A DNA stretch of 64,000 nucleotides. Source: Sphyrna mokarran. Lineage: Eukaryota. The position numbers and the translations under genes are program-made. The DNA lies in contig JAGIQG010000010.1 in assembly GCA_024679065.1 (NCBI GenBank), positions 40,114,001 to 40,178,000 on the forward strand. Reading direction: 5' to 3'. The notes beneath the pieces are model-generated. The model searched no databases. It was not told where the DNA came from and worked only from the letters and a program-made list of their open reading frames with translations. Of this stretch, positions 1 to 64,000 are shown in pieces. Position 1 is the stretch's first letter, and every line of letters starts with the position of its first letter.

Positions 1-830
1 GGGATCGGGCAGGCAGAAGTCTGCTGCATCCCAGGAAACAGCTTGTTCCCCCAGCCAAATGCTGGACCACTGGAAACAGTTCTCCCAAAGCTGCTGAAGA
101 TGTAGAGGCCAACATATGTAGAGGCAGAGCCAGGAACTACAGGAGGGGCTATCAGCATTCTGACAACCGTAAGACCACTTGGAATCCCACAGCCTCGGGT
201 GCAGGCATTATATGGTATTCAAGCCAAGGACGATGATTCCACTGGGAAGCTTGGGACAGTAATTTTAGCCATGTATGGCAGGGTCCACGGCATGGCTAAG
301 TCTCTGAGGACCATGGCTGAGGGGTTCAAGGAACATGAGCCAACACAGAGAACCATGGATGCAAGCTTCCAGACAATGACCCAATTGCAGAGGGCAATTG
401 CAGAAGGGCTCCAGAACTTGGTCCAGATCTATTGTTGAATGCTGGCACACTATGATGCAGATGATGTTGAACTACCAGGACTGGCAGTGTCAGGTGATGC
501 AGATACTTCTAGAGCTCACTCTCGCTGTCCTTCCTCCCATGGAGTGTCTCAGGGGTCTACAAGCACCCTGAGGAAGGAGGAAATGCTGGAGGCCATCCCA
601 GGAAGAGTGGTGGGTGGGTGGGATTGGAAGTTCTTCTCAAGGATGGTGGTTAGGGGTGTGTGTGTGTGTGTATGTATTGGGGGACAGGGGACAGGAGGGA
701 TGGAGGTTGGTTGCTGGTGAAGCTTCCTAATCTGATAGCACTGAGGGTCTTCTTCCTGGTCCTCCTGGCATGCTGGACCCTTGCCGTCCTCAGTGATACC
801 TCCAAGCGCTAGTCAAGTACTGATTAATGA
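1..830. mobile_element. Possible decayed PIF/Harbinger element: 3' part of a Myb-partner-like gene (+) converging on a transposase C-terminus (-)
   Basis: The minus strand of ~720-780 reads QHARRTRKKTLSAIRL, resembling the R..R..LI..RF end of HARBI1-type transposases. Plus-strand ORFs 199-438 and 439-720 are low-complexity helical sequence like Myb-partner tails. Weak inference. Confidence 0.35.
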
Positions 831-845
831 CCTGAGTGAGGAATG

Positions 846-940
846 GGGAGGTGGGGGGTTGGCGGGGGTGGAAGGGGGAGTGGGGGGGGGGGGGGGGGGG
901 GCGGTGCAGTGAGGGGTGGAGTGACGGGATGGAGGTGGAG
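846..940 (+). repeat. G-rich tract including a poly-G run (G-quadruplex-prone)
   Basis: Multiple G4-G6 runs and a ~20-nt pure G run at 883-901. Confidence 0.85.
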
Positions 941-1070
941 GACCGGACATGTTAATAAGGAGGAATTTGCAGTGTTGACAAGATTGGCTGATTGATTGCT
1001 GATCCCAGGAGGCACCCCCTGTTGGGCTTATCCTTCACCTAAAATCAGATTATCTTTTTGCCTTTTGATC

Positions 1071-1217
1071 TTTCTTTCCAGCCTAGCTATGACTGTAACA
1101 CTACATTTTCCTTTCCTTTTCTGTGAACAGTATGCTTTGTCTGTATAGATTGCAAGAAACAATACTTTTCGCTGTCTACAAATACATGTGACAACAATAA
1201 ATCAAATCAAATCAAAT
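1071..1217 (+). mobile_element. Rex1/Babar-type LINE, 3' tail only
   Basis: Ends tgtgacaacaataaa(tcaaa)3. Reverse complement of the 3' ends of the RT-bearing copies at 18699 and 38199. Confidence 0.75.
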
Positions 1218-1229
1218 TTGTCATACTCT

Positions 1230-1345
1230 GCTTGGTTACCTATATTATAAAAGTGACTGTGCTTAGAAAATATTTCATTGACTGTAAAGCACAGTTAGAC
1301 ATCCTGAGACAGTGGAAGGAGAGATAAAGCAAATTTTTCCTTTCT
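1230..1345 (+). mobile_element. Old DeuSINE/AmnSINE-like 3' tail
   Basis: cctatattataaaagtgactgtgcttagaaaatatttcattgactgtaaagc...catcctgag resembles the DeuSINE tail. Related minus-strand copies at 35130 and 59745. Confidence 0.5.
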
Positions 1346-1380
1346 CTGATTTTGTATCCAACTTGCTGAAATTACACAGT

Positions 1381-1497
1381 GGTGGGATTTTTTGACCTTG
1401 ACATTAAGGGCATCTTTGCCGGCCATCAATGGCTCTCCAAATTTTCCCATTATGTCCACAATAATGCCCACTGGTGGTGAGGCTGGAAAATCCTGAC
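1381..1497. mobile_element. ~120-bp MITE (ggg[t/c]gggattttcc...ggaaaatcc[c/t]gccc family)
   Basis: Degenerate terminal inverted repeats (TIRs) ggtgggatttt / ggaaaatcctgac. Confidence 0.5.
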
Positions 1498-1579
1498 ATC
1501 GGTCTTTGGATCAGTTTTGCTGAGACAGGTTCGGATGGAAAATTGAGTTCAAGGAGGTGCAAGGTCATTTAAAAATAGA

Positions 1580-2667
1580 GGGGGCGATTCTGCAAAAACA
1601 GTGCAGTGGGCCGGGGGCCTCGAGCAGAGGCTGCTTAACAGGCTTCCCACTGAACACCATGGTATCGGCGAGTCTCCGGCAGCTAGATTTCCGGTGCCAT
1701 CAACTCCGTGTCAGAAATTGACACTGAGCTGCATAAATTATTTAAACAAACATTTAAATACAATTTAAATATTAGTGGGCTGAAATCTCCGGGCCCACTT
1801 GGATCCCCCCATCACTGCCAGGTGTATTTGACTCCAGTAGGGTTGACAATAACTCTCCACTTGCTGGTGGCCCGATTTCACTAGAGTGATGGGGGCCATC
1901 AAAGCCCCCAAAGGGTTGGGGTCTGGGAGGGGATGCCCTTTGTGCATTGCCACCTTGGCACTGCCCAAGGAGTAAAGTGGCAATGCCCCTGCGACACCTT
2001 GGCTCTGCCCACCAGGTACTGTGCAGTGCCAAGGGCGTGGGACCTAAGTGGATGGCGCTTCAGTGGAGATCAGCAGGGGTGAGGGGGGTCCTGCGATCAT
2101 TCTGCATTTGGGCTAAGTGACAGAGGGAGGGAGACCGGTGTTCGGGGCTGGGCATCGGTGTGGGAGGTAGTGTAGACCCGCTGGGGAGTTCGGGCTATGG
2201 GGACGGTGTGGCGCGGAGGGAGTTGAGATTGCACGGGGGCATGACTGGGACTTTGGGGGGGGGGGGGGGTTGGAGATTGAGGTGGGCCAGGGGTTGGGGT
2301 GGGGCTGACCTGGACATATCTGGGGGGGCCAGCAATTAGGCCATGGCGGGAGTCAGAGGGACAGTGATGCAGAGATAACATAGCTGGCATTGAACTGGAC
2401 AATAATCAGGAGGCCAGCAGTGTGGGGTCACTGCGCATGCACCGATCTCAGTGCTGACAGATCAGTGCATGTGCAGTGGTCCCTCAGTGCTATGCTGCTG
2501 GGGTCTCCAGCAGGAACAGAACCCCTGGCACTGATTTTTTTTACCAGATTTATGGTAGTGCATAGAGTTTGGAAAATTCATTTTGAAAATCATGCTGAGA
2601 AAAAGCGGAATTTGCTCCAGGTTTTATGCAAATTCGATACTTGGAATTCTTTTGGGACAATCACCTT
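1580..2667 (-). mobile_element. ~1-kb GC-rich non-autonomous DNA transposon (family A, probably Harbinger-dependent)
   Basis: TIR-like ends ggggcgattctgcaaaa / ttttgggacaatcacc and an internal hairpin at 2429-2478. Homologous to 9178, 14537, 17059 and 36280. Confidence 0.7.
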
Positions 2668-3189
2668 CTAATCTTTTTAAAATATTTCTCACAAATTTAG
2701 TTTGCTATCATTTATTACCACTTTCTGTCATGCTTTGGAAAAATCAAGCTGCATTTTTGCAATTCTCTAAGTTAAAGTTTATTAATCACAAGTGGATTTA
2801 CATTAACACTGCAATAGAGTTACTGTGACAATTCTTCATCAGCAAAGGCGTGGTCATGGACTTTTTTGTGTAATTTTTGACATGGTTATGGCAAAATTAC
2901 TTACAATTTCAAATTATGTTTTTCTGCTGAAGTACATTCCATGAGAGGCTTTTGTAGCTATACTGGCATCCTCCCTTCCTTATACACTGGAACATGAAAA
3001 GCTGCTATTTTCTTAGTAACTAAATAGTGTAGTGGTTGGATCTGAATTTCCCCATTGATGCTGCAATGCATTGTTAAAAATTCACCAGGGAGTCCTAGTT
3101 TATGAAGGAATTTGTGAAAGCCCTTTTTCTTTTAAATTACACAATGATCCTGATTTTAATACAGAGAGGGAGAGGGTGCAGAAGGGAAC

Positions 3190-4626
3190 AGATTCTAGCT
3201 GCAGATATAATGGACTCATTGGTTGTAATTTTCCAAAAATCCCTGGATTCTGGGGAAGTACCAGAGGATCGGAAAAGTGTCAGTGTGACATCCAAATTCA
3301 AAAATGCAGGCAGGCAAAAAGTAGGTAATTATAGGCTGATTAGCCTAACATTTTCTGTATGTCAGAATCAATTATTAAGGAAATAATAGCAGCACATTTG
3401 GAAAATCATAATCTAATCAAACAGAGCCAGCATGGCTTCATGAAATGGAAACTTTGTCTGATTAATTTATTAGAATTTTTCAAGGAAGTCTGAGCCCAAA
3501 TGGATAGAGGGAAACTAGTAAATGTGTTGTATTTGGACTTTCAGACGATGTTTGAAAAGGTATCTCACATAAGATAAGAGCCCATAGTATTGGATATAGC
3601 AAAATGGCACTGATAAAGAATTGACTAATGGACAGGAAACAGCAAATGGGAAAAAGGGATTCTTTTTTAAGTATAACCAGTGGGGTTCCACATGGATCAG
3701 TGCTGGGACCACAACCATTTACAATATATATTAATTCATCACTTGGAGTAAGGAAGCAAATATTGTAGATAACCAAATGTAGGTGGAAAGGCAAGTTGTG
3801 AAAGTGATACAAACACTTCACAAAGAGGTATTGATAGGTTAAATAAGTGGGCAAAAAGTTGGCAAATGAAGTTTAATATGGGACAATATGAAGTTGTTCC
3901 TTCTGGAAGGGAGACCAAAAGGTATTATTTAAATGGAGAAAAACTTTAGAAAGCTGCAACATGAAGGGGCTTGGGGATACTTGTACATGAAACACAAAAA
4001 ACTAGTCTACAGCTGCAGCAGGTAATTAGGAAGTCTAAAGGAAGTTGGAGTACAAGAGTAGGGATGTCTTGCTGTAAATGTACAAGGTACTGGAGTACTG
4101 CGAGCAGTTTTGATCCTCTTATTTAAGACGAAATATTATTTCATTGGAGGCAGTTCAGAGAAGGTTCACAAGTCTGACTCCTGGTATGATGGGATTGTCT
4201 TGACGAAAGGTTAAACAGATTGGGACTCCACCCATTGAAACTTAGAAGAATGAGAGGTGACCTCATTGAAACATACAGGATTGTTAAATGGCTTGATATG
4301 GTAAATGCTGAGAGGATGTTGCTCCTCATGGGAGAGTCTAGGATTAGAGGGTCCAGTCTCAGAAGAATGGGGTTCTAATTTAAGACTGGGATGAGAAGGA
4401 ATTTCTTCTCTCAGAGAGTTGCCACAGAGAGCTGTGGGGGTGGCTACTCCTTGTGTATATTTAAGACTAAGGCAGATTTTTGATCAGTAAGGGAATCAAA
4501 GGTTATGGGGAAAGGGCAGGAAAGTGGATGTGAGGAATGTCAGATCAACCATGATTCTATTGAATGGTGAAGCAGGATCAAGGATTCAAGTGACCTATTC
4601 CTAACCTATTTCTTATGGTCTTATGG
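3190..4626 (+). mobile_element. Decayed CR1 LINE (RT region plus 3' UTR)
   Basis: Translates to IFQKSLDSGEVPEDRK...NYRLISLT, QHGFMK and GVPHGSVLGP, with many stops. Ends in a (tcttatgg) tandem tail. Confidence 0.9.
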
Positions 4627-4757
4627 TGTGAACAGATTCTGTACTGGGTTCACAATTGGATGAACTGAGAGGTTAAAGTCCAGCTGATACTAACACTTGG
4701 GCCTTTATTTCCATTTATTTTCTTCACTCTTGCCTAAAACAGACCAACTCCACAAAC

Positions 4758-5050
4758 TAGAATCCTACAGTGCAGAAAGAGGCCATTTGGCCCATCGAGG
4801 CTGCACTGATCACAGTCCCATCCAGCTCTATCCCTGTGATCCCATTCATTTACCCAGCTAGTCCCCCTGACACTAAGGGGAATTTAGTGTCACCATCCAC
4901 TTAACCAGTACTTCTTTGCACTGTGAGAAGAATCTGGAGCACCTGGAGGACACAGCAAGACTGTGCAAACTACACAGACAGTGACCCAAGTTGGGAATTG
5001 AACCTAGGTTCCTGGCATTGTGAGGCAGAGGTGCTAACCACTGTGCCGCC
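4758..5050 (-). mobile_element. HE1/V-SINE (tRNA-derived), CR1-type tail
   Basis: Minus strand starts ggcggcacagtggttagcac and has B-box ggttcaattcc plus the V-core. Tail gcactgtaggattcta. Confidence 0.9.
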
Positions 5051-6919
5051 TGGTATGCAGAAGTAGAAGTAAAGATAGGGGGTTGGATTTAATCAGCTCG
5101 ATGGGGACATTGTCTGCTGATGGCAGTAGGAAGGTAATAAGGCCCCCACCAACCTCTCACATGATTAAATGACCCCTCACCCTGGCAATAAATTTGCCAT
5201 GTGGGACGGCATTAAATCCCACCCTGGATAGAGCTTGGGAATCATCTTTAGTTGACAGGTAAATGGTAAGGGGCAAGCCCTGGACATGAGCATGAGTGAA
5301 ACTTAGGTTGATCTGATGGGAAAGTGATCACTGAACTCAGGCCTCAGTTACCATGGATTCTGCAGCAGCCTTCCTGCAAATGTTGTGTTTGCCTCACAAA
5401 AACAAGTTAACAATGGGCTAGAGGAGGAAGGCAGAAGGATCTAGTGCACTAAGCTGCTACTCTTATTCCTAGCCTGCTCAACTCCTACCAGTTTTAACTC
5501 CCAGAAGGGGGTTAAAATCAGGACCTAAGTTCATTTTTAATAATTCAAATTGATCCCAATGAGAGTAATCATAACTATTCTGTGATCAACGGTTTGTTCC
5601 TTTATGAAACTCATCTCATCTCCCAGAATGATTTTTGTCATGCCTATCTGTTCCACCGAATCATATATTTTCTGTACGTAGTTATGTTTGAAGCTGTATA
5701 GTAAGTAGAAAGGTAACTTGGTCAAACCAGTCAATACATCTCCTCATCTTGCTTCACCTGTCAGTAGCTGGAAGGGAATGAAGGCTGAGTTTAATTCTTT
5801 TTCTACTTTTCTAGTGGCTATGTGTCTCTTCATTCAATCTTGTTGGCAGCCTGATAGCTGAGCATCCATCAGATCTCCTTGCTGAAGTAATGAGTTTATG
5901 TCTATCTCATCTCCCCGGTGGTCTAGTGGTTGTACATCAGGGTGGGAAAATTACACTTGCCAGCGGTAGCCTTGGTGAAGCGAAAATCAAAGCAACTCAT
6001 CTGATTGCACAGAACATCACTCTCTTTATCTCCCCATCTCAATCTTTCATTGACTCTTTCTCTGCTTTCTTACTATTCCTGATTCTTTGTGGCCGATTGC
6101 GATTCTTGCTTTCCACTCTGATTCACTTCTTATCTGTGGGGAGAAAAAGCAATAAGCATTTGGTTCTGTTTCAGGATTTATTCCTGCTGGTTCATCTGAA
6201 CAAAATAAACTATGTCGGTCTGAGAGATGAATTGGCTAAGGTAGATTGGGAAACTAGATTAAAAGATATAATGGTAAATAAGCAATGGAAAATATTTGAA
6301 GAACTTACTCATAACAGATAACTAAAGAATAAATAAAACCCACAGGAAATGAGGTCCAACCATGGCAAACAAGGGAAGTTAAAGATAGCATTAGATTCAA
6401 AGAAGAAGCATATATTGTTGCCGAAAAGAGTAAGAGCATTGGGAGGATTTTTGAAGTCAGCAAAAGAGAACTAAAAAATTGATAAGGAAATGGAAAGTAG
6501 AATCAAAGAGCAAACCAGCAAGAAGTATAAAAAGATAGTAAACATTCTGTTAGGTATGTAGATGAAAGAAATTAATGAAAAGAAACATGGGCTCATTGGA
6601 AACAGAGATGGGAGAAAATATAATGAGAAATAAGGAAATAACATCAATTTCTTTCTTGCTCTTCCTTATAGAAAACAAAAAAAGCATTCAAAAATACCAT
6701 AGGATCAATGCATTTGTCAACCTTTGAAGGCACAAAAGCCTTTCCAACAATGGGACAATGGTTGTCAATGAACAAGTTGAGCATTAAAGTGAGCCTGCAG
6801 CATAGGGTGTGAATAGCTGCCATTCTGAAATGTCATTAGCATCCAATACAAATGATCATGTCTTAAACACCCATACATTTTTGCAACACAGCCCATATCA
6901 CCTGCTTGATCCTCTGTCT

Positions 6920-7076
6920 TTGTGAATAAGTTTGTGTTTATATATGCCCCAATTGTGAACACAACTTTTCACTCACCTGAAGAAGGAGTGATAGTCCGAA
7001 AGCTTGTACTACCAAATAAATTTGTTGGACTTTAACTTGGCATTGTGAGGCCTCTTACTGATCCCTACTGTCCAGT
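6920..7076 (+). mobile_element. Penelope-like pLTR fragment with minimal hammerhead motif
   Basis: cac-CTGAAGA-aggagtgatagtcc-GAAA-gctt-gta at 6974-7008, then caaataaa...gttggactttaac, shared with 17249, 42605 and 57292. Confidence 0.75.
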
Positions 7077-7342
7077 TATAAGGCAAGTAGAATATGTATT
7101 TATTGTGTGAAAAATTGAAACTGACTATTCACTTGAATATTGCGTGACATGGCTAAAAAGTGGGTCAACTTATATACTGATTATGATTTTTTGGGAAATG
7201 GAGTTGTCTTCTTTGCCAAGTCAGTTTATATGCCAAGATTTCAGGTAGTGGGGAATCAATAATTTAGTGAGAAAGAGAAACTTACAGAAATCAGTCCTGG
7301 TTAAGAAATAGTGCTGGAGTTCTCTATGAGATTAAAAGGCAA

Positions 7343-7480
7343 CATTGTCTCAAACTTGTTTTTTAATCCATAGATCTATAAACATGGACAGGGATTGCGG
7401 GTAGAGGTGGGAACATCGGGCTGGCGGCGCGTGCTCGATGGGCCGAAGGACCTGTTTCCCGTGCTGTTTTGTTCTTTGTT
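7343..7480 (+). mobile_element. 5'-truncated SINE, third tail type
   Basis: Reverse complement of 55898-56040. Ends gtgctgttttgttctttgtt. Confidence 0.8.
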
Positions 7481-7913
7481 AATCCTCCAGGACTGACAGC
7501 CTTCATCCTAGCATTGTAAAAGTGATGATTACAGAAATAATAGTTTAGATTTTCCAGAATTCCCTTGCCCCTGGATGTTTATCCAAGGACTGAATGCAGC
7601 AAATTTAACTCTGCTGATGAAGAAAGGAGAGGGTGATGAAACTGGATATGGCCAGTTAACCTGACATTGATGATAAGGAAATGCTAGAATCCACTATTAG
7701 GGATGTGGGAATAGAGCACTTGGAATATCAAAACATGACAGGACATAGTTAAGATGGATTTATTCAAGAGAAATCATGTTTGACAAACCTGTTGGCATTC
7801 TTTGAAAGTATAAGTCATGCATGTAGTTTATTTATTTTTATTTTGAAAATTCTTGGTGAGGTGTCACACTGAAAGTTATGACATAACATTAGGGCTCATT
7901 GAATGAAGACAAT

Positions 7914-8035
7914 GGATGGGATTTTCTGGCCACACTTATCCCAAAACTGGGAAACCTTGGGGTCAATGGATCTTTGCATGGTCCTGAACCATCAGTTATG
8001 ATTCCAATGACAGATGGGACAGAAAAACTCTGCCC
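7914..8035. mobile_element. ~120-bp MITE
   Basis: ggatgggattttct...agaaaaactctgccc, with flanks aat/tat. Internal similarity to 18305 and 56541. Confidence 0.7.
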
Positions 8036-8070
8036 TATTTGTTGACATAGATCGAGATTTAATTAGCAAC

Positions 8071-8413
8071 TAGAATCATAGAATCCTACAGTGCAGAAAA
8101 GGCCCTTCAATCCATTGAGTCTGCACTGACTACAATCCCACGCATGTCCTACCCCAATATCCCGACATGTTTTACCCAATAATCCCTATAACCCTAAGCA
8201 TCCTAGTACACGAAGGGGCAATTTTAGCGTGGTCAATCAACCTAATCCGCACGTCTTTGGACTTTGGGAGGAAACCAGAGCACCTGGAGGAAACCCATGC
8301 AGACACAAGGAGAATGTGCAAACTCCACACAGACAGTGACCCAAGCTGGGAATTGAACCCAGGACCCTGGAGCTGTGAAGCAGCAGTGCTAACCACTGTG
8401 CTACTGTGCCGCC
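8071..8413 (-). mobile_element. Full-length HE1/V-SINE, CR1-type tail
   Basis: Minus strand: ggcggcacagtagcacagtggttagcactgctgc, B-box ggttcaattcc, V-core, tail ggattctatgattcta. Confidence 0.93.
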
Positions 8414-8495
8414 AAAACCAGAAAACACATTGGGAATAAACAAGTCAATTACAGGTTAACAAGCTGTAACTAATGAGGAAAATCATGGATCAGTG

Positions 8496-8673
8496 ATAAT
8501 GAAAACAGAAAATGCTGAAAAACTCAGCAGGTTTGGCTGAATATCGGATAAAGAGTTGTATCAGGCTTTAGCATTGTTTCTCTCTCCACAGGGGCTGTCA
8601 GACCTGCCAAGTTTTTCCAGCATTCTCTATTTTTACTTCCAATTTTCAGCATCCACAGTATTGTCGTTTTATT
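8496..8673 (+). mobile_element. Short fold-back Penelope-like insertion (second pLTR family)
   Basis: Inverted arms aaaacagaaaatgctgaaaaactcagcaggtttgg / cagacctgccaagtttttccagcattctctattttt. Flanked by a 14-bp imperfect TSD, atcatggatcagtg (8482) / atcatggaccaatg (8674). Confidence 0.7.
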
Positions 8674-9177
8674 ATCATGGACCAATGCTTGGCTGTCAGC
8701 TATTTATAATCTTTATTAATGACTTAAGCCCTAGCGTCATATATCCAAGTTTGCTGTTGATATATCAAGTGGAAAAACAAGCACTGAGTGGAATGCAAAG
8801 CGGATGTAAAATGATTTAGCCAGGTTAAATGAGTGAGTAAGAACATGACAGATGGAATATAATGTGGGCAAATGTGAATTTATCCATTTTTATGAGAAAA
8901 ATAGAGAACTGGGATCTTTTCAAAGGGAGACAAGTTAAGATATATTGATATTCAGAGGGATCTGGGATTATGAATACACAAATCATAGAAAATTAACATG
9001 CAGGAAGGAATTAAGAAAGCAAATAATTTGTCAAGTTTAATTACAAAGGGAAGAATGTATAAGATTAAAAAAGAATAATACAGGCTTTGGTGAGATGATA
9101 GCTGGAGTTAAAGGATAAGCGACAGAATGGATTGTTAGCTGGACAGGAAACAAAAGGATCGGAGTGGGGGGTTGGGG

Positions 9178-10292
9178 GCGGTAGCCATTCTCTCAAAAGA
9201 GCTGAATTGGTGGGAAAACTGTTCTAAATCCTGATTACTCTGACAGTTCAGCTTCTCACCTGAACCTCCGCACTCTGTGCATTGAAGAAGTCTCAGTCAT
9301 GAATATCATTAAAAACCCAGGAGGGTAGGCCTATTTGCACCAGAGTTTCACAGTTCTGGAGTTCTGTGCATGCACAGTGGCACCAAACTGTCACTTCCCC
9401 CTCCTCTGTTTTCTGGCCAGCTCAAATGCTGACCGTCCTGGAGCCCTGCAGTGCTGCCCTTCCAGACCCCCCTGCCTCCTCCCTACCCGACAGCCTGATC
9501 ATGGCTCCTACGACAACTCTCGGGACAGCCCTGTCTCCCTTCTCAGCCTGGAAGCCCACCACCCAATAATGGCAATCTCTCCACCCACCCTCCCACTCAC
9601 CTCAGCAGATCCCCCCTCCCCCCACTGCTGATGACTCTCCCCCAGGGTCAGACCAACCCACCTGGAGGCTGGCACCTCCTAGCAGACCAACCCCCCAGCC
9701 CGTCGCAATCGCTGCCCTTCCTCCATTTGAGATCAATCCCAATGCAGAGTGGCAGCAGGAACCCCCCCATCCCCACCAATCACACCTGAGTCCTGCCGAT
9801 AATGGGCCCTGCCCTCTTGGCACTGCCCATTGTACCTTGGGCACAGGCACTTTGCCCCTTGGGCAGTATCAGGGGCACAGACTGGCACTGCCAGGGTAAC
9901 CATGCCCAGGGAGCACCACCCTCCCACTGATGGATCTGCCTGGGGGGCCCTGATTGTGCTCCCCCCCGCCCTTTAATTCTGGTGGGGTCTCCTGCTAATT
10001 TCCCAAATGTTGGAAACTAGTCTGAATGCTGCTGGAATGAAGGGCTCCTGGCTGGGTGGGAAATTCAATCGGGACCTGAAAGGTTCCAAAAATGAACATG
10101 TATACATTTTAAAATACATGCAGAAAAGATCTAAATTACTTACCTGCCTTCCCGCTGATTTTCAGTGTGGTCTGACCAGCGATTGTTCGCCACATCTGGG
10201 AGATGTGCAAATCCCTGCTCAAGACCATAGACACGTGTCTCTCACCGCAACCCAACAGAAAAGATGTGGGCCGCAATGGGAGAATCACAGCC
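9178..10292 (+). mobile_element. Family A GC-rich non-autonomous DNA transposon
   Basis: Starts ccattctctcaaaagagctgaatt and ends gggagaatcacagcc. Homologous to 14537 and 17059. Confidence 0.7.
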
Positions 10293-10655
10293 AAAGAGTG
10301 GGAATGAAAGGAGTCTCTTCAAATTGGCACAAGTGAGAAATGGTGTTCCATAAAGATTAGGTCCTTATTTCTGAAGGGTTTGAAAAGTAGGAAATTTATG
10401 CGAAACGTGTTTCAAAGCTGTGTTACATGTAGTTCTAGTGTCTCACCTTATAAAAGATACAGAAGTGTTGGAGAAGAAGAGAAAATATGAGAAACGAATA
10501 GATATACATATCAGAAAAGGATTGATAGACAGCTTTCCTTTCTCTTGAGTAAGAAAGGCTGACAGGTGACCTAATAGAGGTTTTTAAAATTGTGAAAGGT
10601 TTTGATAGTGTGCATAAAGAGAGAATATTTCCTCTTGTGAGGAAGAGTATAAATA
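10293..10655 (+). mobile_element. CR1 3' region, interrupted by the Gypsy element and resuming at ~15325-15590
   Basis: aggctgacaggtgacctaatagaggtttttaaaattgtgaaagg (RLxGDLIEVFKI). Resumes tttacccaaagagtgg...gcatttaagggaaagatagac. Confidence 0.75.
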
Positions 10656-11744
10656 TTGGTGTTATATATTGTATTGTCTGTTAATATCTATAAGGAGCTA
10701 AGAACTAATTACGTGTAAGTGTCTTGGGGACACATTTCATAGCCGCATCAGAAATTGATGCAATTTGTAACAGGACCAATGCAAACTGTTCCCTCCATTG
10801 TACAAGGCAGAAAGGCAAGCTTAAAAACTTATAAGACTTCTGATCTTTCCAAGTTTAAACTGTGATTTTTACCAACATTTGGGAACTATAAGGCAACAAA
10901 AACACATTGAATAAGCCTAAATTATTTGAAAATAAGTTAGTGCTGATTTGGAAACATTAGTGCATGAAAGAAAAAGGAAACGTTCATCAGCAGAGGAATA
11001 AATATACAGCGCACAGTGAAATGGGAAGTTGATGGTGTTGTTAAGGCATTTTGGAAAGTTTAAACAAATGTGCAGACTGTTACAATAAAGTGCCCTAAAC
11101 ACTATCAGTGAACAGAGAGCCAGCTATATCTTTCTGCGAATGTGAAATAAAGAAATAAATTTATTTAACAGTTGGGAATTTACTGAAGAGGACAGCAAAG
11201 ACTCAAAGAAACCTTCTGAAAAAATCAACACATCTTTAAACAAAATTAAATAATCAGATCCACTGGTATGAACTTGTAACAAAATTGAAACATGTAGCTT
11301 GAAACTTAAATTTTTTCAGGCAAGGGATGAAAGGCTGATGGAATAACTAATTTGGGGTTCTGTTGAGTCTGAAGTACAGAAAGCACTAATTGGGAAGGGT
11401 GAACTCACAATATCGCAGGCTGTAGGCACTGCCAGAGCACACAAAACCACTATTTAGACACTGACTGCCCAAATGGTTCAACCCTTTGGTTCAGTGAAGA
11501 GAAAGGCAGCAAGGTTGATGTAGTGCAGTAGCAACAAACAAAATGTGCAGATGACCACATGGCTTCACAAGCGGATGGAAATGGAACCATCTGCAGAATT
11601 TGTGGAAAGGTCAATCACTGGGAAAAGTTAGGCACCAAAGCCAGTGCAACAAGGTGAATGGACAGGAAAAGAAACCAAAATGACCATACCCTAGAAGAAG
11701 ACCATGAATTGAAGAAAACAACAGACAAAGAAACTATTCTGTTG

Positions 11745-11880
11745 CATGATGAAGGGTCATTCAGACTTAAAATATTAATCCTATTCTCTCTCCACAGGTG
11801 CTGCCAGACCTGCTGAAATTTTCCAGAACTTTCTGTTTTTGTTTCAGATTCCTGAAACTACAGTGTTTTGCTTTTATGTA
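11745..11880 (+). mobile_element. Penelope-like pLTR fragment (second family), decayed hammerhead
   Basis: atgatgaagggtcattcagacttaaaatatt...ctctccacaggtgctgccagacctgctga. Confidence 0.65.
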
Positions 11881-11999
11881 TTGCAACCATTCCTAGACAG
11901 AAGAAATTTGCGTAGCCATTCAGATCAGAAGAGGAGAAAAAAAATGCATAACAATATCTGAAGATGAAGATTGAAACCAGAACACAGAGTAATAGCATC

Positions 12000-12141
12000 C
12001 CAATATGTGTAGGTTAGGGGGATTAGTAGAGTAAATATGTGGAGTTACGGGTATAGGTAAGGTGTTCAGTCCAAGTGTTGGTGCAGACACTATGGTACAA
12101 GTGGCTTCCATCTGCAGTGTAGGGATTCCATAGATTCCATA
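12000..12141 (+). mobile_element. 3' half of a HE1/V-SINE
   Basis: ggttagggggattagtagagtaaatatgtgg...ctgcagtgtagggattccatagattccata. Confidence 0.7.
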
Positions 12142-14536
12142 GAAGAGAAGAAAGTGATCATCAGAGTCATTTAGCTTACAGATTGGTGGAAAAAAAACTA
12201 AATAGATGGCTAAGAATTTGCCTAGATACCAAAGATTATAATCAAGCCCTTAAGAGAGATCACTACACCATTCCATTTTATGGAATTATACTCCAACAAG
12301 GATTAAAGTTTCCAGCAAGTTCAGTGTCAGAAATGTCTAGCGGAATGTGAATTAGATGTGGAATCTTCACTGCTGATAATAGCTCTGGAAGAATCATGAC
12401 CATGTCTGCCATGGAAATTTCAAGAAATAAGAGAAAAATTAAGAAGTTTCCTTGACTTTATCCAATACATAAGCTCCTTCATACCGCATGTATTAGAGAA
12501 TACAACAAACTGGCAGGAGCAGATGAAAGAAGACGTAGGCACCAGTCTTCAGAGTCACGGTGACAGAAGTTTCAACAAACTCAAAAAAGTAAAGTTGTCA
12601 TACTACAGGAAGAATACTGCCAGTTTGCAACTAGATACTTTTATAAAAGGACCAGTAGCAGCATTAGTAAAAGAGAGAAAGCCAATATCATTCTCATTCA
12701 AAGCTCAAACCTCAGCTGAGAGTAAATATGCTAACTTGCCAATTGTATACAAATGTCATACACACAACTTCATACACACCTCTGAGCGAGAAAGTTGATG
12801 ATCGATTGTGATCGTTATCCACAAGAGCTGATCTAGGAGAACAATCTATGTAGAGCATCAGGAAGACTGCAGAGCTTACTGTTGAGGCTTTAAAGTTACC
12901 ATTTCATTCTGAAATACAAGTCAGGAGTAGAAATGACACTGGTAGATATCCTATCTTGGTATACGTCAGTGGAAAAGCACAGAATAGAAGTTCAAGGTAT
13001 AAAGATTCATCAACTAGTGAATGTAACACCACCAAAACTGAGGCAAATTAGAGAAGGAACCAACACAGATAAGGAGTCACAGATGTTCTTTCATCAAGTG
13101 ATCCAGGGGCGGTCTGATAAGATAAAGCAAACACAGCCGGTGATACGGCAGGATTGGTTTAGCAGATGTAAGATAGTGTTCTGTTATCTGGATCCAGAGC
13201 AATCATACCTAAAACAATGCAGGAAGAACTTCTCCAGAAGATATACGAAGACTATATGGGGGGGGGAATGAAATATAAGTTCGGAGCCAGATTTGCTGTG
13301 TACAGAATAGGCATATAAAAAAACAATGAAAATTAGGTCTATGCCTGAAAATATCAATATCTTCAATATATATCAGAGTTCCTGAAGTAGCAGTCACACT
13401 GTGGCATACTATAGGAGCCAATTTATTCTCACATAATCAAGAATAGTTTCATTGTCACAGATTACTACTCAAAGGTTTTCTTTTATCTGGAAGATAAAAA
13501 AAACTTGTAAGCCACAACAAACATCTCAGCAGTACAAGTTATGTTTGCTGAGCAAGGGATTCCTGAAAGATTAATATGCAATAATGGCAGCCAGTTCACA
13601 TCCAGGGAAATTAAAGAGCTCACTGAACACCATGAGGTCAATATTATCATCTCATCACCAAAATATCAATGAGGATATTGCTTTATCAAAAGACACAGCC
13701 AGACAAAGGAAACCGTACAAAATGTTAAGAAACAAAGAGAGACCCAAATTTTGTCTTATTGTCACCTGAGTCCAGATCTCCAACATGAAATCACTGCTGG
13801 TGTGAACTCACCTGCAAAGTTGCTGAATGAAAGAAAATATCTACGCTGTCAAGCAAAATACAGCCCACAAGTGACCAGGAGGAAGTGAGTCAACAATTCA
13901 TTGAAACACAGGAAGGAGAATATTAGCACTTGAACAAATATGTTAAATTCCTACTGAGTTGTTAAAAAGACAAGCGTCAATACTTTTATAAGAATCAATC
14001 ACCAAAGATGTTGCTAAAGTCATGAGACCTAAACCAGAAATCGGTGAGGAGAACCAGAGCTCGTATTTGACCTGCCGACAACAACACTGGAAATATCCAG
14101 GCAGAAAATATTAATAACATTACCAAAAAATAATACATTAACAATAGTGAACACCAGGGACATGAATAACATCACCCATGCGGTGTGACAACTCATCACT
14201 AACAGCAATGAATGCCAAATCTGTAAGATGGAAACAACATCTAATCACCAAAGCAATGTTGTGAAGAATATTTTAAAAAGTACACACTATAAAAGATTCT
14301 AAAAATGGGAAACCGTTTATTTCCAAAAGTTTAATGACTGGGACAGATACGGATATATTTTCTAAAGAATGATATTCAACACTATGATATAATCTGTAAA
14401 CATCTGTGAAGAGCTAGGAACTACATGTGTGCAGAACAGTGGGGCACATTTTACAGCTGCACTTCATGCAATGTGTAACAGCGTCAGTTTAAACGAATCC
14501 TTCTATTGTACAAGGCAGTATTGCAAGTTAAAGATA

Positions 14537-15275
14537 GGGGGTGGGATTCTCCCAAAAAATGTTATGTGCTGAATTTGTGTTAGAAGTGGGGTAAATCCCA
14601 CTGATTTTTTCAGTGGAACTTTCAAAATGAATCTCCCACACTCTGTGTACTGCAGAGTGCACGAGCGTGAATCTCATTATAAATCAAGGAACAGGGCCTA
14701 TTCCCACTGAGGAGGCCGGCAATATAGTGCTGAGAGGGCCACTGCACATACATTGATCTGCCAAAGTGGAGATCAGTGCATGCACAGTAGCCCACTCTGC
14801 CGCTATTCTGATCGCTGTCCGTCGGATGCTGCCCCCCCCCCATGCAGTCCCAATCTCCTGATCTAGCCCCCACCATGGCAGAGTGTTTCACTCCACTAAC
14901 GGACAGCAAGTAGTGGAACCCTGTTGGAGTGAAGGGGGGTCCTGGAGCGCCCCCAGGAGGTCAAGACCTCTGTTCTGGATCTGCTAGTGATGTTACACTG
15001 AAAATAGGATTGATTTGCTAAACAATAGAGAAAATGCTGGAAAATCTCAGCAGGTCTGGCAGCATCTGTAAGCAGGGAAAAGAGGTGATGTTTTGAATCC
15101 AGATGACCTTTTGTCTAGCTCCATGCTGATTTCTGGCATGGAGCTGATGGTGCTGGAAATCCGGAGACATGGGGAGGCTTTGGTGCCCAGTGAGGAGGCG
15201 ACTAAACAGCCTCCACTTGAACCTCCCAGACTGCTGCACTGCCAGAGCAGCTTGGCAGGCTGGAGAATCATCCCC
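14537..15275 (+). mobile_element. Family A DNA transposon inserted in Gypsy LTR2
   Basis: TIRs ggggtgggattctcc / ggagaatcatcccc with flanks ata/aga. Hairpin at 14740-14790. Itself interrupted at 15020-15120. Confidence 0.78.
15020..15120 (-). mobile_element. Penelope-like pLTR fragment (second family)
   Basis: Reverse complement of the 11745 and 32684 type: gaaaatgctggaaaatctcagcaggtctggcagcatctgt. Confidence 0.7.
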
Positions 15276-15609
15276 AGAGCTCTGAGCTTTCCAAGCTTCA
15301 ATTGTGATTATTACCAACATCATGGAACCAAAAGTCAATTCACTAAGAAATCTTATAGTAACATGTTTACCCAAAGAGTGGCAAGAATGAGGCACTGGCA
15401 ACCACTGAGAGTGGTTGAAGTGGGTATAATCAATGCATTTAAGGGAAAGATAGACAAGAATATGAAGAAGAAGGGAATTTATTGTTCAGATAGTAGATTT
15501 AGGTTAAGAAAGATGGTAGTGAGGGAGGAGGGGGGGCTTGAATGGCAATGGAGCAAACAGCGTAAATTGGTTGTGCTGAATGCCTGTTTCTTTGCTGAAA
15601 AAGATCCAA

Positions 15610-16585
15610 TACAATCTCCCTCCTCCTCTCTTATCTCAAACATCTGTTGTTCTTTGATGAATTGTCCTCTCCAAGTCCCTCACTGTCCTCAAGGCCTCTG
15701 GAGGGCCATGTTATGGAGAATACAGAGCACTACAATGACCAAGACCCATGCAGGAAGGTATTGGAGAGAGTCACCTGACTGATCCGGGCAATGGAAATGC
15801 ACCTTGAGGAATGGTGGTGTGCTTAATGATTATTCTAGTGAGGAGGAACTCTGTTATCTCCTCTCTCCAGCAATGTCCCTATCTAAAGCTCCATTAGAAG
15901 GGTGAGAAAATTAAAGTTTACTTGTTAGTGTCACAAATATGCTTACATTAACATTACAATGAAGTTACTGTTAAAATCCCTAGTCTCCACAATCCAGGCC
16001 TGTTCAGATATCCTGAGAGAGAATTTAGTATGGCCAATGTACCGTACAGCACGTCTTTCAGAATGTGGGAGGAAACTGGAGGAACCCAGAGGAAACTCAC
16101 ACAGACACAGGGAGAAAACACAGACTCTGCACAGACAGTGACCCGAGCCGGGAATCAAACTGTGCCACCGTGCCACCCCTTAAGTCATGCCTTCAAGGAC
16201 TTTTTCTTGTTTCCCAGGTTCCATTCATGCATTCTGGGGTTTGAAGTAAAGATGCAGAGCAGCTTAGATTGGCAGAGAATGAAGACATGCCAGGAAAACC
16301 AGCACACACATGGGGGAAGTTCTTTTGTAGTTCCTGATGAGTTGAATACAGAAGGAGCGAAAGTCCGATCTGTTTACAGATCTGGAAGATTGGTCACATG
16401 CTGCCTTGATGGCCACATGGGTGTAGTCAATGATGTTCTGTAGCTGGGATAATCCAAAGGTGGATGTGAAATCTACTCACCCCTGTGTTGGAAAGGCCAT
16501 CTCTGTCTGGAATTGAATGTCTTGAACAACCCTCACAAAGAGGGTGTCAGGTAACTTGCAAGATGTTACCTTGCTGCCATCTATG
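15610..16585 (-). pseudogene. PIF/Harbinger (HARBI1-like) DDE transposase relic
   Basis: Minus strand gives QLQNIIDYTHVAIKA...VNRSDFRSFCIQL...CAGFPG (16300-16460) and TRIII...LKVHFHCPDQSGDSLQYLP...LCILHNMALQR (15695-15845). These match HARBI1-type motifs GAIDCTHV, NRKGFHS, RFRCLD.SGG.LQY and LHN. Stops, frameshifts and a SINE insertion. Confidence 0.8.
15911..16177 (-). mobile_element. V-SINE with alternative (non-CR1) tail, internally deleted head
   Basis: V-core plus tail ctagggattttaacagtaacttcattgtaatgttaatgtaagc...tgtgacactaacaagtaaacttt. Confidence 0.85.
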
Positions 16586-16587
16586 AG

Positions 16588-16905
16588 ATTTTTCTTTGAT
16601 TCATTCATGAGACTTGGGTGTCGCTGGCTGGCCAGCACTTATTGCCCATCCCGAATTGCCCTTGTTCAGAGGGCAGTTCAGAGTTAACCTGTGAATCTGG
16701 AGTCACATGTATGTCATTACTAGTTAAGGATGGCAGATTTCCTTCTCTAAATGGCATTAGTGAACCAGATGGGTTTTTCCGACAATTGACAATACCTTCA
16801 TGGTCAACAGTAAATTTTTAGTTCCAGATTTTTTTTATTGAATTCAAATTCCATCATCTGCCATGGCCAGATTTAAACCTGGACCTCCAGGACATTATCA
16901 TTGAG
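16588..16905 (-). mobile_element. tRNA-derived SINE of a second family (tail gggcaattcgggatgggcaataa)
   Basis: Core ggttcactaatgcc..aggaaatctgccatcc..gtgactccaga, shared with 28057 and 29660. Confidence 0.8.
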
Positions 16906-17058
16906 ATGCCACAAAAGGCTGCAACTAATCTTTAGGAATGAGTCAGGAGTGAAGATGTTCAAGGACACAGTGACTTTGATAGACGTTAGAAAAGCATGAC
17001 AACCAGTGCTGCAAAGTATCAGGTCCTCAGCAACAAAATCATCAATATTTGTGACTTT

Positions 17059-17885
17059 GAGGACAATTCACCCAAAAAGTGCTGAATTTGCGGGAAAATT
17101 GCTATAAATCACAATTGTTTTTTCAGCGGGAGTTCATACTCGAATCTCCCCACTCTGTGCAATACAGAGATCACAGTTGTGAATATTATTAAAAACCCAG
17201 GAAGCGGGCCTATTCCTGCCAGAGTCTGACAGCTCTGGGCATCAGCTCATGATATGGAGATGCCAGCGTTGGACTAGGATAAACACAGTAAGAAGTCTGA
17301 CAACACCAGGTTTAAGTGCAACAAATTTATTTGATAGTAAACTCACAAGCTTTCGGGGTTTGTCCCTTCATCGGGTGAATGGAGAGTCTGAGGCCAGAAC
17401 TCTCCATTCACCTGATAAAGGGACAAACCCTGAAAGCTTGTGAGTTTACTATCAAATAAATCGGTTGGACTTAAACCTGGCGTTATCAGACTTCCTATTG
17501 CATCAGCTCGTGCGCAGTGACCCCCATCTGTCAGCCTCTAGTTTGGTGGGCAGTTTGATTGTTAGTCAGCCTGGGACCATTGCAGTGCTGACCCTACTCC
17601 CCTCCCCTTGCACCCCCCCCCACCCAATTCCACAGCCCGATTGCGGCCCACACAAGCAATACCAGGCTAGCCCCAACTCCCAGCATTTTCCCTACCCCCA
17701 CCACCCAGGAGCACCCCCATCTCCAGCCCCCTCCACCCACCAATGACGATCCCCCCAGCCCAGCAGACTCCTCCATGGGAGGTAGAACTCCCTTCCTCCC
17801 CACCTCCCTCCTCCAGGTGGCAGACCTCACCCCCCCTACCCCCCCACCCTGACAGAGAGGGTTTCTGTACTGCTATCCTCCCATC
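17059..17885 (+). mobile_element. Family A DNA transposon, 3'-truncated
   Basis: gaggacaattcacccaaaaagtgctgaatttg matches the left ends at 9178 and 14537. Confidence 0.7.
17249..17499. mobile_element. Fold-back mini-Penelope (~250 bp) with hammerhead motifs on both strands
   Basis: ~105-bp inverted arms (17286-17390 / 17395-17500), 10-bp TSD gcatcagctc (17239, 17500), and a one-sided tail atgatatggagatgccagcgttggac. Confidence 0.88.
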
Positions 17886-18304
17886 CAAGTAATTATTGGC
17901 AGCACCAGGATTGTTAATGGGAAATTAATCTGTCATTCTTGTTCGTAATTTTGTTCACCTCCCCCAGCCCACCATCACCCGCTCCCCACCCATTCCCCTG
18001 ATTTTGTGTGTCCTTGAAAATTCACCCCATGGTCTGTCATGAATGGGAGGGCTCAGCTGGCAGAGAGAATGCTGCATGTCACCTTTGGTTACAGCATGGC
18101 TTTCATTGTGGAAGTGCTGCCCATATCTGGTCGAGTTGCAGTGGGGAGCCATGAGCCATAAGTAGAGAGGATAGTCCCTGTTGTTGAATTGCCTTTCACT
18201 GGTTCAAAATGGTAGTTTGTTGATGGTGGGAAAGCTGACTATTGTCATGATTGCTGCCAGGAGAGTGGGAATTTACCAACAGGATGGTCTGTGTCTGAGC
18301 CCAC

Positions 18305-18424
18305 AGACAGAATTTTCCCATCCCACCCGCCACAGGAATCAGAGGCCAGGAGCTGGACCATGCAAAGGTTGACCTCAGTTGGGATTTTCTGATCTTGGGA
18401 TGAGCACAACTGGAAAATCCCACC
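18305..18424. mobile_element. ~120-bp MITE
   Basis: agacagaattttccc...ggaaaatcccacc, with flanks cac/tac. Confidence 0.7.
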
Positions 18425-18511
18425 TACCCCACACACTCACACACCAACAGGGAGGCTTCAAGAGGGGAACTTTTGTTGTTCTGATACATTATCTGTTGAA
18501 ACATTATCTGT

Positions 18512-18637
18512 GCGCCGGAATTTTACCAACTTGCCCGACACAAGAATCGGAGCGGGCAAGAAATGGGCAATGAGAAGGTTCATTGACATAGATGGGATTT
18601 TATGATTTCGGGAGGGAGAAAGTTGTAAAATCTGTCC
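18512..18637. mobile_element. ~125-bp MITE, related subfamily
   Basis: gcgccggaattttacc...gtaaaatctgtcc. Confidence 0.65.
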
Positions 18638-18698
18638 ATCGCATTCACGAAACCATATGTCCAATCAATAGGTCCCGCCACCATTATGATCCCTATAG

Positions 18699-19755
18699 AA
18701 TTTAATTTGATTTGATATGTTATTGTCACATTTATCAGTATACAGTGTAAAGTATTGTTTCTTGCACACTATACAGACAAAACATAGCATATATAGAGAA
18801 GGAAAGGAGAGGCTGCAGAATGTAGTGTTACAGTAATAGGATGTAGATCAACTTAATGCAAGGTAGATCCATTCAAAAGTTTGATGGCAGCAGGGAAGAA
18901 GCTTTCTTAAGTCAATTGGTACGTTTCCTCAGACTTTTATATTTTTTTCCTGACAAAAGAAGATGGAAGAGAACATGTCCAGGATGCATGGGGTCCTAAA
19001 TTATGCTGGCTGCTTTTCTGAGGCAGTGGGAAGTGTAGAAGTGTCAACGGGTGGGAGGCTCATTTCAGTGATGGACTGGGCTTCATTCATGACCTTTTGT
19101 AATTTTTTGTTGCCTTGGAGAGAGCAAAAGCCATACCTAGCTGTGATACAACTAGAAGGAATGTATTCTGTGGTACATCTATAAAAGTTGGTGAGAATCA
19201 TAGCAGATATGTCATATTTCCTCAGTCTTCTGAGAAAGTAGAGGCATTGGTGGGCTTTCTTAACTATAGCATCAGCATGGAGGGGCCAGGGCAGATGTTC
19301 ATGATCTGGAAACCTAAAAACTAGAAGCTCTTGACCATTTCTACTTCAACCCCATAGATATAAATAGGAAAATGTCCTCCACTACATTTCCTGAAATGGA
19401 TGAGTATCTCCTTCATTTTGTTAATATTGAGGGAGAGATTATTGTCATCTCACCAGTTCACCAGATTCTCTATCTCTTTCCTGTACTCTGTCTCGTCATT
19501 GTTTGAAATCTGGCCCACTACGGTGGTGTCATCAGCAAACTTAAAAATTGAGTTGGAGGGAAATTTGGCCACACAGTCATAGGTGAATAAGAAGTATCGT
19601 AAAGGCTTGAGGTACTGGTGTTGAGGATGATTACAGAGGAGATGTTGTCCATCCTTATGATTGCAATCCGTGAGTTAGGAAGTTCAGGATCTAGTCACAG
19701 AGGAAGGAGCCAAGCCCCAGGTCAGGGAGTTTGGAGATAAGTTTTTAGGAATAGT
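18699..19755 (-). mobile_element. Rex1/Babar-type LINE, 5'-truncated
   Basis: Minus strand KFADDTTVVGQISNNDETEYRKEIENLV (19455-19545), FYRCTTEYI.SSCITA, and a (tcaaa)n tail. Confidence 0.88.
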
Positions 19756-21524
19756 AGCAGCTATAGTGTTAGTCATAATTAGAGAAAATCTACTGACTCT
19801 ATCCTATAATTAGTGCTTTTATAATGCCTATTTGGTCATCTTAAATCATATCCCTAACAGGTATACGTTGCCTCAATTTAGCAGCTTTTCAGATAATTGC
19901 TCTGATGGCATATTCATATATGTAAGGGTCGTTTGTAACCTACGGAAATCTTATCACTACACAGTGACTACTCTACTTGCTTTCTTCTTCCTGAGGGCAT
20001 GGGCTTTCAATAATGGTAGCAATCACCTTTATGTCAATTTGTATTGCCCTAATATTTTAAAACTCAAATCAGAAATATCATTGAAATCCAAAATTACTGC
20101 TTAAGAGGGTTACTAATTAAAGCCCTAATTAAAAAAAAAATATGAGCACTGATTTCTGAAGAAGCCAGTACTATTAATACATAGATGAGTCATTTATACT
20201 GCTTTATATCTCCAATTAAAACTTCGTGTAACAGCAAGATCCAATTGCCAAAACTCATTACAAAAATTAAAGCTAAAGGCTTTAAAAACTGAAGGGCAAT
20301 TCACATTATCCTCAGAGGTAACATCGCTACCATAATACTACCATCTTGAGTATGTTTACTGATAATATTTGAGACAAAGGATCGGATTTGAAATTCAGGA
20401 CTGATGGGCGGAGTGGGGAGGGTTCACTGGTTCATAGGAAACTAGGGACTAAGTGCACCATGTCTGCCAGCTGCATTTTAACACAGTCATTGATTTATCA
20501 TTTCATTTCCATTTGCTGATTCAACATGGGAGAACATTGGTGGTGGGAGCAGCTGACTAGTGCTGAGTAAAAGCATCATGATTGCTGCCAATATAGTGGG
20601 AATTTACCAATATAATAGTCTGTGCATGGACCCACATCAACAGTAAGTTAGAGAGAGCAACGTTTCTGGTTGTGGTACATCTCCCTGTTGAGAAAGCCAT
20701 GTATATCTAGTCAATAGCTTCCTCCATTATTATAAATCAACCAATTAAAGGCAGAAAGCATCATGATAACCTGCATAATGTAATTTCAATTCTAATACAT
20801 AAAGAAGCATTCCAGGCGTTCAATTTGAAGGGGTTTAAAATTGGAAGGCAAAGGAAATAGATGAGAAAATTTGGAATCCAGAAGGTCAAAGATTGCACCA
20901 CTTTTCAGTGATGCCTCCCAGAATGTGTTGCTATTTCCTAGCAATGGGAAAAATAACCTAGACATGTCCAGAGATTAGGCTTAGAAAGGGGTATAAAGCC
21001 ACAACCCAAAAGGACATTGCTGCTGCAACCAGGGAATCATGGCTTGTTCAGTCACAGAAGGACGTACAGATTAATTTGTTCTGAGATCTGACCTCACGGA
21101 ACGAGCTCCAGCATGTAGGTCTTACTGAGCAACTGGTATTGGAAGTATTATATTACTCAGTAGTTTAATAAAGGTATTCCACATAAAGTGCAAATTGTGT
21201 TCAAAGTTATTTTGTATTATTGATACTTACTTTGGGGCCTGGTCCTTACAGAGAAGTGAGTCTCCCTGTTTAAGGGTGTTGCATGGCTTTGGCCCCTCAA
21301 TTGTTACGTCCTTTTCAATTTGCTTTCACTGGTGAGTTCCAGGAAGCCAAAGATCCATCAAAGATAAACTTCAAAATCAACAACATACTTTTCTGAGGAG
21401 GCTATTGTCCACAGCCCAGTGCATTGCAGTTAAGTGTGTAAGTTGTGGGTTGGAACCAGCTTTCCAACGTTTTTTTCGATGTACAGTGAACAAGGGGACA
21501 AGGCCAAAAGATAGAGGGTCAGTC

Positions 21525-21757
21525 ATTTAAACTTGCAGAGGGTGGTGAATCTCTGGAATTCTCTACCCTAAAGGATAGTGAAGGCTGGATCATTAGAAGT
21601 ATTTAAAATGGAGGTGGATACATATTTGATGGATTGAGGAAATGCACAGAAAAAGTCCTGAAGCTGGCATAGATCAACCATCATCATATTGAATGACGAG
21701 GTAGACTTGAAGGGCCTAGTGCCCTACTCTTGTGTCTATTTTTTTGTGTTCTTGTGT
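21525..21757 (+). mobile_element. CR1 3' end fragment
   Basis: cagagggtggtgaatctctggaattctctacc...gaagggcctagtgccctactc...ttttgtgttcttgtg. Confidence 0.8.
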
Positions 21758-22194
21758 ACTTTACATGTACTTACATTCTTCTGAGATTTTGCCCTGCCTT
21801 CAGCCAAATGCTCACCTAGATTAAAATTCTCCTCCTAAGTTTCATGTCCCATCCTTCCATTCTTGGAGTTAGTGCGAACCAACATCCGGAACCTACGGCC
21901 TAGGGGAACATATTGATGTCATAAACCTGCAAAGCGAGGAAAAAATTGTGTAACTTCAGAAATAGATTAAGTGTTACATTAATTTAAAACTAGTTTTGAT
22001 TGAACAGAGCATGCAGAATTTAAATAAATTAGCATAGAATGTTCTTGAAGTGAATTATATTACTGCTGCCCTTTTGAAAAGACAGTGTTGTCACTAATGG
22101 CTTGCATAGAGAATGGTGCAAGGATCTGGGTCTACTTATTCCCCTCTATTTCAATGTCAAAATGCTACCAAGTTTGAGCTTGAAAATTATTGTT

Positions 22195-23595
22195 TGCTAT
22201 CCCTCAATTTGAGGGACTACTGAGGGCTGCAAGTTTCTGTCCTGGGTATTCATGTGATTGAACAAGCCAACCCCTAATCCATGGGTCTCTGAGCATAGTC
22301 TCAAGATGTAGTGGGATCTAGGATGGAGGATTTGTTCCCTTTTCTTTCCTTGTCTGCTGCTCTCTGCCTCATCATTAAGAAAGTGTGAATCAAAATTTGA
22401 TGCAGTTTGAGAGATGAGTTGTTGCCATTTTGAACAATTGGCAGCATACTCTTTCCAGTCATTATTTTTAATGCTGCCGTGCTTCAAGGAGAATCTAACT
22501 TTTAGTGTTTTCTCTGTCCTCCCTTGGCATGCTGCTATTTGAGATTGAGAAAACAAGACATAGCCAGGAAGAGTCTTTTCAGTCATTTGGACAGAAGTGT
22601 CCAATCCATCAAATTGGTTTTGGAGAAGTTTTACCTAGATATATGTGGAATTGGCTTTGAGAAAGACACTACCATTTGTATTGCTATTGAATCTGGAGAA
22701 TACAATGGAGACATTGTTGATAAGTTTCTCTCTTATGCTCTCTTATGTGTTGCAACTGCACAGTTCAGATCTCTCTATACTATTGAGATGTTCAGATGTT
22801 TCTGTAGTACTGAAATGTGGGGATGACGGCTGCTCTTTACAATAAGACTTCTGTTGATTTGAGAGGTCTTTGTTGTCAAACACTCACTGCCATAGTTTGT
22901 AGAAGGTAGAGCTGGTGCAACTGATCTGATGTTGGATCTTCTTGTCAGTGGTGGCATTTTGAGAGAAATGGTTACCAAGGTAAGACAAACACTCAATATT
23001 TTCCAGAGCATCTCCTTCAAAATGTATGGGAGTTGCAATATTTGGCTGGCCAGTTGAGGATCGATATGAATTTTGTTTTGACAACATTCAAGAACATGCA
23101 GAATTGTATGCAGAATTGAAGAGATAGGGAGTGACTTACAAATCTAGTGTTGAGTGAGCAACGACACTGCTTTCATCTACAAACTGTAGTTCATATATGC
23201 CTATGGCACTGAGTTTAGTTTTGAAATGGAGATGACTGAGGTTAAAGAGTTTACATCTCAGCATTATTTAATACACATGCCAGCGGATTGTTAATCTTTG
23301 ATGAAATGAACAGCCATTGTCAGATAGATTATAAATAGTTGGGAGCTATCACTCAGCATAGCTTTATCCCATACCAGTTTTAAAGTTGTTTCTTTCAGAT
23401 CTCTCACTCGAGGCAGTTGCAGTTATATAGTTATAAAATATTTGCAGGTTTGTGATAAGGCTTCTTGGACAGCCAAATCTTTGGAATGCCAGCTACACAA
23501 CCTCAATTTACTGAATCAAATGCTTTGGTCGGATCGATGAATGCAGAACTTACTGGTGTTGATCTCAAGATCTTTTGTGTCTTTGCCTTGGATTG
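22195..23595 (-). mobile_element. Decayed RTE-clade LINE (RT)
   Basis: Minus strand AFIDPTKAFDS (23515-23545), ELQFVDES (23170) and LENIECLSYLGNHFSQNATTDKKIQHQISC (22900-23010), typical of RTE RTs. Confidence 0.82.
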
Positions 23596-23608
23596 TTTTT
23601 TTTCTCTT

Positions 23609-23916
23609 AATCATAAAATCATAGAATCCTACAGTGCAGAATGAAGCTATTCAACTCATTGAGCCTGCACGATCACAATCCCACCCAGACCCTACATATT
23701 ACCACACAGATTTACCCTGCTAATCCCCCTGACACTAAGCAGCACTTTAGTGTGGCCAATGAAGCTAACGCACTCATCTTTGGACTGTGGGAGGAAACCG
23801 GAGCACCCGGAGGAGACAGATGCAGACACCGGAAGAATGTGCAAACTCCACATGGTCGCCCAAGGCTGGAATTGAACCCGAGTCCCTGAGCAGCAGTGCT
23901 AACCACTGTGCCACCC
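23609..23916 (-). mobile_element. HE1/V-SINE, CR1-type tail
   Basis: ggtggcacagtggttagcactgctgc head, V-core ggtgctccggtttcctcccacagtccaaag, tail ggattctatgattttatga. Confidence 0.9.
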
Positions 23917-24626
23917 ACTGAAAGGTTTGTTTTGTCACTGTGCACATCCTACTGGCACACTCCATGAGAGAGATTTTTTTAAATCACATTCGTTTTCAAC
24001 AAGCCTGCAGCTGTCATTTATGAAATACAGGCAGAAAATTATGTCCAAATGAGTTGCACATTTGCTCCTTTAAAAAATGGAGCTCAGTGTGACTTCTAGA
24101 GGGCACACATTTCCAATGTCTGCACACTTTCATTCCCATTGATGTAAAACCAATGTAGATTTGGTGTGAACAGCAGAACAGTCTGGAAACTCTTGCACAG
24201 CCTTTAAAAAAACTGTTCAGCCTTCTGTCTTCAGCAACAGATGGAGGATCAGCTCTTGGCTCTTTCAGTTCACTCTCTAATAACTTCACTGCATATTTTA
24301 GCAATACTCTTAGGTCGTGTTTATTCACAGAGTTTTCTGATTGATCCCCTTGAAGGGCAGGCACACCCAACCGTTAGTCTGGGATGTGAAATTTGATGCT
24401 GCCTAATGTAAACTAATTCAATGCTCCCTGCAAGTTTGATTCAGTCATTGTCAAGCAGGCAGGCAGGTTTCAGAGCTCACAGTGACACTGTGATTGTACA
24501 GTATGACTGAAGAAGGTGCGGATAATTTCAGAATGGTGATTGGTACCAATTCCATAGTGAGGAACTGTAGCTATCTCTGTCAAGATCCTCTGTTATCTCA
24601 TACCCTGTAATTTAAATTATAGTTTG

Positions 24627-24627
<1 letters not shown>

Positions 24628-24689
<62 letters not shown>
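24628..24689 (+). repeat. (TG)~31 microsatellite
   Basis: Perfect dinucleotide run followed by degenerate TG/CG. Confidence 0.97.
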
Positions 24690-24693
<4 letters not shown>

Positions 24694-24861
24694 TGTGTTG
24701 CATGTATGTGTGTTTTTTGTGTGTGTGTGCCCGCGCCCGTGTGCATTTGTGTTCTTTTCCTTGCTCTCAGCACAAAAGTACCAACCATTTCAATGGGATT
24801 GGTAAACTCAAATGCTGTTCTTTTTATTAATCAACATTAAATAGCACATATACGATCTTGG

Positions 24862-25310
24862 AGAACCATAAGGCTATAAGATATAGCAGCAGAATTAGCC
24901 ATTCGGCCTATCAAGCCTGCTCTATCATTCAATCATGGCTGATCAGTTTCTCAATCCCAAGCTCTGCCTTTTCCCCATACCATTTAATTCCCTTACCCCT
25001 CAAGAACATTTTTATCTCTGTCTTAAATACATCCAATGACTGGCCTCCACAGCCTTCTGTGGCAATGAATTCCATGGACTCACCACCTTCTGGCTGAAGA
25101 AACTCCTCCCCATTTTGGTTCAAAAGAGTCATTCCTTTACTCTGAGGCTGTGACCTCAGATTGTAGCCTCTGCTACTAATGGAAACATCTTTCCCATGTC
25201 CATTCTATCTGGGCCTTTTTGTATTCTGTATGCAATGAGATTCCCCCATCATCTTTCTAAACTTCACCGGGTACAGACCCACAGTCCTCAAATGCTCCTC
25301 ATACTTCAAG
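24862..25310 (-). mobile_element. CR1 3' end fragment
   Basis: Minus strand EEFLQPEGGESMEF..., gcttgataggccgaatggctaattctgctgctatatcttatag tail. Confidence 0.85.
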
Positions 25311-26631
25311 AGAGCTCTTGATAACATATCTTACTTGGATGACAACAGACTTCCTATCATTGTGTTGTATTATTTTCTAATTGGTGATGTATAAAGATCA
25401 CAGCCACACGACTTAAATGTGTACTACAACATCCCACTATTTTTTAAATTAAAATGATTCCCTTTTAGTAAACAAAAACGAACTATTAACAATACAATAA
25501 ACATGACAAATCTCAGCCTTGTGACTAAGATCATGCATCAGATCCAGCCCTAGATGGGATGCAATGTCTTATCAGCTTGGATCTTATTGTCTCCCTTGTG
25601 GAAACCATGAATTGGATTCAACTGAAATTTGAATTTGCTTTTTGGTACAAAGTAGCAATGGATTTGGGTTTGCCAGGTCCATTCTGAGCATTGGTTTCGT
25701 AACTTTAAAAATGGAGCAATTTGTTTAGAAGAATTACAAATGCACAAGAATTGATGAAGCGTGACTTATTTGCTGATATGCCCTATCTTGTCACTATAGA
25801 TCTAGTCTGATGATTGTTCTCACAATGACCTGTATCAAAAGGTGGTGATGATATAATGTGGTTCCACATTATTTGTATATTTGTGGAACAAAATTCCACA
25901 TTTGTTCTGGAATGGCTTGCCCATATATTGATGTTGACTGTCTGAAATGATCTGCTGTCGTGCTCCAAACAAACTAAAAATAGCTTTCAAGTGTAAGTAA
26001 CAGATGTGCTGGATATGTCCTATAGCTGACATGTTATTGGAAATTTAGAAAAATGGTCTGTGATGACTAAGAGATCATCATCATGAACATGAAACTATCT
26101 GTGACATTCATAGCACATAGATGTGCAGGAATTTTGTACAGTGGTCATGTTGATTGGGTTTATCTTCTTAATGTGCCAGATACCTCAATGTCACCACTAA
26201 TCCCTGGACAATACACTGTTTCTCATGCAGGAATTTCAGTATTGTTTATACCATGTCTGCTTGGGGCAACAGTGCAAAATACCCGGTCTCAGTGATTCTG
26301 GGAGGAGAACCTGTTTTTGCTTAAAGATAACACCTTGGGATGTTCTGAGTTTATCTCAGTCCAAAATGGTGTCAGTAACTCGTGAACATCTTGAACTAAA
26401 CCTGGCCATCCATTATCGATACACTTCTAGGGCTCTTGTAGAGTCAGTTCCTAAGATGGCACTATTATAGTTGCTGATTTCTGTGGTGCCCAACACTCAT
26501 CAAGGCTATTTTTAGGATATCTTTGACTTTGCTGTAAATCAAATGTACTCAAACATCTAGTGAAACATATATGATTTTGTTAGGGTTTGCAAATCTGTTT
26601 GAGGTAACCAATTAAATCTGTTAAAGGTAGT

Positions 26632-26933
26632 AAACATGATGACACAGTGGTTAGCACTACTGTCTTACAGTGCCAGGGATGCAGGTTCAATTCCCAGCTT
26701 GGGTCACTGTCTGTGTGGAATCTGCATGTTCTCCTTGTGTTTGCATGGGTTTCCTCTGGGTGCTTCAATTTATTCTCTCATTCCTAAAGATGGGCTGGTT
26801 AGGTTCATTGGCAATGCTAAAATCTCTGTGTATCCGAGCAGGTGCCAGATTGTGGTGACTGGGGGATTTTCACAGTAACTTTATGCAGTGTTATTGTAAG
26901 CCTGTTTGTGACATTAATAAATAAACTTTGAAA
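26632..26933 (+). mobile_element. V-SINE with alternative tail
   Basis: cacagtggttagcac...ggttcaattcccagc head, V-core, tail ggattttcacagtaacttt...tgtgacattaataaataaacttt. Confidence 0.88.
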
Positions 26934-26944
26934 ACTAATGTAAC

Positions 26945-28045
26945 CAGTCAATTACATAGTTGAGGCACCAGGCTGCAACCGTGATATACAACATAAACCA
27001 AGAAACTAGGTAGTGGTTAATAGTTTCCATACATTATCTTGAGCAGTTTGTGGCCAGTCTCCATCTCAAATTTCTTCCCAAGTGATAGAAATGGAATTGC
27101 AAGATCCACAATGAGAGCTATTGTCTCCTGCTCTATGTGGGAGGAGTTTGATGAGCTACTGTTAAGCTTTTGAAATAAATTGCAATTAGCTTTGCTTTTT
27201 GAAGTATACAGTTTCTAGCTCTTTTTGAAAAGCATTTGCTTCCAACGTAGTTTCTTATCTTGGATCATAGAATTGTAGTGAGGATGTTTTCTCAGTTAGC
27301 AAATTTTTGAGCTTAGTGAACATATGTTGATAATCTTTATGCCATAAAAAATATACTCCTTTCCTGAAAAATTCCTGAAGAGGTGACAACTTCTGTTGGG
27401 AATATGTGGAGAAAGAAAGTTGAATAGGTCCAAAACAGAGTTGGAGATCCTCCTTATCCTGTGGAGTTGGCATTGTATGTACGTCCTCCAATTTAATTGG
27501 GTCTGGATGAATACCAGAACTTGGATAAAAAAGCCAAAAAGTTGATTTGTTGTGCATTGACTTCACATTTGTGACTGTTGAAAACGAATTCCTCCCTATA
27601 TGCTGCTTCATCAATCGATGTAGACTGTGATTTTGTTCCTTCTATTTTTCACTAGCAGTGATGTCATCTGCTGTACAAATACATCCTGATACTTCACGAG
27701 TGATATTGTCTGTATGTTGTTGAAAGGTGTCTTGACTGCTAGATTAAAGGGTAATCGTTGAAAGCAATAATTCCTAAACAAAGTCATAAACATTGTTTGA
27801 CAATTGACTTCTTTGTCAAGAGAACTGAAATAGCCATTTTTTTTGCAACCAGTTTTGACCAACATTTTGCCTTTCAAACTTCAGATTTTATTCCTCCAGT
27901 ATAGAAATTTTATGTAGGCAATGTGTTAATGCTTCACTACATTATTTCATGGAGGGTTAATAGATGGAACAGTGTCTTCTCACAAATATAAGACTACATC
28001 TCCTTGAAACTAACTATCATGTCAAAATAATCTGGGCACTATCAT
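26945..28045 (-). mobile_element. Gypsy pol fragment (RT and start of RNase H)
   Basis: Minus strand YCFQRLPFNL, GIHPDPIKLEDVHTMPTPQDKEDLQ and LQFYDP. Confidence 0.78.
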
Positions 28046-28056
28046 GTAATGTTGAT

Positions 28057-28400
28057 GTAGGTGTAGTGGTAGTGTCACTGAACTAACTTATCCAGGATAA
28101 TCTTCGGGGGGCACAGGTTCAAATTCCTCCATAGCAGTTAGTGGAATGTAAATTCAATTAAGAGTGCTTGGAATTGAAAACTACTTTCAGTAATGGTGAA
28201 CATGATGTTCATAATGCCCTTTCAGGAAGGAAATCTGCCATCTTTACCATGTCTGATCTGTATGTGACTCCAGGCTCACTGCAGTGTACTTGACCCTTAA
28301 CGATCCTCCAAAATGGTTAAGTCATTCAGTTCAAAGAGAATTAAGGATGGGCAACAGACTACTGGCCTTTCCAATGATATCCACAAACCATGAAAGATAA
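28057..28400 (+). mobile_element. tRNA-derived SINE, second family
   Basis: A-box ggtgtagtgg, B-box ggttcaaattcc, core aggaaggaaatctgccatc, tail aattaaggatgggcaa. Confidence 0.82.
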
Positions 28401-29659
28401 ATTAATCAACAATGGTGCCACCAGGCATCACCTGCCCACCAATGAATTATTCACCATCACTAATCATTTTAAACAATTTCACAGCAAAAAGCTGGATCCA
28501 TGTTACCCACCATACCTTGTAAAAATCTTCCATGCAAATTTCAGTCTTTCTGAAATAAACTTGCTGAACTCATTAAGCCCTGAAATTAAAAACAGGAAAA
28601 AAAAAGCAGCAGAGATAATGTAGGCAAGCAATGTACATTTTGTAGGATAGTTTGATCTATCAGCACAGGCCCACTCCTTGAAAAGGGGTTAATAGATTGA
28701 ACACACTGCACACCTTTACTTCAGTTGAGGGAACTGTCAGAAGGCGAATGCAAGGAGGGAGCTCAGCCGATCATCAGAAAAAGGCACTCTACAATCAATA
28801 CAAGTTGACCATTTTGGATGATTATCTGTCAATAACATACTTGAGCTAGACATTGCTGAAGCACTGACTTGCTGGAAATATGTAACAGATATGAGCATTC
28901 TGATGCCACACATGAGGCATTCATTTGCTCAGATTAGAATAATAAAGTAATTGCTTTTTTTAAAACCTTTTTCTTCTTTCTCAATCTGTTCAATTTGAAA
29001 TCATTTTAAATCTGTTTTGTTTTTAGTCTGTATTCTTGGGTAAAAATAAACTAATCCCATTAAACTTAACAGCTTTTTGAGTGAATCATCAATTAGTAAC
29101 CTTTAATTCACAGCGCAAAATGTACTAGAAGGTTGAGTGACTCTTCCTAAAATAAAACGCTTTATAATTGATATTCCTGGATGGGCCACCTCTATTAAAA
29201 AGACTCATTCAAACTCAAAAAAGAACAATCATAGATGAAATAGCATTTTCAGTATAAAACAGAGAAGTTACTTATTACTGAGGGTTTGAATCAAATGATC
29301 CTAAATGGAGATAGCTTGACACTTGAAGCGGAACCTTATAATCAAGGTACAATCAAGATATGGCAAGCTAGAAGAGACAGTTTGAAAATGATGAGGTGAA
29401 AAGATCACATAGCAAATAATTGTGGAATATAGCACAAAAACTCAGTGATTACAGGCTGCGGTCAATCAATTGCTAAAAGAACTAAGTGAAGATAAAGAAA
29501 ATTGGGAACACAAATCTGAGCGTAAGTTCACTGAAGTTTAATACCAAAAAAGGTATTTGTGAAAAAGAGTTTAAGCAAGAAATGGAAAGAGAAAGCATGC
29601 AATCAGGAATGTGAACAAAAAGAAAGTTCAGAATGAAGCCTTGAAAAATGTGAGTGAGG

Positions 29660-29935
29660 TAGCAGGGAAGTGGTGGTGTTATTTTCAATAGAACAGCAAA
29701 TAGAGACCCATGGCAAGATCTGGAGACCCAAGTTCAGATCCTACAGATGGTGAAATTTGAATTCAATAACAAACCTAGAATTGAAAGTCTAATGATGATC
29801 TTGAGACCATTATCAATTGTCGTAAAAATCCCCATCAGGGAAAGAAATCTGCCATCCCTACCTGATCTGTATGTGACTCCAGATCCACAGCAATGTGGTT
29901 GACTCTTAAATGTTGTCTGAAATAGAGCCACAGTC
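29660..29935 (+). mobile_element. tRNA-derived SINE, second family, truncated
   Basis: gaaatctgccatccctacctgatctgtatgtgactccagatccacagcaatgtggttgactcttaa. Confidence 0.8.
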
Positions 29936-30219
29936 TCTTTCCAGGATGAATTGGTGCACAATACCTACGTGGGAGGAAACCAACCTTTAGACCCCCATCC
30001 TCCCATTTTGAGAAGAACATTGGAGCAGGTGCATACCCACTCAACTATTGTTATAAAATAAAGCAAGTTCAATGGCATCTGGACAGTGTGAGATTAATAT
30101 CTGAGCATATGCATCGTTGCCTTGATACCTCTCAGAAACATCACACAGACATAATCTTCACAACCACCCACACTCCTTCTCTGTAGGGAAGGATACTTTG
30201 ATTAGTAAATTATGTGTGC

Positions 30220-30560
30220 TGAAATGCACACTCATTTAACTTCACAGGGAATATACCTGACAAAGTTGACACTGAAACATTTGCAGAAATATTAGTAAAG
30301 GTGACCAGAAGCTTGGTCCAAGAAATAGATTATAAGGAGAAGAAAGAGAAAGATGGATAGTTGAGGAAGGGACTTCCAGAGATTAGGAACTAGGTAGCTG
30401 AAGGTACCAATGATGAAGTGATGGAGATTGGAGATGTGCTAGAGGCTAGAATTAAAGGAATGCAGAGAACTCAGGTGATTGTATTTGTGAAGTAGATTAC
30501 ACAGATAGGGCAAAGCCATGTATGGGATTGAACACATAGATTAGAACTTAAAAGTTCCTG
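30220..30560 (-). mobile_element. Old L2-like LINE 3' fragment
   Basis: ggtgaccagaagcttggtccaaga...ggacttccagagattaggaactaggtagctgaagg. A similar piece lies at 31945-32030. Confidence 0.5.
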
Positions 30561-32683
30561 GCATTGTGAGACCAAAATTCAATATCTGTAAAGGAATATA
30601 GGTTGAAGGGATGTAACCACGAGTATAACTTTCTGATCCCAACTGCTGCTGGAATTGTCTGGGCCTTCCAAAAATCAATGAAAATTTGTCTAGGCCACTG
30701 CAATTCTTAACAGGTCCCATCACAGGGGGATTGGAAAATACCTGGCCCGTTAGATTGGAATATAGACAGCAGAGATTTGGATGAGCTGAAGTTTTTGAAA
30801 GGTGGGAATACAGCATGGGGTGCTTTGGAACAATGGCATCTGGTGGTAACAAAGGCATAGATGAAAATTTCAGCAGCTGAAGAGAAAACATGGCATCTTT
30901 ACAATGTGAAAGCAAGATTACTTAGTGGTGGAGGGATATAATGAAGGGTGAAAGTGGTTGATGTGTTGTGATTTAATGGATAAGGGAACGATCCCTTATT
31001 TCAATGTTGGGAAGTAGGCTATGGTATTGATAGTACACAGACATCTGTGATACTTCTGTAATAAAGATTGGTTAAATTTCCATTAATCCATGTTTGCCCT
31101 CCTGAGGATGGCATATCAGAGAATGCCCATAGGGGATGCCACACCATCTATTGAGAGCCTTTGTGGGTAAAGGGCATGGGACTGAAAAAGTGGTGGTGGT
31201 GGGGGATGGGGGCTTGTGTGGGGAGCTGAAAATTTGTTGGTGTTCTAAGCCTGAGAGGCAAAATGCTTAACTTCATTCCTCAGCTGCAAAAAACTAGCAT
31301 TTAAAATTGGCAGATTTTCTGTGTCAGAACTTTCTCATTTCTGTCATTTGATTAGCGGATCCTGCAATTGATGCACCTCATAAAATCTCAGTCTGTTACT
31401 CTTTGCAGTGAGAGTGTAATATCAGGAAAATCGCAGCTGTAACCATGAGTTGTCACTCTGAACTATGCAAAGAGCTGAATGGGGATTTTCTAGGCAGAAT
31501 GCAAGCTCAGAAAACAGGAGGAAAAGGGATTTTCAGCCACAAGTGGTGGACTTGATTTCCATTTGAATTTGCTCACGGAAAATTTTCATGCATTACCCAT
31601 TCACAACTTTATGACTTTCCATTCTAGGATAAGTAATTTTTATTATGTACAGATATCAAGGGATATGAATCAAAGGATTTAAAATGGAGCAAAAGTATAA
31701 ATCAGACATGATCTAATTAAATGAAAAAAAAAACAGGCTTGAGGGAGCTAAATGACCTGATCCTGTTCATATAGCAATGCCCTGAAAAGTGCAAGGACAT
31801 TTTTTACCCTGTTATAAAGGTCAGACTGTGTTATCACACTGAGCTGCTACTCCATCCTGAGGTCCTGGAAACTCCTGTTGGCCGAACTCCAGTTAGAGAG
31901 AACACACAGTTGCTGTTCACTTCCACAGCTACTTCCAATTTACCATGGAAGGGACTTCCAGAGGTGAGGGAATAGACAGCTGAAGGTACAGCCACCAATG
32001 ATATCTGGGAATGGAGGTGAGCAGTATTGGGGCGAGGGATAATATTGTAACTTTCCCAGGCCTCTTCATCATTCCTGTGATTGCTCAAAAAATATGTCTA
32101 AAAATTCTCTAAAATGATGAACTTCTAAAGTGTGCCAGAGGCCCTTCTGACCAAATAGCTATATCATCAAATTAGGTCCTCTCTAGTTGTTTGAGAAGTC
32201 CAGGGTCTGGGTAAATTGGTCCAACAAAAATAACTGGAAGGCCTCTGCTGTTCATGACCACAAAATGGTCCTAACATTCCTTCAGACTCTGATCCTACTC
32301 TAATGAACAATGTCCAACGGAGCAGGTTGTGACTGTCAGAAAATTACCAGTTAATAGAAAAGTCTTCAGCAAGATAGCAGGGAATACAGGATATTCGAAA
32401 TACCCAGGTCTTAAAAAACCAGGTCACCAAATCCATCAGAGTCATAGGGTACGTAGATTGTGGGTTCAGACTTTACTCATAGAAGTACACACAGCCGCAG
32501 ATCTAAATGTTAAAAAGGTACTTTTTCTTTCCCCAGGCTGCAAGGAACAGTTGTTCAGTTAGCACTTGTCATAGAAATAGAATAAATAATGATGGTACCA
32601 TGTTGATGTAGAGGGTGGTTTTTCAAATTTTCAATACTTAAGTGTCGCTAGAGACTCAGAACATCTTTTTGAAACATTATCCT

Positions 32684-32775
32684 AGTTCTGACGAAAGGTC
32701 ATAGTCTGAAACATTAACTTTGTTTCCCTCACTCACCAGACCTACTGAGTATTTCAGCATTTTCTGTTTTTATTT
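32684..32775 (+). mobile_element. Penelope-like pLTR fragment (second family) with near-intact minimal hammerhead
   Basis: agtt-CTGACGA-aaggtcatagtct-GAAA-catt-aact at 32684-32719, with stem I agtt/aact. Confidence 0.72.
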
Positions 32776-33499
32776 AAGATCTTCAATCATTCTGTTCCAT
32801 TCTGTTAGAATTGCCCTAATGGTATAACACAATTCCCTGCTTAAGACAGGATTTATGAGTGCTCTCTCTCTCCCTTTCTTTCTTCCCCCACTGTTTGAAT
32901 CTTAGACTGCCTTTTCATTACGTGAAAGCTTTTGGAATTCTTCCTAATAATAAAGCCTTTGAATATAGTGGCAAACTGAGAAATTGGATTTTTCAATCTA
33001 AAGTAGCATTGTAAAGCCTTTCACTGAAATGCTGATGGACGGGATGACAAGAAAAGTACAAGAAAGGATGATGGTTTTATGCTTTTCATGTCTTTAATGA
33101 TATACGTCACATCATCCACTTTTTGAATTTTTCCTATATAGTCAAAGAAAAATTGATTAGACAATTACCTATCTTGATCTCGCAAATCACCTTGGTGAAA
33201 TGAATGGGATTGAAGATGGTGGGGTTGTGGAATAATTGCACTGCTTTCTGCTGTGCTGAGCTTACTATTGTCTTCCTGATTGGTGGGAGGACTTGCAAAG
33301 TGAAGGCCTTGATTTAGCTGTGATGTTCAATGGTATTGAAGCTGTGAAAGTTGAAACTATGACTGTCGATTCATTCAGATGAGCTGTAGATATTCTGGGA
33401 ATCCAGGATCCTTTTTCCTGCATGTCAGTACTGTGAATACAACACTGGGTCTGCTCTTTATAAAGGCAAAATATTGAAAACACTGGAAACCTGGATTTT

Positions 33500-33776
33500 T
33501 TTAAATTTACCTATTAGTATCACAAGTCAGCTTACACTAACACTGCAATGAGATTACTGTGAAAATCCCCTAGTTACCATGTTTAGATACACTGAGGGAG
33601 AACTTAGCATGGCAAATGCACCTAACCAGCACATCTTTCTGACCATGGGAGGAAACTGGAGCACCCGGAGGAAACCTACCCAGATGTGGGGGGAGTGTAT
33701 AGACTCCACACAAACAGCGACCCAAGCTGGGAATCGAATCCTGGTCCCTGGTGGGGTGAGGCAGCAGTGCTAACCA
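33500..33776 (-). mobile_element. V-SINE with alternative tail
   Basis: B-box gattcgattcc, V-core, tail ctaggggattttcacagtaatctcattgcagtgttagtgtaagc. Confidence 0.88.
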
Positions 33777-35129
33777 AGTCGAAGAGAAAGAAAAGAGCAA
33801 AAAACTTAATTAAGCAGCTCATTATTGCTGGTCCATGTCAAGGGGCTGATTTGCTGATTGTTTTCTTTTGTGGTTTTGCCTGATGATGTCATTTACCTTA
33901 TAAGGCTGAAAGTGGGTCCAAAAATGAATGAAGAAAGCAATAGAAAATTCGTTGTTGAAACCCAGAAGATCTGTCAATGTTTCAGGCTGCATACCTCTAC
34001 ACAATTGGAAAGCTGTGAAGAAAGAAACGAGCCTAACATATCCTCTCTATACATTGTTGCACGTATGTTGCTGATAAGATTGTTATGTCTGGGATTGAGT
34101 CTCCAATCTAGGGTAAAATTAAAAGGTCATGTGACCTGTTTAAAGTTTGCCTGGTAAAAGGCTTGAACAATGCGGCTGCAAAAGATTAAAGGGAGGCATA
34201 GATTGCTTTACTGGAAAGAAAGTGCAAGGTGTTCACATTTGGAGACAGTGGCAAAAATTTGCATTTACAGTTAGTTTACAGACTATTAGGACCAGATTTT
34301 CATAGCGTGAGTAAGGGGAATTTCCAGCAACCACACGGCCACGATGGAATTAAGTGTCCTGTCAGAATCAATTTTCTGTTCAGGGCAAAGCAGCAGGATG
34401 GAATCAGGCCCACCAGCATGGGACAGAGATCAGAGGCAGTTACAGAGGTTGCCAAAATTTGAGGCAGGCTGTTTAAAAGGCTTACCTCAATCTCTGGGAC
34501 ATCCTCACTATTGTTTGCTAAATATCATATCCTCTAGCCCTCAACCATGAGCTTCATCATCCACCTTCACCTTCCCTATGCCAACATGTCAACTCGTTCC
34601 CCAATCACCAAACTTCCTCAAATCTTTCATACCATGAAAGATTTGCATGGTATGCACCATGGGTATGGATCTCTTCAGCCATGTTGAGATATCATAAAAT
34701 AAATGTCTCAATGTCTATTACTTCCTTTACTATAATGAAAACCCTCCCATTCATGAAAAACCATATAAAGAACATGAAAAACTTCAAGCACTTAATCCCT
34801 TATCAAAACAGATGAATTCATAATTTAACATCAAAGATAGATAATCCTTCAAAAACCTTTTTGATCTGTCAATAAAACTCCTCAAATGCAACCCCACTCT
34901 CCTGCCCCCTACTCCATGCAAGGATAACTATGAGTTATGGAAGTGGCCAACCATTAATACTGATATAATAGTAGCAACCCTTGTGGTAATAATAGCAAAC
35001 AGCGATTGCAAATTCTGGAACAGATTATTTTCAACTCTTACTGACAGAGGCAGGCTTTTATTATTTTTTGAAAAGACTCAGTATTTAACTAAATTCATAG
35101 ATTAAGTCCTTTCATCTCTAACTGACACA

Positions 35130-35300
35130 AGTAGGCTGCTTAGAAATTTATCAATGAAACATTTTTGAAGTGCCGTCACGGTATTAATCCTGGCAGAACA
35201 TTTGTGCACAGCAATAGCCCATAAACAGCAACAAGATAAATGGCCACATGATCAATCATTTAGTAATATTTGTATTGATGTTGAGGGATTAATTTCAACA
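35130..35300 (-). mobile_element. Old DeuSINE-like fragment
   Basis: caatgaaacatttttgaagtg...tttgtgcacagcaatagcccataaacagcaa...gatgttgagggat; homologous to 59745. Confidence 0.55.
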
Positions 35301-36279
35301 AATGTCAATTGGAACATCTCAATGTAGGAAATTAAATTTTGAGAAAGATGAACTCAGGGAAGTGTATGAATAAAATGAAGATAATCCAGCACTCCATTGT
35401 GGAATCAAGCACCCATTTTAGAAATAATCCTGTTTTCCAGTCTGTTGATTACATTAAAGACCACCCAAACTGCAAGAAAACAGCTTTACTCCCAAGCGGT
35501 AAGATGAAAATTGCCCCAGTGTCATGAACAGGATGATTTCACTTAACTTAAAGACTGATTAACAATGCAGCCTGCTCATGCAAACCTTTTGCCATCTGCG
35601 AGACAGTATGAAGCAGGTTTGCATCGAGGAATGATTTGTTTTATTAATCCACTGCTTCAAATGCAATGTCAAGAGACATTCATTAATCATGTGGTGTATG
35701 AACTGGCATAGAAATAATGAAACAGATAGTGTTATCAACCGCCACAGGCAATATGCACAGCAGCATATCAGTAGCTTATTATGACCATAGGTGAAGATCA
35801 TACTGCTGCAGTCACCAATTGAAAAATAGATAGGAACTGAAAACAAATTATATGCAAATAAAGCAGATGTGGGCTATCAACGTCCACCACCTCTAGCAGC
35901 CCAATGACAGTTGTTACAATTATGATGTTTATATAATTATTATATGTTAGGATTGTAGCTTTAAATTTAGGGTAAATTGGGGTTCAGATGATCTGATCTG
36001 AAGTCTGCCTGACAATATGGCTGGATGGTTTGATTGGTAAAGATCAAAGAAAGGCTCAGATTATTTTACTGAGAATCGGTGAAAGGTATTTATGCTTGAA
36101 GATAATGACAGTCTCAGCATTTGCAATGAGTGGATTCTGAGTCACCCAAATTCCCAGAAAGGTGTTGCTGATATTGTGTTTCAAACAGTTGTGCTGCGAA
36201 TTGTTTCTTTAATTCTTAGGTGAATTGAGCTGAGATCAAGAGTAGATAATTAACAATTCTACTGAGATAAAAGGACAAT

Positions 36280-37312
36280 GGAGGTGGTTCTCCTGGGCCA
36301 CTGGACTGTTCTAGCAGTGCAATGGTCCAGGAGACATTAGCTAGGGCTGTAGAGCAGGCTCCCCACTGCATCTCCGGTTCCATGCTTGTTAGAGTTATCA
36401 GCTCCGCACCAGAAATTGGCATGGAACTGATTTCCATGTTAAAATTTGAATTTAGCGGCCCTGGAGAATAGCATCTCTACTGTCTCCAACCACCTGGAGT
36501 GATTCACTCCAGGAAGGTTTACTTCTGCTCCCCATGAATGGGGAGCAGGTGGCCTGACACCGCTGGAGGGAGCAGAGGCAAAGGACCCTCCCCCCGGAGG
36601 TTGGGGTGGAGTGGGGGGGTGCCAGTGGGCACTGCCATGCTGGGTCCTTGGCATTGCCTAAGGGGCAAACTGGTACTGCCCAAGGGGCACCTTGAGAGGA
36701 GGGGGTTATTTGTGGCAGAGCCTACAGAGAGACTGATCGCGGGCTGTGGAGATCCCACTGCCGAAGTGGGTGATCGAGGCTGGTCATCCAAATTAGGGGT
36801 ACGGGACTGCTTGTGAGGGGGAGGGCAGAATGTGGGTGGACAAGGCAGCAGTTGAGGGAGGTTGGTGTGGGTGATTGAGGCTACAAGTGGAGGGGTGGAT
36901 GAAGGACTGCTGGAGTTGGGGTTTGGAGGAGGAAAATCCGGGATGCCAATGATCGGGGGGTATAGGAGGTTGGACAGCTAATGATCAGGGCGTGGGGTGG
37001 GTCAGGGGTCATGGAGCTGACCAGCGATCAAACTGGCCAACAACTGAGAGGTCAGTAGTGTAGAGCTACCGCATGTGCGCCGAACTCTGCTCTGCCAAAT
37101 TGATGCATGCACAGTGGCTCACTCAGCGCTAAGCTGCTGGCAGGAATAAGCCTTACCTACTGATTTTCAGTCTGAATTTCACTAGGGCACTCTGCAGTGT
37201 TCAAAGTGTGGGAGATTCATTCCAAAAATCACACACACAAAAAAAATGATGGTCGTAACTCCAGTTTCCGTGTGAATTCTGCACTTAGAATGTTTCAGGG
37301 AGAATCATCCCC
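36280..37312 (-). mobile_element. Family A DNA transposon, full length
   Basis: TIRs ggaggtggttctcc / ggagaatcatcccc. Exact 3-bp TSD AAT (36277-79, 37313-15). Confidence 0.82.
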
Positions 37313-37616
37313 AATGTGTTCCATGTTGCAATGGGGAAAACAACAGAACAAGCCATTTTTGCTTCACCGTGGATTTATATTACTTTCCAAAACCTGAGGA
37401 AGACACCTGGAAACAGTCACTTGAAGTCACCACTCAACAAAAGGGGGATACGGGAACCCCTTGGAGGCTAGGGAAAACAATAGGTTGTTTGCTAAAAGGA
37501 CTATATTTCTACGGAGAGTGCATGGAGATAGATATATAAGGCAGGTGCCTCTTCTTGTGTAGATTTTCCACAGGAAAAAAAATAGCAAATAGACGGTACT
37601 TTTAAATTATTTCACA

Positions 37617-38195
37617 GAAACATAAAATTTTAGAATTTCTGCAGCATAGAGACCATTTGACCCATAATGTCTGCACTAGCTCTGCAAGTGACCATTATGA
37701 TTTGGTGCCATTCCCCTCCCTTTTCCCTCTACCTCTGCACATTTTCTATTCAGATTATCAGCTAATGTCCTCTTGAATGTCTCAATTCAATCTGACTCCT
37801 CCATATTTCCAGGCTGCGCATTCCAGACCTGAAGTATTCATTATGTGAGAAAGTTTCTTTTCTCACATTATATTTGTTTCTTTTGCAAATCGTTTTAAGT
37901 GTGTACTGTCATTTGAGGTCCTTTTAAGAATAGAAACAGTTTCTCCCTATCCATTCTATCCAGCACCCTCATAATTTTGAGCATCTTGATGAAATCTCCT
38001 GTTAATCATATTCTCTCAAGGGAGAACATGCCCAGCACATCCAATCAATTCTCGCAATGAATTTTCTCTTCCCTGAAACCAATCTTGTAAATCTTCCCTA
38101 CACTCTCTCCAAATTTTCATGCTTCCCATAGTGTGGCGCCCAGAACTGTGCATAATATTCCAGCTGAGCTTTAACCAGTATCCCTTATAGGTTCG
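37617..38195 (-). mobile_element. CR1 3' fragment
   Basis: Minus strand LEYYAQFWAPHY; tail ...tgctgcagaaattctaaaattttatg. Confidence 0.8.
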
Positions 38196-38198
38196 GGG

Positions 38199-40140
38199 AT
38201 TTGATTTATTATTGCCAGATATATTAGTGTACACTGAAAAATATTGTTTCTTGCGCACTATACAAACAAAATATACCATTCATAAAAACCTACAGTGCAG
38301 AAAGAAGCCATCTGGCCGATTGAGTCTGCACCATCAATAATCTAACTCAGGCCCTACCCCAACATCCCTACACATTTACCCACTAATCCCTTTAACCTAT
38401 GCATCTCAGAACACTAAGAGGCAATTTTAGCATGGCCAATCAACCTAACCTGCATATCTTTGGACTGTGGGAGAAAACTGGAGCAAACCCACACAGACAC
38501 AAGGAGAACATGTAAACTCCACACAGACAGTGACTCAAGCTGGGAATTGAACCCAGGTCTCTAGAGCTGTGAAGCAGCAGTGCTAACCATTGCGCTATCG
38601 TGCAGCCCACGGTAGCATAGAGAAGGAAATAAGAAAGTGCAGAATGTAATGTTACAGTCATAGCTAGGGCGTAGAGAAGATCAACTTAATGCAAGGTAAG
38701 TCTATTCAAAAGTCTGACGGCAGCAGGGAAGAAGCAGTTCTTGAGTTGGTTGGTACGTGACCTCAGACTTTACTATCTTTTTCCCGAAGGAATAAGATGG
38801 AAAAGAGAACGTTCAGGGTGCATGGGGTCTTTAATCATGCTGGCTGCATTGTAGACAGAATCAATGGGTGAGAGGCTGGTTTGCGTGATTGATTGGGCTA
38901 AATTCACAACATTTTGTATTCCTTGCAGTCTTGGGCAGAGCAAGAGCTATAACAAACTGTGATACAACCAGAAAGAATACTTTCTATGGTACATCTGTAA
39001 AAGTTAGTGAGAGTCATAGATGACATGCCAAATTTCCTTCGTCTTCTGAGAAAGTAGAGGTATTGGTGGGCTTTCTTAACTATAGTGTTGGCATGGGGGG
39101 ACCAGGACAGGTTATTGGTGATCTGGGCTCTCGACCTTTCTACTTCACCCCCATTGATGTAGACAGGGACATTTTCTCCTTTACACTTCCTGAAGTCAAT
39201 GACAATCCCCCTTGTTTTGTTGACATTGAGGGAGAGATTATTATCATCACATCAGTTCACCAGATTCTCCATCTCAGTCCTGTACTCTCTGTCTCATCAT
39301 TGTTTGATATCCAACCCATTATGGTAGTGTCGTCAGCAAATTTGAAAATTGAATTGGAGGGAAATTTGATCACATACTCATAGGTGTAAAAAGATTATAG
39401 TAGGGAGCTGAGAGCACAGCCTTGTGGAGCACTGGCTTTGAGGATGATCATGGAGGAGGTGTTGTTGCCTGTCCTTATTGATTGTGATCTGGGAGTTAGG
39501 AAGTTCAGGATCCAGTCACAGAGAGAGGTGTCGAAGCTCGAGCCACAGAGTTTGGAGATGAGTTTCGTGGGAATAATAGTGTCGAAGGCTGTGTCAATAA
39601 ATAGGAGTCTGACATAGGTGTCCTTGTTATCTCGGTGTTCCAGGGACGAGTGCAGGACTAGGAAAATGACATTGTTGTGGATCTGTTGAGATGTGAAGCA
39701 ACTGTAGTGGATCCAAGTAGCCTGGGAGGCTGGAATTGATTTGTGTCATGACTAACCTTTCTAAGCACATCATAATGATGGATGCCAGAGTCATAGGCCA
39801 ATAGTCAAGTAAGGCACACTGCTTGGTTTTTATTAGGTACCGGCATGATGGTCAGCTTCTTGAAGCAGATGGGGAACTCAGATTGATATAAAGAGAGATT
39901 GAAGTTGTCTGTGAAAACTCCCGCAAGCTGATCCATGCATTATCTGAGAGCTCGTCTGGATACCCCATCTGGGCCAGTCGCTTTCCGTGGGTTGACCTTC
40001 AAGAAAGCTGCTCTGACATCTGCAATGGTGACCCCAGATACAGGTTAATTGGAGGCTTCCAGGATGGAGGACATGCTCTCACTGACCTCTTGCTCCAAAC
40101 AGGCATAGAATGCATTGAACTCATCGGGGAGGGTGTGTTG
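38199..40140 (-). mobile_element. Rex1/Babar-type LINE (RT), 5'-truncated, with a SINE inserted in its 3' UTR
   Basis: Minus strand ELNAFYA.FE, KATGPDGVS, YVRLLFID.SLR, APQGCALSSLL and KFADDTTI; tcaaa tail. Confidence 0.9.
38282..38612 (-). mobile_element. HE1/V-SINE, CR1-type tail
   Basis: gcacgatagcgcaatggttagcactgctgc head, B-box and V-core. Confidence 0.9.
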
Positions 40141-43100
40141 GACCTGGCAATTTTACATGCCTTCATCTTGTAGCCTGTTATGTCTTGCCAACTTTGCTTT
40201 GGCCAAATGGAGCAAAGTACTGCTGAATGTCAAACGCAGAATGCCCTGTTTACTAGACAGGTGCCTTAAGCAAGAACTTACTCAACAATATCAATTAGTC
40301 AACAACGAATCTAAAGACACAAGGAAACTACCAGAGAGCTTTGGGAACCATTGATTCAAAGTCACATTTCAAACATGCGAAATTTATCATGTCGATAGTG
40401 AATCACCACCTGCGGTGTGTTAGTATTATGCCTGAACTAAAAAGTTTGTTGTTAGATAATTAAGATTAATTGGTCTTCAAAAGTTTCTGATGAATTTTCC
40501 CATGCAAAGAACAAGGTCACATAAACAACAGTTTTCCCTTGTCTGCGAATGTATCCCACTGAAAGTGGCAAACCCAATTATAGTGGAGACGTCCAAATGC
40601 TTGTAAAAGATCGTGACAACAGAGGATAGTCACACATGAGAGAAGGACTTTTTTACCTTGTAGAGCTGTCAAGCTTTATTTTGGAGGCAATGGTAGTTTT
40701 TTTTTGCAACACCTCTATTAAGTAGCAAATCACAGACACTTTGAATTCACATTTCAATCCCTCAGGATATGGTTGAAGAAGAAATCTATTTCTTTTATAA
40801 ATCACAATGAAAAGTTTATCTGGGTAATGTTCATTCAACATCATGAAGAAATCTTGTAGCATGTTCCCAGATATCTGATTTTACCAATGACAATAGTTTT
40901 AATCCATTCATTGATTAGTATATATTATCTAGCTTGGACAACTGCTGGCACCTGCGATCACCACATTATAGGAAGTGTTCACACTGGAGAGGGTATAAAG
41001 AAGATTTATGAGGATTGTCATGATCTCCTTTGAGATCAATACTTTTTTAAAGAAAGTAATCTCCAACTGTGTCAAGAATGAAAACTGCTGGATAAGATTT
41101 TATTGATTAAAACTTTTATTACAAAAGAACCAAGAAAAATCAACACAATTCAAATATTAATTAACAGGTGAAGGATATTTCAAACAAAGAGGTAAACTTC
41201 ACTTGAAGCAGTTGATTCAACAAAAATATGCCTCATGTACTTATTGCACTTGTATCGCTTGTCACACAAATGAGGTTGAACATACAAGTACTGAAGACTT
41301 GTTCTCCAGAACTAGTCATGTCCTAGCCAAGCTGCCCTAATACAGCTACAATACAGTCATCCATCCAACAATGTAGATAAATTCCTATTTGTTTTGTACA
41401 CAAATAGCAGGATAAATCCAAACCAGTTAATTCCTGTCCCATTAGTCTATTCTTAATTATCAGCAAAATGATCGAAAGTGTTGTCAACAGTGAATCAAGC
41501 AGCCACTGCTCACTGACACTCAGTTTGGGTTCTGTCAGAGTTACTCAGCTCCTGACCCCATTGCAGCCTTATTCCAAACATGGACAAAAGATTTGAACTC
41601 AAGAGGTGAGGTGGAACTGATTGGCCTTAACACCAAGGCAGCATTTGACCAACAATGGCATCAAAGAGCAACAATTGGTCAAATGAAGTCAATGGATATC
41701 AGAGGGAAAACTCCACTGGCTAGAGTCATACTGAGCACAAAGAAAGATCATTGTGGTTATTGGTGGTCAATTGCCTCAGTCCCAGGATTTCACTGCAGGA
41801 GTTCCTGACAGTAGTATTCAAGGCCCAAGTATTTCAGCTGCTTTATCAATGTACTTCCCTCCATTACGTGGTCAGAAGCGGGGATGTCTATTGATAATTC
41901 TGCATTGTTCAGCAACATTCCCAACTCCTCAGATACTGAAGCATTCATGCCCATAAGCATCAAGACTTGGAAAACGTTTAACAGCTTGGGCTGTTAAATG
42001 GCAAGTAACATTCATGACACAGTGGCAAGCAAAAACCATTTCCAAAAAGAGGGAATCCAATCATCTTCCCTTGACATTCAATGGCATTATTATCACTGAA
42101 AACCCCACTACTTACATCCTGGATAACCATAGTGCAAAAAATGAAATGGACTAGCCCTATAAATACTGTGGCTAAAACAGCAGGTCAGAGGCTAGGAATC
42201 CTGTGGTGGATAACTCAATTCCTAACTTCCTAGACCCTGTCCCTCTTATACAACGCACAACTCAAGAGTGTGAATGAATGCCTTCTACTTCCCTGGATGA
42301 ATGCAACTCCAACAACACTCAAGAAATTTTCATGCAGCCCATTTGATTGATGTCCATTCCACCACCTTCAACATTCACTCCCTCCACTACTTTCACACAT
42401 TGCAGCAGTATGTACAAGCTATAAGACGCACTGCAGCAACTCACCAAGACTCCTTTGACAGCACCCTCCAAATCCACAACCTCTACCAGAGGGACAAGGG
42501 CAACAGATACATGGAATATCACCTCTTATGAGTTTCTCTCCAAGCCATACATCATCCTGACCTAGAACTATCTTACCATTCCTTCACTCTCTGAGTTAAA
42601 AATCAGTAAGAAGTTTCACAATACCAGGTTAAAGTCCAACATGTTTACTTGGTAGCAAAAAAACCACTAGCTTTCAGTGTGCTATTCCTTCATCAGGTAA
42701 GTTGAAGTTCTGTTCACAAACAGGGCATATAAAGACACAAATTCAATTTACAAAATAATAATTGGAATGCAAGTCTTTACATGTAATAAATCTGAAAGAT
42801 GCAGACAATGTGAGTGGAGAGAGCGTTAAGCACAGGCTAAAGAGATGTGTATTGTCTCCAGCTGGGACAGTCAGTGAGACTTCGCAAGCTCAGGCAGATC
42901 ATGAGAGTTACAGATAATGTGATATGAACCCAAGATTCTGGTTGAGACCATCCTCATGTGTGCAGAGCTTGCCTATCAGTCTCTGTTCAAAGACTCTGCA
43001 TTGTCGTGTGTCATGATGGCTGCCTTGGAGAATGCTTACTTAAAGATCAAAGGCCGAATGCCTGTGACTGCTGAAGTGTTTCCGCACAGGAAAAGAACAC

Positions 43101-43318
43101 ACTTGCCTGGTGATTCTCGAGGGCTACATAGAACATAGAACATTACAGCACAGAACAGGCCCTTCGGCCTTCGATGTTGCGCCGACCAATATAAAAAGCA
43201 ATGCCCCTCCAAACTAATCATGATATACAGATGCCGGCGTTGGATTGGGGTGGTAAGAACTCAGTAAGAATTTAGCAACACCAATTTATAATCCAACCGA
43301 TTTATTTGATAGTAAAAA

Positions 43319-43353
43319 CGCGAGCTTTCAACACTCTGTGTCTTCCTCAGGCA
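43319..43353 (-). ncRNA. Minimal type I hammerhead ribozyme motif (mirror copy)
   Basis: Exact reverse complement of 43627-43661. Confidence 0.72.
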
Positions 43354-43626
43354 AATGCAGTGTTCTGGTCTGCAATAGCACACATCAGCACAGACAGTCA
43401 GAGATTGCTGATTAGAATGCGAATCCTTACATCTAACCTGCTATTCAAGTGTTAAAGTGGCGAACAATGTGTGTGAAGGGAATCCTGAGCATTGTTGGAG
43501 AATTCACACACATTGTTTGCCACTTTAACACTTCAATAGCAGGTTAGATGTAAGGATTCGCATTCTAATCAGCAATCTCTGACTGTCTGTGCTGATGTGT
43601 GCTATTGCAGACCAGAACACTGCATT

Positions 43627-43661
43627 TGCCTGAGGAAGACACAGAGTGTTGAAAGCTCGCG
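43627..43661 (+). ncRNA. Minimal type I hammerhead ribozyme motif
   Basis: UGC-CUGAGGA-A-GACAC(AGA)GUGUU-GAAA-GC-UC-GCG: intact CUGANGA/GAAA/UH core, 5-bp stem II, palindromic AGCU in place of stem III. Confidence 0.72.
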
Positions 43662-44014
43662 TTTTTACTATCAAATAAATCGGTTGGATTATAACTTGGT
43701 GTTGCTAAATTCTTACTGAGTTCTTACCTCCAAACTAAACCATTCCCTTCTCTCATATACTTATCAACTAACCTCTTAAACGCCACCAAACTTGGCGCAT
43801 CTACAACCGCTGCAGGCAGGGCATTCCACTCCCAACCACCCTTTGGGTAAAGAACCTACCTCTGATATCCATCCTAAACTATCACCCCTTAATTTAAAGC
43901 TGTATCCCCTCGTGCTAGCTTTCTCCATCCTAGGAAAAGGCTATCACTGTCCCCCTATCTAAACCTCTAATCATCTTATATGTTTCGATTAGGTCCCCTC
44001 TTAGCGCCTCCTTT

Positions 44015-44509
44015 CTAACGAAACAACCTCAAATCCCTCAGCCTCTCTTCATAAGACCTGCCCTCCATACCAGGCAACATCCTGGTAAACCTCCTCTGTA
44101 CCCTCTCCAATGCCTCCACATCTTTCTTATAATGTGGGGACCAGAACTGCACACAATACTCCAAGTGCGGCCGCACTAGAGTTTTGTACAGTTGCAACAT
44201 GACGTTGCGGCTCCGAAATTCAATCCCCCTACCAATAAAAGCTAAGACTCCATATGCCTTCTTAACAACCTTCTCGACTTGACTGCCTACTTTCAGGGAT
44301 CTATGCACATACATACCAAGATCCCTCTGTTCATCAAGACTATTAAGAATCCTACCATTAGCCCTATACTCTACACATTTATTATTCCTGCCATAGTGCA
44401 TTACCTCACACTTTTCCACATTAAACTCCATTTGCCACCTCTCGGCCCAGCTCTGCAACTTGTCCAAGTCTCTCTGCAAACTATAACACCCCTCTTCACT
44501 ATCTACCAC
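44015..44509 (-). pseudogene. CR1 ORF2 reverse transcriptase, C-terminal frame piece (164 aa)
   Basis: LQRDLDKLQSWAERWQMEFNVEKC, RDLG, LYKTLVRPHLEYCVQFWSP and LERVQRRFTRM. Confidence 0.95.
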
Positions 44510-45567
44510 TCCACCGACTTAGTGTCATCTGCAAATTTACTAATCCATCCTTCAATACCCTCATCCAGATCATTTATAAAAATTACAAACAGCAGGGGCC
44601 CCAAAACAGACCCCTGAGGTACACCACTTGTCACCGAACTCCACGATGAATATCTCCCATCAACCACCACCCTCTGTCTTCTATCTGCTAGCCAATTCCT
44701 AATCCAATTAGCTAAATCACCCTCTATCCCATACAACTGCATTTTCTGCAGAAGTCTTCCATGGGCCACCTTATCAAACGCCTTACTAAAGTCCATATAT
44801 ACCACATCAACCGCCTTACCCCTATCCACCTCTTTGGTCACTTTTTCAAAAAACTCAATGAGGTTAGTAAGGCACGACCTACCCTTCACAAAACCATGCT
44901 GACTATCCCCAATCAATTCATTTCTCTCTAAATAACTATAAATCCTATCCCTAATAATTCTCTCCAATACTTTTCCCATAACAGAAGTAAGACTCACTGG
45001 CCTATAATTCCCTGGAAGGTCTCTCTTCCCCTTCTTGAACAATGGGACCACATTCGCTATCCTCCAGTCCTCCGGAACCACACCCGTAACCAACGACGAC
45101 CTGAAGATCAGAGCCAGAGGCTCTGCAATCTCCTCTCTTGCCTCCCAGAGAATCCTAGGGTAAATCCCGTCCGGCCCAGGGGACTTATCCAACTTCAAAC
45201 CCTCGAGAATATCTAGCACATCCTCCCTATCTACTTCGATACTTTCCAGTTTGCTACCCTGTACCTCAGTGTTCTCCATAACTACATTTACATCACCCTG
45301 CGTGAATACCGAAGAGAAATATTTATTCAGTGCCTCTCCAATCTCTTCAGGCTCCACGCACAACTTCCCACTGCTGTCTATGACTGGCCCTAATCTTGTC
45401 CTAACCAATCTTCTATTCTTAACATATCTAAAGGAAGCTTTAGGATTCTCCTTAATCCTATCAGCCAAAGTCTTCTCGTGTCCTCTCTTAGCTCTTCTCA
45501 ATTCACTCTTTAGCTCCCTCCTGGCTAATCTATAGCTATCCAACCCTTCATTCAACCCTTCATTCAA
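44503..45567 (-). pseudogene. CR1 ORF2 reverse transcriptase, N-terminal frame piece (354 aa)
   Basis: [57 protein letters not shown] and FADDTK, then a frameshift. Confidence 0.95.
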
Positions 45568-46651
45568 CCCTTGTCATCCTTTCCATTTAGGAAAGGATGT
45601 CCTGAGGCATCGTACATTGGGAAGACCATGCAGACACTATGACAACAGATGAATTAACACCACTTGACAATCATCAGGCAAGAGGGTTCTCTTCCTGTTA
45701 GGGAACACTTCAATGGTCAGGGGATTTGGCCTCTGATCTTTGGGTAATTCTTCTCCAAGGCAGCCATCACAAGACATGACAATGCAGAGTTGCTATGCCG
45801 AGACTGATAGTCAAGTTCTGCACACATGAGGACAGCCTCAACTGGGATCTTGGGTTCATCCCCATGGCTTGCCTGGGCTTGCAAAATCTGTTAACTGTTT
45901 TGGCTGGAAACAGTACACATCTCTTTAACCTGTGCTTAACCCTCTCTCCACTCACACTGTCTGTAACTTTAAGACTTGATTACCTGTAAAGACTTGCATT
46001 CCAACCATTATTTTGTAAATGGAATTTGTGTTTTTATATGCCCTATTTGTGAACAGAACTTACACTTATCTAACAAAGGAGCAGTGCTTTGAAAGCCAGT
46101 GGCTTTTGCTATCAAATAAACCTGTTGGACTTTAACCTGGTCTTGTGAGACTTCTTACTGTGTTTGTCTCAGTCCAACACCGGCAACTCCACATTCTGAG
46201 ATAAAATCTCAGAACTCCCTCTCTAACAGCATTGTGATTGCACTTGTACCACCTGGCTTGCAGTGGTTCAAGAAGGCAACTCACTTCTCAAGGGTACTCA
46301 AGAATGGGCAATAATTCAAGCCAAAGCAGCAATCCACATTATAAAAGAATAAAACTCCATATTATGAATGAATAAAAATTATCTCTCATTTCCTTTCCGA
46401 TTATTTCAGCTTTTTAGTATGTTCACCTACAACTAAAGTTCCTGAGCATAGTTACTATTGGCAAAACAAAATGCACTCTCTCACAGAGTCACAACAGTCA
46501 TGGTAGCATGAAATCCATCAAGGCTCCCTTCACTGATGCTTTTAAATGGTCCGGTGGTCTCTGGCAAAATTGAAACCTCACTAATATGTCTTGTCCAAAG
46601 CACAATCCCTTGACTTTCTAGTCTTCAGCTCTCTTTCCATTCTAAAACATA

Positions 46652-48490
46652 AGGCCCAATTTTGCCATCGCATTGCACCTGTTTTCAGGTGTAAAAACTT
46701 GGCAAAGTCAGGCATGAGGCAAATATTGCGATCTGTGTGCATCTCCGTGTAGGTTCTGCCTTTACCAAGGCCCGAAATTAGATGTGAATGGGATCATGCC
46801 CAAATTAGGTGCAACAGCAATTTAAATGCATTTAAGTTGACTTAATAGCCTGCTCACCCAACCTTACTGGCACTTCTTCCTTTGTCACCACATATGCCCA
46901 TCCAGAATCAGCACGAAACAGACATACTCCATAAAAGTCCGATTTGGGCGCTCCAGTTAGTGAGGAGTATATGCTGAACATGTGACAGCTCTCTGCTTGA
47001 GATCAGAGGTTGCCACTCTGCCTGAGATCAGTGTGGGGGGGGAAGGGGGTCTGTTGCCACTCTGCCTGAGATCAGTTGGATGGAAGGGGAGTTCTCTGCC
47101 ACTCTGCCTGTGATTAGTTGGGGGAAGAGGGGGAGGGAGCCGCAATTAGTCTGGGTGGCACAGGGTGAAGGGATAAGAAGATCAGTAATGTTCATATGGG
47201 CAATGTCTGTGGGGGCAAGGGGGAGGCAATATCCAGCCCAGTAGTGATGCGGCAGGGGAGCCACATTCTATAACTTCTCTTCTGCGCGTGCGCACTTGGA
47301 TGCGCTGAACGGAGCTACAGGATTTCGGATGCGGTAAGCCCTGCCCACAGGCTTGTGCAGCACAATTCGGAATCGCTGATATTTTTGCTACCAGAGTGTG
47401 TATGGGAGTGTTTGAGAACGTGTTTAGAAGTCAGATTTGAAATATTCCCCGTTTCAAGACAGCCCAGCACTGAGGGCCTGATTTTACCATTTTCATTCTA
47501 AGTGCCGATTCTGGGCGCAGCACAGATCCGACTTAGAAATCCGCTTTCAGATGCCCCCATATGCTCTCAGCCATCTCCATCCGATTCATAATGTGGACAG
47601 AGCTTAATATTGCTGGTCTGGGTAGTGGGGGAGGGTGTGGATAAGGGGGACAGTGATGTGTATGGGTAGTGGGGGGGATAAGGGACACTCACATCACTGG
47701 CCCTCCTTATCTACCCCCACCACTACCCAAACCAATCGCACACCTTGCTCCCTTTGTCCCCACCGATCGCCCGCAGGGTGTCAGTGGACTCCCCTGCCAC
47801 ACCTCCCCCATCAGAGATCCATCTGACTCGCCTCCCTCCCCCCAAGACAATGATTTGGCCTCACACCCCCCTCACAACTAACTTACCTCACTCTCCCCTC
47901 CTCTCCAGAAGAACATCTGACCCACCTTCTTCCCTCCACCATCAGAGAACGATCACCCTCTCTCTCAACAATTTGATAACATCAACCCTTTCCTCATCTC
48001 TAGACAATGATCAGTCCACCCCCGCCAGAGATACATTTGACCCACTTCCTCAATCAGACAACGATTTGACCTCGCTCCCCTCCTACCAGAGAATGATCTG
48101 ACCTGCCTCCACCCCCACTCCCACCACTGATCTGAGTCAGAGAACAGTTGGAAACACTGAACGTGCTCTTCAGAAGCTGGAACACCCGACTCAGATTTTT
48201 ATTCGGCAGGTCCTTAAAAGTGCGCTTCCAGATTGGTAAACGGGGAATTGCTGATCAAGTTGAGCAGGCAGTTCATTAATTCAATTTAAATGCATTCTGT
48301 GCCCGATTTGAGCGTGGAACGGATCCTTGCGATTCGCAGTTCTTGGTAAAGTGGCGATCTGCATGGACTCAGATGCAGATCGTGATAAAGACCTCACACC
48401 CAATTTTAACACAATTTTGTGCCAACGCAAAATGGGTGCAAACTATTGGCAAAATTGGGCCCTCAGATTCTAAATGGTAAAATAGGACCC
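46652..48490 (+). mobile_element. Non-autonomous DNA transposon family B (outer copy)
   Basis: Left end aggcccaattttgcca, right end aaatggtaaaataggaccc. Interrupted ~25 bp from its right end. Confidence 0.75.
47474..48462 (-). mobile_element. Family B relative inserted in inverted orientation (inner copy)
   Basis: Ends gggcctgattttacca / tggcaaaattgggccc with flanks tga/tca. Subterminal homology to the outer copy. Confidence 0.75.
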
Positions 48491-49383
48491 ATCTGTCCTA
48501 TTTTCATAAAACCATGATATCATAAGGGTCTGTGTGAATATTGCCAAAGTGAGAATTGTTTCTTCAGATTTTTTTTTTCTCTCACACATATTTTCAGTAT
48601 GTTATGAATTGCCAAACATAAAACAAACGCTGGCACAACCCCAGTATAATTAGTATTCTCTTTATCTTTTGTTTCTTAGCTCTTCAGCCCCATGATGACC
48701 TCTGGTCACGTGGTAATTTATGGAATCTAATGATGACCAATTGTCCATCTTTCAGAATACTCACCAGTTCATCCTGGCCTTTAAATGGACAATGCATAAA
48801 CAGAGCATATGGATCCTCACAGGCTTTTGCCAGATTGAGACTATTTTAGCTATGTCAAAAGGTGGATGGGCTGGAGTTGTTTTCTTTAGAATGGAGGAGA
48901 CTAAGGACAGATGTAATTGAGATGTATAAAATTAAGAGAGGCTGAGTTAGAGTGGATAGAATGTAGCTATTTCCTTTGGCAATGAGGATAATGATTTTAA
49001 AACAATTGGTTGCAGGATCAGAGTGAGTTATGGAGAATTATTTTTATTCAGAGCGGTCTGGAAATTATCCTGAAAAGAGTTTTGGGGGTGAAAATCCTTT
49101 ATGCAATAAAAAACTTGCTTGAAATGCCATAGACCACTAGACTTTCAACCGGGAGCTGGAAAGTGAAATTAGGCTGGATAATTCAATTTTGGTTGACATA
49201 CACATGATGCGCTGAAAAGTCTCTGCCTTTGATAAAGTATCATAAAATGCTATTTGAATTATGTTGTTTATCTATAAGCAGTAACCATACTTTGTATTGC
49301 TTCTTTGAAGCCTTCTGCTTTGTAGCCAGCTGACAAGTTGACTTCACTACTCAAGCTTTGTTTATATATCATTCTCCACTATG

Positions 49384-50373
49384 CAATACTGAAGAATGCT
49401 ATAATTGGCCTTTAATAAAACCTTAATACGATCTTAAAGCCAATTTTATTCTCTCACTGGATTTCAGTGAAACTCACTGTTTCTTAGAAGCAGTGTTCAA
49501 AGTAGAGCCAAATAGACAAAAAGTCAGTCACTTTCTCAGTTTACCTTACTGCGCTGTTTGCTCTCATAAACTGTATTCTCAAAGGAGAAAAATGTCTCTT
49601 GAGGACAGATTCAGTGTGGCTACTCTCCTGAACAAAGTTATAGTTTATTCCTAGTGAAGTTCCAATTTTGCTTCAATGAATTTGCCAATAAATCTTTTCC
49701 AAAGCATTCAGATCCTGTAACAATCAACAGAAGCCATTCTGTAACAGTGGTATTTGAATAGATTTAATGCTGCTGTGTTACAATGAATATGCTCTGCATT
49801 TCATTCTGGTGATTGTCACACATTAGTCAAATACTTTTTAAGAAATCACTCCTTCGCAATGTGGCACAGTCAAGTCTAGATAAACCCATACCTAATCCGA
49901 TTATAATATGGAGCCAGGTGAAGAATTCAATTGTACCATTTCTTGCACATTTCCACTCTATCAACATCCTTACCCATGCGTAATATGTGCATATCGAAAT
50001 CTCAAGCCAAGTACAAAATGTTGCAGAGAAATCAGTTTGTATGGCCCTCATTACTTTCAATATGGACAATCTGATGCAATTTTATTCTGAGGCAAAAGGA
50101 GAACAAAGAATATTACAGCACAGGAACAGTCCTCCAAGCCTGCATCAACCATGCTGCACAATTGAAATTCAATACTGAAGAATGCTATAATTGGCCTTTA
50201 ATGAAACCTTAACACGTCCTTAAAGCTGATTTTATTCTTTCACTGGATTTCAGTGAACCTCTGTGTTTCTTAGAAGCAGATTTCAAAGTAGAGCCCAAAT
50301 AGACAAAAAGTCAGTCACTTTCTCAATTTATTTTACTGCTCTGTTTGCTCTCATAAACTGTATTCTCAAAGGA
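49384..50373 (+). repeat. ~203-bp direct duplication (49384-49586 and 50170-50373)
   Basis: Both copies run caatactgaagaatgctataattggcc...ctgtattctcaaagga with scattered substitutions. Confidence 0.92.
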
Positions 50374-51395
50374 ATCATATCCCTGTATTCCCATCCTATT
50401 CATGCATTTGTCAAGGAGTCCCTTAAAAGTCACTCCCTTATCTACTTCCGCTTCTTCCCCAGCAGCAAGTTCCAGGCACCTACCACCCTCTGTGTAAAAA
50501 ACTTGCCTTGTGCGTCTCCTTTAAACTTTGCCCCTCACACCTTAAACTCTGGCCCCTCGTATTTGACTCTTCCATCCTAGGAAAAAGCTTCTGATTATCC
50601 ATGCTGTCTATGCCCCTCATAATCTTGTAGATTTCTATCAGGTCGCTCCTCCATCATTCCATTGGGAACAAGCCAATTTTCTCCAAACTCTCCTCAGAGC
50701 TAATACCCTCCATACCAGGCAACATCCTAGTAAATCTTTTCTGTATTCTCTCCAAAGCTTTCACATCCTGCTGGTAGTGTGGCAACCAGAATTGAACACT
50801 ATATTCCAAGAGCCTCGCTAAGGTTCTATAAAGCTGCAACATGACTTGCCAATTTTTAAACTCAATATCATGGCCAATGAAAGCAAGCATGACATATGCT
50901 TTCTTGACTACTTTCTCCACGCGTGTTGCCACTTTGTGACCTGTGCACCTGTACACCCAGATCCCTCTGCCTATCAATACTCATAAGGATACTGCCATTT
51001 ATTGTATATTTCTCATCTATATTATACATTCCAAAACATATTATCTCACATTTGTCCGGATTAAACTCCATCCGCCATCTATATCCTGCTGATTCCGCTG
51101 ATGGTCTTTGTTGTATTTGCAATTCCACCAACCCTTGTGACATCCGCAAACCAGTTACATTTTCCTCCAAATCATTAATATATATTACAAATAGCAAAGA
51201 TCCCAGCACTAGCCCCTGAGGAACACAACTAGTCACAGCCCTCCATTCAGAAACGTATCTTCCACTGCTACCCTCTGTTTTCTATGACTGAGTCAGTTCT
51301 ATACCCATCTTGCCAGCTCACCTTTGACCCCATGCGAGTTCACCTTTTATTCCCATCTGTCATGAGGGACCTTGTCAAAGACCTTACTGAAATCT
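50095..51395 (-). mobile_element. CR1 LINE 3' part (RT C-terminus plus UTR), UTR interrupted at 50170-50373
   Basis: SCVPQGLVLGSLLFVIYINDL, MEFNPDKC and LEYSVQFWLPHY; tail ctgtgctgtaatattctttgttc. Confidence 0.9.
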
Positions 51396-51523
51396 GATCA
51401 CTTTTTATGATTTATAACATGCAAAATTTCTCCAAATTTAAAATTACAACAAAAAAAATTATTGAAAATACACAACTGGCCTGTCAATAATAGAAATGAG
51501 ACATGATAGATTATTATCCCAGG

Positions 51524-51805
51524 TTTAAAGTTTATTTGTTATTGTCACAAGAATGTTTACATGAGCACTGCAATAAAGTTATTGTGAAAATCCCTGAGGC
51601 GCCTACGCCGAAGGAGAATTTAGCATGGTCAATGCACTTTAACAGCATATTTTTCAGACTGTGGGAGTAAACTGGAGCATCCAGATGAAACCCATGCAGA
51701 CACTTGAAGAACATACAAACACCACACAGACAGTGACTGAAGCCAGGAGTTGAACCCAAGTCCTTGACACCGTGAGGTAGCGGTGCTAACCATTTGTGAC
51801 TATGT
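51524..51805 (-). mobile_element. V-SINE with alternative tail
   Basis: ggttagcaccgctacctcac...gggttcaactcc head; tail gggattttcacaataac...tgtgacaataacaaataaacttt. Confidence 0.87.
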
Positions 51806-51879
51806 CTGTTTATCAAAGCAAGAAGCTGATGGTGGGTGGTTCCTTCATTGATCTAACACCAAGGAAGAGAGAAGGAAAG

Positions 51880-52993
51880 GAACAATAGGCAAAGGGAACC
51901 AGTCAAGTAACTTACAAGGTCACATGTTCTGGATCATAGAAGATCATCAGTTAGAGCAAGGGAGGAGTAGAGTGTTGTTGTATGTTCAGTTTGTCAGACT
52001 CTTGTTTGTAAGTAATAAACCATTTATAACTTTAAGCCACAGCAAGTCACCTTCAAAGTTATTACACTGTCAATGAGAAAAAGCTTTTGATAATCATTGC
52101 AGATTATAGTATGCAGCTAGAAGGGAGAAGACTTGAGCATCAAAACTAAAAGGCACGTACGCATATTAAAATGCTTTTGATTGATCCAGAAATAGATAGC
52201 AGGGCATGATATATTTGAAGGCTTTGTTATTTCTTTGTAACATGTGAAATCACAGTAGAGTTGCAATCAAAAACTTTGCAGTTAGACTGACACAGGTGGC
52301 TAGAAAAATTGTGGAAAGAACAATTCAGGTATCCTATGTTGTAAATATACAATGCTGTTGTGTCAAAAACATGCAGATCATTTGAGGAAGAAACCTAGGC
52401 CTGATGCAAGGATTCAAGAGGTAACTCTGCTGTAGATTTAGGTTTACCAGGTTTGGTTACAGGGATCCATATTGTAAATGTGACACTGCAGCAACCAGCA
52501 GTTTGTGTCACTGAGGAGACAGCATCTACAGGAGGATCTCAAGCCCGGATTGATGAGTTAGCTTTTCACATCAGTCTGGCCAGATTCTTCATTTCCTGAA
52601 GAATATAAGTCCCTAGGGCAACTGAACTTGTGTTGAGTTTTCCTGGGGTACTTCTGATATCCACTGCAATTTGTTTGCTGATGTTAATGATGTTCCTTTC
52701 TTATTGTCCATTGACAAACTCAAGAGTTAGGGGGAAAGGAGTTTAGTAATGTGGTCCCTTTAAAGGGACGATCTCTGAGGGCCATGCAATTGGGCTGGAG
52801 AGCAGTGTGGTTGGCCAAGCCAATCGAATGCAAGGGCATGTGGTCTGGATTGGGAAGTTGGAGCCAGGGAGGAATGGAGAGAAGTTGTGAATTCAGTTCT
52901 GTCGGATTCTTGTTGGTACATGTGTATATTTATTGTTGGTAATAAACCCTTTATAACTTAAAGCCACAACAAATTGCCTTTGAAGTTATTACA
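51880..52993 (+). mobile_element. Internally deleted Gypsy-type LTR element (two LTRs about 680 bp apart)
   Basis: Direct repeats ending taataaacc.tttataact..aagccaca.caa...gttattaca (52066, 52993). Polypurine tract agggggaaaggag (52729-41). Gag-like DPEIDS...Y...LCYFF (52180-52250). Confidence 0.72.
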
Positions 52994-53284
52994 ATGATGT
53001 ATCATGTGTACTCAAGTTTAGTGTCTTCATTTTCTAATGCCATATCTCACCAACTCCACAATAAATCTCAACCACTAGTTGATGCATCACACTGCCTTCA
53101 CTCACCGACCAATAATCTCCATCAGTGACAACTGATATCTAATAGTTTCATCTTGATCTCATATATATCTTGTATTCTGCTAATATCTTAATCACATCTC
53201 ACAACTTTCACAAATAGTTAACAATTCACCATGACTGCCACATCATCAAAACAGACTGCACAGCACCCACTGACATACTTCCAT

Positions 53285-54800
53285 CACTCTTGCAGAACAT
53301 GTTTGTGCATCAACAGTGGGAACAGGAGATAACTGTTAAGGGACAGGCATGGCTATATCCTTACTCGATGGAGGTGATAGTGCTCATTAACATTGGAGCA
53401 GCTATTGCTATGACCAGCAATGGGGCTGTCACCATCAATGGTGACAGTGTGCTCATTATTAATCCTCCTTCTAACATCCCACTTACCCCAATTCCTATTA
53501 TCTCAGTTTATTTACAAGCTGTCAATAGTCTAACTATCAAGCATGTTTCCCCCTTGTCCATCTCCATGACTGTATAATTTCTTCTTTCAAACAGAAAAGA
53601 ACCATAACCAGGCAATGGTGAAAGGGAAAGTGATATAAGGCAGGAATGCCATGATGAAGGAAAACACAGTCGCTCAGTCTCACTTGTAAACACCAGCTCA
53701 GAGGCGAAGCTTTGCATATTTTAGAGGATAGCTTAGCGACAGGAATTGCACGTACGGAGATAACAGCAACCAGAAGCTTGTAGCCATGACAGGGTGCAAT
53801 GGTTAATGCAGTACATATGTGTATTTTGCCTCAGATGAGGACATTAATGAGGTGACCTGTGACATAAAGAGGACATTAATATAAACAATATTAAGCTTGG
53901 TGCAGTGGCAAGTTGCTAGAAAGCCTATGGTCACTGTGAAAGAACAAAGGGGAGGCTGGCACCAGCTTAGCACATGGTTTTATGCTAAATTTGGAGCTTG
54001 GCATTTCCAGTATTGAAGTGGTGGCCAATGCCATTAGCACAGCTGTGAACCTAACCATGATGGAGCAAATGGTCACCAATGTTACAGCTTTCACTGTAGC
54101 ATAAGCTAAAGCCACATATTATATGGGGGCTGTTACAGAAGCTGAAAATTCAGTAATGAAGATTAGCTTAAACTTATTTCTTTCATGCACCATCAGTCTG
54201 CTGTCATAATAGCTTCAGACACCAATGTTCAAAGGGGCTTTAGGGCCCATACAGCAGTCTAGCATCCCTGTCCTCCAACAGACTGCTAAAATTAATGAGA
54301 TGCCACAATGGTGGACTGGCTGTGATGCTGTGGAGCATCAATCTAGTAATCAGCCTTCAGTTGGTCACAGTTGCTTGAATGGTGATGATAAACATGCAAA
54401 ACGAAAGCATAATGACTACTAAACTATTGACTGGCATGAGGCTTTGGAAATCTGACTTGCAACATTGATAAATTGATGTACATGCAATCCATTGTAACCT
54501 GTACTAGGAGAAATCTGCAATCTCCACAAAGCCAACATGTTCACTCCTGCTGCTTCTCTCTGGCAAGAGAAAATGAAAAGTATTCAGCTGTCTTGGAAAC
54601 TCAGGCTCTAGTGGCCTCCCTTATGCAACAGGCGATGACAAATGGGGAGATATAACAAATACGCTTGATCCAGTCTGAAAACCTTTGTTTGCAATCATCT
54701 TCTCAATCACTGACAATTATGTTGCGGTTTGTCGTGTGGTTAATCAATGCTGGAAATGTTTCCCACTACTCATAAATAACTCCAGTTGGATTCAGATAGG
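53285..54800. mobile_element. Decayed Harbinger element: Myb-partner exon (+) and convergent transposase C-terminus (-)
   Basis: After acceptor ttgcag (53290-95): FVHQQWEQEITVKGQAWL...MEVIVLINIG, like AHN.RE...TGGG exons. Minus 54620-54745: NHTTNRNII..KQRF..FVIACCI. Confidence 0.5.
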
Positions 54801-55897
54801 TTACTTTAAAACTACTTCATGAACACTGTACACATGATAAGTTACATCACTCTTCAGTATACACCTATACTTCTATTCTAACGAGTCTCTAGTACATGAC
54901 AGCTGATGTCACTATATCATGATATAATTGCTACCTCAATACTATAATTATTAACATATTATGCTATACTTTCCCTCCCCACGTACAATGTTAACTTCTT
55001 TAATAACAATGTTAAACTATTTCTCAAACCATTTATATTGCTTTTCCAACTTTTGTAACTTCCATCACTGTTATAAATTCTATCCAACTTTCACTGTTAC
55101 ACTTTTTGCTCCCTCTCTCTCTGCCATCATCACCACCACCACCACCAAGTGATTGTTCTGAAGTATCAACCTCCCACAGTCTTCATTGCTCTCTGGAAGA
55201 ACTTCGACTTTGTGGACATACCTATGCACTCGCCCATTTGACTTTTGCTTGTTCATTCTATTAGTCCTGTTCCATTCAGTTATTATTATCTTCACTTTTT
55301 TGCCACACCTCCATGTCGACCTTGCAAATACATTCTAAAATTTCACTCTATTCAATATCCAAGTGATTTATTAAAAGCAGTGTTGGTTCTAATACTGGTT
55401 ACTGAGGGAGCAAAGCTGTCTATCTCCAGTCTGAAAAACAACCATAACTCATCATGACCCACCTATTCCATCAGCCTCAATTTTGATAACCAGCCATTTA
55501 TGTGATACTTTGTCAGATGGTTTCCTAAAATCCATACAATCTTCATTACATTCCTGTCATTAATCTTCTCTTTACTTCACCACAAAATTTAATTGGAATC
55601 GTTAAACCTGATTTGTCATTTACAATTCCACTGTGATTCTCCTTAGTTAACTCAAATCTCTCAATCTGTCTGTTAAGTTTTTTTCTCCTGATTATTGTTT
55701 CTAAAATCTTCCCTGCCATTGATGTCCTTTCTCAATTTCTTTTATAATTATGCCACATTTGACACTTTCCAAACCTTTGGCACCTTCCCCTCATTCTAGG
55801 GAAGATTAGAAATTGAGAGCAAGTCCTTTCAGTTTCTCCATCCACTTCATTTCCCTTAACAACATGGGATGTAAGCCATTATGACCAGACAACATAT

Positions 55898-56218
55898 CAA
55901 AGAACAAAGAACAAAACAGCACGGGAAACAGGCCCTTCAGCCAACGAGCTCACGCCGCTACCCCAATGTTCCCACCTCTACTCGTGATCCCTGGCTATGT
56001 TTATAGATCTATGGATTAAAAAACAAATTTGAGACAATTTAGGGAGAATTTGTTTTGCCAATTAGCGTAAGAGCACATTTTTGGGATGTGGGAGGAAACC
56101 GGAGCACCCGGAGAAAACCCACACAAGCACAGGGAGAATGCGCAAACTCCCACAGACACAGGCCCAAATCCATGTATCTGCACAGCACAGCGATAGTCAC
56201 TGAGCTGTCATGTTGCCC
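55898..56218 (-). mobile_element. V-SINE with third tail type
   Basis: V-core gggttttctccgggtgctccggtttcctcccacatcccaaa; tail gaagggcctgtttcccgtgctgttttgttctttgttcttt. Confidence 0.85.
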
Positions 56219-56540
56219 ATCAAATGGTCCACTTTTATCATAATCAGACTTTCCAGTGCATTCTGCCTATTAATTTTCACCCCATCCATTACCTCTGTTG
56301 TCCATACTTCCACCGATATTTTAAAACATCCTCTTCCTTAGAAAACATTGATACAAAGTAGCCTTATCCTGCACCTCTAAGCATCTATTATCTTTTTGTC
56401 CCTAATCGCCTCCAACCAGTCTCTTACGATCCATTAACAGAAAGAAGATTTTTGGATTCCCTTTTAAATTAATAGCTTTTTTATTCTCATATTCTCTCTT
56501 CTGCAATTTTCAATTTCCTTTCCACTTTTCTCAACTTACT

Positions 56541-56669
56541 TTGTGGGATTTTCCAGCCTTGCTTGCCCCAAAGCCAGAAAATCCTGACCAAGGTCAACAA
56601 ACCTTTGCACGGTCCATGTCCTCTCCTGCTACAACTTCCTGCGGTGGGTGTGGCAGGAAAATCCTGCTC
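56541..56669. mobile_element. ~129-bp MITE
   Basis: gtgggattttcc...ggaaaatcctgc; exact 3-bp TSD ACT (56538, 56670). Confidence 0.78.
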
Positions 56670-57291
56670 ACTGTGTTTGGCAAATTATACACTCTGCATA
56701 ATACACTCTGTTTCTTATCATATTTCCTTCCTTATCAGACTTTGGTTTTTCCAGTTTTGTCTCTTGGTAGACGGTACCTAGCCTGTACCTAAACACTATT
56801 TCATCAAAGATCACCCATTGCCACATTACACTTTTTCTTCGAACTTTGGTTCCATTTCCCCCTGACTAGATCCCCTTTCATCTCACTGAAATGAGTCCCC
56901 TTTCAATTTAGGCATTTTACTTTAAGTTGGTCTTTGCTAATCTCCATCATTCTTCTAAACTTTATGATGCAATGATAATTTCTATTTAATCTAATTCATT
57001 CGCCAACATCAGATCAGCGATGCCTCCTTTCTTGTTGAACCAAAAAAATGCTGGTCAGGGAAGTTCTTCTGAACATATTTCAGATATTCCTCTTCCTCCT
57101 TTCCCTTTATTTTAACTCTGTCTCAAACAATATTTAGATAATTAAATTGCCCCAATATCATTACTCTATAGTTCTTGCATATCTTTGTGATTTCCTAGTA
57201 GATTTGTTCTTATATCCATCTCTCACTTTTTGGACACTTTTAAATAGTCAACAGTATGATTGTCCTTTTTTTGCTTCTCAATTCTAACCAA

Positions 57292-57467
57292 GTCAGGTGA
57301 ATGGGGAGTTCTGATCACAAGTAGGAGCTCCCCACTCACCTGACAATGAAGCAAAGCCCTGAAAGCTAGTGGCATTTGCTACCAAATAAACCTGTTGGAC
57401 TTTAACCTGGTGTTGTGAGACTTCTTACTGTGTTTACCCCAGTCCAACACTGGCACCTCCACATCAA
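57292..57467 (+). mobile_element. Mini-Penelope pLTR with short fold-back
   Basis: gtcaggtgaatggggag / ctcccactcacctgac inversion, a decayed hammerhead (57337-57372), and tail ccccagtccaacactggcacctccacatca. Confidence 0.8.
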
Positions 57468-58609
57468 TGCAACATTCACTCAGTGCTGCACTGAAGTATC
57501 AGTCTCAAACTTGACATTTACAAGTTTCTGGACTTGGTCTCGCAATCTCTGATTCAGAGGCCAGAATGCTACTGCTGAGCAAAATGTTTCAGTTGGATCA
57601 TATGTCATCTCTGCACATGGACTTTTAAACTTGTCACCTTTAAGACTAGCTCACAGCTGGCTTCAAGATAATAAAGATCTCTTTAAAGTCCTGTAGCTTT
57701 CAGCGTAGCTGTTCCTCCCCCCGATTTCTATATCTGTTACAGTTCTTGCAGTTAACAAAGGGGTTGAACAGAAGGTTTGTGAACATCCAATTTCACCCAT
57801 TTCAGTTCAGTGAATCTACTGTGCAAGGGCACACATTCACATCCATCAAATCAACTTAACGTCCATAGAGAGCATTATGCAGACATGTTCATTACAGATA
57901 CAGGATAATTCATCAGTCACGTCACCTTTAATTCCACTAACTACCATTCCTGTTACATAACCTTGCCCTTGAGTATGATTACAAAGACAGGTATTAGAGG
58001 AAATAATAATGATAGGAAAATGCACTATGTTCAGCTCAGGCTGATTTGCTGAGTCATCAGCCTAAAAATCCCCAGTCTGCTGCTCCATCCACTGATCTCT
58101 GGTGGAAAATTGTGAGCAATCGGCTCACTAATATCCACTGGGTACTCACCATGTGTGCGGAATTTTGACAAGTGTAAGGATTTGGAAAATCAACCCTTCT
58201 GTGTATATATTGTGATCTTATCTTCAGCTAAATTACAAACATTTCATCTTGTGTGTATGCGTCTAAAATTTGCAAACTCCATCAAAGCCTTCTAATAAAT
58301 GAATTACTGATTGGGACTTTCTGCTTATTATTTTTTGTTATGTGCTTTTCTGTTATTTTCCTTTGTTTAGGCTTTAAAGTTGTCTATTCAATACATTTGA
58401 AACTTTGTTTCTTGTTGAGGTCAGAAGGCTTGTTGCCTTATTGCGAAAGTATTAATTGTGCTAAGCCTCTCAGAAGGTTGCAAAATGTGCAATGGAATGA
58501 TGAGGTGCTATTCCTCAAGTTAGCATTGAGAAAACTACAGTAGCTCAAAGACAGAGAGGTCAACACGAGGATTAAAATTAAAATAGATCTCCAGGAGTCG
58601 GTGTTACAT

Positions 58610-59035
58610 TTTCAAAAATTCTTTCATGCAATTTTTGCATTATTAGCAAGGCCAGCATTTGTGTGTTCATTGTTAAATGCCATTGAGAAGGAGGTGGTGA
58701 GCCACCTTCTTGAATTATGCAGTCCATTTCACGCAGGTACACCCATAACCTTATGAGAAAGCAAATTCCAGAAATTTTATCTACTGCAGGAATGGCGATA
58801 TAGTTCCAAATCAGGATGGTGTGTGGCTTAGAGGGGACTTTTTGGATGGTAGATGCATCTGCTCCCATTGTCCTTCTAGGTAATGGAGGTCATAAGTCTT
58901 GAAAGTGCTGTCAAAGAAGGCAAGTTAGTGAGTTGTCCATCTTGTAAATGGTATGTTACGCTGCCATTGTGTGTCAGTGTTGGAGGGAATGAATGTTCAG
59001 TTGGCGGATGGAATGCCTGCCACGTGTTCTGCTTT
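58610..59035 (-). mobile_element. 3' part of the CR1/L2-group LINE family seen at 41326
   Basis: gccagcatttgt...gagaaggaggtggtgagccaccttcttgaa...ttccaaatcaggatggtgtgtggctt. Confidence 0.8.
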
Positions 59036-59429
59036 GCCCTTTTCCCCGTTTCAAGTTCAGCCATTGCCAGTGCACTCTGTGTCTTCCCTTCCAGAATCAT
59101 TGTCAATATCTGAAGTTAACCTAGGAAAAAATATTGACTTACTTTCCACGCATTTGTAATTCAAGTGAAAAAATCACAAAGCTTCCTTTTCTTTAATGGC
59201 TTTTATATGGTTTAATATAAGAATGCAATGGAAAGAGAATGGAAGCTAAACAAAAGGAATAGCTATGGACAACAGGAGGAGTATAAAGGAACATATTGCA
59301 AGTATGAGGTGATTCTAAAATGGAAAATGGACATCTGGAACAAAGGAATTGGAGTCTAAGACATGCTGAAAAATGTCAAAATTACAGACATTGAGCGTAC
59401 CTATTAGAATTGAAGGAAAGTATTTAACC

Positions 59430-59730
59430 TCAAAGAACAAAGAACAATACAACTCAGGAATAGCTCCTTTGGCCCTTAAAGCCTGCACCAATCATATATT
59501 CCTAACCAGACAGTTCATTAGTATCCCTCTATTCCCATTCTGCTCATGTGGCTATCTAGATAAGTCTTTAATGATCCTAGTGTGTTTGCCTCAACCACCT
59601 TGCTTGGTAGTGCATTTCAGGCCCCCGACCTCTTTCTGTGTAAAATCTCACCATACTCCTACATATCTGTATTGAACCTTGCCCCTCCTCCCCCCACCTT
59701 GAACTTGTGACCCCTTTTGTTTGTCATTTA
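59430..59730 (-). mobile_element. CR1 3' UTR
   Basis: (aaagaac)2 tail followed by typical CR1 UTR. Confidence 0.75.
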
Positions 59731-59744
59731 CGACCTGGAAAATT

Positions 59745-60082
59745 CATTTTGCGTTTTTCATTACTTTTGAATACCCAATGTGTTTCACAGCTAGTGAAAT
59801 AGTTTTGAAATGTCATCACTGTGCCAATGTAGGAAATGTAGCAATCAATTTACACACAGCAATGTCCCCAGCCAGCAGTGAGATAATAAGCAGGATTCTC
59901 TGGTCTCATCCACTGCTGGCAAGCATGGACAATTTGATGTTCCAGCCAAACTCCATTCACTTTCAAAAGCACCAGAAAATCCCAGCTGCAAATGAGATCA
60001 GAGAATTTTGGCCAATGTCCAGATAATCTGTTTATTGTGATGTTTGTTGAGGGATAAATATTGATCAGAACACCAGTGAGAA
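59745..60082 (-). mobile_element. DeuSINE-like fragment containing a 126-bp MITE (59888-60013)
   Basis: gagataat|MITE|aatgtccagataatctg. MITE ends gcaggattctct / agagaattttggcc, with exact TSD AAT. Confidence 0.7.
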
Positions 60083-61469
60083 GAAATCTAATCTTTACTA
60101 AAATGGTTAAACTTCGTTTTGTTGCAAGATGATGAACTTCAGTGATGAAGACAGATTGGAAAAGTCAATCATCAGCACACTCCTTTCCCAATGAAGTCAA
60201 TGAAAAGGAGGGCCAGGCAGCTGACCCATTGCCATTAATTTAGTTTCTGCCCCTATCTGGCATGCATTGCCATTCATTTCTCTATTCTTGTGTTTGTTCA
60301 ATGTCTCTATCTTAATTCCACCCTTGTTCATGAATGAAGGAGAATGACTTCCCCCATGGAGTCCCCAAAATGTTCCATGTCAGTACTAGCTTTTTGATGT
60401 CTTGCTTCTACAGAGAAAATCATAGGTTTCAAAAATATGTTTCTCGCTTACCATGACAGCTCCTAATGTCGGTTGTCAAGAAATATTATTACTCCTTTTG
60501 TGGCCAGATGATGATGTCATGCTGTTTCCTGCTGCTGGCTAAAGTATTATGGGAAGCTCTAAGTATTAGCAAGAGGGAGCTTTTTCAATTAAGAGATTAC
60601 ATAAAAACAGCCTTCTACTGGTGATTAAACAGAAGGTGCAATCTCTGCTCACTAATGGATCTACTGTACTCTGATGAAAGTACAAAAGCAAACATTCGCA
60701 CAGCGCTATATTTCCATGTAATTTCAGCCAGCAGTCTGCACAGTGACTGCTAACGACAGTTCCAACAGTAATCTGCCAATGGCAAACATACTCTTCAAAA
60801 CTTCATTTTACTCTGCAGAGAAAATAATGAAAAATTATAAACAGTGGAAATCAAATGACGGGATTATGTGGAAGAAACATAAAATTGCTTTGAGGTTGGA
60901 GTTTCCCTTTAAGTATTTATTGACGCATTGCTTAATGACTTTGGTGGAATTAATTTCCCTTTTCTCCACATGGTTGACTAGAAGCAATTAAAATGAACAT
61001 GATATCCATTATTAATTATTTACTGTCCTGGGTGAGCTTAACGATGTCATAAAATTATTTCAAGCAGAAAGGAGACTCCGCCCCTGATTTTTAAGGCAGT
61101 CTAAGTATTTTGTGTAACTGTACAAATGGTATTACAACAAATTTAGTACAATGATAATATTAAAAGATAAACAGATGCAGGGCAGCTGATTACCCTGGGG
61201 TACAAACATCAGTTGCAATCTTCCAGATCGATAAAAATCTCAGACCCTGTCAACATCCGTAATCCCCCTCTTCTCCCCAGTGCAATCTTTCTGTGATTGG
61301 GACAATTAAAGGGCAAGCTTAATATTCACTGTCCAATTGGAGACAACGGATGGGTTCTGGAGGTAGGGAACTTGAAGTCGCATGGCACATTTATAGGTTG
61401 CTTGGCAACCTGAGCTGCAGCTGCAAGACAAGTGCCTCCGTGAATTGCAGTGTATGAGATAGAGGAGCA

Positions 61470-62470
61470 GGATGGAAGGGCAGCATCAAGATTTCTTGAC
61501 CCTGCCATCGAGATGGTGGTAGTGACATTGAGAGACTACAGTCCTATCTTGCTTCCAGAGATCAGGGGGAGGAGGTCCATCCCCTTACAAAACAGGCAAG
61601 GCTGCAGGTGATGCAGTAGGTGTCTCACTGTCGTGCAGTGAAGAGACATATATTCAGGGCTGGAAGCAAATCAATGATCTACTGCAGTCAGGGAAAGTGA
61701 GTGTCATGAAATCCACAGTTGGCACACTTAAAGGATTAAAAAGAGTAGCTGGCCCATGCACTGCAATGCTTTAATGTAAACAAGTCCGATTAGTGCAGAG
61801 CTTTGTGTGGCCAAGTGCCCTCCATGTCCAATTAAAGAGTTTACCCATGGCCATTCATATTAGAATGGACTATGAAATGAATGTTCTGAGAAACATTACA
61901 TGGAGCAAGGTCTTTGCAGGAGCAACTAGGAGCCCTCTCATTCATAATATTATTTTTTACTTCACCTTGTAGGAGAAAGGATGTAATATGCCTGGGAATG
62001 GATTTGCACCAGAAATGCTTTACTCTCAATCCTGACGGAAGAGGAGACCATGGAGATTGACAGGGTTTCAGTAGGGCATACAGTCACTGAGGGTGAAATG
62101 AATCAGAAGAAAGGGTGAAAGCTTAATATGTACCACAGATCTGCAGCAGCTCACTTATCTTTGCTCCTGTATTCATTTGCTCTCAATTGAAAACCAGCTA
62201 GAGGTATGTAGAAGCAAACAATAGAGTGATGTGAGCTGCACTAATTGAAGTCTTCTCTAAACCACAGGACTAATGTCAGAGGAAAAGCAGCAGAAGGCAA
62301 GGGGTGAGGCAATGCTCAACATTGTAGGGATCAAGAACACATTCAATCTCCAAGTATACAGGCACCTTCATGGAATGTAGTATCATATAGAATAGTTGGC
62401 ACATCACGAGGTGCATTCCACACATGAGCAGTGTGAAGAACCCCATGGATCGCCATGGAGCCATCAACTG
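61470..62470 (+). pseudogene. Harbinger Myb/SANT-like (NAIF1/MSANTD-type) partner gene relic with intron
   Basis: RAASRFLDPAIEMVV...RGRR...LTKQARLQV...VKR.YIQ..KQINDLLQSGK, then donor gtgagt (~61697). Acceptor ttgtag (~61971), then EK...TEEETMEI...EGE. Confidence 0.65.
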
Positions 62471-62479
62471 AAATAGCCA

Positions 62480-63213
62480 AATTTACTGAACCCTCAAATA
62501 AAGAAATTATGCAAAGATTCCATTTTTACAGCTTTTACTTTAAAATAAATCAAAACCAATACAAATAACACATGAATTACAGGCAAATAACACTTCAAAT
62601 ACAAAGTAAACTTCACTTGAAGATAGTTGGTAAAATAGAGATATGTCTCACACAACTAGAAGCCTTCCCCTTCACATGCATTATGTAGTTCTATGATACA
62701 CTGTTTTTTTTTCACGCAGGGTCGGTCATCCTGTTCAATGACAACTTTTACCCCCAAGTTTTACAGATATGATTATCAACTGCAAGAGACATTCCTGCAA
62801 AATCTGTTCCCCTCAGGTCACAACAATCCCAATGGTGTAGCTTTCCAAAATTTCTTTTTAACTGACCAGCTAAAAATATTCTGGTTCACAGTTTGACACT
62901 GCCACTGAAACAGCCAGCTACTTGCATCTCTAAGCTTTGCATGCAGCCTTGTAGGTTTTAGATTTTTTTTAGCCCTCTCGCACAGTGTCAAAAGCATATG
63001 CATCTGTGTACTGACTGCCTTTTGCCTGGAGATCTCTTTATCTGTCTAGCACACATCATCTTTATCTTGACTTTCTTCATGTTGGTACTGCTTCCAGGTG
63101 GAGGGTCACCAAGTCACATGCATCAGTATTTCATATTATTACTACAGTTGACCTTTACACTATTGATACAAACTTTTAAAGATCCTCTCTAAACATTCTT
63201 AAAAATAATGACA
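62480..63213. mobile_element. Probable solo LTR related to 41016
   Basis: Shares gtaaacttcacttgaag and its surrounding context with 41090-41240; ends ...atgaca. Confidence 0.4.
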
Positions 63214-64000
63214 GGTTTCCCTTACAACTCAGAGAAATTATTAGTGTTCTCTTCTGAGTCAACAGCCTTCAGAATATATCCTCAGCTGAGAGCTGGAAGG
63301 AGCTGAATACATATGAGATCAGGACAACACTCACCTTCTCTCCCAAGGAATTACAAATCCACCTGCTCTTAGAGGCCTGAGATCCTCATCAAAAAGAATA
63401 CATATGTCCAGGACAATCAGCTGACTGCAAGAGGAGACACTGTTGCTCGGTTCAGTTAAGGATGATGAATATTTGCCAACGTACTCCACCATGAGGTCAA
63501 GTAACTAACTCCTGCACCTCTGCCACTGTCTCTGTGGTGCTCCTCTGCTGTGTTTGAATGTGTTGCTGATCCTGCTGCTCTCCACAGTGGTTTGTCCAAC
63601 CACTAAATAATGGACTCTATGTCAGAGGGTGCCTTTCAAACATCAGCCTGTGCAGTCCAGTTGTCTTGGCAGTTTATGCTGTCACAATGCCAACCAACGT
63701 GAGTATATTTGAATTGGGTATATCAGCCATCTCAGAGCAACGTTGCCTCGGTGTCAGATGTCTGACTGTGAAATAAACATCCTTGCTGTCTTCCCCCTTT
63801 ATACTGCTGACTTGAGTTCAATTTCAATAGACAATGGCTTCTCACGGTTCAAATGCATCATTCATAAAATTGAATTGATTATCAAAAACAGGAGCTAATT
63901 GCCCTTTTAAATACCTTAATTGCCCACCCACTGCTGCAGCCATGTAACTATTGTTGCTGGGAGCCTGCTTCTGGGCGAAAACATATAAAACTTCACCAAT

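What the first reader, a model, noticed from the sequence alone, without database searches (positions are those of the whole stretch)
43218..43728. Very young non-coding fold-back retro-insertion with an intact minimal hammerhead ribozyme on each strand
Seen: 226-bp inverted arms with only 3 mismatches by eye, a 25-nt spacer, a ~34-nt tail on one side only, a 12-bp TSD and no ORF. Each arm has UGC-CUGAGGA-A-[GACAC/GUGUU]-GAAA-GC-UC-GCG. Known: Penelope-like elements carry minimal type I hammerheads whose stem III is replaced by a short palindrome (proposed to cleave as dimers), and they can insert with inverted pLTRs plus a tail. Inference: this is either an extreme truncation product or a self-propagating retrozyme-like non-autonomous family. 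Read-through from either strand gives one ribozyme plus its antisense in a long dsRNA hairpin, which could gate cleavage or feed siRNA/ADAR pathways. It sits inside a nearly intact CR1, so it is among the youngest events in the window.
Basis: partly seen in the sequence, partly recalled or inferred. Interest (0 to 1): 0.8.

Follow-up and report, generated by a model that had tools for sequence, protein, structure and literature searches.

The report
Twin-primed Penelope insertion with hammerhead ribozymes
This 511-base hairpin is a truncated, head-to-head insertion of a young Penelope-like jumping gene, a known layout, but its sibling copies in the same genome end unusually often at the ribozyme's predicted cutting site, which likely records self-cleavage inside living germ cells.

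Summary
In detail: 226-bp arms, 3 mismatches, 25-nt spacer, one-sided 34-nt tail, 12-bp TSD, a minimal hammerhead per strand. It is the truncated 3' end of a young Penelope-like element (RT + GIY-YIG, Neptune/Nematis-type linker; 8,531 exact pLTR matches). Its junction is unique and 23 similar hairpins all differ, so it is not a retrozyme family. The layout is in print, and this scan reported it before in other genomes. The siblings add four things. (1) The tailless arm is longer in 24 of 41 long pairs, and arms disagree at family-polymorphic sites as if drawn independently; the window copy does too. It is therefore likely two separately primed cDNAs, not a fold-back. (2) 67 of 130 arm ends fall 132-157 nt from the tail against 3 in the next 26 nt, a likely transcript start. 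(3) 66 search rows stop exactly at the predicted hammerhead cut, against 8 two bases further (sorted by eye), a likely footprint of in vivo cleavage. (4) One copy carries 48 identical A-to-G changes on both arms, likely ADAR editing. No independent read spanned this junction.

The parts
43206..43217 (+). left target-site duplication, 12 bp
   Evidence: other CR1 copies read straight through this site (11,625 reads with a loose end at 43217 that continues as the sequence from 43739)
43218..43251 (-). 34-nt tail = the element's 5' leader up to the ORF start codon (ATG at 43221-43219 on -)
   Evidence: same sequence precedes the ORF in L007/L097 and L079
43252..43504 (-). tail-bearing arm (family positions P35-287; P1 = 43218); includes the 25-nt spacer and the 2-nt junction microhomology TT at 43503-43504
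   Evidence: 99-100% identical over 1-287 to dozens of copies that continue into the ORF
43319..43353 (-). minimal type I hammerhead, left arm; predicted cut between 43322 and 43321
   Evidence: sequence
43503..43728 (+). tailless inverted arm (P260 to P35)
43607..43611 (+). likely transcript start zone of the pLTR (P152-156; initiator-like TGCAGA with A at 43609 = P154)
   Evidence: inferred from the pile-up of copy ends at P132-157; the motif (consensus recalled) is weak, 6 matches in 341 nt
43627..43661 (+). minimal type I hammerhead, right arm: UGC-CUGAGGA-A-GACAC/GUGUU-GAAA-GC-UC cut GCG; cut after 43658 (3' product starts at P104)
43727..43738 (+). right target-site duplication
43125..45575 (-). 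host: 5'-truncated CR1 LINE (ORF2 3' part, two frameshifts), interrupted near its 3' end by the insert
   Evidence: RVT_1 8e-30; frames
42590..46206 (.). outer layer: older head-to-head Penelope-like insertion (arms 42599-43115 and 45591-46194, about 70% like L079; 12-bp TSD with one mismatch at 42590-42601 / 46195-46206), split by the CR1

Best explanation
The insert is a 5'-truncated, non-coding insertion of a young endonuclease-bearing Penelope-like element in which two copies of the element's 3' end are joined head to head, likely because each nicked target strand primed its own cDNA. Shown: family identity, TSD, arm geometry, unique junction, 2-nt junction microhomology. Inferred: the RT/GIY-YIG protein cut both strands 12-13 bp apart; one 3' end primed at the start codon (P1, giving the tail), the other at about P35-50 by 1-5 nt of pairing; the two cDNAs (287 and 260) stopped early and were joined by microhomology; at least beyond P160 they used different RNA molecules. 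The two hammerheads are passengers of the pLTR. A read-through transcript would be predicted to bury both in a 226-bp duplex, so this copy is likely inert as a ribozyme.
For: Family: 8,531 exact pLTR 28-mers; 3.03-kb unit with RT and GIY-YIG. Layout is routine here: 53 of 77 youngest tail-bearing copies have an inverted arm; TSD 12-13 bp in 49 of 78 pairs with a TSD (83 pairs examined). Tail arm starts at about P1-8, tailless arm at P33-63, median 42, overlapping the TSD by 2 nt or more in 54 of 78. Tailless arm longer in 24 of 41 long pairs, by over 100 nt in 13, which a fold-back of the tail-primed cDNA cannot give. At 9 family-polymorphic sites beyond P160 the arms share the minor allele 25 times and differ 98 times, the rate of shuffled pairs (0.20 vs 0.17, p = 0.21, 42 pairs); these alleles are linked within arms (229-245-280-292, p < 1e-3), so they are source haplotypes. 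The window's 43446/43534 mismatch is such a site (C in 31 of 101 arms). Inner junctions have 2 nt or more of microhomology in 21 of 41 clean joints vs 16% expected. In vitro, a lizard PLE protein cuts and extends both strands and starts at two sites that bound the tail (PMC11167929).
Against: Arm lengths are correlated (rho 0.55; within 50 nt in 11 of 40 vs 2.0 expected), as a snap-back would give, and the window copy (287/260) belongs to that class; the signs go both ways, though. At P102 arms agree far more than chance (short 30 of 30; long 37 of 42, p = 1e-4), and L228 shares 48 changes on both arms, so one template serves both arms in part of the events; two fully independent RNAs do not explain that. 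For this copy the argument rests on one polymorphic site. Set A was chosen for likeness to the window's left arm. No independent read or contig spanned this junction (only about 3% of the one raw-read run was read).
Confidence: 0.75

Rival explanations
1. Snap-back: one cDNA primed at the tail folded on itself at the TT/AA microhomology and copied itself back to P35.
For: Tail arm is 27 nt longer here; 2-nt microhomology; excess of near-equal arms; tiny palindromes agree at P102 in 30 of 30; snap-back joints are described for R2 (PMC11371274 passages).
Against: Arms differ at a site polymorphic in the family; near-equal pairs are as discordant as the rest (8 shared, 22 not); the tailless arm is longer in 24 of 41.
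Confidence: 0.12
2. Self-priming on an antisense RNA made a palindromic template that was then inserted (proposal of Arkhipova et al. 2013 for head-to-head PLE copies).
For: Explains head-to-head orientation (PMC3846280 Discussion); perfect palindromic centres exist (L017).
Against: Predicts identical haplotypes on both arms, not seen beyond P160. Ends pile up at the sense-strand ribozyme cut and at a likely sense start site, which points to sense templates.
Confidence: 0.07
3. A self-propagating, retrozyme-like non-autonomous hairpin family.
For: 19 rows share one junction near the cut site; tiny two-hammerhead palindromes are abundant (40 of 53 pairs).
Against: Window junction unique; 23 of 23 neighbouring junctions differ; 10 of the 19 recurrent copies were fetched and have different TSDs and outer ends, with the tail on the cut-site arm in 6 and on the other arm in 4; that junction has a 5-nt microhomology.
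Confidence: 0.03
4. Assembly fold-back artefact.
For: No independent read spans the junction.
Against: 12-bp TSD, three arm differences, a tail on one side, a read-through empty site in other CR1 copies, same layout in 53 of 77 siblings.
Confidence: 0.03

Closest known systems
Insertion units of canonical endonuclease-bearing Penelope-like elements (Craig et al. 2021, PMC8557442; Arkhipova et al. 2013, PMC3846280)
   Same: 5' truncation, adjacent inverted 5'-truncated copy, 30-40 bp tail on one end, TSD, hammerhead in the pLTR, partial tandems.
   Different: Only in extent: this copy stops before the ORF. The papers call the origin of these structures undefined; the arm statistics here bear on it.
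Minimal hammerheads of metazoan PLEs (Cervera and de la Pena 2014, PMC4209133)
   Same: Core, bulged base after A9, palindromic 15.2-16.2; the paper already notes dual motifs 100-700 bp apart on opposite strands from truncated PLEs.
   Different: G-U instead of the conserved G10.1-C11.1; 3-bp stem I; the paper states there was no in vivo evidence of cleavage.
Poseidon of Anolis in vitro (Frangieh et al. 2024, PMC11167929)
   Same: Both strands cut and extended, two internal RT start sites bounding the tail, mostly uncleaved RNA used.
   Different: Other clade (no linker zinc finger per PMC8557442); no RNA-seq read ends were found at the ribozyme cut, whereas genomic copy ends pile up there in this family; inverted copies are not modelled in the parts read.
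L1 twin priming (Ostertag and Kazazian 2001; recalled, seen only as a reference line) and R2 snap-back (PMC11371274)
   Same: Second target strand primes by microhomology; inverted 5' part.
   Different: L1 twin priming inverts the upstream, non-overlapping part of one RNA; here both arms copy the same 3' region from two fixed start zones.
Animal non-LTR retrozymes (PMC7229834; bioRxiv 10.64898/2026.07.22.740005)
   Same: Short, non-coding, type I hammerhead, pLTR-related.
   Different: Those are head-to-tail tandem monomers expressed as circular RNA; this is a single head-to-head unit with a one-off junction.

Membership tests
EN+ Penelope-like element | single ORF with RT and C-terminal GIY-YIG | tested here: met
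   In siblings 99% identical over the shared part: RVT_1 1e-9 and GIY-YIG 2.6e-4 (21.6 bits, just under the 22.6 cut-off) in one 718-aa frame of L112; GIY-YIG 9.4e-5, above cut-off, in L007. The window copy has no ORF.
EN+ Penelope-like element | CCHH motif, two cysteines between GIY and YIG | tested here: met
   VYLIRCKKGCPEAWYIGET followed by two EH motifs; definition
EN+ Penelope-like element | pseudo-LTR / partial tandem | tested here: met
   L079, L097, L165, L166 exceed one 3.03-kb unit
EN+ Penelope-like element | 30-40 bp tail and inverted truncated copy | tested here: met
Neptune / Nematis clades | CX2-5CxxC zinc-finger-like linker before the endonuclease | tested here: met
   CHSNLCKTC in L079, L097, L112
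Neptune clade | RT phylogeny separating Neptune from Nematis | not tested
   no reference set was fetched; 'Neptune-type' rests on the linker only
minimal PLE hammerhead | core C3 U4 G5 A6 G8 A9 / G12 A13 A14 A15.1 / U16.1 H17 | tested here: met
   both arms
minimal PLE hammerhead | G10.1-C11.1 pair | tested here: not met
   G-U in this subfamily; G-C in 89 of 111 older copies
minimal PLE hammerhead | core more conserved than flanks | tested here: inconclusive
   111 diverged copies: 96% vs 86% majority; 9 of 11 vs 22 of 40 columns at 0.9 or more, p = 0.17; core changes are almost all CpG decay; stem II and 1.3-2.3 vary among A-U, G-U, G-C
minimal PLE hammerhead | self-cleavage (as dimer or protein-assisted) | not testable with these tools
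   indirect only: excess of copy ends at P104
non-LTR retrozyme | head-to-tail tandem monomers bounded by hammerheads | tested here: not met
   head-to-head single unit
non-LTR retrozyme | amplified as a unit | tested here: not met
non-LTR retrozyme | expressed as circular RNA | not testable with these tools
   no raw RNA run was offered

The most novel reading that the evidence does not exclude
This family's copies are a fossil record of the Penelope cycle: the minimal hammerhead cuts in germ cells (copy ends peak at the cut), the inverted repeats come from twin priming at two fixed start zones, the commonest product is a 'strong-stop' palindrome of the 155-nt leader, and long copies arise when each cDNA jumps from the leader to the 3' pseudo-LTR of a different RNA, as in retroviral strand transfer. 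In vivo cleavage alone I put near 0.7, twin priming near 0.75, the strand-transfer step near 0.3.
Probability: 0.3. Interest if true: 0.8.

Novelty: new member of a known kind. Interest (0 to 1): 0.5.

Why it matters
The locus itself is ordinary. The family matters because the source of inverted repeats and the role of the hammerhead are open questions in PLE biology (PMC8557442, PMC4209133, PMC11167929). Thousands of near-identical copies with natural haplotype and editing marks make both testable from sequence: where cDNAs start and stop, whether the ribozyme cuts in vivo, and how many RNAs feed one insertion. PLE proteins are telomerase relatives and possible gene-insertion tools, so by-products matter.

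Tried and rejected
Rfam found no hammerhead; the isolated motif does not fold into the ribozyme by energy alone (z about 1), so neither supports activity. Read laying was swamped by repeats and the junction was not spanned: no verdict on independent support, polymorphism or expression; run X2 is only guessed to be RNA. Temporal succession as the reason for P102 agreement: rejected, A and C alleles are equally diverged (0.43% each). A special recombination break at P155: not shown, since linkage is also weak over similar distances elsewhere. Family-wide editing bias: not seen (T>C 55 of 30,922 vs A>G 41 of 25,790); ADAR's 3' G preference (recalled) was absent in L228 (p = 1), only 5' G depletion (p = 0.008). 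Among 130 ends in the youngest 77 copies none fell at P103-104 and three at P101 by script (a fourth copy at P101, four in all with P101-102 by eye), and only 2 of 44 cut-site rows carry the window's own variant, so cleavage is not shown for this exact variant. No absolute age is given: no calibrated rate was at hand. No host gene was identified in the window (ORF list only). Lunse et al. 2017 (dimer cleavage) is not held; known only through a review.

Full report
Observation. The insert is as described: arms 43252-43477 and 43503-43728 with three mismatches, a 25-nt spacer, a 34-nt tail on the left, and a 12-bp TSD at 43206-43217 / 43727-43738. Each arm holds a minimal hammerhead, cut predicted after C43658. 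Below, P1 is 43218, counting along the + strand of the left arm; the RNA left after the cut would start at P104. The host CR1 is a 5'-truncated 2.4-kb piece with two frameshifts. It lies inside an older head-to-head Penelope-like insertion, so the nest has three layers and this insert is the innermost. Other CR1 copies read straight through the target site. No independent read spanned the central junction (about 3% of one raw-read run was read).

Identity. The window lies in G000 (2.77 Gb; its repeats look like those of cartilaginous fishes, recalled and untested). Positions P1-287 match dozens of copies at 99-100% that continue into a reading frame. The unit is 3.03 kb with RT and C-terminal GIY-YIG, the CCHH motif and a CX4CxxC linker, which Craig et al. 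assign to Neptune and Nematis. A pLTR 28-mer has 8,531 exact matches, an 18-mer pattern 10,236, the youngest tail 46-mer 157. Young arms differ from the column majority by 0.44% per site, with symmetric CpG decay. The tail is the leader up to the start codon.

Not a family of its own. The junction occurs once. All 23 hairpins with a centre in the same 60-nt zone differ. One junction does recur (19 rows); it has a 5-nt microhomology, and the 10 copies fetched have different TSDs and the tail on either side.

Known layout. Craig et al. 2021 (passages) describe the adjacent inverted truncated copy and the 30-40 bp tail. Cervera and de la Pena 2014 (parts 1-2 of 4) report dual minimal hammerheads 100-700 bp apart on opposite strands, low in vitro activity and no in vivo evidence. 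Arkhipova et al. 2013 (passages and Discussion) propose self-priming on antisense RNA. Frangieh et al. 2024 (parts 1-2 of 4; supplements not read, Fig. S2 bears on the cut-site claim) show both strands cut and extended, two start sites bounding the tail, a protein-assisted ribozyme, and no RNA-seq ends at the cut. Five earlier notes of this scan on other genomes reach the same basic verdict; none came up for this genome or sequence.

Samples. Set A: 38 loci from the best matches, biased to the window's left arm. Set D: 80 of the 157 tail matches (of the first 100 listed, 10 were already held and 10 not fetched); 3 are internal 5' pLTRs and were dropped, leaving 77. L184 (complex) was left out of arm comparisons; L028 was not paired by the script; the one mixed pair L183 is outside the 41 long pairs and inside the 42.

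How the arms form. 53 of 77 set D copies have an inverted arm. Of 83 pairs, 78 have a TSD, 49 of 12-13 bp. Tail arms start near P1, tailless arms at P33-63 with 2 nt or more of overlap with the TSD in 54 of 78. The tailless arm is the longer in 24 of 41 long pairs, by over 100 nt in 13, so each arm can hold sequence the other lacks. Beyond P160 the arms disagree at polymorphic sites as often as shuffled pairs (25 shared, 98 not), and those alleles are linked within arms. The window's 43446/43534 mismatch is one of these sites. Against a simple two-RNA model: lengths are correlated (11 of 40 within 50 nt, 2.0 expected), arms agree at P102 (30 of 30 short, 37 of 42 long), both arms are short or both long in 52 of 53 pairs, and L228 shares 48 changes on both arms. 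My reading is twin priming; whether long arms then jump to other RNAs is open, and the near absence of mixed pairs counts against independent jumps.

A stop at about P155. 67 of 130 set D arm ends lie at P132-157, 3 at P158-183, 9 at P106-131. 40 of 53 pairs are tiny palindromes of this kind, and a full-length copy (L097) ends at P158 of its second pass. This fits copying of the leader up to a transcript start inside the pLTR; an internal promoter is known for Drosophila Penelope (PMC2377424 passages). A short hairpin at P137-156 is an alternative cause.

A stop at the ribozyme cut. Whole-genome exact patterns asked which copies leave the family sequence right after a given position, for two of the four next letters. 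All rows were listed and I sorted them by eye. After P104: 44 of 48 rows (3 point changes, 1 unclear) and 22 of 51 rows in two other variants (28 continue as variants, 1 unclear). Controls: P106, 8 of 21; P108, about 7 of 12; P112, 4 of 13; P103, about 15-21 of 68. P104 against P106 is 66 to 8, or 44 to 8 without the 22 rows of the recurrent junction type (p = 4e-7); against P103, 44 to 21 (p = 0.006). Three perfect palindromes are counted on both strands and one 54-mer occurs at two places. Of 8 single-arm copies fetched, 5 or 6 have a TSD starting at or within 3 nt of P104. Cautions: GC at P103-104 is self-complementary, microhomology blurs ends by 1-2 nt, the P108 control cannot see palindromic joints, and no set D copy ended at P103-104. 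The path is minor, roughly 1% of arms (my estimate). Nine searches of the held literature (listings, with passages read as stated) showed no report of such a footprint or of twin priming for PLEs; subscription papers, including Arkhipova 2006 and Lunse 2017, were not seen.

Editing. L228 (G000:C771, near 105,700) has the same 48 T-to-C differences on both arms between P217 and P618 (A-to-G in RNA; 47 without the polymorphic P560), with 5' G depleted (4 of 47 vs 19 of 63, p = 0.008). This is likely an ADAR-edited template from a hairpin-forming source copy, so such hairpins are transcribed at times. Nothing shows it for the window locus, whose transcript would be one long duplex.

Verdict. Real, ordinary in kind, not a retrozyme (definitions). 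Its interest lies in what the sibling copies record about an unresolved insertion mechanism and a ribozyme with no in vivo evidence in the papers read.

Noticed in passing
window 17239-17509: Tiny head-to-head palindrome of a sister Penelope-like family, a hammerhead motif on each arm (one with a changed core base), 10-bp TSD; both arms stop about 15 nt beyond the ribozyme, like the P132-157 class.
   Followed up: partly
window 57290-57466 and 6960-7060: Older Penelope-like 3' ends with hammerhead motifs; the first has a short inverted piece.
   Followed up: no
L228 (G000:C771:105420-111920): 48 identical A-to-G (RNA sense) changes on both arms; likely ADAR-edited template. L123 shares three T-to-C changes on both arms in the same zone.
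   Followed up: partly
L275, L276 and 9 rows: A subfamily with a 3-nt duplication exactly at the hammerhead cut site; could be slippage or a scar of re-ligation.
   Followed up: partly
L267-L274: Tailless single-arm insertions of about 65 nt (P40-104), showing that the second start zone can act alone.
   Followed up: partly
L097 1809-4952: Near full-length copy, over one unit long, ending at P158; its 5' hammerhead has A9 changed to G.
   Followed up: partly
L109, L121, L151, L184, L244: Junctions with 40-70 nt or longer templated inserts from elsewhere in the element, or extra internal inversions.
   Followed up: no
window 46960-48150: Degenerate 42-47 nt repeats and two long imperfect inverted repeats (46629-46685 / 48429-48485; 47474-47506 / 48458-48490), possibly an old DNA transposon.
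   Followed up: no
window 45540-45575: Short 12-nt tandem repeat at the truncated 5' end of the CR1.
   Followed up: no
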